Below, piece by piece: positions 1 through 63,615 of a stretch of 63,615 nucleotides of DNA. Below the pieces are notes generated by a model that saw only the letters and a list, made by a program, of their open reading frames with translations, had not been told where the DNA came from and made no database searches. Every line of letters starts with the position of its first letter. Position 1 is the first letter of the stretch. A program made the translations under genes and the position numbers. The DNA comes from Chiloscyllium plagiosum (Eukaryota), in NCBI RefSeq assembly GCF_004010195.1, contig NC_057755.1, forward strand, positions 2,749,498 to 2,813,112, read 5' to 3'.

Positions 1-525
1 AGCTTGGCATCTTTTACCATGTCCATCAGGGCTCTGGACGTGGCGTCCAGATTACTGACCCCCCGCCGGATCGTCCATCTGTATCAATGATACAGTTGAA
101 GTCTCCAGCCAAAATGACCGGCCTGGACGTAGCCAGCAACAGTGGAAGCTGCTGCAGGACAGCCAACCGTTCACTCTTACCCACTGGGGCATACACATTA
201 ATCAGTCTCAGGGGAGCATTCCTGTACATGACGTCGGCGACGAGGAGGCGCCCGCCCACCACCTCCTTAACCTCGCAGATGGTGAAGTTGCCTCCTTGCA
301 ACAGGATACCCAGGCCGGAGGCGCAGCTATCGTTACCCCCCAACCAAACTGACGGCCCATGGGTCCACAAGCTCGACCATATCCTGTAGCTGCTGAGGTG
401 CGGTATCCCACACTCCTACAGAAACAGGACGTCGGCTTTAATGTTGGCCAGGAAGGCCATCGTAGAAACACATCGCATAGCCGATTTGATGCTACGCACA
501 TTGATGCTGGCAATTTTAACCCCAT
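1..525 (-). mobile_element. Tx1-clade non-LTR retrotransposon ORF2 N-terminus (APE endonuclease), frameshifted, continues off the left edge
   Basis: ORF 26..370 contains the APE motifs LRLINVYAP and VILAGDFNC. ORF2 starts at 525 (MGLK...), immediately after the ORF1 stop, and the frame is broken. Confidence 0.85.
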
Positions 526-526
526 T

Positions 527-1797
527 TTAACAGTTTACAAGGTTGACACTGTCCATTTGCTGCTGGTCTTGCCTCTCTGGGGTAGCTGTGTGCATCCCCG
601 TGGTGATGGCAAACTGCTGGACCCTCCCAGGGCTGAGGTAGCTGTCCGGCTCCACGCTGGGGCCATTTCCCCGCTCTAGTGTCTTCGGGTCGGGCCCAGG
701 GTCCGCATAGTCCAGTTCTCCATCTGACAGCGGGGCTATCACAGGACCGCTGCTCCCAGTTACCTGGAGCTGTAGGGAGGTGGGTACCTCTTGGTTCTCA
801 CCGAGTGGGGGGAGGCCTTTACCCATCCCCTCAGAGGGATTGTCTTTTCCTGCTTGGGCGGTGCTGCCCGCCTTTTTCCCCACGGCACTCTGTCTCTTCC
901 TCTGGTGACGACCCTCCTTGCACCCGTCCTCACCGTCGGAAGAGCTGCCTGTATCCTCGTCATGTAGGTGTCGCTTCCCCCTTTGCTGGGTGGCTTTGGG
1001 AGGTTTCCTCTTCCTTCTTTTGACAGTAATCCAATCCTCTGCCTCCTTTGATCCTTCCTCTTCCATTTCCTCCGTCTATCTTGAAGGAGCTTGGATCAGC
1101 TGCTGCATCTCCCCGCTGTCTGCCGTCTGCTCTGCTACAGCCTGCCCTTCCTTCTGGGTGCCTCCAGACACCGTTCCCGTGCTGTTATGTGGTACCTTGT
1201 TGGTCTTAGGCGGTCCACGGCTCATGTTGCCACCTCCGGCCATCTGTGCGTAGGTGGCGACCCCTCGTCTTGGGCAGGCCTTGTACATGTGGCCCGCCTC
1301 TCCGCACAGATTACAGTTCTTGGCCTCCTTACATTCATTGGTCGGGTGGTCTTCCTGCTTGCAGTTTCGGCAGACAGTCACCTTACAATCCGCCGCCATG
1401 TGGCCTGACCTCCCGCAGGTTCGGCACACTTTCGACTGCCCTGCATAGGTCAGGTAACCTCTGCTTCCTCCGATGGCAAAGCTGGAGGGTGGGTGGAGGA
1501 TGTTCCCACTGGCATTGACCCTCAGGGTTACCCTGACCTGTTGTTTGCTGGTCCAGATCCCAAAAGGATCGACCACATCGGTACTCTTTCCCTCGACCTG
1601 GACGTATCTTCTCAAGAAGGTCAGGACATCTGCTACTGGGACGTGAGGGTTGTACATCTGGATTGTTACAACCCGACTCCTCTGCGCCGACAAGATGGAG
1701 AACAGAGGTTCCCCTTCCTTCTCTTTGAAGATCTTCAGGAGCTGCTCACAATTCTTCACGCTCTTGAAGGTGACGTCGAAATAGCCTGCCCCAGGGA
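527..1797 (-). mobile_element. Tx1-clade ORF1 (gag-like, three CCHC zinc knuckles, ZCCHC3-like), split and 5'-truncated
   Basis: ORF 1076..1759 has CRTCGRSGHMAADC, CRNCKQEDHPTNEC and CNLCGEAGHMYKAC. The low-complexity basic/acidic tail is in ORF 527..1066. Confidence 0.85.
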
Positions 1798-1800
1798 ATT

Positions 1801-2338
1801 ATTTTTTATTTCAAAAATATACTTTATTCATAAAATATTTTGATGATCTGTACAATTGGTCATGCCATACATATGTAAACATTCCATTTCTTTGCATACT
1901 GAGACAGAGTAATCGTTCATATATACAGGTCTGTATGATTACTCTCCACATATTTAGCTGGGAGGTCAGCCGAGCCCCCTTACTGCGTCAGCCCCCTGTG
2001 CTTAGGCAGGCAGGCAGACGATACACGGTGGTCTTTCCCCACCGCGCCTTGGTGGCAGCTGCACCAAGCTTCAGCGTGTCCCTCAACATGTAGTTCTGGA
2101 ACTTGGAATGCGCCATACTGCAACACTCAGTCGGGGTCAACTGCTTCAGCTGGAAGATCAACAGATTTCGGACCGCCCAGAGAGCATCCTTCACAGATGA
2201 TCCTCTAGGCACAGTAGCTGTTCGTCTCTGTGTGCATCCCGGGGAACAGGCTGAAGAGCACGGAGTCCTACGTCACGGCGCTGCTCTGGACGAAACTCTA
2301 CAAACACCACTGCATTCCTCTCCAGACTTTCGCTGCAT
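1801..2338 (-). mobile_element. 3' end of a second Tx1 element (ORF2 C-terminus, 3'UTR, AATAAA/A-tail) abutting ORF1 of the first
   Basis: ORF 1988..2212 (...DALWAVRNLLIFQ...LGAAATKARWGKTTV) is nearly the same as 45924..46184. The terminus TTTTTTATTTCAAAAATATACTTTATTCAT also occurs at about 16487 and 45703. Confidence 0.85.
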
Positions 2339-2557
2339 AAGGGATGAATGCAGATTTCTCCAGCTACTTCATTTCCCCTCTCCCCACCTTATCTCAGTGC
2401 CAACCCTCGGACTCAGCACCGCCTGAGACAAAAACGAATCGGAATTGCACGAAAGCAAAGACTAACCAAATGCTATTTAAGTACAGAACATAAGAAATAA
2501 GACAAAAAACGTATCCAAAACAGAATCAACAAAGCTGCTTTTCAGATTTTTTAATGT

Positions 2558-2746
2558 GGAGTGCACCATTCCCAGAAACACTGCAATACTAGGACGATGC
2601 GCGAAGTTGGCGGAGCAAGCTCCTAGCACAACTCCTGCCTGCAAAAATCAGATTAATATTGAGTCCCTAAATAAGAGACATATCAGATATTAAAACTGAC
2701 AAGAACAGAACTACACATGATCTTAGCCAAAAGGCCGAGAAGCGAT
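2558..2746 (-). ncRNA. RNU2: U2 spliceosomal snRNA, full length, divergent variant or pseudogene
   Basis: Minus strand reads ATCGCTTCTCGGCCTTTTGGCTAAGATCATGTGTAGTTCTGTTC...GATTTTTG (Sm site)...GGAGCTTGCTCC...TATTGCAGT...GGTGCAC. Stems IIa, IIb, III and IV still pair. A 3'-box-like ATCTGAAAAGCAG lies about 10 nt downstream. Confidence 0.93.
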
Positions 2747-3435
2747 AGGCGACTCGGGCCTGACAACCTCAGGACCCAGCCGCTTCCTATATTTTCTGTC
2801 AGCCTGACTGTGACTAAAGACTTATAGCTCACGGCTGACAGTTTCATTGCTGCTCCGTCGTTTCCAGATTTTCGAACCAGAGGAAACGATCCGTTCAGCC
2901 AGGTGGCTTCATCTAATCTTTTCTGTGACCATGCTTGATAGTGAACGTAGAGGAGCAGTAATATACCAATCAGATGCGCTGGGGCTGAGGAACGTCACTA
3001 ACAAGCCGGTAGTCTGTCTCTGACAGAGTGTGAATGAGATTGCAGCAACCCACTGGGATAGAGCTGTACACAGAGAATGGTGCAGCACGGAGGGAGGCAC
3101 TGCAGCCTCTCATTGTCTGCATCAGTTGTCTGTCTCTATGGGTTCCTTCCTTAGTCCCACTCGCCATGGTTTTCCCCATGCATGATTGAATCTGGCTCTA
3201 GTGTCCCCTCAGGCAGTGCACAACCAATAGTAACCACTCAATGAAGATGGAATACCTTGATGAAATGACACTTCGTTTAAAACAAATAACCCCTACCCCC
3301 GCCCTCACCTCCATGTATTCCCTTGGTACATGCAATTGCCTGGAGTTTGTGCTGTTCCATTCTCTGGTCTAAACAAACTAAACTGTTAACAATGCTAACA
3401 ATTCCTGCTTCTCCACAAGGCAAATCAAGACAGAC

Positions 3436-4491
3436 AAATGAAACGGGTTCTAATTCTGATCGAGTACCATCACTGGAAATATTAGGTGACTGTTCTGAAC
3501 GGAAGTCCTTAGACTAATCCTTCCATTTTGTATTATGTGAACTCTGATCTCCATACCATGAAACTCTGCCAACCCTGCCAATTGAAATGAACAGAACCAT
3601 GGTGGACCTGAAGTTCGATCGAGTGAATCAGCCACAAATGATTTGGCTTTGTCTCCAAATATTCCAATTGCAATTTGCTACCTTAGAATTGCAAATCAAG
3701 ATTCACAGAGTCATGGAGTTGTTCAGCACAGAAATAAACTCTTTGTTTAAGCCTTTTCAAAGAATTCAATAAGGTTTGTGAGGCACGACTTGCCCTTCAC
3801 AAAACCATGCTGACTATCCTTGATCATATTATTCCTATCCAGATGTTCATAAATCCTATCCCTTACAATTCTCTCTAAGACTTTGCCCACAACAGAAGTG
3901 AGACTCACCGGCCTATAGTTACTAGGGTTATCCCTACTCCCCTTTTTGAACAAGGGAACCACATTTTCTATCCTCCAGTCTTCTGGCACTACTCCTGTAG
4001 ACAAAGCGGACATAAAAATCAAGGCCAATGGCTCTGCAATCTCTTCCCTTGCTTCCCAGAGAATCCTAGGATAAATGCCATCAGGCCCAGGGGACTTATC
4101 TATTTTCACCTTTTCCAGGATTTCCAACACCTCTTCTCCACATACCTCAAAGCCATCCATTCTACTTATGACAGTAGAAATGAAACGGGTTCTAATTCTG
4201 ATCGAGTACCATCACTGGAAATATTAGGTGACTTCTGAACGGAAATCCTTAGACTAATCCTTCCATTTTGTATTATGTGAACTCTGATCTCCAAACCATG
4301 AAACTCTGCCAACCCTGCCAATTGAAATGAACAGAACCATGGTGGACCTGAAGTTCGATCGAGTGAATCAGCCACAAATGATTTGGCTTTGTCTCCAAAT
4401 AATCCAATTGCAATTTGCTACCTTAGAATTGCAAATCAAGATTCACAGAGTCATGGAGTTGTACAGCACAGAAATAGACTCTTTGTTTAAG
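3436..4491. repeat. About 315 bp direct duplication (3436-3751 and 4178-4491) flanking a CR1 fragment
   Basis: Both copies run AAATGAAACGGGTTC...CTCTTTGTTTAAG with only a few differences. ORFs 3450..3635 and 4166..4375 are near-identical. Confidence 0.9.
3751..4165 (-). mobile_element. CR1 LINE ORF2 internal fragment (RT N-terminal part)
   Basis: ORF 3747..4160 has KSPGPDGIYPRIL, NYRPVSLTSVVGK and QHGFVKGKSCLTNLIEFFE. Confidence 0.92.
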
Positions 4492-4494
4492 TGA

Positions 4495-5060
4495 CTGACA
4501 TCCATCAGATAACTTCAATAAATCTAGTCCCACTTGCCAGCATTTAGCCAAAATCCCTCTGAATCCTTCCTATTCATATACCCATCCAGATGCTTTTCAA
4601 ATGTTGTAATTGTACTCTACACCACCACCTCCTCTGGCAACTCATTCCATACATACACCATCCTCTGCATGACAAAAAGGTTGCCCCTCAGGTCCCTTTT
4701 AAATCTATCTTCTCTCAAATTAAACCTGTGGCCTCTTCTGATGAACTCCCCTACCCTGGGGAAAAATGCCCCTCATGATTTTATAAATGTCTATAAGGTC
4801 ACCCCTCAGCCTTCAACACCCCATACAGTACATTGTCACCCATCTTGCTGAAGTCCATGTAGACAACGTCTGCTGCTCTGCCTTCATCAATCCTCATTGT
4901 CACCTCTTCAAAAACCTCAATCAAGTAAATGAGAGATGATTTCCCACACAAAAAGCCATGTTAACTATCCCTAATCAGTCCTTGCTTTTCCAAGTGCACG
5001 TAAATCCTGATCCTCAACATACCCTCCAGTAACTTACTTATCACTGACATCAGGCTCAGC
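4495..5060 (-). mobile_element. CR1 LINE 3' and RT fragments
   Basis: Reverse complement of the CR1 3' region seen at 51100-51370 and of the HGF...TNLIEFFEEV region. Confidence 0.75.
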
Positions 5061-5403
5061 AGAACTATATTGTTGTTATGGTGCAGACAGCACATTATTA
5101 AAATAATTAGTTTAATATTATCTTTGCAATCAGAATGCAAAGTCTAAAATGCAAAATAAATCAAAGAGCTTCCTCACCTGCTCTACTCCTTATAGTATTA
5201 ATGAAAATTGTCCAATTCAGTTTATGGTCAAGTCTTGCTTCTTTGATATTGATAGAAGTGGATTAACAGAAATGTATCTGAATAGCAAGTGGGATCATTT
5301 GGATTCTTTCTTACTCGGGATGCGCACTGCCAGGCAGGGTTATGACTTTTATAACCTTTGCCACTTTTCACCCCAAGCCTGAACTTCTTTGAATGTTGTC
5401 ATG

Positions 5404-5918
5404 GATTGCTTCAGTGTCTGAGTAGCTGGAAATTATGTTGCACGTGATGCAACCGATTGCTTCAGTGTCTGAGTAGCTGGAAATTATGTTGCACGTGATG
5501 CAACCGATTGCTTCAGTGTCTGAGTAGCTGGAAATTATGTTGCACGTGATGCAACCGATTGCTTCAGTGTCTGAGTAGCTGGAAATTATGTTGCACGTGA
5601 TGCAACCGATTGCTTCAGTGTCTGAGTAGCTGGAAATTATGTTGCACGTGATGCAACCGATTGCTTCAGTGTCTGAGTAGCTGGAAATTATGTTGCACGT
5701 GATGCAACCGATTGCTTCAGTGTCTGAGTAGCTGGAAATTATGTTGCACGTGATGCAACCGATTGCTTCAGTGTCTGAGTAGCTGGAAATTATGTTGCAC
5801 GTGATGCAACCGATTGCTTCAGTGTCTGAGTAGCTGGAAATTATGTTGCACGTGATGCAACCGATTGCTTCAGTGTCTGAGTAGCTGGAAATTATGTTGC
5901 ACGTGATGCAACCGATTG
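5404..5918. repeat. Perfect 51-bp tandem repeat, 10 copies
   Basis: Unit GATTGCTTCAGTGTCTGAGTAGCTGGAAATTATGTTGCACGTGATGCAACC, seen as a 17-aa repeat in ORF 5368..6033. Confidence 0.97.
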
Positions 5919-6699
5919 GGTACACCCACACTTCAGGTCTCATGGTAGATAGAAAATGATTGACCAAACCAAGCGTTGGCCGTGGTGAGGTGTTGGAGAT
6001 GATTGTGAGGAACCCCCATGGAAAAGTTGTCATGCTGAGATGATAGGTTTGTGCGAAGATTTGTAGATGATAGGCTTGTGGTCACCAGAAACATTTCCCT
6101 TTGTGGTATGGATAACTCTAACCAGTGGTTTCAGACTGCATTGAGTTCTGGACCTCTGTGGATCCAGTGGACTCGAACTCAGAGTGTGTTTAGTCAGTTG
6201 TTGCAAATATTTACCTCTTGATATTTTCCTCTTAACTCTCCCAATGTTGGAGCGAAACTGGAGCAGCTTGATTAGCCTCAGGTCTGATTTTGCAGGACAA
6301 ACAGTTCTTGATTTTCTGAAGCATCTCTGACATTAACATCGGTTTTGAATTGATTTTGATTGATTTTATTGTCAAAACAATTCAAAACCCACTTTATTGT
6401 TCGTGATGCTGTAGGAAATCAAGACACTCGGTTCACTGTGCCTACAAAATCATTCATTCCTGTTATGACTGAATACAGAAAGACAAACCCAAACGATGTA
6501 GTGCATGAAAGAGAGGAAAGGCAGACAGGCTCCCGAATCATTTTATATCGTTACTAGAGGAGCAGGACAACCGAAACAGGGAGGGACAGGAAAATGAGTG
6601 AAATACCTATCAGATTTTTAAAATTAATTTGTACTATACTTTACTGTTCTAATCTCAATTGTGTACAATAAATGAATATTATTTTCTGTAAAAGCCGAC

Positions 6700-8108
6700 T
6701 CTCAGTTCTTTTACTGAATATAAGGATTATAATACACTGTGTGGCAGGCACATCAATGGAGACATGGATGAAAGGGGATCAGCACTGGGAGCTAAATATC
6801 CAGGGATATGCATCCTATCAAAAAGGCAGGTGGGCAGAGGGAATAGGGTTGCCTTGTTTGTAAAAAAATGAAAGTAAGACAACAGCGATAAACAAAGTAC
6901 AGTTGGGATGATGTAGAATCTGTGTGGATAGGGTTGAAGAAATACAAAGGTTAAAAAAAATCATAACGGGAGTTATCGACAGGCCTTCAAACAATAATCA
7001 GGATTTGGGACACAAGATACAGCAAGAGATAGAAAAGGCATGTAAGAAAGGTAAGGTTACAGTGATCGTAGGGGATTTTAATATGCAGATAGATTGGGAA
7101 AAAAACAGGTGGTCATAGATTGCAAGAAAAGGAATTTGTGGAACGTGTACGAGATGGCTTTCTGGAGCAACTTTAGGTGGAGCCCACTAGGGGACAGTCA
7201 ATACTGGATTTAGTGTTGTGCAATGAGGCAGACTTGATAAGGGAGCTTACGGTGAAGGGGCCCTGAGGAGGCAGTGACCATAATATGAATGTATTTACCC
7301 TGCAGTTTAAGAGGGAGAAGGAGGAATCAGATGTAACTGTATTAGTAACTATATTACAGTTGAATAAAGGCAACTACAGAGGCATGAGGGAGAAGCTGAC
7401 CGGAAGGACTGGGAGAGGAGCCTAACAGGACACACAATGAAACAGCAATGGCAGGAGTTTCTGAGAGTAATTTGAGAAACACAGCAACAATTCATCCGAA
7501 GGAACAAGAAGCATACTGAAAGAAGGATGAGGCAACCTGGCTGACCAGGGAAATCAGGGACAGTATAAAAGCAAAAGAGAAAACATAAAATGTGGCAAAT
7601 GATAATGGGAAGCCAGAGGATTGGGAAGCCTACATAGACCAACAGAGGACAATGCAGAAAGAAATAAGGAGGGACAAGATTAAATATGAGGGTAAGCTCG
7701 CTGGTAATATTATGAAACTTTGCAAGAGTTTCTTCAGATATATAAAGGGCAGAAGAGAGAGATAAGTGGACTCTGGGCCCCTGGCAAAATTATCTGGAGA
7801 AATTGTAGTGGGGAGCAAGGAAATGGCAGCGGAACTGAATAAGTACTTTGTGTCAGTCTTCATAGAGAAGACACAAATCATATCCCAAAAATTCAAGAGA
7901 GTCAGGGGAAGAGATGAGCATGGTAGCCATCACCAAGGTGAAGGTGCTAGAAAAATGGACAGGTCTGAAAGTGGATAAATCACCAGGATCAGAGGGGCTA
8001 CAGCCCAGAGTTCTCAAAGAGGTAGTTGAAGAGCTAATGAAGGTTTTAGTAGTGATCTTTCAGGTATCACTGGACTCGGGGAGGATCCTGAGGGACTGGA
8101 AAATTCCT
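6700..8108 (+). mobile_element. Degenerate CR1 LINE ORF2 (endonuclease to RT start)
   Basis: Fragments WELNIQGY, VIVGDFNMQIDW, ILDLVLCNE, ELNKYFVSVF and DKSPGSEGLQPRVLKE, broken by stops and frameshifts. Confidence 0.85.
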
Positions 8109-8149
8109 TACTTTGAAACAGTGAGAGCGTCTAGCAGGTGGTATATTAT

Positions 8150-8557
8150 GAATGGTTTCTGTATGTGAGAGAGTGATACAGAGTGAGAAGAGGAGAGGAG
8201 AGAATATTAAATATTTGTGTGTGAGCGATAGACAGAAAGTGCAGCAAAGGGTACATTGCTAAAGATTTGTGCATATGAGTGCAGCAGAGGGGGAATTAGA
8301 AAAATGCCAGTGTGAGAGAGACAACACGATACACAGTACATCGAGGGATGGGGAGACACAATTCATTTAGGATTTGTGTGTGACACAGAGAAAGTACAGC
8401 AGAGAGCAATTTATTAAAGATTTGTCAGAATGAGACAGAGTGATACAGAGATAGTCCAGCAGGGGAGAGATAATGAAATATTATTGTCTGAACGAGTGTG
8501 TGATAGAGAGAAAGTAAAGCAGAGAGGATATTATTATACATTTTTATGTGTGTGTGT

Positions 8558-8644
<87 letters not shown>

Positions 8645-8690
8645 TATAATACAGAGTGCAGAGGAGGGATGTACTTTATTTAAGATTTGC
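8150..8690. repeat. Degenerate ~60-bp purine-rich tandem repeat containing a (GT)n/(GA)n microsatellite (about 8547-8643)
   Basis: Recurring ATTAAAGATTTGTGTG...GAGAGTGATACAGAG...CAGCAGAGGG motifs and a long GA run. Confidence 0.75.
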
Positions 8691-8796
8691 ATGTCATCTG
8701 TATACAGAGAGGCTTTGACCTGCAGGCCCTGGCTGCCTGGAAGAGTTCCCCTCTCACTCACATCCTTCCTCAATGACTCAGCAAAAGGCTCTAGAG

Positions 8797-9095
8797 AACG
8801 GTGGCACAGTGGTTAGCACTGTTGCCTCACGGCACCAGAGACCCGGGTTGAATTCCTGCCTCAGGCCACTCTCTGTGTGGAGTTTGCACATTCTCCCTGC
8901 GTGTCTGCGTGGGTTTCCTCCGGGTGCTCCAGTTTCCTCTCACAATCCAAAAATGTGAAGGTTAAGTGAATTGGCCATGCTAAATTGCCCGTAGTGTTAG
9001 ATGAAGGGGTAAATATAGGGGAATGGGTCTGGGTGGGTTGGTGTGGACTTGTTGGGCCGAAGGGCCTGTTTCCACACTAAGTAATCTAATCTAAA
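8797..9095 (+). mobile_element. tRNA-derived V-SINE (HE1-like)
   Basis: A/B-box head GGTGGCACAGTGGTTAGCAC...GGGTTGAATTCC, V-domain GTGTGGAGTTTGCACATTCTCC, (AATCT)n tail. Confidence 0.9.
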
Positions 9096-12000
9096 CATAC
9101 AGACAAGGCACAAGAGAATGGGCAGTACTGCCTGACTCTGGATCTGATCGGGAAAGCTTTCTGATTCCCACCCATTGATTGAGACTGAGCTAACGATGTT
9201 GGTGGAGAGCAGTCAGATCTAATTACAAATTTCCTTCCCCCCCAAGCCATTTTGGATACCACACCCCACATGGAGGAGTGCAATATCCTGTCAAAGGCCT
9301 TCCCCTGGCTCAGGCTGATGCGGCCATCCCTCAGGTCCTACCTGGTACAGCACAGGTTTGATTGGGGTGAATCACCAATCCAACAGCAGTTCGCCAGTTG
9401 ATGGTAATGTATGAACATCTCTCTTGTATAACAAAAAGTTGCCCCCCATGATTTTACAAAGCATAAATGTTGGCATGTGTCAGATGCTACAGGTTGAATG
9501 CCAGTATCTACATGCATTGGGTGCAAGTAGCTGTCGCCCATTGGGCATGCCCTGAGATGTTAATGCCATGTGTCCAAGATAGATGTGTGGAAGAGCAAAC
9601 AGCCACCTAATGTCGCAGATACTCACTTACTTTTGTGTTCAGAGTTCGCAGCCCCTCATTGCTTTTTGGCAGGGGGTAGAATAGGAACATATATATTAAA
9701 TGAGGCGAGATAAGTAATAATGAGCCTGAATGTGTTCCTTGCCATTAACTTGTAATAATCTCATCTTTGCCTCCAAGATTTGCTTGGTAAATTTGACCTG
9801 TAAATCGCAACGACAAGAAAGGCCTCATTTGACATCTCACACAATTCTTCCAAATTGTTCACCATCATTGACGTCTTTTGCCAGTGTACTGTTGTGAGGA
9901 GGAAGAGAGTTCCCTTGGCTAGGGAGATGTTTGAAAAAAAAGGCAGTCAACAATGCCCAAGTAATTTTCTCATGGTTTATTGAGTTTGCAAAGAAGCATC
10001 AGTTTAGATATGTCACATTAGTTAACTGGATAAACAAAGTATACAACAAAGTGACAATTGGTATCAGCGACTGATACCAGAGGACAAACAGACAGACGGC
10101 ACTTGTTAAAGTGGTGGGGTTGCATCTCTCATGGAGATGACAGCGAATTCTTCCCGTGACCTTCCTCCTCTTCTTCTGCTCCATCTTTCATCTGCCTGAT
10201 GAGGACTGCTCAATGAAGACTGCTTTCTGGGGACAGACTAAGGAGATCTGCTATCGACGACATCTGCTTGTTGAGAAGTACATTCAGAACTTCTCTCTGC
10301 CCCAAGACATTATTCAATCATATTTCAAGGGGCATGTCCTTTATACTATGTCAATCAATTGTCTGAACACTTTTGGCCAGTGGTCATGGGGCAGCTGCAT
10401 TGGAACTACTGGAAATAGCAGCTTATAAACCTTGGGATGCAGGTGCTTGTGGGATAGAAAGCAAGGAACAAAGGGATCTTGTCAGTGTTGTGGGAGGGAA
10501 GAGCAGGGGTGGTGATGGCAGAAGTGTGGGAAATGGTTGGGACATGTCTAAGGACCATGTCTATCCCAGTAAGTGCCTCAAGTGACGATTCCACCAGTCT
10601 ACACTTTCCACCCACCAGCATCTTTGATTTGATTATTGTCACATATACCTAGATACAGTGAAAAGTTCTATTTGCCTGCAGTACAGGCAGATTATACTGT
10701 ACAAAGTGCATTAGGTAATACAACAAAGCAAAGACTACAATGCAGAGAGAAGGTGCACAGAGAGCGAGATCCATATTAAAATTAAATTCAATGGCCCATT
10801 CAGAAGTATAATAATACATCTAATAATCTTCAGATCATTCAGGTGGGTGGAGGGGGTTATTGAGGCTTTACAAGGAGGTAGTCACACCACAGGTACAACA
10901 AAGAGGCAGGTGGGTTAGTAAGAGGATGGAAAGGGAACCAGAAAACAGTGCAGGGATCCCTGTAGCCATTCCCCTCAAAGGGTATATTGTTATGGATAGT
11001 GTTGGGGTTGGGGGGTGCCGGTGGTGGTGAAATGACTTACCGGGGTAAGTCATAGAGTACATGTCTCTGGCACAGTGTCTGTCTTTATTGCTCAGAAGGG
11101 AAGTTAGCTGGGGGGGAAGGGAATAAGCAGAGCATTAGTCACCAGGGACTCCCGAATTAAGTGGTCAGAAAGGGAATGAAAGAGACTTACATTTGGGGTG
11201 TTGCCTCTCAGGTGCCAAAGTTCGTGATGTAGGTTCTGGGATTTAGATGTTTCAGTCAGAACAGAGAAGATGGCCAAAAAGGGGGAGGTGTGGCATTGTT
11301 AGTCAAGGGCTGTATTACTGTGGCAGAAAGGATATTTGAAGACTCGTCCACTGAGGTAGTATGGACTGAGATTAGAAATAGGAAAGGAGAAGTCACCCTT
11401 TTGAGAGTTTTCAATCGGCCTACGGATTAGTTCCAGAGGGAGAGGAAAGGATTGCAAATCTGATTCTGGAACTGAGCAAGCGTAACAGGGAAGTTGTTAT
11501 GGGGAGAAAAAGGGCGCTCGAGGGTTACAATCTAGCCAGAAAACACCTGAATAGAGAACTAAGAGGAGGCAGCAGGCGACATGAGAAGTTGTTGGTAGAT
11601 ATGATCAAGGAAAACCCTAAAGCTTTTGATAGGTATAATCAGGAATAAATGACTAGAGATAGATTAGGGCCAAACAAGAATGGTAGTGGGAAGTTGTGCA
11701 TGGAGTTTGAGGAGATAGGAAAAGTGTTTAATGAATTTTTTTTGTCAGTATTCACACTGGAAAGAGACAATGTTGTCAAGGGAAATACTGAGATGGAGGC
11801 TACTAGACTAGACAGGATTGAGGTTCACAAGGAGGAGGTGTTAGCAATTCTGGAAAGTGTGAAAATAGATAAGCCCCCTGGACCAGATGGGATTTATCCT
11901 AGGATTCTCTGGGAAGCCAGGGAGGATATTGCAGAGCCTTTGACTTTGATCTTTAGGTCGACGTAGTCTACAGGAATAGCGCCAGAAGACTGGAGGATAG

Positions 12001-12192
12001 CAAATGTTGTCCCCTTCGCAAGAAGGGGAGTAGAGACAACCCTGGTAATTATGGAGCAGTGAGCCTTACTTCAGTTGTGGGTAAAGTGTTGGGAAGGGTT
12101 ATAAAGAGATAAAATTTATAATCATCGAGAAAGGAATACGTTGATTGGAGATAGTCAATACGGTTTTGTGAAGGGTGCATAGTGCCTCACAA

Positions 12193-12422
12193 GTTGAAAC
12201 TTTATTGCTGGAACAGCACAGCAGGTCAGGCAGCATCCAGGGAACAGGAGATTCGACGTTTCGGGCACAGGCCCTTCTTCAGGAATCAGGATTCCTGAAG
12301 AAGGGCCTGTGCCCGAAACGTCGAATCTCCTGTTCCCTGGATGCTGCCTGACCTGCTGTGCTGTTCCAGCAATAAAGTTTCAACTTTGATCTCCAGCATC
12401 TGCAGACCTCACTTTCTCCTCG
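12193..12422. mobile_element. PLE-derived hairpin-plus-tail mini-element with hammerheads in both polarities; 14-bp TSD
   Basis: Perfect inverted repeat 12193-12384 (95-bp arms, 2-nt loop), then a ~36-nt tail. TSD ATAGTGCCTCACAA at 12179-12192 and 12423-12436. Confidence 0.92.
12290..12327 (+). ncRNA. Minimal type I hammerhead ribozyme motif (mirror copy on the minus strand at 12250-12287)
   Basis: GAUUC-CUGAAGA-A-GGGC(CUGU)GCCC-GAA-ACGU-C-GAAUC: 5-bp helix I, 4-bp helix II, palindromic ACGU in place of helix III. Confidence 0.8.
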
Positions 12423-12462
12423 ATAGTGCCTCACAAACCTTACTGAGTTCTTTGAAATGGTG

Positions 12463-12651
12463 TCTACATTAGAGTGGTTCTGAAAAAGCACAGCAGGTCA
12501 GGCAGCATCCGAGGAGCAAGAAAAGTGACATTTCGGGCAAACGCCCTTCATCAGGATTCTGTTCCTCAGATGCTGCCTGGCCTGCTGTGCTTTTCCAGCA
12601 CCACTCTAATCTAGACTCTTGCTTCCAGCATCTACTATCCTTGTTTTTACC
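12463..12651. mobile_element. Older PLE hairpin-plus-tail mini-element; 14-bp TSD
   Basis: Imperfect inverted repeat AGAGTGG...CCACTCT with a decayed minus-strand CTGATGAAGGGCGTTTGCCCGAAATGTC. TSD TCTTTGAAATGGTG at 12449-12462 and 12652-12665. Confidence 0.85.
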
Positions 12652-13464
12652 TCTTTGAAATGGTGACCAAACAGGTGGATGAGGGTAAAGCGGTTGATGT
12701 GATGTACATGAATTTCAGTAAGGTGGGTGATAAGGTTCACCACGGTAGTCTAGTGCACAAAGTACAAAGATATGGGATTGAGGGTGATTTAGCAATTTGG
12801 ATCAGAAATTGACTAGCTGAAAGAAGACAGAGAGTGGTGGTTGATGGGAAATGTTCATCCTGGAGTTCAGTTGCTGGTGGTGTTCCACAAGGATCTGTTT
12901 TGAGTCCACTGACGTTTGTCATTTCATAAAGGATCTCGACGAGGGCTTGGAAAGATGGGTTAGTAAGTTTGCGGATGGCAGCAAGGCAGTAAGGGTGGTG
13001 GAGTTGTGAATAGTGCCGAAGGATGTTGCAGTTTACTGAGGGACACAGATAAGTTGCAGAGCTGGGCTGAGAGGTGGCAAATGGAGTTTAATGTGGAAAA
13101 GTGTGAGGTGATTCACTTTGGAAGGAGCAACAGGAATAAAGAGTACTGGCTAATGGTAAGTTTTTGGCAGTGTACGTGAGCCAAGAGATCTCAGTGTCCA
13201 TGTAAATAGATTCCTGAAAGTTGTCACCCAGGTTGATAGGGTTGTTAAGGCATGCGGTGTGTTAGCTTTTATTGATAGAGAGATTGAGTTTGGAGCCACG
13301 AGGTCATGCTGCAGAGGTACAAAATTCTGGTGCAGCCTCTCGGAATATTGCATACAGTTATGGTCGCCGCGTAATAGGAAGGATGCGGAAACTTGGGAAG
13401 GAAGGTGTTCAGAGGAATTTACTAGGATGTTGCCTGGTAAGGAGGGAAGGTCTTGTGAGGAAAG

Positions 13465-15640
13465 GCCAATTCCTCCATGCCACCTAGATATTCTAAATTA
13501 ATCTAGGCCCAATTGTCAGCGCTTGGCCCATATCCCTCTAAATGCTTCCAATTTATTTAGCCATCTAAATGCCTTTTACTTGTTGTAATTGTACCAGCCT
13601 TTCTCTGGCAGCTCAATCCATACATGCACCACCTTTCGCATGAAAACATTGCCCCTCAGGACCCCTTTAAATATTTCTCCTTTCACCCTAAACCTGCACG
13701 CTCTGGTTCCAGACTCCATACCCAAAGGAAAAGCCCCTGTCTGTCCATGCCCCTCATGATTTTATAAGTCTTATAAAGGTCACCTTTCAGCCACTGACAC
13801 TGCAGGGAAAACAGCCCAAGCCTATTCAGTCTCTCGCTACAGCTCAAACTCTCTAACCCTGGCAACAGCCTTATAAATATCTTTTCTGAACCCTTTCAAG
13901 TTCACAACATTCCTCCTTTAGGAGGGAGGCTGGAATTGCCCACAATATTCCAAAAGCTGCCTAACAGCTGCAACATAACCGACAACCTCCTATACTCAAT
14001 GCTCTGACTAATAAAAGAAAGCACACCAAATGCCTTCTTCACTAACCTATCGACCTGCGACTCCATTTTCAAGGAACTATGAACCTGGACTCCAAGGTCT
14101 CTGTTCAGCAACATTTCCCAAGACCTGACTATTAAGTAATGCACCACCACGCATTCTCCTTACTTTCTGGATGAGCCTACTATGGGGAACCTTATCAAAT
14201 GCCTGGCTAAAATCCATAAACACCATATTCACTGGTCCATCTTTATCAGAGAGTGCTTTGTCACATCCTCAAAGATTCCATAAGTGTGGAATTGTAGGAT
14301 TGTTAAGAAGGCATCTGGTGTGTTGGCTTTCATTAGCAAAGGGCTGCAAGGTTATGCTGCAGCTCTGTACAGCCCTGGTTAGACCACACTTGGAATTACC
14401 TTCACTTTATCTCCACAGGTCGTCCCAAACCTGCCGAATCTCTCTAGCGATTCCTCTTATGATGCATGACCTGCCCCTCACAAAGCCATGTTGGCTATCT
14501 CTAATCAAAATATGGCATTTAAGTAATTATAAATCCTGTCTCACAGAATCCTCTCCAATAATTTGCCCACCACAAAGTAAGACAGGTCTGTAATTCCCAG
14601 TATTACTCCTATTCCCTGTCTCAAAAAAAGGAAAAACATTTGCCACCTTTAAACCATCTCCTTACAAACTTGTTTCTCAATTTCCCCCTGACTGTGGGGT
14701 CGAAAGTACAATCACAATAAGGATGATCATCCCTTTCTTGCTTCTCAGTTCCACCCAAATAACTTCCATGGATGTATTTCCAGTAATATCCACCCAAAAT
14801 ACAGCCATAATGGTACCCCCTTATCAAAAACACCACTATCTATCCATCATATAGCATTTGTATCCTGGACCATTAAGCTGCCAGTCCTGTCCATCCCTGA
14901 GCAATGTTTCTGTAATTTCTATGATATCCCAGTCTTATGTTTCTAACCATGCCCTGAGTTCATCTGACTTCTCCATTAGGCCCCTTGCATTGAAATACAT
15001 GCAGGTTCACTTATCACTCCTACCTCATTCCCTGCCTGCCCTGACTGTTTGACTTTTACCTTTTCCAAACTGCACCAGTCTCAGGCAGATCCCTATCCCC
15101 CAGTCTCACCGCCACCGTACGAATGTAAATCCTCCTGAGCAGCTCCTGGCTCTCCCTGCCAGTATATTAGTGTCCTTCTAATTCAGGTGCAATCCCTCCT
15201 TCTTCTACATGTCACTCCTACCCCAGAAGAGATTCCAATGATCCAAAAATGTGAACCATGCTCTCCTGCACCAGTTCCTCAGCCACACGTTCATCTGCTC
15301 TATCCTCCTATTCATCCCCTCACGAGCTCATCACACCGGGAGTAACCCAGATATTGCTACCATTGAGTATTTCCTTTTTTAAAATTCCTGCCTAACTTTC
15401 TACGTTCAGAATATCATCCTTTTTCCTTCCTCTGTCATTAGCTCCAACGTGTACAATGTCGTCCTGCTGGTCCAATTCCATGTTGGGGATATTGCTCACT
15501 CAGATATCCTTGATCCTGGTACCAGGGAGGCAATATCAGGCTCAACCATGTTAGAAGCTGAGCACCTTGTGCAATGTCCTTTCCCCAGAGTCCAGGCCCT
15601 TGCCATGACACGGGCTGCTTCAGGCAGCTTTTCTCTCTCC
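13465..15640 (-). mobile_element. Degenerate CR1 LINE with internal deletions and insertions
   Basis: ORFs 13683..13865 (ERLNRLGLFSL) and 13902..14150 (RDLGVQVHSSLK). Endonuclease and ORF1 remnants lie further right. Confidence 0.75.
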
Positions 15641-15769
15641 CTGCCTCACATTGAGCCAGCTCTTTCTCTGTCTGGCTGCTCTTCTCTCTCTTCCTGAGCT
15701 CCAGCTCCACCTACTGCGGGAGTGACAGCCCTCACCCCGCTATCTGTACCTTTCCTAGTTACTATCAAT

Positions 15770-16190
15770 TCTGATGAAGGAGCACTGGATCAGAAAAATT
15801 GCCTCTGCTTTACCTGCACGGATCCCGCCAAACCGGCCGCCGAGTTTCTCCAGCGAATTCTCTTTTGTCCACATTCACCTCCAAACGACATTCCACGCGC
15901 GGGTCTGCATTCCTTATTGGCTGAAACCGTGTGATTGATGGACATTGTGACCAATCGGAGTTGGGTGTTGAGCTGAGGCCCGTCCTGAGTGCTCACGCGC
16001 AGCCGCGAGACGCGGCCGTTTAACCGCCTCTGCGCGAGCTCGCGGTGGGAGGGGGCGGGGCGTCATCGTTTGAATCGGTCACCGCGAGGCGGGGCCATGG
16101 CGCTATCGCTGTGGGGTTTCCGCCTGGACACAGTGAGAGGGTTTTACTAAAATCCTTCCACTGAGGCTGAGAAAACAGTTTCGGTGAGTC
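15770..16190 (+). promoter_or_regulatory. CpG-rich Pol II promoter / putative first exon (module A)
   Basis: ATTGG 15916, CCAAT 15951, GC box 16052-16060, TTTGAA 16069, Kozak GCCATGG 16097, donors GTGAGA 16133 and GTGAGT 16184. Preceded by a decayed PLE pLTR. Homologous to the reverse complement of 29092-29430. Confidence 0.6.
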
Positions 16191-16485
16191 AACAAACTGC
16201 TAACGTGCAGATATACTGAGGAGGAGGTCACGCACGTTTGACCCGGAGAAGGGCGGAGTGAGTGGAATCAAACCGAATGAGAGATAAATCACACACAGCG
16301 TGGAAACAGGCTCTTTGACCCGACCCCATTCGGACTGACCGGATTTCCGGAACTGAACCAGGACCATTTGGCGGTGTTTGGCCCATAGCCCTCTAAATTC
16401 TGGATTAGCGGTGCTGGAAGAGCACAGCAGTTCGGGCAGCATCCGAGGAGCAGTAAAATCGACATTTCGGGCAAAAGCCCTTCAT

Positions 16486-16815
16486 TTTTTTTTATTTCAA
16501 AATATACTTTATTCATAGAATTGTACTTGTACAATTTGTCATGTCGTTCATAGATATATACACTGCATGTCTTAACATTGCAAAGAACAGATTGAATTAC
16601 TCGAATTTACAGTTATTCTATTTACAGTTCCCTTTATTAACCATCCAGTCTCTTATTATTTCGCTGTGGCTTCAGCAGAACCCACCTACGGAGTGGGTGC
16701 CCTGTTATACTATAGCAAATGAACCTTTTTTAATCCCAGTTTATGGGGTTATCGTTGTCCATTTGACTGTCCTGTCTCTGGGGAAGCTGTCTGCATCCCC
16801 ATGGTGAGCACAAAC
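16486..16815 (-). mobile_element. Tx1-type 3' fragment inside the PLE 3' pLTR
   Basis: Starts with TTTTTTTTTATTTCAAAATATACTTTATTCAT, as at 1801 and 45703, and ends in ...WGKTTV-like coding sequence. Confidence 0.7.
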
Positions 16816-19800
16816 TGCTGGGGGGGGGGGGGGGGGGTGGATAGGTGGAAAAGGAGATAGGCAGGTAGGACAGGTCATGGGGACAGGGCTGAGCCGGAAG
16901 TTTGGAACTGGAGTGAGGTAGGGGAAGGGGAAATGAGAAAACTGTTGAAGTCCACATTGATGCCCTGGGGCTGTAGTGTTCCAAGGCAGAAGATGAGGCG
17001 TTCTTCCTTCAGGCGTCTGGTGGTAAGGGAGGAGGCGGTGAAGGAGGCCCAGGACATTCATGTCCTCTGCAGAGTGGGAGGGAGAATTGAAATATTCAGA
17101 CACGTGTGGTTGATTGGTGCGCGTGTCCCAGAGATGTTCCCTAAAGCACTCTGTGAGGAGGTGCCCAGTCTCCCAAATGTAGAGGAGACCGCATTGAGAG
17201 CAACGGATACAATAAATGATATTGGCAGACGTGCAGGTAAAACTTTGGATGTGGAAGGCTCCTTTCAGGCCTCGGATGGAGGTGTGGGCGCAGGTTTTGC
17301 AATTCCTGCGGTGGCAGGGGAAGGTGCCAGGACGGGAGGGTGGGTTGAAGGGAGGTGTGGATCTGACCAGGTAGTCACGGAGGGAAGGGTCTTTGCGGAA
17401 GGCAGAAAGGGGTGCAGAGGGAAATATATCCCTGGTGGTGGGGTTTGTTTGGAGGTGGCGGAAATTATTTGATTTATGCATAGGTTGGTAGGGTGGAAGG
17501 TGAGCACCAGGGGTGTTCTGTCCTTGTTACGGTTGGAGGGGTGGGATCTGAGAGCAGAGGTGTGGGATGTGGATGAGATACGTTGGAGGGCATCTTTAAC
17601 CATGTGGGAAGGGAAATTGCGGTCTCTAAAGGAGGAGGCCATCTGGTATGTTCTGTGGTGGAACTGGTCCTCCTGGGAGCAGAGGCGGAGGAATTGAGAA
17701 TACAGGATGGCATTTTTGCAGGAGGTAGGGTGGGAAGAGGTGTAATCCAGACAGTTGTGGGAGTCGGTGGGTCTGTAAAAAATGTCGGTATCAAGTCGGT
17801 CGTCATTAATGGAGATGGAGAGGTCCAGGAAGGGAAGGGAAGGGAAGTGTCGGAGATGTTCCAGATAAATGTTAAGGTCAGGGTGGAATGTGTTGGTGAA
17901 GTTGATGAATTGCTCAACCTCCTCGCGAGAGCACGAGGTGGCGCCAATGCAGTCATCAATGTCGCAGAGGAAGAGGTGGGGACTGGTGCCGGTGTAATTA
18001 CGGAAGATCGACTGTTCTACATAGTCAAAGAATCAGGCATAGATGGGGCCAATACGGGTGCCCATGGTTACCTCTTTGGTCTGGAGGAAGTGGGAGGATT
18101 CGAAGGAGAAATTGTTAATGGTGAGGAACAGTTCTGCCAAACGAATGAGTGTCGGTGGAAGGGTACTTTTGGGGATGTTGCGAGAGGAAGAAGTGGAGGG
18201 CTTGGAGGCCCTGGTCATGGCGGATGGAAGTGTAGAGGGATTGGATATCCATGGGGAAGATGAGGCGTTGGGGGCCGGGGAAACGGAAGTCTTGGAGGAG
18301 GTGGAGGGTGTGGATGGTGTCTCGAACGTATGTGGTGAGTTCCTGGACTAGGGGGGAAATAGGACAGTGTCGATGTAGGTAGAAATGAGTTCAGTGGGGC
18401 AGGAGCATGCTGAGACAATGGGTCGGCCAGGGTGGTCAGGCTTGTGGATCTTGGGAAGGAGGTAGAACCGGGCAGTGCGGGTTTCCCGGATTATGAGGTT
18501 GGAAGCTGTGGGTGGGAGATCTCCTGAAGTGATGAGGTTCTGTATGGTCCGGGAGATGATGGTTTGGTGATGGGGGGAGTGGGGTCATGGTCGAGGGGGT
18601 GGTAGGAAGAGGTGTCCTCGAGTTGGCGTTTGGCTTCAGCGGTGTAGAGGTCAGTGCGCCAGACTACCACGCGCCTCCTTTATCTGCTGGCTTGATGGGG
18701 AGGTCGGGATTGGAGGGCTGCGCGTTGAGGGTGAGAGTTTGGAGTGGGGGAGGGGAGGTAGGCAGGTTGAGGCTGTTAATGTCCAGGCGGCAGTGGGCAA
18801 TGGAGGTCAAGGGTGGGTAATAGGCCAGCGCGGGGTGTCCAGGTGGATGCAGTGTGTTGGAGGTGGGCGAAGGGGTCCTCCGAAGGTGGACGGGAGTTCT
18901 GATTGTGAAACTAAGCTCGGAGGCGGAGGCAGCGGAAGAAGTGTTCAACATCACGGCATGTACTAAATTCATTGATGCGTGGATGGAGGGGGATGAAGGT
19001 GAGTCCTTTGCTGAGGACTGATTGTTCGTCTTCAGTGAGGGGAAGGTCTGGAGGGATGGTGAAAACTCAGCAGATCTGGGATCTGGTGTAGGTGTGGACC
19101 TGGGAGTGGGGGCGGAACCTGTAACTGAAGTGGGTATGGTGGTGGGGGAAATGGGGATGGAGTCATGAGCAGGAGTGGTGTTCCCCTCAGGGTTCTGGGG
19201 GGCGGGGATGGTGACAGTAGGATCTGTGGGGGAGGTGTGTCAGCAGAATGCAGGTGAGTGGCCTTGTTGGGGTTGGAAGTGGTGGCAAACACAGCAGTGG
19301 GGAGGGGGCGGAAGTCACTGAGCGTGTGACATCAACGATGATGTGAGGGGCAGAAGTGATGTCACGTGTGGTGCACGAGGAATTGTGAGGGGCAGAAGTG
19401 GCTGTGGGAGCGGCCATGATGGGGGCGGACGTGACATCAATCAGTGTGGGGGTGGCAGCTGCACCAGCCGCATGGCTAATGGCGTCCGAGCAGTTCCAGA
19501 GGCCAGGTGAATATACGGGAATGTTTGAGGAGCGCTGGTTATGGAGGTGGATACATAAAAGTTTGTTGTACTTACAGTTTTTGATGTTTGAGATGGAGTT
19601 GAAATACTGTTGAGAGTATGAATTCTCCTGAGGATGTAGTACAGAGTGGGTCCTTTGTAATTGAGAGTGTGGCCCTCAGCTGAGGCAGGACTGACAGTAG
19701 AGAGGTTAGGTGCCGGCGCATTGCTGTGAGCGTGGAATGGAGGATCTTGAAGGAGAACCGTTGCTGGTGTTTTTGAATCTGTAGTCTGTACTGTTTGTCC

Positions 19801-20143
19801 TGTTCGGGTCCGAACTCTGCTGGTTTAAAGGTGGTCCGGAGTCCGTGTGGGATGAGTTGGTTACGAAGGCCGGCACTGAGGAAGCAAATGTGGCTGTGGT
19901 AGTGAGTTTATTTGATTGAAGAGCTTCATGGCAGAGGAAATGACCTAGGAGTGGGAGAGGGACTGCCTGAGATTCTTGTAGAGAGAGGAGGAAAACTTCA
20001 AGGCAGGCATCCTTGCAAGAGGATTTGCACTAAGGTTAAAATCAACGAGGTAAAAACAATGACTGCAGATGCTGGAAACCAGATTCTGGATTAGTGGTGC
20101 TGGAAGAGCACAGCAGTTCAGGCAGCATCCAAAGAGCAGTAAA

Positions 20144-20178
20144 ATTGACGTTTCGGGCAAAAGCCCTTCATCAGGAAT
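20144..20178 (-). ncRNA. Hammerhead ribozyme core in the 5' pLTR of the PLE
   Basis: Minus strand ATTC-CTGATGA-A-GGGC(TTTT)GCCC-GAAACGTC. Helix I is weakened in this copy. Confidence 0.7.
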
Positions 20179-20479
20179 AGAGGCAGAGAGCCTAAAGGGT
20201 GGAGAGATCAGTGAGAGGAGGGTGAGGGTGGGGAGAAAGTAGCATAGAGTACAATAGGTGAGTGGGGGAGGGGATGAAGGTGATAGGTCGGGGGCGGGGG
20301 GGTGAGATGGATAGGTGTAAAAGAAGATAGGCAGGTAGGACAGGTCATGTGGACAGTGCTGAGCTGGAAGTTTGGAACTAGGGTGAGGTGGGGCATGGGG
20401 AAATGAGGAAACTGTTGAAGTCCACATTGATCTGTGAATGTCCCCGTCCGAATGGTGTTGGCACTCGGGGTTAGCGGGA

Positions 20480-21850
20480 AGCCGGGACAGGATGAGAGAC
20501 ATCCGAGAATTCCGAGTGAAGTGAAAGGAGAAACTGTGGGGCTACTGGCCCCAACATCACAGCCTCCCCTGGACTGGGAGGAGGTGTCAGGAGACTGGAG
20601 GATTGATATTGCAGGCTTGTTTTGAAGAGGGTTGTGAGATCATTCCTGGCAGTTCCATCCCTGTCAGTTTGACTCTGGTAATGGGAGAAGTATTAGCAAC
20701 CTTTATTTAGGGAAAAGCTTGTGGTCACGTGGGAAAAGGTGAGGTGGTTAGGAAACACCAACGGGAAATTGTGCATTGGTAACTTGCTGAACGATTTTGA
20801 ATTAACGGAAAGAGTAGATGAGGGCAGTGTTACTGATGTAATACACATGCGTTTCCATAAGATTAGTGAGGATGGTTACAGGTCATAGTACAAGCAGCTG
20901 TGGCAACTTGGAGACAAAATTGACTTGAGTGTGAGGAAAGAGAAAGCAGTGACCAATGGATATTTATGTAGCTGGAGCAATGTTTGCAGTGAAGTTCGCA
21001 GGGTTTCTATATTGAGACCAGCATGTTGCAGAAAGGAGGAAGGATAAGGATGGCAAGGTAAGGGGGACCGTGGATAACAGGGAGGTTTTGAATTTCATCA
21101 AAAGGGAAAACAGAAGCATATGTAAAGTTTTAAGAAGCTAAAATTGAACAGGGCCTGTGAGGAAAATAAAGAAAAGAGAACAAAAACTCAAACAGGGAAT
21201 TTAGGAGAGCAAGGGGCCTTGAAATGACCCCTTAGAGTTAAAGAGAATCCCAAGGAATTCTATACATACATTAAAAATAAGAGGATAACTCCGGATAAGT
21301 ATAACCAATGACCACTCAAGGATAAAGGAGGAAATGTGTGCTTGGAGGCAGAGAATGTGGGTGAGATCTTAAATGAGTATTTTGCATCAATATTCATCCA
21401 GGAGAAGGGTGTGGGGAATAGTGAGATTTATGTGGAGCATGCTAATATGCTGCAGCATTTTGAGATCAAGAAAGTAGTAGTGCTGGGTCACCTGAAGAGT
21501 GTAAAGGTGAATAAGTCCCCAGGTTCTCATGGTATCTAACCCAGGTTATTGAGTGAGCCAAGAAATTGCTGGGGTCTTGACCATGGTCTTGGTATCCTCC
21601 TTAGTCACTGGAGAGGTCGCGAGGCCTGGCGAGTAGATAATGTTGTTCCTCTGTTAAAGCATTGTGTTCACTTCTGGTTGCCACATAAGAAGAATGAGGC
21701 GGCTTTGGAAAGGGTGCAGAAGAGAGTGACCAGGATGCTGCTTGGATTAGAGGATATGAGCTATAAGGAGCGGATTAAAAAACTTGGGTTGTTTTCTGTC
21801 GTGCAGTGGATGTGGAGGGGAGGCTTGATAGAAGTCTGTTCAATTGAGAT
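20480..21850 (+). mobile_element. Several decayed CR1 ORF2 fragments
   Basis: ORFs 21336..21539 (EILNEYFASIF...KSPGSHGI) and 21549..21932 (ALERVQKRVTRML). Confidence 0.75.
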
Positions 21851-22739
21851 AGAGTTGACAGTGTGTGGTGAAAGGGTTAAAATTGTGTCCCAATACATGT
21901 GTGAATCTAACCGGAATGGAGGTGTTGCTTAGTCCCGTGTGAATCTTATTACACACCTCCCCGTGTGAATCTTCTTATCTGTATGTAACCAGAATGGAAT
22001 GTGTTTTTTAGCCTTGCTCTGCTGATTCACGTGGTAAGTATTTTATATTCTAATTTACCTTCCCGGCTACTGCCGGCATGTGATTTCTTGACTCCCACTG
22101 CTGTTTCCATGCATCTTCAGCCCTTGTCTTTCCAGGCAGTGCTATCAAACGTCCCTTGGTGTTTTACTGCAGTGCATCTTGTAGATGATACACACTGCTG
22201 CCACAGTGCATCAGTGGTGAATGAATGTTGAAACTGGTGGATGCGGTATCAAATAGGTTGCTTTGTCCTTGATAGTGTCAAGTTTCTTGAAGTTTAACTC
22301 ATCCAGGCAAGTGCAAAATTTAAATGGAATTCAGACTCATGTTATGTAAACATATTTAATAAAATTTACTTCTCATGTCAGTTTTAGGTTTTTTTCTTTA
22401 CTTCATTAACCCTGAACTGTAGGTGGAAAGCATGGAGGTGGTCAGAAGAGGAGTGAAGAGAGCACATGAGATTAGATTTATGGTTAACCTTCACTTAGGA
22501 AAAGAAGAAGGAGATATTTTGGCACAGTTGTAGTGTCCTTACCTCTGAGTCAGAAGGCACTGGTTCAAGGTCTACCAGTTCCTCAGATGCATAGTAACAT
22601 CTGTGAACAGGTTACTTCGAAAATATCTTTAAATAGTACACGGGCAATTATCGGAAAGAGTGGGAACAAGGTAGAGAGTATCATATGGAGACTGATGACA
22701 TGGCTGAAATAAAAAAACGAGAACACTATAACATTTCAC

Positions 22740-23392
22740 TTAAGTAGGAGTATACTTAAGAGGGAAATCAGGAGGACACAAAGGGGACATGAGATAGCTT
22801 TGGCAAATAGAATTAAGGAGAATCCAAAAGGTTTTTGCAAATACATTAAGGTCGAAGAGGTAACTAGGGAGAGAATAGGGCCCCTCAAAGATCAGCAAGG
22901 TGGCCTTTGCGTGGAGCCACAGGAGAGGGGGGAGATATTAAATGAGTATTTTGTATCAGTATTTACTGTGGAAAAGGACATGGAATGTAGGGAAATAGAT
23001 GGTGACATCTCGAAAAATGTCCATATTACAGAGGAGTAAGTACGGAATGTCTTGAAATGCATAAGTGGATAAATCCCCAGTACCTGATCAGGTGTACCCA
23101 AAAAGTCTGTGGGAAGCCAGGGAAGTGATTGCTGGGCTTCTTGCGGAGGTATTTGTATCATTGATCGCACAGGTGAGGTGCCAGAAGAATGGAGGTTGCC
23201 TAATTTGGTGCCACTTTTTAAGAAGGGTGGTAAGGACAAGCCAGGGAACAATAGACCAGTGAGCCTGACATTGGTGGTGGGCAAGTAGTAGGAGGGAATG
23301 CGGAGGGCCAGGATGTACATTTATTTGGAAAGGCAATGACTAATTAGGGATTGTCAACATGGCTTAATGCATGGGAAATCACATCTCACAAG
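22740..23392 (+). mobile_element. CR1 ORF2 fragment ending at the HGF...SCLT motif
   Basis: ORFs 22800..23039 (ANRIKENPKGF...) and 23065..23262. Confidence 0.85.
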
Positions 23393-24212
23393 TACAGGCC
23401 CTTCATGGAACCACTCTACTAATAAAGAAAGTTAGACTAATCCAACATAGAACATGACAGTGTAGTACAGGCCCTTTATGGATTCGCTTGGCTAATAACA
23501 GACGTTAGACTAATACAACATAGAGTATTACAGTGCAGTACAGGGCTTTTATGGAACCGCTTGGATAAAGGAAATTAGACTAAGATAACATAGAACATTA
23601 CAGCGCAGTATAACTTTTTATGGAACCGCTTGGCTAATAAAGGAAGTTAGACTAACACAAAATATAGAACATTAGAGTGCAGGCCCTTTTTGCCACCACT
23701 TAGCTAATTATGCCCGTTACACTCAAAGAACATAGAACATTACAGCGCAGTACAGGCCCTTCATGGAACCATTCAGCTAAAAAAGGAAGTTAGACTATTA
23801 CAACATAGAGTATGACAGCGCAGTACATGGCCTTTATGGAACTGCTCGGCTATTAACGGAAGTTAGACTACTACAACATAGAACATTACAGCACAGTACA
23901 GGCCCTTTCTGGCACCGCTCCGCTAATACTCAATGTTAGACTCATAGAATAGAGAACATAATAGGACAATATAGGCCTTTTATGGAACCACTTGGCTAAT
24001 TTTGGATGTTAGATTCATTGTACATAGAACATTACAGCGCAGTACAGGCCCTTTATGGAACTACTGAGCTAATAAAGGAAGTTAGACACATAGACCATGA
24101 CAGCGCAGTACAGGCCCGTAATGGAAACGCTCGTCTAATAAAGGATGTTAGACTCATATAACGCAGAACATTGCAGTGCAGTACAGGCCCTTTATAGAAC
24201 CACTCGGCTAAT
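23392..24212. repeat. Degenerate ~72-bp satellite, about 11-12 copies
   Basis: Consensus CATAGAACATTACAGCGCAGTACAGGCCCTTTATGGAACCACTTGGCTAATAAAGGAAGTTAGACTAATACAA. Confidence 0.9.
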
Positions 24213-26247
24213 AATTGTAAAAAACAAAGCTCACATATCAATAAATTTCTGTTCGAGTCAAATTCTGAAGCAGCGAATTTGATTGAAACATACTTGCAAG
24301 ACGGATGTCTAATGAATAGGCCCCCCGATCGGAGGGTTATATTCTGATTTATGCAGTTCAGCTGCATCTCTCTGTCCTCCCCCTTTACCCCATTGGATAC
24401 TTTTGCTGTAGCACGCAGCCTATCATAAGCTCAAGCTTCACTCCGCTTCTGTTTCCCATTATTCTAAGCCTGTCGCCCCTTACTCTTATTTATCTAATTC
24501 CTTATTTGTGACTATCCTGGCATAGTTTCCTGTCTTCGTGTGATCATCCTGCCAAACTAAATTCCGTCCATTGAGTACATCCCTCCTGCAATTGGCACAC
24601 AATTCTCCTGTTACTGGTACACTCTGATGCATGGTTCCTCTACCCTATTAGTCATTGATAATTCTACCTGTTTTCACTTCTCACTGTTTAGTATTTGCAT
24701 GTGCAGTCCAATTTTATCATGTTGCTTCTGCAAAAGCTTCCACCTCTTTCCTTATGCTGCACAATTTTAACCCTACACTTAACACAGAGGAGAGTGGGCC
24801 CGGTGAGGAGGAGTGTACACCTAGCACAGGGGAGAATGGGCCGGGTGAGAAGGGATGTACACCCAGCACAGGGGAGAGTGGGCCCGGTAAGGGGGAGTGC
24901 ACACCTAGCACGGGGAGAGTGGGCCCAGTGAGCCAGGGTGTACACCCAGCACAGGGGAGAGTGGACCCGGTGAGGGTGAGCGCACACCCAGCACAAGGGA
25001 GAGTGGGCCCGGTGAGGAGGGGTGTACACACAGCACAGGGGAGAGTGGGCCTGGTGAGGAGGGGTGTACACCCAGCACAGGGGAGAGTGGGACCGGTGAG
25101 GGTGAGTGAACAAAAAGCACAGGGGAGTGTGGGCCTCGTGAGGAGGTGTGTACACCCAGCAGAGGGTAGAGTGGATGCAGTGAGGGAGAGTGTACACCCA
25201 GCACAGGGGAGAGCGTGCCTGGTGAGGAAGGGTGTACACCTAGCACAGGGGAGAGTGGGCCCGGTGAGGGGGGAGTGTAAACCCAGCACAGGGGAAGAGT
25301 GGGCCCAGTGAGGGGTGTGTACACCTAGCACAGAGGAGGGGAAGTGTACACCCAGCACAGGGGAGAGTGGGCCTGGTGAGGGGAAGTGTACACCCAGCAC
25401 AGGGGAGAGTGGGCCTGGTGAGGGAGAAAGTTTGCCCAGCACAGGGGAAAGTGGGCCCGGTGTGTGGGAGTGTACACCCAGCAGAGGGGAATGTGGGCCC
25501 TGTGTGGGGGAATGAACACTCAGCACAGAGTAGAGTGGACCCGGTGAGGAAGATTATAACCCAGCACAAGGGTGAGTGGGCCCTGTGAGGAGGGGTGTAT
25601 GCTCAGCACAGGGGAGAGTGGGCCCGGTGAGAGGAAATGTACACCCAGCAGAGGGGAGAGTGGGCCCGGTGAGGAGGAGCGAACACCCAGCTCAAGGGAC
25701 AGTGGGCCCGGTGAGGGGGAGTGTACATCCAGCACAGGGGAGAGTGGGCCCGGTGAGGAGGAGTGTACACCCAGCACAGGCGAGAGTGGGCCCGGTGAGG
25801 GGACATGTATGCCCAGCACAGGGGAGAGTGGGCCCGGTCAGGGGGAGTGAACATCCAGCACAGGGGAAAATGGGCCTAGTGAGGGGGGAGTGTACACCCA
25901 GCACCGGGAGAGTGAGCTCAGTGACGATGAGTATACAACCAGCACAGGATAGAGTGTGCCCGGTGAGGGCAGATTGTACGCCCAGCACAGGGTAGAGTGT
26001 GCCTGATGAAGAGTGTACACCCAGCACAGGGGAGAATGGGCCCGGTGAGGAGGGGTATACACACAGCACAGGGGAGAGTGGGCCTAGTGAGGAGGAGTGT
26101 ACATCCAAACCAGGGGAGTGTGGGCCTGGTGAGGAGGAGTGTAAACCCAGCACAGGGGAGAGTGGGCCCGCTGAGGAGGGGTGTGTGCCCAGTACAGGAG
26201 AGTGTGTGCCTGGTGAGGGAGAGAGTACGACCAGCACAGGGGAAAGT

Positions 26248-26429
26248 TGCGAAAATGTGTTGCTGGAAAAGCGCAGGTCAGGCAGCATCCCAGGAGCAGG
26301 AGAATCGACGTTTCAGGCATGAGCCTTTACGTCGATTCTCCTGCTCCTTGGATGCTGCCTAACCTGCTGCGCTTTTTGAGCAACACATTGTCAGCTCTGA
26401 TCTCCAGCATTTGCAGTCATCACTTTCTC
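26248..26429. mobile_element. PLE hairpin-plus-tail mini-element inserted in the minisatellite; 13-bp TSD
   Basis: Inverted arms AATGTGTTGCT...AGCAACACATT and tail CTGATCTCCAGCATTTGCAGTCATCACTTTCTC. TSD CACAGGGGAAAGT on both sides. Confidence 0.85.
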
Positions 26430-26559
26430 CACAGGGGAAAGTGGGCCCAGTGTGTGGGGCTGTACACCCAGCACAGGGGAGAGTGGGCCCAGTGAGGAGG
26501 GGTGTAAACCCAGCACAGAGGAGAGTGGGCCCGCTGAGAATGGGTGTACGGTGGGAAAG

Positions 26560-26725
26560 TGGTCAAAATGTGTCGCTGAAAAAGCACAGCAGGTCAGGCA
26601 GCATCCAAGGAGTAGGAGAATCGACGTTTCAATTCCTGATGAAGGGCTTTTGCCCGAAACGTCAATTTCGAAGCTCCTTGGATGCTGCCTGAATTGCTGT
26701 GCTCTTCCAGCACCACTAATCCAGA
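26560..26725. mobile_element. PLE pLTR hairpin fragment with a plus-strand hammerhead core (about 26632-26666)
   Basis: ATTCCTGATGAAGGGCTTTTGCCCGAAACGTC preceded by an inverted pLTR segment. Confidence 0.8.
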
Positions 26726-27620
26726 GACAGGGGTGAATGGGCCCATTTAGGAGGTGTGTAGAGCCAGCACAGTGTAGAGTGGGCCTGGTGAGGGGGAGCA
26801 TACACACAGCACAGGGGAGTGTGGGCCCAGTGAGGATGGGTGTACGTCCAGTACAGTGGAGAGTGGGACAGGTGAGGAAGAGTGTACACCTAGCACAGAG
26901 GAGAGTGGGCCCGGGGAGGAGTAGTGTCCACCCAACACAGGGGTGTGTGTGCCCGGTGAGGGGGAGTGTACACCCATCATAGGGAAGAGTATGCCTGATG
27001 AGAGAGAGAGTTCGCCCAGCACAGGGGAAAGTGGGCCCGGTGTGTGGGAGTGTACACACAGCACAGGGGAGAGTGGGCCCGGTGAGGGGTAGTGTACACC
27101 CAGCACAGGGGTGAATGGGCCCGGTGAGGAGGGGTGTACACCCAGCACAGGGGAGTGTGGGCCCGGTGAGGGGGAATGTACACCCAGCACAAAGGAGAGT
27201 GGGCCAGGTTAGGGGGAGTGTACGCTCAGCACAGAGGAGAGGGGCCAGGTTAGGGGGTATGTGCAGCCAGCACAGGGTAGAGTGGGCCCGGTGAGGAGGG
27301 GTATACACCCTGCAGAGGGGTGAATGGGCCCAGTGAGGAGGGGTGTACGCCCAGCACAGGGGTGAGTGGGGGCCGGTGAGGAGGGGTGTACACCCAGCAC
27401 AGGGGAGAGTGGGCCCGGTGAGGAGGGGTGTACACACAGCCCAGGGGAGAGTGGGCCCGGTGAGGAGGGGTGTACACCCGACAGAGAGGTGAATGGAACC
27501 AGTGAGGAGGGGTGTACGCACAGCACAGGGGTGAATGGAACCAGTGAGGAGGGGTGTACGCACAGCACAGGGGAGAGCGGGCCCGGTGAGGAGGGGTGTA
27601 CACACAGCACAGGGGAGAGC

Positions 27621-27730
27621 GGTAAAAGCAATGACTGCAGATGCTGGAAACCAGATTCTGGATCAGTGGTGCTGGAAGAGCACAGCAATTCAGGCAGCAT
27701 CCGAGGACAGGCAAAATCGACATTTCGGGC
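27621..27730 (-). mobile_element. PLE pLTR/tail fragment at the left edge of the homogeneous array
   Basis: Nearly identical to 20049-20158 (GGTAAAA..AATGACTGCAGATGCTGGAAACCAGATTCTGG...TTTCGGGC). Confidence 0.85.
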
Positions 27731-29091
27731 CGGGCCCGGTGAGGAGGGGTGTGCACACGGCACAGGGGAGAGCGGGCCCGGTGAGGAGGGGTGTGCACAC
27801 GGCACAGGGGAGAGCGGGCCCGGTGAGGAGGGGTGTGCACACGGCACAGGGGAGAGCGGGCCCGGTGAGGAGGGGTGTGCACACGGCACAGGGGAGAGCG
27901 GGCCCGGTGAGGAGGGGTGTGCACACGGCACAGGGGAGAGCGGGCCCGGTGAGGAGGGGTGTGCACACGGCACAGGGGAGAGCGGGCCCGGTGAGGAGGG
28001 GTGTGCACACGGCACAGGGGAGAGCGGGCCCGGTGAGGAGGGGTGTGCACACGGCACAGGGGAGAGCGGGCCCGGTGAGGAGGGGTGTGCACACGGCACA
28101 GGGGAGAGCGGGCCCGGTGAGGAGGGGTGTGCACACGGCACAGGGGAGAGCGGGCCCGGTGAGGAGGGGTGTGCACACGGCACAGGGGAGAGCGGGCCCG
28201 GTGAGGAGGGGTGTGCACACGGCACAGGGGAGAGCGGGCCCGGTGAGGAGGGGTGTGCACACGGCACAGGGGAGAGCGGGCCCGGTGAGGAGGGGTGTGC
28301 ACACGGCACAGGGGAGAGCGGGCCCGGTGAGGAGGGGTGTGCACACGGCACAGGGGAGAGCGGGCCCGGTGAGGAGGGGTGTGCACACGGCACAGGGGAG
28401 AGCGGGCCCGGTGAGGAGGGGTGTGCACACGGCACAGGGGAGAGCGGGCCCGGTGAGGAGGGGTGTGCACACGGCACAGGGGAGAGCGGGCCCGGTGAGG
28501 AGGGGTGTGCACACGGCACAGGGGAGAGCGGGCCCGGTGAGGAGGGGTGTGCACACGGCACAGGGGAGAGCGGGCCCGGTGAGGAGGGGTGTGCACACGG
28601 CACAGGGGAGAGCGGGCCCGGTGAGGAGGGGTGTGCACACGGCACAGGGGAGAGCGGGCCCGGTGAGGAGGGGTGTGCACACGGCACAGGGGAGAGCGGG
28701 CCCGGTGAGGAGGGGTGTGCACACGGCACAGGGGAGAGCGGGCCCGGTGAGGAGGGGTGTGCACACGGCACAGGGGAGAGCGGGCCCGGTGAGGAGGGGT
28801 GTGCACACGGCACAGGGGAGAGTGGGCCCGGTGAGGAGGGGTGTGCACACGGCACAGGGGAGAGTGGGCCCGGTGAGGAGGGATGTGCACACGGCACAGG
28901 GGAGAGTGGGCCCGGTGAGGAGGGGCGTGCACACGGCACAGGGGAGAGGGGGCCCGGTGAGGAGGGGTGTGCACACGGCACAGGGGAGAGTGGGCCCGGT
29001 GAGGAGGGGTGTGCACACGGCACAGGGGAGAGTGGGTCCGGCTGAGCCCTGTCCCCGTGACCTGTCCTACCTGCCGATCTTCTTTTCCACC

Positions 29092-29430
29092 TGGAAGGAT
29101 GAAAATAGCACTCACTCCGCTCTTGCCGAAACCACAGGCCATTTCTCGGTTCCGGGTATAAACAGTGAGCGGTGCCGCGCCGCTCGTTCACGCCGAGTCC
29201 GTTAAACGGCCGCGGGCCTCGAGACACCGCGAGCGTCCTTCCCCCCCTTAGGGCGGGCCTTAGCTCCTGTCTAGCTCCGATTGGTCAGAATGCCCGTCAA
29301 TCCCGTGTTTCCATCCAATAGGACGTGAGGCCCCGCCCAGTGACGCAAGGAGGAATCGCTGGAGAAACTCGGCGGGTTTGGGAGCATGTGTGGAGATAAA
29401 GCAAAGGTAACGTTTCAGATTCAATGATAA
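29092..29430 (-). promoter_or_regulatory. CpG-rich Pol II promoter / putative first exon (module B), paralogous to module A
   Basis: On the minus strand: ATTGG (29315-29319), CCAATCGGAG (about 29275-29284), CGCGGCCGTTTAAC, CCGGAA, AAATGGCC (ATG at 29142) and donor GTGAGT (29110-29115). Confidence 0.6.
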
Positions 29431-29699
29431 TAACTAGGCAAAGCTACCAACTTTATTTATTTTATGCTTATTGCGAGGACATTATATGGACATTTTACTT
29501 TGACTATTCCAAGCAAGTGATCTCACGGTTGGTCACAACTTGTGTATAAGAGCTGGGAATGTGATCTTCCAAGGTGAAGGACAGGTTCATCTTCAGTAAT
29601 GTGGGGAGGGGGGTACGGGCTAAAGGCAGGAAAGTTGGATTGAGAATGATCACATCAGTCATGATCTGATTGAATGCTGGAGCAGACTTACCTCTGCTG

Positions 29700-29892
29700 A
29701 TTTAGAGATGGTGGTGTTGGATTGGGGTGTACAAAGTTAAAAATCACCAGGTTACAGTCAAACAGGATTAATTGGAAGTACACTAGCTTTTGGAGCACCA
29801 CAACCACCTGATGAAGGAGCGGAGCTCCGAAAGCTAGTGCTTTCAATTAAACATGTTGGACTATAACCTGGTGTTGTGGGATTTTTAACTTA
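29700..29892. mobile_element. Hairpin-plus-tail mini-element of a second PLE family, with a hammerhead at 29805-29839
   Basis: Inverted arms AAGTTAAAAATC..CCAGGTTA / TAACCTGG..GATTTTTAACTT. Motif CAC-CTGATGA-A-GGAGC(GGA)GCTCC-GAA-AGCT-A-GTG. A related pLTR remnant lies at about 44980-45060. Confidence 0.8.
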
Positions 29893-29913
29893 CTTCTGCT
29901 NNNNNNNNNNNNN

Positions 29914-31340
29914 GGGCAGGAGGCTGGAAGGACACAGCAAGCCGGGCAGCATCAGGAGGTGGAAAAGGCAGCTTTTCAGGTATAACCCTTCTTCAGGGCT
30001 GGGGGCAGGGTGTTGGGGAAGGGGAGCTTCAGATAAAGGGTGGGTGGTGAGATGGGCGGAGTGGGTAAGTAGTGACCACAAATGGAGGGTACGGCCTGTT
30101 TGGTTGATGGGAGGAATGAATCCAGTCGGCAGCTGGAAGGCAGGCTCGGTCAGAGATATGGAAGGGAAGAGGAGGGTGCTGGAAAGGGAATCGGGGGATG
30201 GGCTTGGAGGTTATTTGAAATTAGAGAACTCAATGTTAAGTCCTCCTGGCGTTTGGCTGCTCGGGCGGAAGATGAGGTGCAGTTCCTCCACTTTGCAGTC
30301 TGATCCGCTGTGGCAATGGGCGAGGCCAAGGATGGTCAAGCTGTAGATGAAATTGGAAGGTGAATTGTAGTGGGCAGTGAGTGGGAGTTCAAGTTGGTCC
30401 TTGTTGGTCTGACTGAGAGGCTCGGCAAAACGTGCCTTTCGTTTACATTTGGTCTCATTGATACAGAGAAGACCATATTGGCAGCACTGGATACAGGAAA
30501 CTAGGTTGGAGGAGAGGCAGATGAACCTCTCATCTGGAAGGACTATTTGGGGCCCTGGATGGAGATGAGGAGTAGGGTAATGTGCCGGCAGGTTTAGCAT
30601 CTTTTACGGTTGCAGGGGTTCAGGAAAATTCCTCACTCCACTGCTCGAAACACATTTCCCCCTTACCCAAAAAGCAACAAGACGGGGTCTCCCTTGTCCT
30701 CACCTTCCACCTCACCACTCTCTGTATCCAATACATCATCCTTCAACACTTCCACCAACTCCATCTAGACCCCACCACCAAGAATATCTTCCACTCCACA
30801 CCTCTGTCTGCCTTTCGCAAGGACCATTCCCTTCGACAGTTCTTGGTTTCTGCCACTCTCGCCACTAACACCCCAAATCCCTGGTACCTTCCCCTGCAAC
30901 AGTAAGAGATGCAAAGTCTGCTGGCACACCACCCACCTCATCTCTATCCAGGGCCCTGAACGGTCCTGCCTGGGACAGAGGTTCACCTACCTCTCGTCCA
31001 ACCTAGTTTACTGTATCTGGTGCTCCTGATGTAGTCTTCTCTACATTGGTGAGACCAAAAGTAAACTAAGGGTATATTTCACTGAACATCTCAGCCAGGC
31101 CCACAAGGGCTGACCTGACCGCCCAATCACCGCTCACTACAATTTCCCATTCCCTCTTTGACATGACCCTCCTCTGTTGCCACAGTGAATCAGACCACAA
31201 CATCTCATCTTCCGCCTGGGCAGCCTACACCCTTAAGGACTCAACATTGAGTTCTGCAACTTCAAATGACCTCTTTTCCCATCCTGACTCTCTTTCTAGC
31301 CATTCCTCCTCGTTTTCCTTCTTCTGACTGACCTTTCCTT
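29914..31340. mobile_element. Two inverted PLE 3' fragments (minus about 29914-30620, plus about 30625-31340), GIY-YIG region
   Basis: ORF 30211..30600 (FICLSSNLVSCIQC...EELHLIFR) and ORF 30582..30905 (LVLTFH...PLSAFRKDHSLRQFLV). Confidence 0.8.
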
Positions 31341-31899
31341 CTGCTGGTTGCGAATCCTATCAGATAGAATGGATTGGTTGGAGAGGCAGGTAGAGGCAAT
31401 GAAGACTTTACAAGAGCAAGGGGATGTGATGGATGGCAGTTATAGGAAGGGGGGAAGTCTCAGATTCAGTCACACAAATGGGTTAACTCCAGGAAAAGTA
31501 AGAGAAGGAGGCAGGTAGTGCAGGAGTCTTCTGTGGCTCATTTCAAACAAATATGCTGTTTTGGAAAATGTCTGGGATGATGGACACTCGGGTACGTAAC
31601 AGGAACAGCCAAGATTCTGGTATTGAGACTGGCTCTGTGTAATGAGACGTATGTTGGGTTCCAAGCGATCAGTTGTGTTAGGGGACTGTCTAGTCCGACA
31701 TACAGACAGACGTTTCTGTGGCCAGCAGCGAAAAATCAGAATGGTGTGTTGCTTCCTTGGTGCCAGGATCAAGAATGTCTCAGAGACGGTGCAGAATGTT
31801 CTCAAGGGGGAGAGGGACCAGCAGGAAGTCATTTTACACATTGAAACCAATGACATATGAAGGCAAAAGGTTGAGATTTTGAAGGGAGATTACAGAGAG

Positions 31900-32399
31900 N
31901 NNNNNNNNNNNNNNNNNNNNNNNNNNNNNNNNNNNNNNNNNNNNNNNNNNNNNNNNNNNNNNNNNNNNNNNNNNNNNNNNNNNNNNNNNNNNNNNNNNNN
32001 NNNNNNNNNNNNNNNNNNNNNNNNNNNNNNNNNNNNNNNNNNNNNNNNNNNNNNNNNNNNNNNNNNNNNNNNNNNNNNNNNNNNNNNNNNNNNNNNNNNN
32101 NNNNNNNNNNNNNNNNNNNNNNNNNNNNNNNNNNNNNNNNNNNNNNNNNNNNNNNNNNNNNNNNNNNNNNNNNNNNNNNNNNNNNNNNNNNNNNNNNNNN
32201 NNNNNNNNNNNNNNNNNNNNNNNNNNNNNNNNNNNNNNNNNNNNNNNNNNNNNNNNNNNNNNNNNNNNNNNNNNNNNNNNNNNNNNNNNNNNNNNNNNNN
32301 NNNNNNNNNNNNNNNNNNNNNNNNNNNNNNNNNNNNNNNNNNNNNNNNNNNNNNNNNNNNNNNNNNNNNNNNNNNNNNNNNNNNNNNNNNNNNNNNNNN
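31900..32399. other. Assembly gap (500 N); other gaps at 29901-29913 and 53904-54403
   Basis: Runs of N. Confidence 1.
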
Positions 32400-33070
32400 A
32401 CCCCACAACCTAAGCTACCTCTGGAATATGTGCTGTGTGACTTTTCACCGCATCAAGAGGCGGTTCTTGTATTGACTGCTTTCGTACACCATCCACATCA
32501 ACGTTTCTGTCCGCCGCCTGGACAGGTCTTGGTATGGTTATTTTCCACTGGGCGGCAGAGATCCCCAGTGGAGGGCTCTCCAAATTGCCTTTTTCCCTCT
32601 ATCTCTCGAGGACCTGTGATGGAAGGTGTTGCACACAGCAGTCCCGTATAACTGAAGATTGCTGTAGTCCATGGATTTCCAGCCCAACTGTTTATTTTAC
32701 GATGCTGCGTGGGGTCCATGGACCATGTGTGTATTGATTGTGAGCGCTTGCACTTCCTCTTTAGTTATTTGAAAACTCTTTGTGTCTTTGGTTTCACTTC
32801 AACCCCACGTTTCTGATTTTGGGCACCCAGTGTGGAGGGGTGTGAACAGATTGGAGAAGTTCCTTGTGGGTCTGCTCCTGGCACTGCTCAGGCTGGCCAT
32901 TAACAGGTCAACACAGAGGGCCATGGAAAGGGTAATCTCTGCTGACTGCCTGTCCCTCTTCCACCATCATGTTTAAGCTTCAGTGTCTCTGGAGAAGGAG
33001 TACTTGGTGTCCATCAATGCTATTGAAACCTTTAATAAGAAGTAGACATTGTGGAGCATGGATTACTTTA
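32400..33070 (+). mobile_element. Decayed Tx1-type ORF2 C-terminal fragment
   Basis: ORF 32782..32976 (FLVGLLLALLRLAINRS...DCLSLF), preceded by a C/H-rich zinc-binding remnant. Confidence 0.55.
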
Positions 33071-33262
33071 TTTCCCCTACATTTCTAATTAATTTGGACC
33101 CCTCCTTCTCTCCCCAACACATCACCTGCCTCACCTTTCTTAAACATTGCCCTCAACAGGCCTTGTTTGGTCATATACACATTTCTTGATGGTTGAAAAA
33201 AATGTAATAAAGTCTATTCACAAAGGTGTATTTCTTTCAGTCCCACAATACTCTCTATGAGT

Positions 33263-33795
33263 CTATGGGTGGTGTGCTGGAAAAGCACAGCTGGTCAGGC
33301 AGTTGTGGAGCAGGAGGAGAATTGACGTTTCAACCAAGTGCTCTTCATCAGGAATGAGACTTGTGGGCCAGGGAGCTGAGAGATAAATGGGAGGGGGTGG
33401 TTGCTGCCGGGATAGTAGATAAGATTGCGATAGGTAGATGAAGGTGCGGTTGGACATGATGGTCGGAAGGAGGATGAATTGGATGGGTGGGAAGGAAGGA
33501 AGGAAGATGGACAGATAGGACCAGACAAGGGGGTGGTGCTAATTTGGAGGCATGGGAGTAGGATAAGGTGGGAGGAGTGGAAATGAGGAAATTAGTGAAA
33601 TCCACATTGATCCTGTGCATGGTTCCAAGGCGGAAGGTAAGGCATTCTTCCTCGAGACATTAGGTGGTGAGGATTTGGTGCGGGTGTCCCAGAGATGTTC
33701 TCTGAAATAATCTGCAAGTTTGCATCCTGTCTCCCTGAGGTAGAGGAGACCAAAGGATACAGTAGTTAACGTGTGTGGAAATACAGGTAAATTTC
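33263..33795 (-). mobile_element. PLE 3' fragment with pLTR and decayed hammerhead
   Basis: INVDFTNFLIS as in the 16.9 kb PLE; minus-strand CCTGATGAAGAGCACTTGGTTGAAACGTC. Confidence 0.75.
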
Positions 33796-34420
33796 AGCCC
33801 GTGAGGTTTAGGAATGAGTATGATCAGTGAACTCCACTCTGACTCGATGCAATGATGTCTTCACTGAGCATTGCATTCACTTCCTTCTGGACTTGTGTGG
33901 ATTTGAGAGATTAAGTCTGTAGGGCTATTGTTTTATGGAAACTGAAATTCATACTTGGCCTTCATGTGCAATATTATTAGTCCTCCCCAATCTATTCCCG
34001 CAAATGTCCTCAAACTGCTGCACCAAACGTTTCCTGAGAAAGATAGCTTCCTGTCCTATTCTATTCTTCAAGGACTTCCTTGTTATTTAATGCATTTTGA
34101 GTACACCAAATTCTTTGTTGTCGAGATTTGATTCCTCACTCTGTGGAGCAGTAACCAACAATTGTTTCTCCTGTGGCTTTCCTAGCCTCTGATATATTTT
34201 ACAGGTACAGCAAAATTCAACCATACCCTAAAGCAGTCCAGGCCATTGGAAGTGTTTTTGTACCTTAGCCTGAGCTTCCTCACACCTAGATAACCTCCTA
34301 CTAGCAATTCAGGTGTGACCTGTGATACTTCCTGTCTGTATGCTACCAGAAACACAATCTGATGTACTCCCACCCATTTCTCCTCTGCACTAACCTGCTG
34401 TGGTCTCCATTTTCACCTTA
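33796..34420 (-). mobile_element. Gypsy (Gmr1-like) pol remnant: integrase Zn-binding region upstream of RT N-terminus
   Basis: ORF 34182..34373 YRQEVSQVTPELLVGGYLGVRK. Downstream on the minus strand, a broken-frame ICGNRLGRTN...IKQ*PYRLN...QVQKEVNAML. Confidence 0.6.
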
Positions 34421-34439
34421 GGATTCAGTCCAGCAGTCT

Positions 34440-34610
34440 CTTCTGCTATCTTCCTGCCGGCCTTCTGAACCTGTCCCTTCCCTCTGACCTTCGCATTCTG
34501 CTGTCTTCCTGCGGCCTTCTGAACATGTCCCTTCCCTCTGAGCTTCCCATTCTGCTGTCTTTCTGCCGGCCTTCTGAACATGTCCCTTCCCTCTGAACTT
34601 CCCATTCTAA
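34440..34610. repeat. ~55-bp tandem repeat, 3 copies
   Basis: TTCTGCTGTCTTCCTGCCGGCCTTCTGAACATGTCCCTTCCCTCTGA... repeated. Confidence 0.85.
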
Positions 34611-35169
34611 TGTCTTCTCTCTGGGTTGTCTTCTTACTCCTTACTGCTTTTACTGGAAAAGTTATCTTTGATAACTCGTGCCTTTGGAGATTTTCTTTGG
34701 GACAAAAATATTTATTTCTTCGGATGGCAGTTCCTCTGAATAATATTCAAAGTTTTTATTCCATCAACATCTTACCCTCTCATTGGCCTAAAGTTGTCAA
34801 TACTTACAATACAAACTCAATTGGGTATTGGTATCCTGGGCATAATTTAATTTAATTCGTTAAATTCAAACAGCAACCAAAACGCAGGGATCCATTTTCC
34901 ATCCAATTATTGCATGTATCTATTTTGGCAGAGCCTGTCTCTTAGCTGTTCTGTATACTGGCAGCTGTTACTGTACCCTAAATTCAGAAAACACTTTCTA
35001 TCTTAAATTGCCCAAATGTTTTGGCTTCGTAACAGTATCTAAGAGTTGTACCTAGATACTAGTACCTGAGATGGCTCCATAATAGGTGACATTGTAAACA
35101 TTTTCACTGAGCTCCTTAACTTTTGTACTTGAGTACATTTGACAATAAATGATAATCTAATTCTAATTC

Positions 35170-36330
35170 TAGAAGATAAGGTGGGAGAAGGGTGAAAGGC
35201 AAGGCTTAAACAATAGGTTGGGGTAGAGCCCAAAGAGAGAGAAGAACAGTTGGACAGAGAAAACAGTGGGTAAAAATCTGGCTAGGAGGGTGAATAGGTG
35301 TAATTGGAGATTGTTAGTAGCTAACAATGGGTTGTATGTAATAGCCAACTATGTGATAACAAGGCCTTGTGTGAAGGTTGCGATAAGGACGTGAAAGGGT
35401 TCAGTCCTTAAAGTTATTAAACTTGAGTCTGAAGGGCTACAGGGGCCCCTAACAGAAAAATGCGCTGTTGTTCTTCCACCCTGCACTGAGCTTCACTGGA
35501 GCACTGCAGTAAGCCTGAGATAGAGATGTTGGCCAGGGAATAGGATGGTTTGTTAAAGTGGCGGGCAGCTGGAAGCTCAGGGTCTTTTTTGTGGACAGAA
35601 TACAGGTGTTCTGCAAAGATGCCACCCAGTCTACACTTACTTTCTCCAATGTAGATGAGACTGCAATGTGAGCAGCAAATGCAATAGACTGAGTGAAGTC
35701 CAGGTAAAGTGTTGTTTCACCTGGAAGGTGTGTTTGAGCGGTTGGATACTGAGGCCGGAGAAGGTAAATGAGCAGACATTACACCTTTGTTGGTTGCATG
35801 GGAAGGTGCCATCAGGCTGCTGGTGGGATTGTGGTTTGGGAATGAAGGGAGAGTGGATGAGAGTTTTCTGGAGGGAATGGTCCCTCCAGAAAGCTGACAA
35901 GGGAAGGAAGGGGATTATCTCTCTGCTGGTAGCATCTCACTGGCTAATAATCTTGTGGACATGGTTGCTGGTGGGATAGCATTTAAGGACAACGGGAACC
36001 CCAGCTCTATTGCAGGAAACATGGGGGTGAGGACTGAAGTGCAGGGGATAGGTTGGACCAGGCAATCATGGAGCTGGGGCATCCTCGGTTGAGTAAGAAC
36101 GTGGACATTTCAGAAGCTCACATATCGAAGCTGGCCTCATCAGATCAAATGCGATGGAGATGGAGGAACTGGGAGAATGGAATAGAATCTGTGCAGGAAA
36201 CAGGGTGCAAGGATGAATAGTCCTGGTAACTGTGACAGTCGGAGGGCTTATGTTTGATATTGGTGGCCAGTCTACCCAAGAAATAGAAACAGAGGAAAGG
36301 AAGGGAGAAGTCAGAGAGTCATGGTGTGTA
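35170..36330 (-). mobile_element. Decayed PLE RT / GIY-YIG fragment
   Basis: ORF 35637..35900 (SAFWRDHSLQKTLIHS...GTFPCNQQRCNVC...FQVKQHFT). Confidence 0.75.
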
Positions 36331-38112
36331 TGTTTTCTGGGGGAGGGAGTAGGGCAGGTGGAAATGTGGGAATGAAAAGTTTGCAGACGACACAAATATT
36401 TACCGGGTCATTAGTGGTAAAAAAAAAAGTCTAAGGTTACAGATAGAAATAGGCAGATTGGCCTGATGGGCAGATGAGTAATGGATAAAATTTAACGCTG
36501 ATAAACAAGAGGTATGTCCTTTGGCAGAAGTTACAAGACAACGAAGTACTCAATTCGGAGAAAGTGATGACTGCAGATACTGGAGATCAGAGTTGAAAGT
36601 GTGATGCTGGAAAAGCACACCACAAAGCAAACATACCATGACCCTTTGACTTCTCTCTTCCCTTCCTTGACTTAACTGTTTCTATTTCTTGGATTAGACT
36701 GGCCACCAATATCCAAACTAAGCCCACTGACTCTCACAGTTACCTGGTCAGGCAGGTCAGGTAGCACGCGAGGAGCAGGAGAATCAACGTTTCAGGCACA
36801 AGGAAACTCAAAGGAACAGAAAGATCTTAAGCTACGTTTTAACAGATCCCTGAATGCAGCGGGACAGGTTAATAGGGTAGGTAAGAAGACATACAGGACA
36901 CAATCATTTAATAGCCAAAGCAGAGATTGTATGAGTAGGGAAATCCTGTTGTAGCTGTACAGGCCACAGTTGAAGTATTGTGTGCAGTTCGGGTCACTAC
37001 ACCATTGGGAGGATGGGATTACACTCGAGGAATAGTAAAGGAAATTCACCAGAATGGTGCTTGCGCTGCAGCAATTTAGCTGTGAAGGGGTGCCTGGATA
37101 ACTGCAGGCTGCTTTCTTTAGAGCCGAGATCAGGGCATGTAAAACTGAGACGGACGTGAACAGGCTGAGTAGAAAGCAGTTGTTCCCTTAGTCGAAGGAT
37201 CAATAACAATGTGGCATAATTTGAAGGAAAAAGGCTGATGGTCCAGCGTGGACATGCCACCCAGAGGATGGTGGAGGCCTAAACTGCAATGCCTGGGGAC
37301 GGTAATTGAGGTAGAAATACTCAAGAACTTTATAAAATCTTTGTATGAGGCACTGCAAGAACATTCAAGGCTATTGACTAATTGCTGGGGAGTGGTTCAT
37401 GCAGCTTTCAGTGTAATTTTGAAGGGACCAACTCAATGGTGCGGTGGGCCACCTCTGTCCTATATGATGTGATATTTCTATAATTTCAAACTTAAGGTTC
37501 TGGTTTTCTTTTGATCTTTGTTTTGTGAAAATGTGACTGAGTGGGAGTTCCACCGCTGTTGGCGTGGTCAGTATCAGCTTCAGGTTCAGTACTAGAGTAC
37601 TCATTCACAGATAGAATTTTCCAAATGCGTTGTATAACTGAATAAATGAACAAAGCAGTGGCTTAACACTGTGTAGTAGAACAGCTCTCAAAGAGCTCTA
37701 CAACATAAGGTACTGAATGACTGAATAATCTCAACAAAGAGAAGGTCATCACTGAAAATAATGTCAAAAGATTTTTAGGTATGGATAGGACTGACGTTAA
37801 GTGAAATAATGCAAGTATTGTTGTTGAATACGAATTTAAACTACATTTGAGATCAGATTAATCCAGTCCTTGGTGTATTCAAATACAAACATAAATCACA
37901 ATGATGTCACATCATTAAAATAAACCCATTGTAATCAGTTTGTTTAAAATGATATTTAAAAAATGAAGATGCAATCACAGTTTCCCTGTGGAGATACCAC
38001 ACAATACAAAATAACGTCTCTGGAACTGTGTCAGCTCCAACTCCAAAAGAATGCTCCAACTCTGACAGATTGCCAGCAGCAGGAACAAAGAGGCTGTCTC
38101 ACAAACAACAAA

Positions 38113-40864
38113 ATGCATCTTCTAAGGGAAAAGATCGATATAATGTACGATCACATCCTTGTCATTGTTGGTGTTCCTGGTAAGCCTTGTAACAGCTTTA
38201 ACATATGTAGATGTCTGCAGGGAATCATCCTTATTGCTACCGACAATATATTTCCATTCAGCAAAGCAAATACCGATGCCATGTGACAGCGTGCTCACTT
38301 ACTGAGTTCAAAGAAAATAGTTGTTTGATTAGGAGGTTCCTCAATAATGTGCAGCATTGTCCGTTTCTCTATAATGTGCAGAAAGGGTTTGCCCTGATAC
38401 CACACTGATCGGGTTTGGCTGAGCACCGGCCCTGGATGGTCTCGAAAGTTTCGAGCAAGACCACTCTCTCTCTGTTGGAGTACAAAGCCTGCTATCAGTC
38501 AGATGGGTCTTGTAATAACCCACTTCTCAGTGACACCTGGTGTTTTCCAATACTTAATGTGAAGGGATTGTGTTGGTGGATCTTTTAAAGGGAGGTTGCT
38601 TCAAATGGGAGATCAGATACAACATGATCAATGAGTGGGATGAGCAGGTCATTAGGAATGATAAGCAAGGGTCAGTACAAAATGGTTTGACCATCTTGGG
38701 TGATGTCACCAGCCAGTGGATATGCAGGGGCATGATTTGTGAGGACAAGTCACGGAGAGGGGTGTTAAACAAAGGGTTCCAATTACGATATTTATTGCTC
38801 AGTTGTGTGATTGTGCCATTTGTAAAATGATACACGCTACTGTGGTGCAGAGTTTCATAGAACAAACGCTGGCAGCAGCTCTCCCACAGAGGATCAAGCA
38901 CCATTGTCCAACAGGATATTTCCCACCCTGCCCTTTGTTGCTGTTACCCTTTGATGTTCCCCAAACAATAATGGTCTCTGTAAAAATTCTCTTGTCTGCC
39001 TTCATTTGGGATTAGTATTTTGAGTTTGGCTATGAATTTCTATATGCTTTTACTCATGTGTCATGCAAGGCTATGGTACAATGGAGAATGCTGTTTAAAC
39101 CATGGGGATTCCTCCTCCACAAAGCTACGAATGTGGGAGCGGAAACTCAGTTTACAAGGAGACGGTTTAGGAGAGGAACTTGGCAGTATGAACCTGGAAA
39201 TCCTGTTGGAAGCTTTGCTTCATCACAGATAAAGTGTCTGATTTCTGGATGGAACCTGTGGTGTACAGTCTTGGACAAGCAGGGAATTCTGCGTCGAATA
39301 TTGAAGTTCTAAGGATTGCAGTGGATATCCAACCTGGCACATAATGATTGGATTCACTGCTGATTACCTACATGGTTCAGACTGTCAGGATATTTAATCC
39401 TGTGCACAAGGGAGGGATTCAATATCTTATCATGTGCGGAGGATATCCATTCCGAGACACTGTGGAGTGATTAAATGTCCTGTACTGTTGTTCATACAGT
39501 GTGGATATACAACTCTAGGGGCAATCTGAACTGTGGATACTCCAAAACCGAATATAGAAATTTTGTAATCAATGTCCATGTTGGTGTCTCCTGTCCTTTG
39601 TTTTACTGATCCCAAGTGTTGCATGTATGTTGTGGTCTTATGGGAAACTCCAGCCAATCTGAGTAATGTATAAAACAGGGGAAATTAAATGCTATCAATC
39701 TAAAAAATAATTGAGTCCATGACATGTTTCTGGGGGCAATCTGCTTCTCATGTTATTCTTCTCATGTTTTAAAAGTGCAAATGATTCATTTATAGTGAGT
39801 TTGTTGCTGTGGTTCATATTCGTTAAACTTCATATGACATGGGACGACAACTATCTTTGTACCAGTGTGTACAGTCTGGGCTCAGCAAAGGAGAATGTTT
39901 GATCAGTAACTCCAAATCTCTTTTTTTTTCCTTTCCCTCTCTTACAGTTAGTCTAGTGATGATTGCAGTCCTGGCTTGGGGCAAGTGTGGTCTTTCTACA
40001 TGTAGCACTCGCTATCTGGTGGTCATGGCAACGTCTGATCTATTTTTCATTGTGTTTTGTATCATCCTTCAGCGATTTCGCTCTTATTATTATCCACTGT
40101 GTTTCCTGGACATCACTCCTGTTTGTAGTGTTATCTCGGCCCTGAACCGCTTGTCCATTGATTGTTCTGTCTGGTTCACTGCTGCTTTTTCCTTCGATCG
40201 ATTTGTTGCCATTTGTTTTCATCAGATGAAACTTGGGTATTGCACAGAGAAAACTGCAAGAAAGGTTCTAGCAACAATCTTTATTTTCTTTTCTTTAAAG
40301 AATGCTCCCAACTACTTTGTATATAAACCTGGAAAGATCATCAACAATATTCCATGGTACTGTTCTATCAGGTCCAGCTATTTTTCTGAACGTCGGTGGG
40401 CAAGTTTTAAATATTTTGAGACTTTTTTAACACCAATGTTCCCATTCACTTTTATTCTCTTTATCAACATTCTGACTGTCAGACACATCTTCGAGGGCAT
40501 TAAGGTACGTAAGGAACTGAGGGGTCAGAGAAAAATACAGAATGACCCAGAGACAAAAAGCAGAAAGAATTCTATGATTTTACTCTTTGTCATATCTGCC
40601 AGCTTCATCCTTCTCTGGTTATTGTATGTTTTATATTTCTTTAATGCTGGTTATTCCTTGAAAAAGGCTGCTTTCCGTCTCTTTAAACAAGTTGCGTATA
40701 TGCTGCGGAACCTCAGTTGCTGCACAAACGCATTTATTTATGTGGTGACACAGAGAAATTTCAGAGACCAGTTTAAGTATGCAATGAAATATCCAGTTAT
40801 AAAAATAATTCAATTGATGAATAAATCCAAGCAATTGAGAGCCAACATTAGCTGCAGCAGATAA
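38113..40864 (+). CDS. Two-exon class A GPCR, GPR139/GPR142-related shark-expanded family; exon 1 38113-38179, exon 2 39948-40864, 327 aa
   Basis: Exon 1 MHLLREKIDIMYDHILVIVGVP+G then GTAAGC. Pyrimidine tract and TTACAG precede exon 2, phase 1 and in frame. Seven hydrophobic segments with GKCGLS, RYLVVMATSDL, FSFDRFVAIC, DPETKSRKNS and SCCTNAFIY. Confidence 0.9.
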
Positions 40865-41954
40865 TGGAACAAGGAGTCCACATGAGGAATGAACCAAAAG
40901 GAAGAGGAACAGCAGCAACATAAAAGAACCAGGAAAAGCAAAACCAGTGTAAAGTGCTGTTTGGATTGAGCAAGTTAGTAGAAAGCTGAAGAACAAATGC
41001 AAATCCAGAGGAGGAATTAGATACGCATAAAAGCTCCATTCTTCTGAAACAATCAGTCCTAAGTGAATGAACCAGATACAAATCTAAATGAGCTGCAGGA
41101 AAAGGATCATCGTTCACTGCAGGCCAGAGTGGGAAACGCATCGATAGGATTCTGTCCGCTCTTCCTCACTGAATTCTTTGATCCACACATCTGGACACTT
41201 TTTTTTCGAAAAGTTTTTTTATAAAGATTAAATAATATCCGATAAAGATTCTATGTCTTCTGATTGCAAATTTATTTTCAACAATAATTTCCTTTGTTTC
41301 CATTTAATTCACTGTTATCATTCCATTTCTTTATTCCTTTCTTTCCATGAACCAGATGATGCATTCGTGGGAGAATCCAAGCCCAAACAGAGAGACTCCT
41401 GAACTGCCTCTCTGCACCCTCACAATGACACAGTTCCTTTACCTTTTTAAAATGTTCCTTAAAACCACCTCTTCATACAGGTTATTAGCACCTGACCTAG
41501 TATCATCTTCAGTGAATCAACATCAATTCTGTTTAATTTGCCAGGAATAAAGATCTTTTAAAGTGTGTTTGCGGATTGTGTTGTATTAAAGTGGACAATG
41601 ATGGTGCTTTTTTGTTGAGTATAACTGTGTTCTGAGCAGGTGACTTGGATTTGATTCTTGGCAATCGCAAGTTGAGAGTTTTTTTTTAAAATTGATCAAT
41701 AGGAAAACCCAAAGACAAAAGGAATTTGATCAGTTTGAAAACACAAACATTTAACCTCACCCCTTCACCGAAATAGTCCTTCTAAAGCAAACCACCCAGA
41801 GTAGGGTCTGTCCCCAGTGAGAAAGAGGGAGGTGTGAAAAACATCGAGAGAACTGAGCTCAACCTGAATGGTGAGTATCATCAATTTAATCTCGTCATGT
41901 CATTCCTTAACTCCTGTCTGAATTTTCCTCCCCCAGTCTCACACTTCCGTGTCA

Positions 41955-42270
41955 TGATGGCTCAAACGTTAGCACTGCTTCCGCACAGCACCAGGGACCT
42001 GAGTTTAATTCCATCCTCGGGTGACTGTGTGGTAGTTGCACATTCTCCCCGTGTCTGTGTGGGTTTCCTTTGGGTGCTCTGGTTTCCTCCCACAGTCCAA
42101 AGATATGCAGGTTAGGTGAATTGATCGTGCTCAATTATGCCACAGTGTTTAGGGATGTGTGGGTTAGGTACACTAGTTAGGAGAATGGTTCTGGGTGGGA
42201 TACTCTTCAGAGGGTCGGTGTGGACTTGTTGGGTCAAATGGCCATTTCCACACTGTCGGAGTTTTATGAT
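41955..42270 (+). mobile_element. V-SINE (HE1-like), older copy
   Basis: GTTAGCACTGCT...TTGCACATTCTCCCCGTGTCTGTGTGGGTTTCC...TTTCCACACTG. Confidence 0.85.
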
Positions 42271-42627
42271 TCCCCATCTTTCTCTCTCTTACTGACAGCC
42301 TCTCTATTTTGTCTTTTTCTCTCTTACCTCTACATTCTACCTTCAACATTCTCTTTCTTTTTCTCACTTTCTCTCTCTCTCTTTTTGCCTCCATCTGTTT
42401 CTTTTATTCATTCACAGGATGAGGGCATAGCTGTCTTGGCCAGCATTTATTGTCCATCTCTAATTACCCAGAGAGCAGTTAAGAATTACCCACATTGCTT
42501 TCGGTCTGGAGTCACATGTTGGGCAGACCAGGTACGGATGGCAGGTTCCTTCCGTAAAGAACAACAATTTTCAATGGATTCATGGTCATTAATACACTCC
42601 GATTCCTGATTTTTAAAAGTTAAAGTT

Positions 42628-43367
42628 TGTTATGCAGTTGTAGATGTTTACCGAACCTTTAAGGGAGCTGAAATTACTGCTGGCGCAAAGTGTTCTAAAT
42701 GATTTTAAATTGTAACAGTGGATTGAACCAGATAGCTGCAGATGTGTTGCTATGGTACACAACAAATTCAAATGTGGCCAATCAATTTAAATTATGTCCC
42801 AAGTTATCAAAATCCAATCTTTTTTTAAAAGAAAATGCTTTGACAGCACTAAACCAATTAAATGTTCCAATGCTTCGAGGGTATAAGTTTCAGACATTTC
42901 GAACCGTTATCCTGAGCAGCAAAGAGCACCAACAAAAAACAGAACAATACAGACTGCTCGCACACCTGCTCTCTGAAAGGTCCCTTTATCTATGAAAGAC
43001 CTTAAAGCAGAATCCCAAATAAGAAACGAAAACTAAATGCAGAGAAGAACCAAATGTTGCTTGGTTTTGAAATAAGAAGTATTTTTCTAAATCTTAATTG
43101 GGTGTTTTTTTTTATCAGACCAGTATTGTAGAGTTGGGAGGTAAAAGATAGGTTAAAGAAACAAGGAGTTGTAAGTAGTTTCTGTCTAATGTTCTTGTTT
43201 GGATTTAAATGAATAAATTATTCATTTTTACTTTAAATAGTGAAATCTGGGATAATTCTTTGACGCTCAAAATTTAACAGATTATGGCGTAAAGTGAACT
43301 TTTTCTTTGTGTCAGGTTTAAATTAGCAGAGGGGTTTACTTCATGTCATAAGAGTTTGGGGGCTCGT
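42628..43367 (+). mobile_element. Probable LTR followed by a tRNA-Pro primer binding site
   Basis: AT-rich segment with AATAAA (about 43212) ending ...TGTCATAAGA, then TGGGGGCTCGT (43357-43367), an 11-nt match to the PBS-Pro sequence. The left boundary is uncertain. Confidence 0.55.
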
Positions 43368-43609
43368 TCTCATGATTTGAACAGTTTAGGTCTTGGATTT
43401 GTGGTTTGAGTAGGTTTAGATAGATGTTTTCTGAGATTTGGACAGATTTGATTAGATTTGCGGTATGAAAAATGTCCAACAGGTTTAAACGCTTTGAGAT
43501 TAGTGTGCTAGGTCTTTAAATAAAATGTTACTATTCAAATAAAACATAGGTAAGACAGATTGCTTAATTTCGGTTACACTGTGTCAGAACAAGTTCCACC
43601 ATCTGTCTT

Positions 43610-44103
43610 TTATTGGTAGAGGAATTGAGTTCCGGAGTACTGAGGTAATGTTGCAGTTGTATAAGACTCTGGTGCGGCCGCATCTGGAGTATTGTGTGCA
43701 GTTTTGGTCCCCATACTATAGGAAGGATGTGGAGGCACTGGAACGGGTGCAGAGGAGGTTTACCAGGATGTTGCCTGGTATGGTAGGAAGATCGTATGAG
43801 GAAAGGCTGAGGCACTTGGGGCTGTTTTCATTGGAGAAAAGAAGGTTTAGGGGTGACTTGATAGAGGTGTACAAGATGATTAGGGGTTTAGATAGGGTCG
43901 ACAGTGAGAATCAGCTGTTGGAGTCAGCTATTACAATTACAAGGGGACATAGCTTTAAATTAAGGGGTGGTAGGTATAGGACAGATGTTAGGGGTAAATT
44001 CTTTACTCAGCGAGTCGTGAGTTCATGGAACGCCCTGCCAGTAGCAGTGGTGGACTCTCCCTCATTATGGGCATTTAAACGGACATTGGATAGGCATATG
44101 GAG
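43610..44103 (+). mobile_element. Young CR1 ORF2 C-terminal fragment
   Basis: ORF 43648.. LYKTLVRPHLEYCVQFWSP...FFTQRVVSSWNALP, open frame. Confidence 0.92.
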
Positions 44104-44435
44104 GTTTTTTTTTCACTGTTCTGTACCTCTTATTTCTTGATTGTCACTCTTTCTCTTGCTCCCCACTCTCTCATCACCTTTTCCCTCTCCTCTTCCCCCT
44201 TTGCTACCCTTCTACCCTGTTTTCCTTTTTGCCTCTGCTTCACCCATTCCCCCCCATCCCCACTTATTTTGTCACATAGCACTGGCTTCAGCCTTGGTCA
44301 TTCACAGCTCCTAATCACCCTATCATCTCTCTATGCACTGTCATTAACACCTCTTTATTGCTACCTTTGATTCTGGAGCCATGACTCACCTTCCCTCAGC
44401 CTGGTATAAATACCTCCCGATTTCTCCCTTTTTTT

Positions 44436-44474
44436 AGTTTTGACAAAGGGTCAGTTAGACTCGAAACGTCAGCT
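44436..44474 (+). ncRNA. Hammerhead motif, U3-A8 core variant, in a PLE pLTR remnant (about 44104-44540)
   Basis: AGUU-UUGACAA-A-GGGUC(AGUUA)GACUC-GAA-ACGU-C-AGCU. Confidence 0.65.
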
Positions 44475-45702
44475 CTTTTCTCTCCTTACAGATGGTGCCA
44501 GACCTGCTCACATTTTCCAGCATTTTCTCTTTAGGTTTCTGTCCATATTACTGTCTTTTGGTCCTGAATCTGTCCGTTCCCATTTTGCAGTCTCCTAAAT
44601 TTAGCACCTTTGCCCATCTCCATGGCCCCTGTCTAATTGTCCTGCCCTGTATAGCTTCCCTGAACTGCACCCCCTCCCCCCGTAATTTCTCCATTACACA
44701 CCCACTGCATGTAAAAGCCCCTCTGTCTCTCTGTCCATCCACAATATCCTTGCCCCACGCCATGTCCCAGCCCCTGGGATGGAGGGTAAAGTGAGCATGT
44801 GCAGAGACTAACCTACCTTTCGACTGCCTATGTTATATTATAGTGTCATAAAGTCATAAAGCCTGGAAACAAAACCTTTGCTCCTACCAGTCTATGCCAA
44901 CTATAATCCCAAACTAAACTAGCCCTACCCTCCAAACTGTACCTATTCATGAACTTCTCCAAATGGTTTTTAAATGCTAAAACTCACACAACACCAGGTT
45001 ATAATCCCATAGGTTTATTTGCAGTTACAAACTTTTGGAGCACTGTTCCTTCATCAGGTAGCTAGTAGGGCAGGATCATAGGACACAGAATTTATAGCAA
45101 TTGATCATAGTGTCAGACAACTGATGGATATATTGAACAAACCAAGATTGCTGTTTTTAACATTGTAACTGTACCTGCATCCACCACTTTTCCTGGCAGA
45201 TCATTCCGGACACAAACCATTCGCTGTGTTAATAAAATTGCCAATCATGTCCTTTTTACGTCTTTCTCCACTCTCCTTAAAACTATAATCTCAAGCTTTG
45301 AACTCCCCCAACATAGGGAAAAGATCCTTGTCATTCACCTTGTCTATGCCCCTCATGGTTGTATGAACCTCAATAAGATCACCCTTCCATCCCCAATGCT
45401 CCAGTGAGAAAAGTCCTAGCCGTTCCAATCTCAAACCCTACATTCCCAGCAACATTTTCTGAAACCATTTGCAGTTTAATAATATCCTACCTGTAATAAT
45501 ATCCTTCTGTGGCCAGAACTGGACACATTTATCCAAAAGAGGCCTCACCAACATCCTGTACAACCTCAATACGGCATCTCCCAAGTGCTATACTCAAAGG
45601 TCTGAGCAATGAAAGAAAGTATGCGAGATGCCTTCTTAATCATCCTGTCTACCTGTAATGCAAATTTCAAAGAATTATGTATCTGAACTCCGAGGTCTCT
45701 CT

Positions 45703-47572
45703 TTTTTTATTTCAAAAATATACTTTATTCATAAAATAATTTGATGATCTGTACAGTTGGTCATGCCATACATACGTAAACATTTGCATACAGAGATCAG
45801 AAATTATCATTTGTACATACAGGTCTGTACATTTATCAATCATATATCCATATATTTAGCTGAGGCGTCAGTGGAACCCAAATGACTGCATAGGTCGCCA
45901 GTTCTTCTTTAGGCAGGCAGATGTTACACGGTGGTCTTTCCCCACTGCGCCTTGGCGGCAGCTGCCCCGAGCTTCAACGCATCCCTCAACACGTATTCCT
46001 GGACCTTGGAATGTGCCAGTCTGTAACACTCAGTCAGGGACAACTCCTTCAGCTGGAAGATCCACAGGTTTCGGACCGCCCAGAGAGTGTCCTTCACCAA
46101 GTTGATGATCCTCCAGGCACAGTTAATGTTCGTCTCGGTGTGCGTCCCGGGGGACAGACCATTGAGCACGGAGTCCTGCGTCACGGTGCTGCTTGGGACG
46201 AACCTCTACAAACACCACTGCATTCCTCTCCAGACTTCCTCTGCATAGGCACACTCCAGAAGGACGTGTGTGACAGTCTCGTCGCCCCTGCAGCCGCTCC
46301 GAGGGCAGCATGTGGTGCGGCTGAGAGTCCAGGCATGCATGAAGGATCTCACAGGCAGAGCCCTTCTCAACACCAGCCAAGCCATGTCTTGGTGCTTGTT
46401 GGAAAGTTCTGGTGTTGAGGCATTCTGCCAAATGACTTTGTCAGTCTGCTCAGGGAACCGCTCGAGAGGATCCGCCCTCTCCTTTTCCTGAAGGGTCTCA
46501 AGGACACTACGTGCTGACCACTTCCTGATGGACCTGTGGTCAAAAGTGTTTTTCTTCATAAACTTCTCCACGAAGGACAAGTGATACTGAATGGTCCAAC
46601 TACTTGGAGCGTTCCGCGGCAGCGGTGCCAGGCCCATCCTTCGCAACACTGGGGACTGGTAGAACCTCAGTACATAGTGACACTTGGTGTTTGCATACCA
46701 GGGATCCACGCACAGCTTGATGCAGCCACACACAAAGGTGGCCATCAGGGTGAGGGTGGCATTGGGAGTATTTTTCCCCCATTGCTCAGATCTTTATACA
46801 TCGAGTCCCTTTGGATCCAGTCCATCTTTGATCTCCATATAAATTGGAAGATGACCCTGGTGACTGCAGAGGCACAGGTTCTGGGAATATGCCAGACCTG
46901 TGCCACGTATAACAGCAATGACAGTGCCTCACACCTGATGACCAGGTTTTTTCACGCAATGCAGAGCGACCATAGCTTCCATATGCCCAGTTTCTGCCTC
47001 ACTTTGCTGATACGCTCCTCCCAAGACTTGGCGCACGCCCCAGCCTCTCCGAACCAAATATCCAGGACCTTCAGGTGGTCGGTCCTGACGGTGAAGGAGA
47101 TCGAGGATTGGTTGGCCCAGTTCGCAAAGAGCATGGCCTCGCTTTTGCCTCGATTTACCTTGGCCCCCGAGGCCCGTTCGAACTGGTCACATATGCACAT
47201 GAGTCTGCGCACGGACAGCAGATCCGAGCAGAAAATGGTGACGTCATCCAGGTACAGGGAGGCCTTAACCTGTAGGTCCCCACCGCCAGGAATTGTCATC
47301 CCTCTCAGGCTTGCATCCTTCCTGATGGACGTAACACATGGCTCTATGTAGCATACAAACAAGGCTGGAGAGAGAGGGCAGCCCTGCCTGACTCCAGATC
47401 TGACTGGGAAGCTATCTGATTCCCACCCATTGACTGAGACTGCACTGACAATGTTAGTGTAGAGCAGTCTGATCCAATTGCAGATTCCCTCCCCAAAGCC
47501 CATTTTGGAGAGAACATCTCTCATATACATGTGTGATATCCTGTAAAAGGCTTTTTCCTGGTCCAGGCTGAA
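45703..47572 (-). mobile_element. 5'-truncated Tx1 element (RT to 3' tail), nested in a minus-strand CR1 (about 44840-45700 and 47590-48130)
   Basis: ORF 46952..47593 (SLDQEKAF, SGVRQGCPLSP, LYLDDVT), ORFs 46206..46745 and 45924..46184, and the shared tail. Confidence 0.92.
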
Positions 47573-48894
47573 GGTCTCTCTGTTATACAACAATACACAA
47601 GGGCATTACCATTAATTGTAGAAATCCTGTCCTACCTTGTGTCTAAAATGCAACACTTCACTTTTAACCAATTTAAACTCATTCTGCCACTCTATAGCCC
47701 ATTGACCCAATTGATAAAGATCTCTTTGTAATCATTGGGAACATTCTTCACTAATGCCAAACAATTTTGGCCTTATCGGCAAACTTACTAACCATGCTTC
47801 AGATGTTCTTATCCAAATCATTTATGTAAATGACAAATGAAAGTGGATCTAGTACCGATCCTTGTTGAACACCACTAGTCACAGACCTCCAGTACAAAAA
47901 CAACAATTTGACTCCGACATAAAGCCAATGTTGTGTCCAACTGGCAAGCTCACCCTGAATCCCTAACTTCCCTCGTTGGTCTACCATGCCCGAGTCATAG
48001 GGTCATAGAGTAGTACAGCATAGAAACATCCATGCAGACCAGGTATCCCAAATCAATCCAGTGCCATTTACCAACATTTGATCCATATCCCTCCAAGCCC
48101 TTTCCATTCATATACTGATCCAGATACCAGATTGCATTCAAGGTCGTCAGTTACAGGCTCTGTCTTTTATTTCAAATGACCACTTCCTAAATCTTCAGGA
48201 TCCTTTCTGCATTGCAGTCTCTATCAAACCCATCAGGTTTGACACTCCCTACATTTCCATCCAATTCCTTTACCTAGCTTTTCTGCTCCCAAATTTACCC
48301 TTCAGAGAAAAGAAACCCCTCACCTCTCTTAAAAAACAGCAACCCTGATTTTCAATGCAGCATCTATTAATTCTGGACTCACACACAAAAGTATTTTTTT
48401 CATGTCTACCTTTCAAGACCATTCAAGGTTCTATAAATCCCAATGTAAACAGGTCCAGCCTGTCCAGTCTTTCCACATAAGGCAACCCATTCATTCCAGC
48501 TTATCAGCCGAGTAAAACTCCCCCGGATGACCCACCGAACTGAAAAATAACAATATTACGTTTATGTTCAGTTCTTTCTGTAATAAAGGAGAGCATTCTA
48601 TTAGCCATCTTAATCATTTGCTGTAACTGTTGCACATGATTTGAGATTGATGCCCTTGGTGCCTTAGATTTCTCTAAACCATTTAAGAAAATAAAACTTT
48701 GCTTTTTATTCTTTTTATCAAAGTGAACAACTTCACATTTCTAACATTATACTCCATCTGCCAGACACTTATTCTATCTATATCTGGCTGCATCCTACTG
48801 ATATCATATTTACAATAAACTTTCCTAACTACGTAATCTGTGTCATCTATAAACTTAGTTGTTGTGCCTTTTTTTTTGTCTCAACGAAATCAGT

Positions 48895-51370
48895 ACTACT
48901 TATTGGGATTATATTATACACCTCCTAATAGTCAGAGAGAAATTGAGAAACAAATTAGTATGGAAATCTCAGTTAACGGAAGAATAATAGGGTGGTTCTG
49001 GGAGGGGATTTTAACTTTCCAAACATAGACTGGAACTGCCATAGTGTTAAGGGTTTAGATGGAGAGGTATTGTTAAGTGTGTACGAGAAAATCTTTTGAT
49101 TCAGTCTGTGGATGTACCTACTAGAGAAGGTGCAAAACCTGACCTGCTCTTGGGAAATAAGGCAGGGCAGGTGACTGAGGTGTCAGTGAGAGAGCACTTT
49201 GGGGCCAGCGACCATAATTCTATTAGATTTAAAATAGTGATGGAAAACTTGAAGTTCTAAACTGGAGAAAGGCCAATGTTGATGGTATTAGGAAAGAACT
49301 TTTGAAAGCTGATTGGGGGCAGATATTCACAGGTAAAGGGATGGCTGGAAAATGGGAAGCCTTCAGAAACGAGATAACGAGAATCCAGAGAAAGTATATT
49401 TCTGTTAGGGTGAAGGGAAAGGCTGGTAGGTATCGGGAATGCTGGATGGCTAAAGAAATTGAAGGTTTATTTAAGAAAAAGAAGGAACCTTATGTAAGGT
49501 ATAGACAGGATAGATCGAGTGAATTCTTAGAAGAGTATAAAGGCAGGAGGAGTATACAAAAGTGGGAAATCAGGAGGGCAAAAGGGAACATAAGATAGCT
49601 TTGGCAAATAGAATTAAATAGAATCCAAAGCGTTTTTACAAATACGTTAAGGAGAAAAGGGTAACTAGGGAGAGAATAGGCCCCTCAAAAACCAGCAAGG
49701 CGCCTTTCTGTGGAGCCGCAGAAAATGGGGGAGATAATAAATGAGTATTTTGCATCAGTATTTGCTGTGGAAAAGAATATGGAAGACATAGACTGTAGGG
49801 AAATAGATGGTGACACCATGCAAAATGCCCAAATTACAGAGGAGGAAGTGTTGGATGTCTTGAAATGCATAAAGATGGATAAATCCCCAGGACCTGATCA
49901 GGTGTACCCGAGAACTCTGTGGGAAGCTAGAGAAGTGATTGCTAGATTTCCGTGGGCGGCACGGTGGCACAGTGGTTAGCACTGCTGCCTCACAGCGCCA
50001 GAGATCCGGGTTCAATTCCCACCTCAGGCGACTGACTGTGTGGAGTTTGCACGTTCTCCCCGTGTCTGCGTGGGTTTCCTCCTTAGTGCTCCGGTTTCCT
50101 CCCACAGTCCAAAGATGTCATGTCAGGTGAATTGGCCATGCTAAAATTGCCCGTAGTGTTAGGTAAAGGGGTAAATGTACGGGAATGGGTGGGTTACGCT
50201 TCAGCGGGTTGATGTGGACTTGTTGGGCCGAAGGGCCTGTTTCCACACTGTATGTAATCTAATCTAGACCGCTTGCTGAGATATTTGTATCATCAATAGT
50301 CACAGGTGAGATGCAGGAAGACTGGAGGTTGGCTAATGTGGTGCCACTGTTTAAGAAGGGTGGTTAGGACAAGCCAGGGAACTATAGACCAATGAACCTG
50401 AACTCGTTGGTAGGCACGATGTTGGAGGGAATGCTGAGGGACAGGATATACATATATTTGGAAAGGCAAGGACTGATTAGGAATAATCAACATGGCTTTG
50501 TGCGTGGGAAATCATGTCTCACAGACTTGATTGAGTTTTTTGAGGAAGTAACAAAGAGGATTGATGAGGGCAGAGTGGTACATGTGATCCATATGGACCT
50601 CAGGCGTTCGACAAGATTCCCCATGGGAGACTGATTAGCAAGGTTAGATCTCACAGAATACAGGGAGAACTAGCCATTTGGATACAGAACTGGCTCAAAG
50701 ATAGAAGACAGAGGGTGGTGGTGGAGGGTTGTTTTTCAGATTGGAGGGCTGTGACCAGTGGAGTGTCACAAGGATCAGTGCTGGATCCTCTACTTTTTTG
50801 TCATTTACATAAATGATTTGGATGTGAGCATAAGAGTTACAGTTAATAAGTTTGCAAAGACACCAAAATTGGAGGTGTTATGGACAGCGAAGAGGGTGAC
50901 CTCAGATTACAGCAGTATATTGACCAGGTGGGCAGAGAAGTGGCAGATTGAGTTTAATTAAGATAAATGTGAGGTGCTGCATTTTGGGAAAGCAAATCTT
51001 AGCAGGAAGTACACACTTAATGGTAAGGTCCTAGGGAGTGTTGCTGAACAAAGAGACCTTGGAGTGCAGGTTCATAGCTCCTTGGACATAGATTTAGCGT
51101 GAGAGGGGAAAGATATAAAAGAGACCTACGGGGTAACTTTTTCACACAGATAGTGGTATGTGTATGGAATGACATGGCAGAGCAAGTGGTGGAGGCTGGT
51201 ACAATTGCAACATTTAAGAGGCATTTGGAAGGGTATATGAATAGGAAGTGTTTAGAGGGATATGGGCCGGTTGCTGGCAGGTGGGACTAGATTGGGTTGG
51301 GATATCTGTTCAGCATGGACAGGTTGGACCAAAGGGTCTGTTTCCATGCTGTACGTCTCTACGACTCTAT
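48895..51370 (+). mobile_element. CR1 LINE ORF2 to 3' tail, decayed, interrupted by a SINE
   Basis: ORFs 49302..49598, 49710..49979, 50392..50634 (HGFVRGKSCLTDLIEFFEEV) and 51099..51290; tail CTCTACGACTCTATG. Confidence 0.9.
49952..50265 (+). mobile_element. Full-length V-SINE (HE1-like)
   Basis: GGGCGGCACGGTGGCACAGTGGTTAGCAC...GGGTTCAATTCCC, V-domain, AATCTAATCT tail. Confidence 0.92.
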
Positions 51371-51674
51371 GTCAAATTGTAAAGCAGTTGAGGGCTCAAG
51401 CAGTGACACCTGTGGGACGCCATTTGTCACATCCTGCCAGGCTCAAAAAGACACATTTGTGCATACTCTATGTTTTCTCTCTGGCCGCCAACCTTATCTC
51501 CATACTATCATGTTACCCCTTACATGACGACCTCCTACTTTGTGCAATAACCATATGTATGAAACCTTGTCAAATGCCTTCTGAAAATCCAAGCACGTTA
51601 CAGCAAAGGGTTCCATTGTTCACAACATATGTTACTCTACCAAAGAATTTTAACAAATTTCATAAACATAATTT

Positions 51675-53370
51675 CCATTTTAAAAAGAGGACTTGGCTCG
51701 TTTATTTGGTGCCATAGTTGGCTTCTTATCAAGTTGTCTAAACTACAGTTGTCTTATCGGTTGGGGGTAGTGGATTTCCCAGAGATTAGAAGATACCAAT
51801 TAAATTCTCTTCTATCGTTTGTTTGTGTGCCATAGTCGGCTTCTTATCAAGTTGTCTAAACTACAGTTGTCTTATCGGTTGGGGGTAGTGGATTTCCCAG
51901 ATATTAGAAGATACCAATTAAATTCTCTTCTATCGTTTGTTTGTGATTGGGCCTGTAAAGACCCAACATCAATGTGTCTAGATATTGAGACCTCCCTGTC
52001 AAAATGTACCCTCACCAGCCTTTTATTCTTGGATAAAATGAAGACGGTCATGGAATATTGCCATAATCTGACTGTTAAGGGACGGAGGAGAATGTGGCAG
52101 AAGGAGGGTAATATGTGCAAAACGTCATTTCTTACCCCTTTAGTGGATATGTTGGGTTTTCAACAGGGGTTAATGGACCCTGGATTTAAGCTCTGGGCAG
52201 CTTGGGGAATCTTTTGTTTGGCTGATTTATCTGAAGGTGAAATAATAATATCGTTTGACCAAATAATTTGTAAACATTGTCTAGTTAGCAAAGAGTTTTT
52301 TCACTTTTTTTCAGGTCAGGGATTTTATTCAGAAAGGAACCACGCTCTTGACCATCCGCTGCAGATCTATTATGGAGAAGAGGGAACTTTATACTGAAAG
52401 TACTCTCTTTATTAGTACGCTTTATCGTATGCTGGGGAACGATCCTTCAGAAGATGATAAGCCGCTTTGTGAGGTTTGGGAGAGGGAATTAGTGGTTGAG
52501 TTTTCTATGGTAGCATGGGGGCATATGTGTGAGAATGCGAGAAGATCTTGACTTGTAATAGGATCCATGCCATGCAGTTAAAGATTTTGTCCAGGGTCCG
52601 TTTGGCCCAAGACCGTCTCTCAAATTTAAGATGGGAGCATCCCCCTTTTGTCCTGTGTGTAAGGTAAACATCGGTACACTCACTCATTGTTTATGGTGTG
52701 CCACAGGCTCCGTGCATATTGGAGATCTGTGGCAGAGGTCATAGAGAGGGTCTTGAGGGCTGAGGTTAAGATGGGCCACGATCTCGCTTCTCATGGGACT
52801 ACCCAGTATACTCTCTATGGATGCTCACAGGGAAAAAAAACTTTCTAATATCCTCACTTTGTGCGCTAGGAAAAATATTTTAATGTATTGGGTTTCAGAA
52901 CTCCCCCCACTAGGTTTTTGAGCTTGCATAGACTTATTATGGAACAAATGCCTTGGAACTTTTCAGCAGAAAACAGAATTTTTTTTATCGGATATGGCAC
53001 CCCTTTCTGGACTGCTCAGATGCAGATTTATCTGCCATTTTAACTTGGGCTTTTGAGTAGCCATGGCGTTCTGATTTTGTGTACTTGATGCCCTTGAAGG
53101 AAGACTCTGGAACATTTTGTGATGTTGAGAGGTAATATTTTGTTGTGCTAAGCTGTGTTGTTTGTTTATTTATTCATTAACTACCTTTATTGATTTTTCT
53201 GTTTTGGGTATCGTTGTGTTTTGGTTATGTTGCTGTTGTGGGTTTTTGTTTATCATTTTTCAGTTGTCATATGTATATAGAGTAATGTTTGCTGGTGTTG
53301 TAATTTATCTTTCTTTTTATGGTTTTGTAAGAAAAGAAAAGCTTAATTAAAATATCTGTTAAATAAAAGG
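51675..53370 (+). mobile_element. L1-clade ORF2 C-terminal remnant with GT-rich 3'UTR and A-rich end; internal 2x118-bp tandem duplication (51709-51945)
   Basis: KLSKLQLSYRLGVVDFPDIRRYQ occurs twice, FKLWAAWGIFCLADL, CPVC..GTLTHCLW-type zinc motif, ends AAATAAAAGG. Confidence 0.7.
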
Positions 53371-54403
53371 ACAACACAGATCAAAATTCAATGTATTGGC
53401 CTAATGAATGACAAACGTCTAATGATAATTTCTGTCAACTATTGATATATTTTTAAGTATAAAAAGCTGGTCTTTCTCGGTTTAACATGGAAGAGAAATT
53501 GAGAACAACTTGTACCTCTCCCTGTCTCAAGTTTTAGCCAAAACTGTTGCAGTTCCATTATCAATAAAATCTGATTTTTTTGAATATTGTTGGCTTTTTT
53601 GCTCTCATAGGTCCCAGGTGTTTTAGCTAATTTTAATCCAATTCGACAAGTTTCCTATTTTTAGGCAGTAAACTGCCCAATTACAATGGGCTGTTACTCC
53701 AATGCAGTCTAATCAGAAATTTCCTGTCATAGGGTGAAGAGTCAAAATAGTGCCATCAAGCTCCCTTGTGTTGAAAGTGCTCTGCTGGCTTCCCAACACC
53801 ACTGCACAGCAGGTGGTCGGAGGTGAAAACCCTCAAGGATCCAGAGAGGGAGAGAGGGAGAGAAACAGCTCACAGAGCCATCCAAACTGACAGCACCATC
53901 AACNNNNNNNNNNNNNNNNNNNNNNNNNNNNNNNNNNNNNNNNNNNNNNNNNNNNNNNNNNNNNNNNNNNNNNNNNNNNNNNNNNNNNNNNNNNNNNNNN
54001 NNNNNNNNNNNNNNNNNNNNNNNNNNNNNNNNNNNNNNNNNNNNNNNNNNNNNNNNNNNNNNNNNNNNNNNNNNNNNNNNNNNNNNNNNNNNNNNNNNNN
54101 NNNNNNNNNNNNNNNNNNNNNNNNNNNNNNNNNNNNNNNNNNNNNNNNNNNNNNNNNNNNNNNNNNNNNNNNNNNNNNNNNNNNNNNNNNNNNNNNNNNN
54201 NNNNNNNNNNNNNNNNNNNNNNNNNNNNNNNNNNNNNNNNNNNNNNNNNNNNNNNNNNNNNNNNNNNNNNNNNNNNNNNNNNNNNNNNNNNNNNNNNNNN
54301 NNNNNNNNNNNNNNNNNNNNNNNNNNNNNNNNNNNNNNNNNNNNNNNNNNNNNNNNNNNNNNNNNNNNNNNNNNNNNNNNNNNNNNNNNNNNNNNNNNNN
54401 NNN

Positions 54404-56600
54404 ATATTCCAAACCTGGCAACATCTCTTCTGAAACTTTTCAAATTTTCTAACATTCTTGGAGGGAGACTAGAACTGCACACAATATTCTAAATATGGCC
54501 TAACCAATGTCCTGCACGGCCACAACATGATCTCCCAATTCCTATATTCAGTGCTCTGATCAATAAAGCAAAGTATACCAAATATTGTCATCAACATCTT
54601 CTCTATCTCAGAAATCATTTTCAATGATCTATGATCTTGCACTCCAAGGTCTCCTTATTCAGCAACAATATCCAGGACCTTATCAATAACTGTGTATGTC
54701 CTGCTCTGATTTGCCTTTCAAAGTGTAGCACCTCACATTCATCTAAATTAAACTCTATCTGCGACTGCTCGGATCATTGGCCCATGTGATCAATCTTCTT
54801 CCCTGTCAAATCTCATTTTATATTTGGTGTCATCTGCAAACTTACGAACGAGAATGTAAATTGTCAATTTCAAACTATTCATATCAATGACAAAAAGCTG
54901 TGAATCCAGCATCAATTCCACTCACACACCACTGGCCACAGGCTTCCAGTCTGAAAAGCGAGCCAACACCACCACTCTCTGTCTTCCACCTACAAGCCAG
55001 TTTTGCACCCAAATAGCTGGGTCTCCCTGAGTTCAATGCCAGCTAACTTTATGAATTTGTCTACCATGACAAACCAGTTTGAACACCTTCCTGAAGTCCA
55101 TATCGATCACGTTCACTGTTCTGCCTCATCCATCCTCTTTGATACTTCTTCAAAAAACTCAGTTAAGTTGGTGAGACATGATAGCGCATGTACAAAGGCA
55201 TGTCAACTGCCCCTAATCAGTCCTTGCCACTCCAAATACACGTAAATCCTGCCCCTGCAGATTCACTCTCACAGCTTGCCCACTACGAATGTCAGGCTCA
55301 CCACTCTACACTGCCCTGGTTGCACCTTCTCACCTTTCTTAAATACTGGCACCATGTTTGCCAACCTCCAGTCTTCCAGCGCCTCACCTACTGTCAATGA
55401 TACAAATGTCTCAGCAAGTCCCCCGGCAATCAGTTCCCTAGCTTCCCAAAGAGATTGGGAGGACACCTCATTAGGTGCGGGGGATTTATCTAACCTCATG
55501 ATTTTTAAGATATCCAGCATCACTTCTGATGCAATCTGGGCATTTTTCAAGATGTCACCATCTGTTTCCCTACATTCTGTATCTACCATGCCTTTCTGCG
55601 TAGTAAGCAAAGATGCAAAATGCTCGTTTACTATTGCTCACGTCTCCTGCATTGCCACACACAGGTTGCCACATGATGCTTCAGGAGTCCTATTTTCTCC
55701 TGTGTTACAATTCTGTCCTTCATATATTTGCCAAATCCGTTCGAATTCTCCTTAACCCTTTTTGCCAAAGATATCTCACGTCCGCTTTTTGCCCTGCCAT
55801 ATCCCTCTTAAGTTAACAAGTTTTGAGAAGATTTACCAAACTTGTAAAAAAGAACAGGAAATGACATCACTACAGGAAATTATGTCACCACAGGAAATTG
55901 CATCACCCACCCAAGGAAACTCAAACAAATTCGAAAGTCAGCGAAAACACCAGTGCGAAAACACCAGTGCTTCATTCGGAGGCTCACTGAATATGCTACC
56001 TTGTATGGTGACGAAATGTCTGAAAAGGAACCTTCCAGCTCAGCGAGCAAACCTACATCCATTCTCTCTTAAGTATACTCCAACTCCCCTCATACTCTTA
56101 TACCTATTGACTCGATCTCTGCTGTCTATCCCTGACATATGCATCCTCCTTTTTACCAAAACCTCAATTTTTACCATCATCCAGTATTCCTGCACCTACT
56201 ACTCTTGCCTTTCATCCAAACAGGAACATACTATCTCTGGACCCTTGTTATCTCATTTTAGGAGGCTTCCCATTTTCTAATCATCGCTTCACCTACAAAC
56301 ATTTCCCTGCAGACAACGTTGAAAGTTCTTGCCAGGTACTTGCAAAATTGGCCAATTTTAAAACTAATAGATTTATGGTCGCTGGCCACAAAGTGCCCCC
56401 CACTGACACCTCAGTCACCTGGCCAGCCTTATTTCCTGAGAGTAAGTCATGTTTTGAGCCTGCACGTACCTACATCTGCATACTGAATCAGAAACCTTTC
56501 TTGTACACACTTAACAATTTCCTCTCCATCTCAACCCTTAACACTCTGGCTGTCCTCGACTGTGTTTGAAACGTTAAAATTCCCTACTATTACCACTCAA
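54404..56600 (-). mobile_element. Decayed CR1 ORF2 with a small PLE insert (about 55820-56060)
   Basis: ORF 55269..55610 (LDKSPAP...EDWRLANMVPVFKKG). Insert contains CTCACTGAATATGCTACC...GGTGACGAAATGTCTG. Confidence 0.8.
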
Positions 56601-56814
56601 TTAATTTAGATAAATGTGAGTTACTGCATTTTGGAAAGGCTAATTATGGCAGGACTTATGTACTTAATGGGAAGGTCCTGGGGAGTGTTGCTGAACAAAG
56701 AGACCTTGGAATACACATTCATAGATGTTTGAAAATGGAGTCACAGGTAGATAGCATCGTGAAGAAGGTGTTTGGTATTTGATTAATCTTTATATTTAAG
56801 CTTTATTATCATGT

Positions 56815-57040
56815 GTTGAAACTTTATTGCTGGAACAGCACAGCAGGTCAGGCAGCATCCAGGGAACAGGAGATTCGACGTTTCGGGCACAGGCCCTTCT
56901 TCAGGAATCATTCCTGAAGAAGGGCCTGTGCCCGAAACGTCGAATCTCCTGTTCCCTGGATGCTGCCTGACCTGCTGTGCTGTTCCAGCAATAAAGTTTC
57001 AACTTTGATCTCCAGCATCTGCAGACCTCACTTTCTCCCC
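56815..57040. mobile_element. PLE-derived hairpin-plus-tail mini-element, near-identical to 12193-12422; 12-14 bp TSD
   Basis: Perfect inverted repeat 56815-57003 (94-bp arms, 1-nt loop) and the same tail. TSD TTATTATCATGT(GT) at 56803 and 57041. Confidence 0.92.
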
Positions 57041-57729
57041 TTATTATCATGTGTCCACAAGTACAGAAGTACAGGAGTGCAGTGAAAAGTGTTTAATGTT
57101 ATCAAGTACGGCACCATCTTTGGTATAAAGGTACCTTGGTGCAAAACTGAGGTACAAGTAGTAACACAGACACAAAATCAAAAACAAAGCATCCCCATTG
57201 ATCTTATTGTAAGTAGAAAAATCAAGAAATGAAGTTAAATGTTAACATTACAGTCGTCCGTATTGTTAAATGGCAAAATATTGAAATAAAGGTAAATGTT
57301 GTAGTCTGGCATTTATTGACATGAATGTTCCCTGCAGACTTTCTTAAGGGCATTTCCTGTGAGGGTTTAATCCCCACCATTTTGGCCCACTCTCTGGGAA
57401 ATCTCTGTCTTCCCACTCTCGATGTCACAGATGCCTCCCTTATCAATACTTCGGGCTTGCTCTGGCCTTGTTAGCCTCAGACCCACAGCCACTTCCATGC
57501 ACCAGACATCCAGCTGGCACTCCTCAGGAGCCCGTCTCCTGCCACACTTCCCACGATACCATCGTCACTGTTGCCTCTCTGCAGAACTTCAGAGGGTAAG
57601 GAAAAAGAAATGACCAGAATCAGAGAAAAGATAAAAATGTGGCCAGCCTAGAGTGGACGGCCGAACATGCTCCCACCATCTTCAAAAGCTCACTCATTGT
57701 GTCCTCCACACTGCCGGGGAATGCTTACC

Positions 57730-58660
57730 TTCATTAATCAGTACATTAAATATAAAGAGTTGGGAGGTCATGCTGACACTGTAAAGGACATTGCTTGGAC
57801 CACTTTCTGAATACTGCGTGTAATTTTGTTTTTCTTCCTATAAGAATGATGTTGCTCAACTGAAAATCTGCAGGAAAGATTTATAACGATGTTGCCAGGG
57901 TTCGAGAAGTCAGTTATAGAGAGAGACTGAATGGGCTGGGGCTATTTTCCCTGTGGCATTGGAGACCGAGGGGTGATTAGATTAGATTAGATTATTTACA
58001 GTGTGGAAACAGGCCCTTCGGCCCAACAAGTCCATACCGACCCGCCGAAGCGCAACCCACCCATACGCCTACATGTACCTCTTTTTAACTAACACTACGG
58101 ACAATTTAGCATGGCCAATTCACCTAACCTGCACATCGTTGGACTGTGGGAGGAAACCGGAGCACCCGGAGGAAACCCACACAGACACGGGCAGAATATG
58201 CAAACTCCACACAGTCAGTCACCTGAGTCGGGAATTGAACCGAGGTCTCTGGCGCTGTGAGGCAGCAGTGCTAACCACTGTGATCTTACTGAAATTCATA
58301 AAATCATGACGGGAATGTATAGGGTAAACAGCTAAGGTCTGTTTCTTAGGGACTAGGAGTCCACTATGAAAGGGCATAGGTTTAAGGTGAAAGAGCAAAG
58401 ATTTAGAAGGAGTCTAAGAGGTAACCTTTTCACGCAGAGGGTGGCGTGTATATGGAATAAGCTTGCAGACGAAGAGGTGGAGGCTGATACAATTACAACA
58501 TTTAAAAGGCATCTGGATGGATATATGAATAGGAAGGGTTTAGAGGGATATGGGCTAAATGCTGGCAAATAGATGAGATTAATTTGGGATATCTGGTGGG
58601 CATGAACCAGTTGAACCGAAGGGCCTGTTTCTGTGCTGTATATCTCTATGACTATGACTG
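57730..58660 (+). mobile_element. CR1 3' fragment interrupted by a minus-strand V-SINE (about 57976-58282)
   Basis: ORF 58366..58572 (GHRFKV...FTQRVACIWNKL). The SINE appears as its reverse complement with (ATTAG)n. Confidence 0.85.
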
Positions 58661-59486
58661 TAGGACAACTAGGAAGTACATGGGACACACCGAACAATTC
58701 ACTGACACAGAGCTATCAAGCACTGTTGAACATTTAGACAAATGGCCTGCCAACAACCATGCCTTGCTGTTTTGGCTATGCTGATGACTTAGAGTCAAAG
58801 AGTCGTTGTGTTGTTCACTGCAGGATTCTTGGGCTCTGATCTGCTCTGTCACCATTGTATTTACATGGCTACTCCAGTTCATTATCGAGTTAATTGTTAC
58901 CCCGAGATCTTGACAGTTAACGATTCAGCGATGGGAACCATATAGAAAATGAAAGGATGATTGTTTAAGTCTTTCTTGTTAGAGATTACCATAGTCTGGC
59001 ATTTATTGACGCAATACCGGTGAGGTGAGATGGAAAGTCCTTCAGGCTAACTTCAGCTAGTGTGGGATCTGTATTTCTCTACATTGCAAACCAGCTAATC
59101 AGCTCAATGAGAGAGCCAGTTTCTGAGTGTGCATTCTCCGGAGAAGGATATATTTGGAACACTATGAGATTTAGAGATGGGAATGTTTGAGTGGAATACA
59201 ACATTGCGTCTGGAATAAAGCTTCTCATTTCATCAATTAATATGATCAGAATTGTCCAATATTTAAAACTGAATTTGAGAAATACATATATATTTACTGA
59301 AGCCCTTAATGGGCGTTGTCATAATCTATTTGTTCACAAGAAACACTAATTTGAACAGTGTTGCAACCTCAAAATCCCTAGGCGCTCCCCGTGGCATAAA
59401 GGATTGGGTTTGGAAACGTGAGACGTCAGTGTTTGATGCAGAGAGATTGACTGCAGCACGAAAGCACAGATCACTTTCCAGAGGAA

Positions 59487-59553
59487 ATGCTTGAAACATT
59501 TGGTATTATCAATAAATTATTCCATGTGATTCTTGCTATCATTAGCCTTCCTG
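59487..59553 (+). CDS. Exon 1 of a second GPR139-like GPCR paralogue
   Basis: MLETFGIINKLFHVILAIISLP+G then GTAAGT. Same length (67 nt) and phase as exon 1 at 38113. Confidence 0.8.
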
Positions 59554-61061
59554 GTAAGTGACTTAACCTATTGAGGCTTTGTAAATCTGGTTAAGAGTTG
59601 CTCTCTGTGCTTTGCGAAGGATGATGTTACATTCTGATCTAGTGCTCACAATTATACAGACACTCGAACATTGATGTCATTTATTCAGGCAGACATTTTG
59701 AATGTATTGGTGGTTTAATCCTGACTCGCTAGAGCCCTTGTGGTGAAGTGGTAAGGCCCCCACTCTGAACCACAAGGATTATGGCATGGGTTAAACCATT
59801 TTTGTTCAGCAGGTTGAAATTAGTAGGTTGTTTAGCCTGTGTCATAACACAAGTTAGTGGAGTGAGCAACTATAAAATAGGGAGCAATTCTAAAGGGAGT
59901 GAAAGAGCAGAGGTACCTAGATGTAAATGGGTATGGATCATTGAAAGTAGCATTAAAGTAGCAGAGGGTGGTGCGTGTATGGAATGAGCTGCCAGAGGAA
60001 GTGGTGGAGGCTGGTACAATTGCAACATTTAAGAGGCATTTGGATGGGTATATGAATAGAAAGGGTTTGGAGGGATAAGGGCCGGGTGCTGGCAAGTGGG
60101 ACAATGTTAGGTTAGGATATCTGGTCAGCATGGACGAGTTGGACTGAAGGGTCTGTTTCCATGTCCCATGTTGTACATCTCTATGACTCTTTAACTCTTT
60201 GAATGCGTTCAAATTCCACCTCAGCGGTAATATTTCAGAGCAATTTGATTAAATAACAGTATTCAGTAAATTGTCACATATGACATCAGTGTTCTCGTGA
60301 TACACACCTCTTCAGGAGCTAGTGTCTGTTTCTCAAGTCTGACAGGAGTGGTTTCCTGTTCTTGATTGAGTTCTGTACCCTGAGTTGGGAATCGGTGTCA
60401 AATCCAAGACACATGGAGGGATCTGTTTTTTAATGAGAACTGTGTGTCAGCGTAGAGAATTCAATAGACCACGCAGCATTCCAGGGGGAAGAAACAGAGT
60501 TAACACTTCGGGTCCAGTATGTCTCTGCCTCAGAACTGCTTCTGAGAGATAGGATCCAGGGTAGGAGTTTTAATCCTGAGGGGAATATGCCACTTGGCAA
60601 ACCCAAACTGAGGAGGATTCTGGTACTACTTACTGGACTCGAACAAGAAACGGTCTGCTTCTGTTTCTCAGGTGAGTCTGATTTATGGATCCAGTCCAAT
60701 CTTACACAGTCTCTAAATCTCTCCAGGCTCCAAACTTGTCATGGGGCAAGAAACCCTTTGGACAGCCTGCAAGTGGGAAGAGGCATCATTTGTGGAGGAT
60801 ATGTGTTAGTGCAGAATCTCAGTCTTGGCCAGTTAAAAACTATCCTGGAATGTGTCAATAATAGAATGCCTTTAGTGGCAATTGTGAACCCACAAAATAC
60901 ATGAAATTAAAACTTTTAGTGGTGCGAAGAAAAAAGCTATCCTCACTGTTTGAGTCATGTGCAGAGATTTATACAATCTGAGCTGGAGGATGTGTTTTCC
61001 GATGCATCATCACCATATTAGGTAACGTATCAGTAAGCCTCCAGTGAAGTGCTAATGTTTT

Positions 61062-61312
61062 TTTAGATTATTAGATTACATTCCCTACAGTGTGTAAACA
61101 GGCCCTTCGGCCCAACAAGTCCACACCGACCCTCTGAAGAGTAACCCACCCAGACCCATTTCCCTCTGTCTAATACACCTCCCACTATGGGCAATCTAGC
61201 TTGGCCAATTTGCCCGACCTGCACATCGTTGGACTGTGGCAGGAAACTGGAGCACCCGAAGGAAACCCATGGAGACACGGGGAGAACGTGTAACATCCAC
61301 ACTGACAGTCGC
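61062..61312 (-). mobile_element. V-SINE (5'-truncated), followed by a PLE pLTR/tail with a hammerhead core (about 61320-61458)
   Basis: Reverse complement of the SINE body, then ATTCCTGAAGAAGGGCTAATGCCCGAAACGTCG and tail GATCTCCAGCATCTGCAGACCTCACTTTCTCC. Confidence 0.85.
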
Positions 61313-61459
61313 TGGACCAACTTTCCTCATTCCTGAAGAAGGGCTAATGCCCGAAACGTCGATTCTCCTGTTCCCTAGATGCTGCCTGACCTGCTGCGCT
61401 TTTCCAGCAACACATTTCCATCTCTGATCTCCAGCATCTGCAGACCTCACTTTCTCCTC

Positions 61460-63275
61460 ACAACTTCATCAGTGAGCCTCAGGTAAAGTGCTGGCGTTAT
61501 GTCCCACTTTCTATTTATGTATCTTGTTTCTTAGGGCGAGTGCTACCTCTTCCGGTTCATTTCCACAGATGATGGTATATGGACTCCAAGTCGATGTGTT
61601 AATTACTAGAGTTCTGGTTAGAATTCCATGCACCTCAGAATTCTCGTGCATGTCACTGTTTAGGTTGCCCTCGGATGGTTGTGCTGTCGCAGGCAAAATG
61701 GTGCCCTGCTTCACCTGTATAAAAAGATACTAGTGATAGTGGGTCATGTCTTTTTGTGGCTAGTAGACGTTCATGTATCTTGGTGGCTAGTTTTCTGCCT
61801 GTTTGTCTAATGTAGTTTTTGTTACATTCCCTGCATAGTATTTTGTAAGTTACATTCATTTTGCTTGTTGTTCTGGTTGTAAGTTTGCTCGCTGAGCTGG
61901 AAGCTTTGTTTTCAGATGTTTCGTCACCATCATCCTTGAGTTTCCAGTGAATCATTGGTGTTACAACTAACAAAATGAATGCCACTTACAAGTATCATGC
62001 AGGGAGTGTAACAAACACTACCTCAGACAAACACGCAGGAACCTAGCCATCGGGATACATGAACACCAATGAGCCACAAATAGATAAAAAGATACTCGTG
62101 ATAGTGGGTCATATTTTTTGTGGCTTGTTGTTGTTCATGCATCCTGGTAGCTAGTTTTCTGCCTGTTTGTTTGATATAGTTTTTGTTACAGTCCCTGTTG
62201 TTCTTGGTTATAAGTTTGCTTGCTGAATTGGAAGGTTTGTTTTCAGATGTTTCGTTACCATTCTGGGTAACTTCATCAGTGAGCCTCAGGTAAAGTGCTG
62301 GCGTTATGTCCCACTTTCTATTTATGTATCTTTTTTCTTAGGGCGAGTGCTACCTCTTCCGGTTCATTCCCACAGATGATGGTATATGGACTCCAAGTCG
62401 ATGTTTTAATTACTAGAGTTCTGGTTAGAATTCCATGCACCTCAGAATTCTCGTGTATATCACTGTTTAGATTGTCCTCGGATGGATGTGCTGTCGCAGG
62501 CAAAATGGTGCCCTGCTTCACCTGTATAAAAAGATACTAGTGATAGTGGGTCATGTCTTTTAGTGGCTAGTTGACGTTCATGTATCTTGGTGGCTAGTTT
62601 TCTGCCTGTTTGTCTAATGTAGTTTTTGTTACATTCCCTGCATAGTATTTTGTAAGTTACATTCATTTTGCTTGTTGTTCTGGTTGTAAGTTTGATCGCT
62701 GAGCTGGAAGCTTTGTTTTCAGATGTTTCGTCACCATCATCCTTGAGTTTCCAGTGAATCGTTGGTGTTACAACTAACAAAATGAATGCCACTTACAAAT
62801 ATCATGCAGGGAGTGTCACAAACACTCCCTCAGACAAACACGCAGGAACCTAGCCATCGGGATACATGAACACCAATGAGCCACAAATAGATATGACGTA
62901 CTATCGCTAGTATGTTTTCATACAGGTGAAGCAGGACACCACTTTGACTGGGACAACACATCCATCCTAGTACAAGCTAAACAGAGACACACATTAGAAT
63001 TCCTGGAGGCATGGCATTCTAACTGGAACTCCATCAATTAACACATCGATTTGAACCCCATCTACCATCCTCTAAGAGAAAAAAAGAACCAGGAATGATA
63101 TCACTCATCCTAAGAAACCAAGAAATATAAATAGAAAGTGGGACATAACACCAGCACTTCACCGGACACTCACTGATGATGTTACCATGTATGGTGATAA
63201 AATGTCTGACAACACACCTTATTGCTCAGCGAGCAACCTTAGAACCAGATGCTCAACCTGAGCTACAAATCTTCT
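61460..63275. mobile_element. Third PLE family: GIY-YIG fragments in both orientations with an ~807-bp-period duplication; hammerhead at 62243-62282 (minus)
   Basis: ORFs 61653..61985 and 62460..62792 (NVTYKILCRECNKNYIRQTGRKLATKIHE) are near-identical. Motif TCA-CTGATGA-A-GTTACC(CAGAAT)GGTAAC-GAAACATC-TGA. Confidence 0.85.
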
Positions 63276-63340
63276 GAAAAATTGCTAATTTATTCAATCT
63301 GCAATTTAACACTTTCTGTTCTCTTATTTCTCATGCAGTT

Positions 63341-63467
63341 TTTGATTAGATTAGATTACTTTACAGTGTGGAAACAGGCCCTTCGGCCCAACAAGTCCAC
63401 ACCGACCCGCCGAAGCGCAACCCACCCATACCCCTACATGTACCCCTTACCTCACACTACGGGCAAT
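63341..63467 (-). mobile_element. 5'-truncated V-SINE inserted at the exon 2 acceptor of the second GPCR
   Basis: GATTAGATTAGATTAC..CAGTGTGGAAACAGGCCCTTCGG...CACTACGGGCAATT matches 57976-58108. Confidence 0.9.
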
Positions 63468-63615
63468 TTAATTTACTTTCAATTCTGATTCTGTCCCGAG
63501 GAAAGTGCGGCCTCTCAACCTGCACCTGTCTTTACCTGGTAGCCATGGCGATAGCAGATCTATTTGTTATTATCACTGAGGTTATTCTGTGGCAGATTAG
63601 CTCTTATTATTTCCC
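63468..63615 (+). pseudogene. Start of exon 2 of the second GPR139-like GPCR (probably disabled), runs off the window
   Basis: Frame from 63470 reads NLLSILILSRGKCGLSTCTCLYLVAMAIADLFVIITEVILWQISSYYF, homologous to exon 2 at 39948. Not in the ORF track. Confidence 0.85.

Follow-up and report, generated by a model that had tools for sequence, protein, structure and literature searches.

Two young hairpins in a Chiloscyllium plagiosum contig are miniature Penelope-like element insertions of the inverted-copy-plus-tail type

The window, the whole stretch of 63,615 nucleotides of Chiloscyllium plagiosum DNA that was analysed, contains two hairpins that are real, very young, miniature insertions of a Penelope-like element (PLE), of the published "inverted copy plus tail" type. 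We consider it probable (roughly 0.7) that each is a very short PLE-end insertion made anew at its site, through two reverse transcription events that start from the nicks of a staggered cut and are followed by head-to-head joining. Copy 1 (12193-12422) has perfect arms of 97 bp at 12191-12287 and 12290-12386, the outer 2 bp being common to the target duplication, and copy 2 (56815-57040) has perfect arms of 94 bp at 56815-56908 and 56910-57003. Between the copies, there are no mismatches over the 94 nt of the left arm and none over the 129 nt of the right arm and tail; the sole differences are 3 nt at the centre and the last 2-3 tail bases. These figures confirm the initial annotation, which had described two copies with perfect arms of about 95 bp, an AATAAA (12371-12376 in copy 1, 56990-56995 in copy 2) and a tail of about 36 nt, and the youth that it ascribed to both is supported. 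The whole unit spans 226-230 bp and contains no ORF in either copy, and its RNA is predicted to form a single rod (-202.9 kcal/mol) from which a tail of loose structure extends. The coordinates of the hairpins and of related features are collected in Table 1.

Table 1 Coordinates, strands and characteristics of the hairpins and related features in the window
Feature	Position	Strand	Remarks
Copy 1, left target-site duplication	12179-12192	.	14 bp, within CR1-type LINE RT remnant
Copy 1, inverted arm (tailless PLE end module with hammerhead)	12193-12287	-	Core start 12282, minus strand
Copy 1, loop AG	12288-12289	.	Centre GGAAT-CAGG-ATTCC
Copy 1, sense arm	12290-12384	+	Stem I 12290-12294; core CUGAAGA 12295-12301; stem II 12303-12314; GAAA 12315-12318
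Copy 1, unpaired tail, PLE 3' extension	12385-12422	+	36-38 nt
Copy 1, right target-site duplication	12423-12436	.	
Older hairpin with tail, of the hairpin family of copies 1 and 2	12463-12651	+	14-bp duplication; hammerhead in left arm, absent from right
Decayed PLE body (RT, thumb, cysteine linker, GIY-YIG)	16399-18252	-	Related end module at 16399-16485
End module, subfamily B	20045-20440	-	Continuous with PLE 3' region 89% identical to 16820-16961
Older hairpin with tail in 42-bp satellite	26248-26429	+	13-bp duplication; left arm to module position 11, right starts at 28
Head-to-head pair, left arm subfamily A, right arm subfamily B	26561-26727	+	No clean duplication found
Related end module downstream of GIY-YIG-region remnant	33262-33751	-	tblastn, P0002 residues 282-321; arm identity 73%
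Copy 2, left target-site duplication	56803-56816	.	Last 2 bases also belong to arm
Copy 2	56815-57040	+	Loop C56909; tail 57004-57040
Copy 2, right target-site duplication	57041-57054	.	
Non-inverted single arm with tail	61329-61459	+	90% identical to young copies

The flanks support the earlier claim that the two copies inserted independently, since their target duplications differ: copy 1 lies between copies of ATAGTGCCTCACAA (14 bp), and copy 2 between copies of TTATTATCATGTGT (14 bp, or 12 bp with the arm taken at full length). As in EN+ PLE insertions, both young copies have a target-site duplication without a poly(A) tract. None of 300 random flank pairs, drawn with tandem-repeat regions and N excluded, reached a 13-bp duplication, and the maximum was 10 bp. 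When copy 1, the neighbouring insertion and one copy of each duplication were excised, the frame of a CR1-type RT was restored, colinear with an in-window paralogue except for one stop codon. This CR1-type remnant (12179-12667) holds two independent hairpin insertions of differing age, with 12 bp between their duplications. Long perfect inverted arms with a target duplication also resemble a MITE, yet a MITE-like DNA-level element, a segmental duplication or an assembly artefact would be a most improbable source of these copies: the tail is one-sided, the flanks are unrelated, the duplications differ and the sequence is that of a PLE end module. Such sources are further opposed by the tail-to-flank junction of copy 2 (joint 57039-57041), which recurs, shortened by one base, among the contigs of two public sequencing runs, both from an elasmobranch that we call organism A. 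Since this junction occurs in both runs, the copy 2 insertion is probably not private; no contig spanned the locus and no empty site was seen.

Judged by sequence similarity, the hairpin arm is the end module of a PLE. Relatives of the module, 73-85% identical to the arm, adjoin PLE 3' regions at 20045-20440 and 33262-33751, and a decayed PLE body at 16.9-18.25 kb has RT and GIY-YIG regions. The domain assignment was taken from homologues of the decayed in-window frames; a Pfam search of the frames themselves gave no recognised domain. The homologues comprised 72 matches, including elasmobranch proteins from Chiloscyllium, Stegostoma and Amblyraja, and many carry PF26215, while GIY-YIG was seen in two of the four scanned, in one of them above the curated cut-off. 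The adjoining modules and the domains of the homologues support the PLE origin that had been proposed from the letters alone. As in EN+ PLEs, the hairpins derive from the end module (pLTR) of an element with RT and GIY-YIG and consist of an inverted, 5'-truncated copy with a one-sided tail. In the frame at 16741-17526, a C-x4-C-x2-C stretch precedes GIY-YIG; a cysteine-rich linker between RT and GIY-YIG is what we take to mark the Neptune clade, to which the source PLE probably belongs. No autonomous parent PLE identical to the young end module was found in the window, where the copy nearest to that module is the non-inverted arm with tail at 61329-61459. A PLE RT fragment 79% identical to the window remnant (P0054) carries the species name Proteus mirabilis; its contig is 474 bases long, and the fragment is probably animal DNA contaminating a bacterial assembly.

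Sixteen arms in the window were tabulated in module coordinates, in which 1 is the first base of ATTCC, the cut falls after 32 and the tail ends at 129; a seventeenth arm, at 20085, served as the reference. Eight of the 16 outer ends lay at module positions 85-99, seven at 129-132 and one elsewhere, and the shorter end (85-99) occurred on inverted arms as well as on the non-hairpin copies at 16399 and 33262. The tail end was also fixed in three genomic runs with diverse flanks, where loose ends at 57038/57039 occurred in 342+202, 380+215 and 376+180 contigs (agreement 0.34-0.36). Inner ends fell at -2 to 3 in six of the 16 arms, including all four arms of the young copies; another two extended only as far as the reference itself, and the rest scattered from 8 to 64. 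All five head-to-head junctions in the window were different, the young two by only 3 nt.

In the older hairpins at 12463-12651 and 26248-26429, the inverted arm holds bases absent from the tailed arm, and the tailed arm holds the tail. The pair at 26561-26727 is a chimera: its left arm matches an A copy at 59 of 63 positions versus 51 of 61 for a B copy, and its right arm matches B at 63 of 69 versus 50 of 67 for A. This pair would be direct evidence for two templates per insertion if a clean duplication could be shown. A long 42-bp satellite (24741-29300) contains PLE end-module insertions at 26248, 26561 and 27621, all at about the same unit position, which suggests a preferred target or co-amplification.

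We propose that each hairpin was formed at its own site. Observation establishes how the hairpins are built, their target duplications, both fixed 3' ends and a connection between the end module and PLE RT and GIY-YIG remnants. The two fixed 3' points, found on 15 of the 16 arms, fit the two start sites of Penelope reverse transcription, which bracket the tail. In two of the three older hairpins, the extra bases of the inverted arm and the tail of the tailed arm mean that one folded-back cDNA cannot supply both. According to PMC11167929, a purified lizard PLE protein acts on both strands, which it cuts and extends; it is predicted to be dimeric, begins reverse transcription at two sites bracketing the tail and works in vitro without hammerhead cleavage; that element is of the Poseidon clade, another clade than the source of the young hairpins. 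Each older hairpin in the window has its own junction, which supports what the initial annotation had offered as its alternative, namely that every copy arose separately from an active PLE.

The protein involved, Penelope-like and probably of the Neptune clade, would prime from both nicks of a 14-bp staggered cut and yield two short cDNAs, one per start site, that stop near the front edge of the hammerhead; their growing ends would then be joined head to head. The simplest idea for the stop is a template RNA that would start at this front edge, 32 nt upstream of the cut. The loops suggest that the young template read CCTG just upstream of ATTCC, although the older copy at 61329 has CCTC. With such a template, the inverted cDNA would have overrun the edge by 4 nt in copy 1 and by 1 nt in copy 2, and this overrun would also yield the 5-bp stem I of copy 1. 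The products would likely be dead ends, whose predicted 95-bp duplex hides the hammerhead and may be ADAR-edited when read through. Several findings speak against formation anew: all four young arms stop within 4 nt of one point, which a shared master hairpin with a 3-nt loop deletion also fits; the asymmetry of the older hairpins could stem from later deletions; and the chimeric pair, lying in a satellite without a clean duplication, could have been made by recombination.

Formation at each site could also proceed by fold-back, in which a single cDNA primes itself and is copied back on itself. The perfectly identical arms of the young copies and their loops of 1-4 nt are what self-priming would give, and PMC3846280 reads palindromes at the inverted junctions of rotifer Penelope elements in this way. 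Without later deletion, however, fold-back cannot make the hairpins at 12463-12651 or 26248-26429, nor can it make the two-subfamily pair at 26561-26727. It also leaves the end of the inverted arm unexplained, since the non-inverted copies at 16399 and 33262 use the same 3' end. We regard fold-back as unlikely, and it remains the main mechanistic rival to priming from two nicks.

The right arm carries a minimal hammerhead, CUGAAGA-A-GGGC(CUGU)GCCC-GAAA-CG-UC, with a stem I of 4-5 bp and a predicted cut site after C12322, the position named in the initial annotation. Its conserved core, stems I and II, extra base 9/10.1, G-C pair 10.1-11.1 and palindromic 15.2-16.2 are those of a PLE minimal hammerhead, including all four features given for this class in PMC4209133. 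An Rfam search gave no hammerhead match at E<=1. The only Rfam match on the element, to mir-4662, scored 56.9 bits against a gathering score of 97 and was discounted as reflecting a generic microRNA hairpin. When the arm is folded on its own, its minimum-energy structure includes the hammerhead stems but is not more stable than those of shuffles (z about -1), and energy-based co-folding of two arms, a procedure that does not model the hammerhead core, gave no clean dimer hammerhead. The same source (PMC4209133) reports that a single minimal hammerhead motif gives no cleavage, and that dual motifs 100-700 bp apart on opposite strands are already known in PLEs.

In the whole element, there is one core per strand, located 3' of its own perfect antisense arm, and the two cores lie about 10 bp apart in the perfect palindrome. 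The hammerhead occurs on both strands because the palindrome mirrors one motif. For each of the four combinations of copy and strand, 59-61 kcal/mol are needed to impose its stems, and the hammerhead is predicted to be shut because folding it on either strand costs about 60 kcal/mol. The initial claim of hammerheads in both polarities thus holds for the motif, which is present on each strand, and fails for two working ribozymes. A viroid-like RNA with ribozymes in both polarities has two different ones, and each can fold within the strand that carries it. Here, a single mirrored motif would have to pay +59 to +61 kcal/mol on either strand, and the hairpin element is predicted not to act like a two-polarity ribozyme RNA.

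Other hammerhead-bearing sequences occur in the window. More hammerhead-like cores, belonging to other PLE-type families, lie at 29808 (+) and 29996 (-) and point towards one another from either side of an assembly gap; GIY-YIG remnants in inverted arrangement are located nearby (30268-31239). Another repeat family, unrelated to that of the hairpins, occupies 61462-63250 and directly abuts the 61329 copy; it too bears a hammerhead, has segments in direct and inverted orientation (97% and 79% identity) and looks to us like another PLE clade.

The young copies could instead descend from a non-autonomous master hairpin, whose RNA, retrozyme-like and with ribozymes in both polarities, would be retroposed whole by the PLE machinery. 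Such a master would account for the absence of substitutions over 223 nt, for the identical outer and inner limits of two independent insertions and for the expansion of the young subfamily in organism A, and it explains the loops, which differ by a single 3-nt indel, as well as the overrun does. We nevertheless judge it improbable, more so than fold-back. The RT would need to traverse a duplex of about -200 kcal/mol, the antisense arm would be transcribed first and the hammerhead would cost about 60 kcal/mol on either strand. Moreover, the 5' end of the RNA would have to coincide with a site at which other copies have their 3' end, the two young loci show no tandem arrangement, and no junction is shared among the three older hairpins. 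The retrozyme-like rod with two working ribozymes that had initially been put forward therefore finds no support in the cost of the fold, the differing junctions in the window and the lack of tandem organisation. A bolder version holds that the young subfamily spreads as a protein-free 230-nt rod retroposed whole, that its mirrored hammerhead is opened by the PLE protein, and that thousands of ADAR-edited dsRNA hairpins feed back on the parent; this we consider a long shot.

To describe the family beyond the window, one arm of copy 2 with its flank, in a reference starting at the loop, was overlaid with four of 24 listed sequencing runs: two contig runs of organism A, one contig run of a relative (organism B) and one poly(A) single-cell RNA run of organism A. 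Contigs matching at 88% identity or more numbered 24,740 and 32,414 in organism A and 20,635 in organism B. Records that spanned the loop junction ran past the end of the reference (493, 908, 196 and 458 of them); the joints listed (15 of 31) and the rows with intervening letters listed (12 of 32) include no symmetric loop, which carries no information on the junctions. The summed depth at 56993, in a segment typical of the young subfamily, was 570,296 and 1,206,726 in organism A versus 6,536 in organism B, of whose run 64% was read. The young subfamily is thus far more abundant in organism A than in its relative, and this difference in depth indicates that it expanded in the lineage of A. Depth itself is no copy number, and we give only a rough figure of thousands to about a hundred thousand copies. 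Head-to-tail joints were also seen, one from 57038 to 56910 with eight letters between (depth 84.5 and 50.7 in the two organism A runs) and one from 57038 to 56958 (depth 968, organism B); they may reflect short tandem, retrozyme-like arrays elsewhere in these genomes. A circular template derived from the joint of 57038 to 56910 was rejected for copy 1, as the spacer letters do not match the loop. Exact-pattern scans of metagenome, viral and prokaryote-genome contigs gave zero matches, as expected for a vertebrate repeat, a result with no bearing on the hairpins.

The RNA run contained 1,968 family records among 12.96 million, 174 of them at 99% identity or more, and both strands were represented. 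In 92% of the reads, the family sequence gives way to sequence unlike it, as would be the case if it were carried passively within host transcripts, and there was no pile-up of ends in this fragmented poly(A) library, which cannot reveal cleavage. A>G differences were listed at 14 RNA places versus 3, 3 and 2 in the contig runs, and the other nine kinds were similar. Among the places listed, this excess amounts to 14 of 60 versus 8 of 131 (Fisher p=0.001; p=0.018 against one run alone). At 56993, G was found in 42 of 300 reads of likely sense orientation versus 3 of 151 in the opposite one, and in less than 0.1% of contig depth. T>C, expected from the antisense arm, was not raised in RNA (10 versus 8-10), which argues against editing. 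The counts combine reads from the whole family, DNA and RNA come from different samples, contigs drop rare variants and the listing of places stops 31 rows short, leaving out most of the 14 from inspection, so that the A>G excess is a hint of ADAR editing. The suggestion that the hairpins serve as a dsRNA source accordingly gains a weak hint from the RNA-only A>G excess and none from T>C. Published work describes massive editing of lizard Penelope and editing of palindromic frog repeats (PMC5625713), as well as small RNAs against Penelope (PMC3846280).

Beyond PLE sequences, the window contains an open frame of 345 codons (39827-40864, +) that matches the rhodopsin-family 7TM receptors (PF00001, E 3e-17). 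A U2 snRNA gene or pseudogene (2556-2746, -; 156.5 bits) adjoins a retroelement ORF1 remnant with ZCCHC3-type domains (1076-1798). Two tandem arrays were observed: a 51-bp array with a perfectly identical core (5302-6015) and a diverged 73-bp array (23366-24213).

Overall, the hairpins follow a mostly ordinary, already published insertion pattern, in which both the inverted end with a tail and opposite-strand hammerheads are known. No earlier description of this hairpin family was found in the literature searched, a scope without Repbase/Dfam and most subscription journals. The value of the family lies in its material: near-identical short copies, pairs whose arms come from two subfamilies and an abrupt end at the edge of the hammerhead, in which junction counts would separate two-nick priming, fold-back and master copying. 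In L1 twin priming, cDNA synthesis likewise starts at both nicks, and the resulting pieces, which do not overlap, are joined as an inversion. In the hairpins, by contrast, both primers would copy the same stretch, giving a palindrome.

The closest known counterparts are EN+ PLE insertion units, which PMC8557442 and PMC3846280 describe as an inverted, 5'-truncated pLTR with a one-sided tail of 30-40 bp and a target duplication. The hairpins share with them the head-to-head inverted end modules, the one-sided tail of about 36 nt, the target duplication and the hammerhead in the module. They differ in that the young hairpins have no ORF and that their two arms match in extent to within 4 nt, reaching no further than the hammerhead edge. 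Target duplications of the hairpins in the window measure 13-14 bp, against 8-10 bp in the elements described from rotifers. PMC8557442 still calls undefined the process by which PLEs acquire inverted ends and a one-sided tail. The hammerhead resembles those of metazoan PLEs (PMC4209133) in the extra base before stem II, G10.1-C11.1, the palindromic 15.2-16.2, the missing stem III and the 4-5-bp stem I, and the dual motifs of that source differ in their far wider spacing.

Similarly, the hairpins are protein-free, PLE-derived and equipped with a type-I hammerhead, like the non-LTR retrozymes of 10.64898/2026.07.22.740005. Those retrozymes are tandem direct repeats with at least two hammerheads of the same polarity, whereas both young loci hold a single inverted pair with one core per strand. 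Finally, the palindromic Harbinger repeats of frogs, as presented in PMC5625713, are repeats of about 200 bp that, like the hairpins, form ready-made dsRNA; they are edited, whereas for the hairpins editing is a hint from pooled family reads. If this hint holds, the hairpins could be a large endogenous source of dsRNA in an elasmobranch, comparable to that of the frog repeats.
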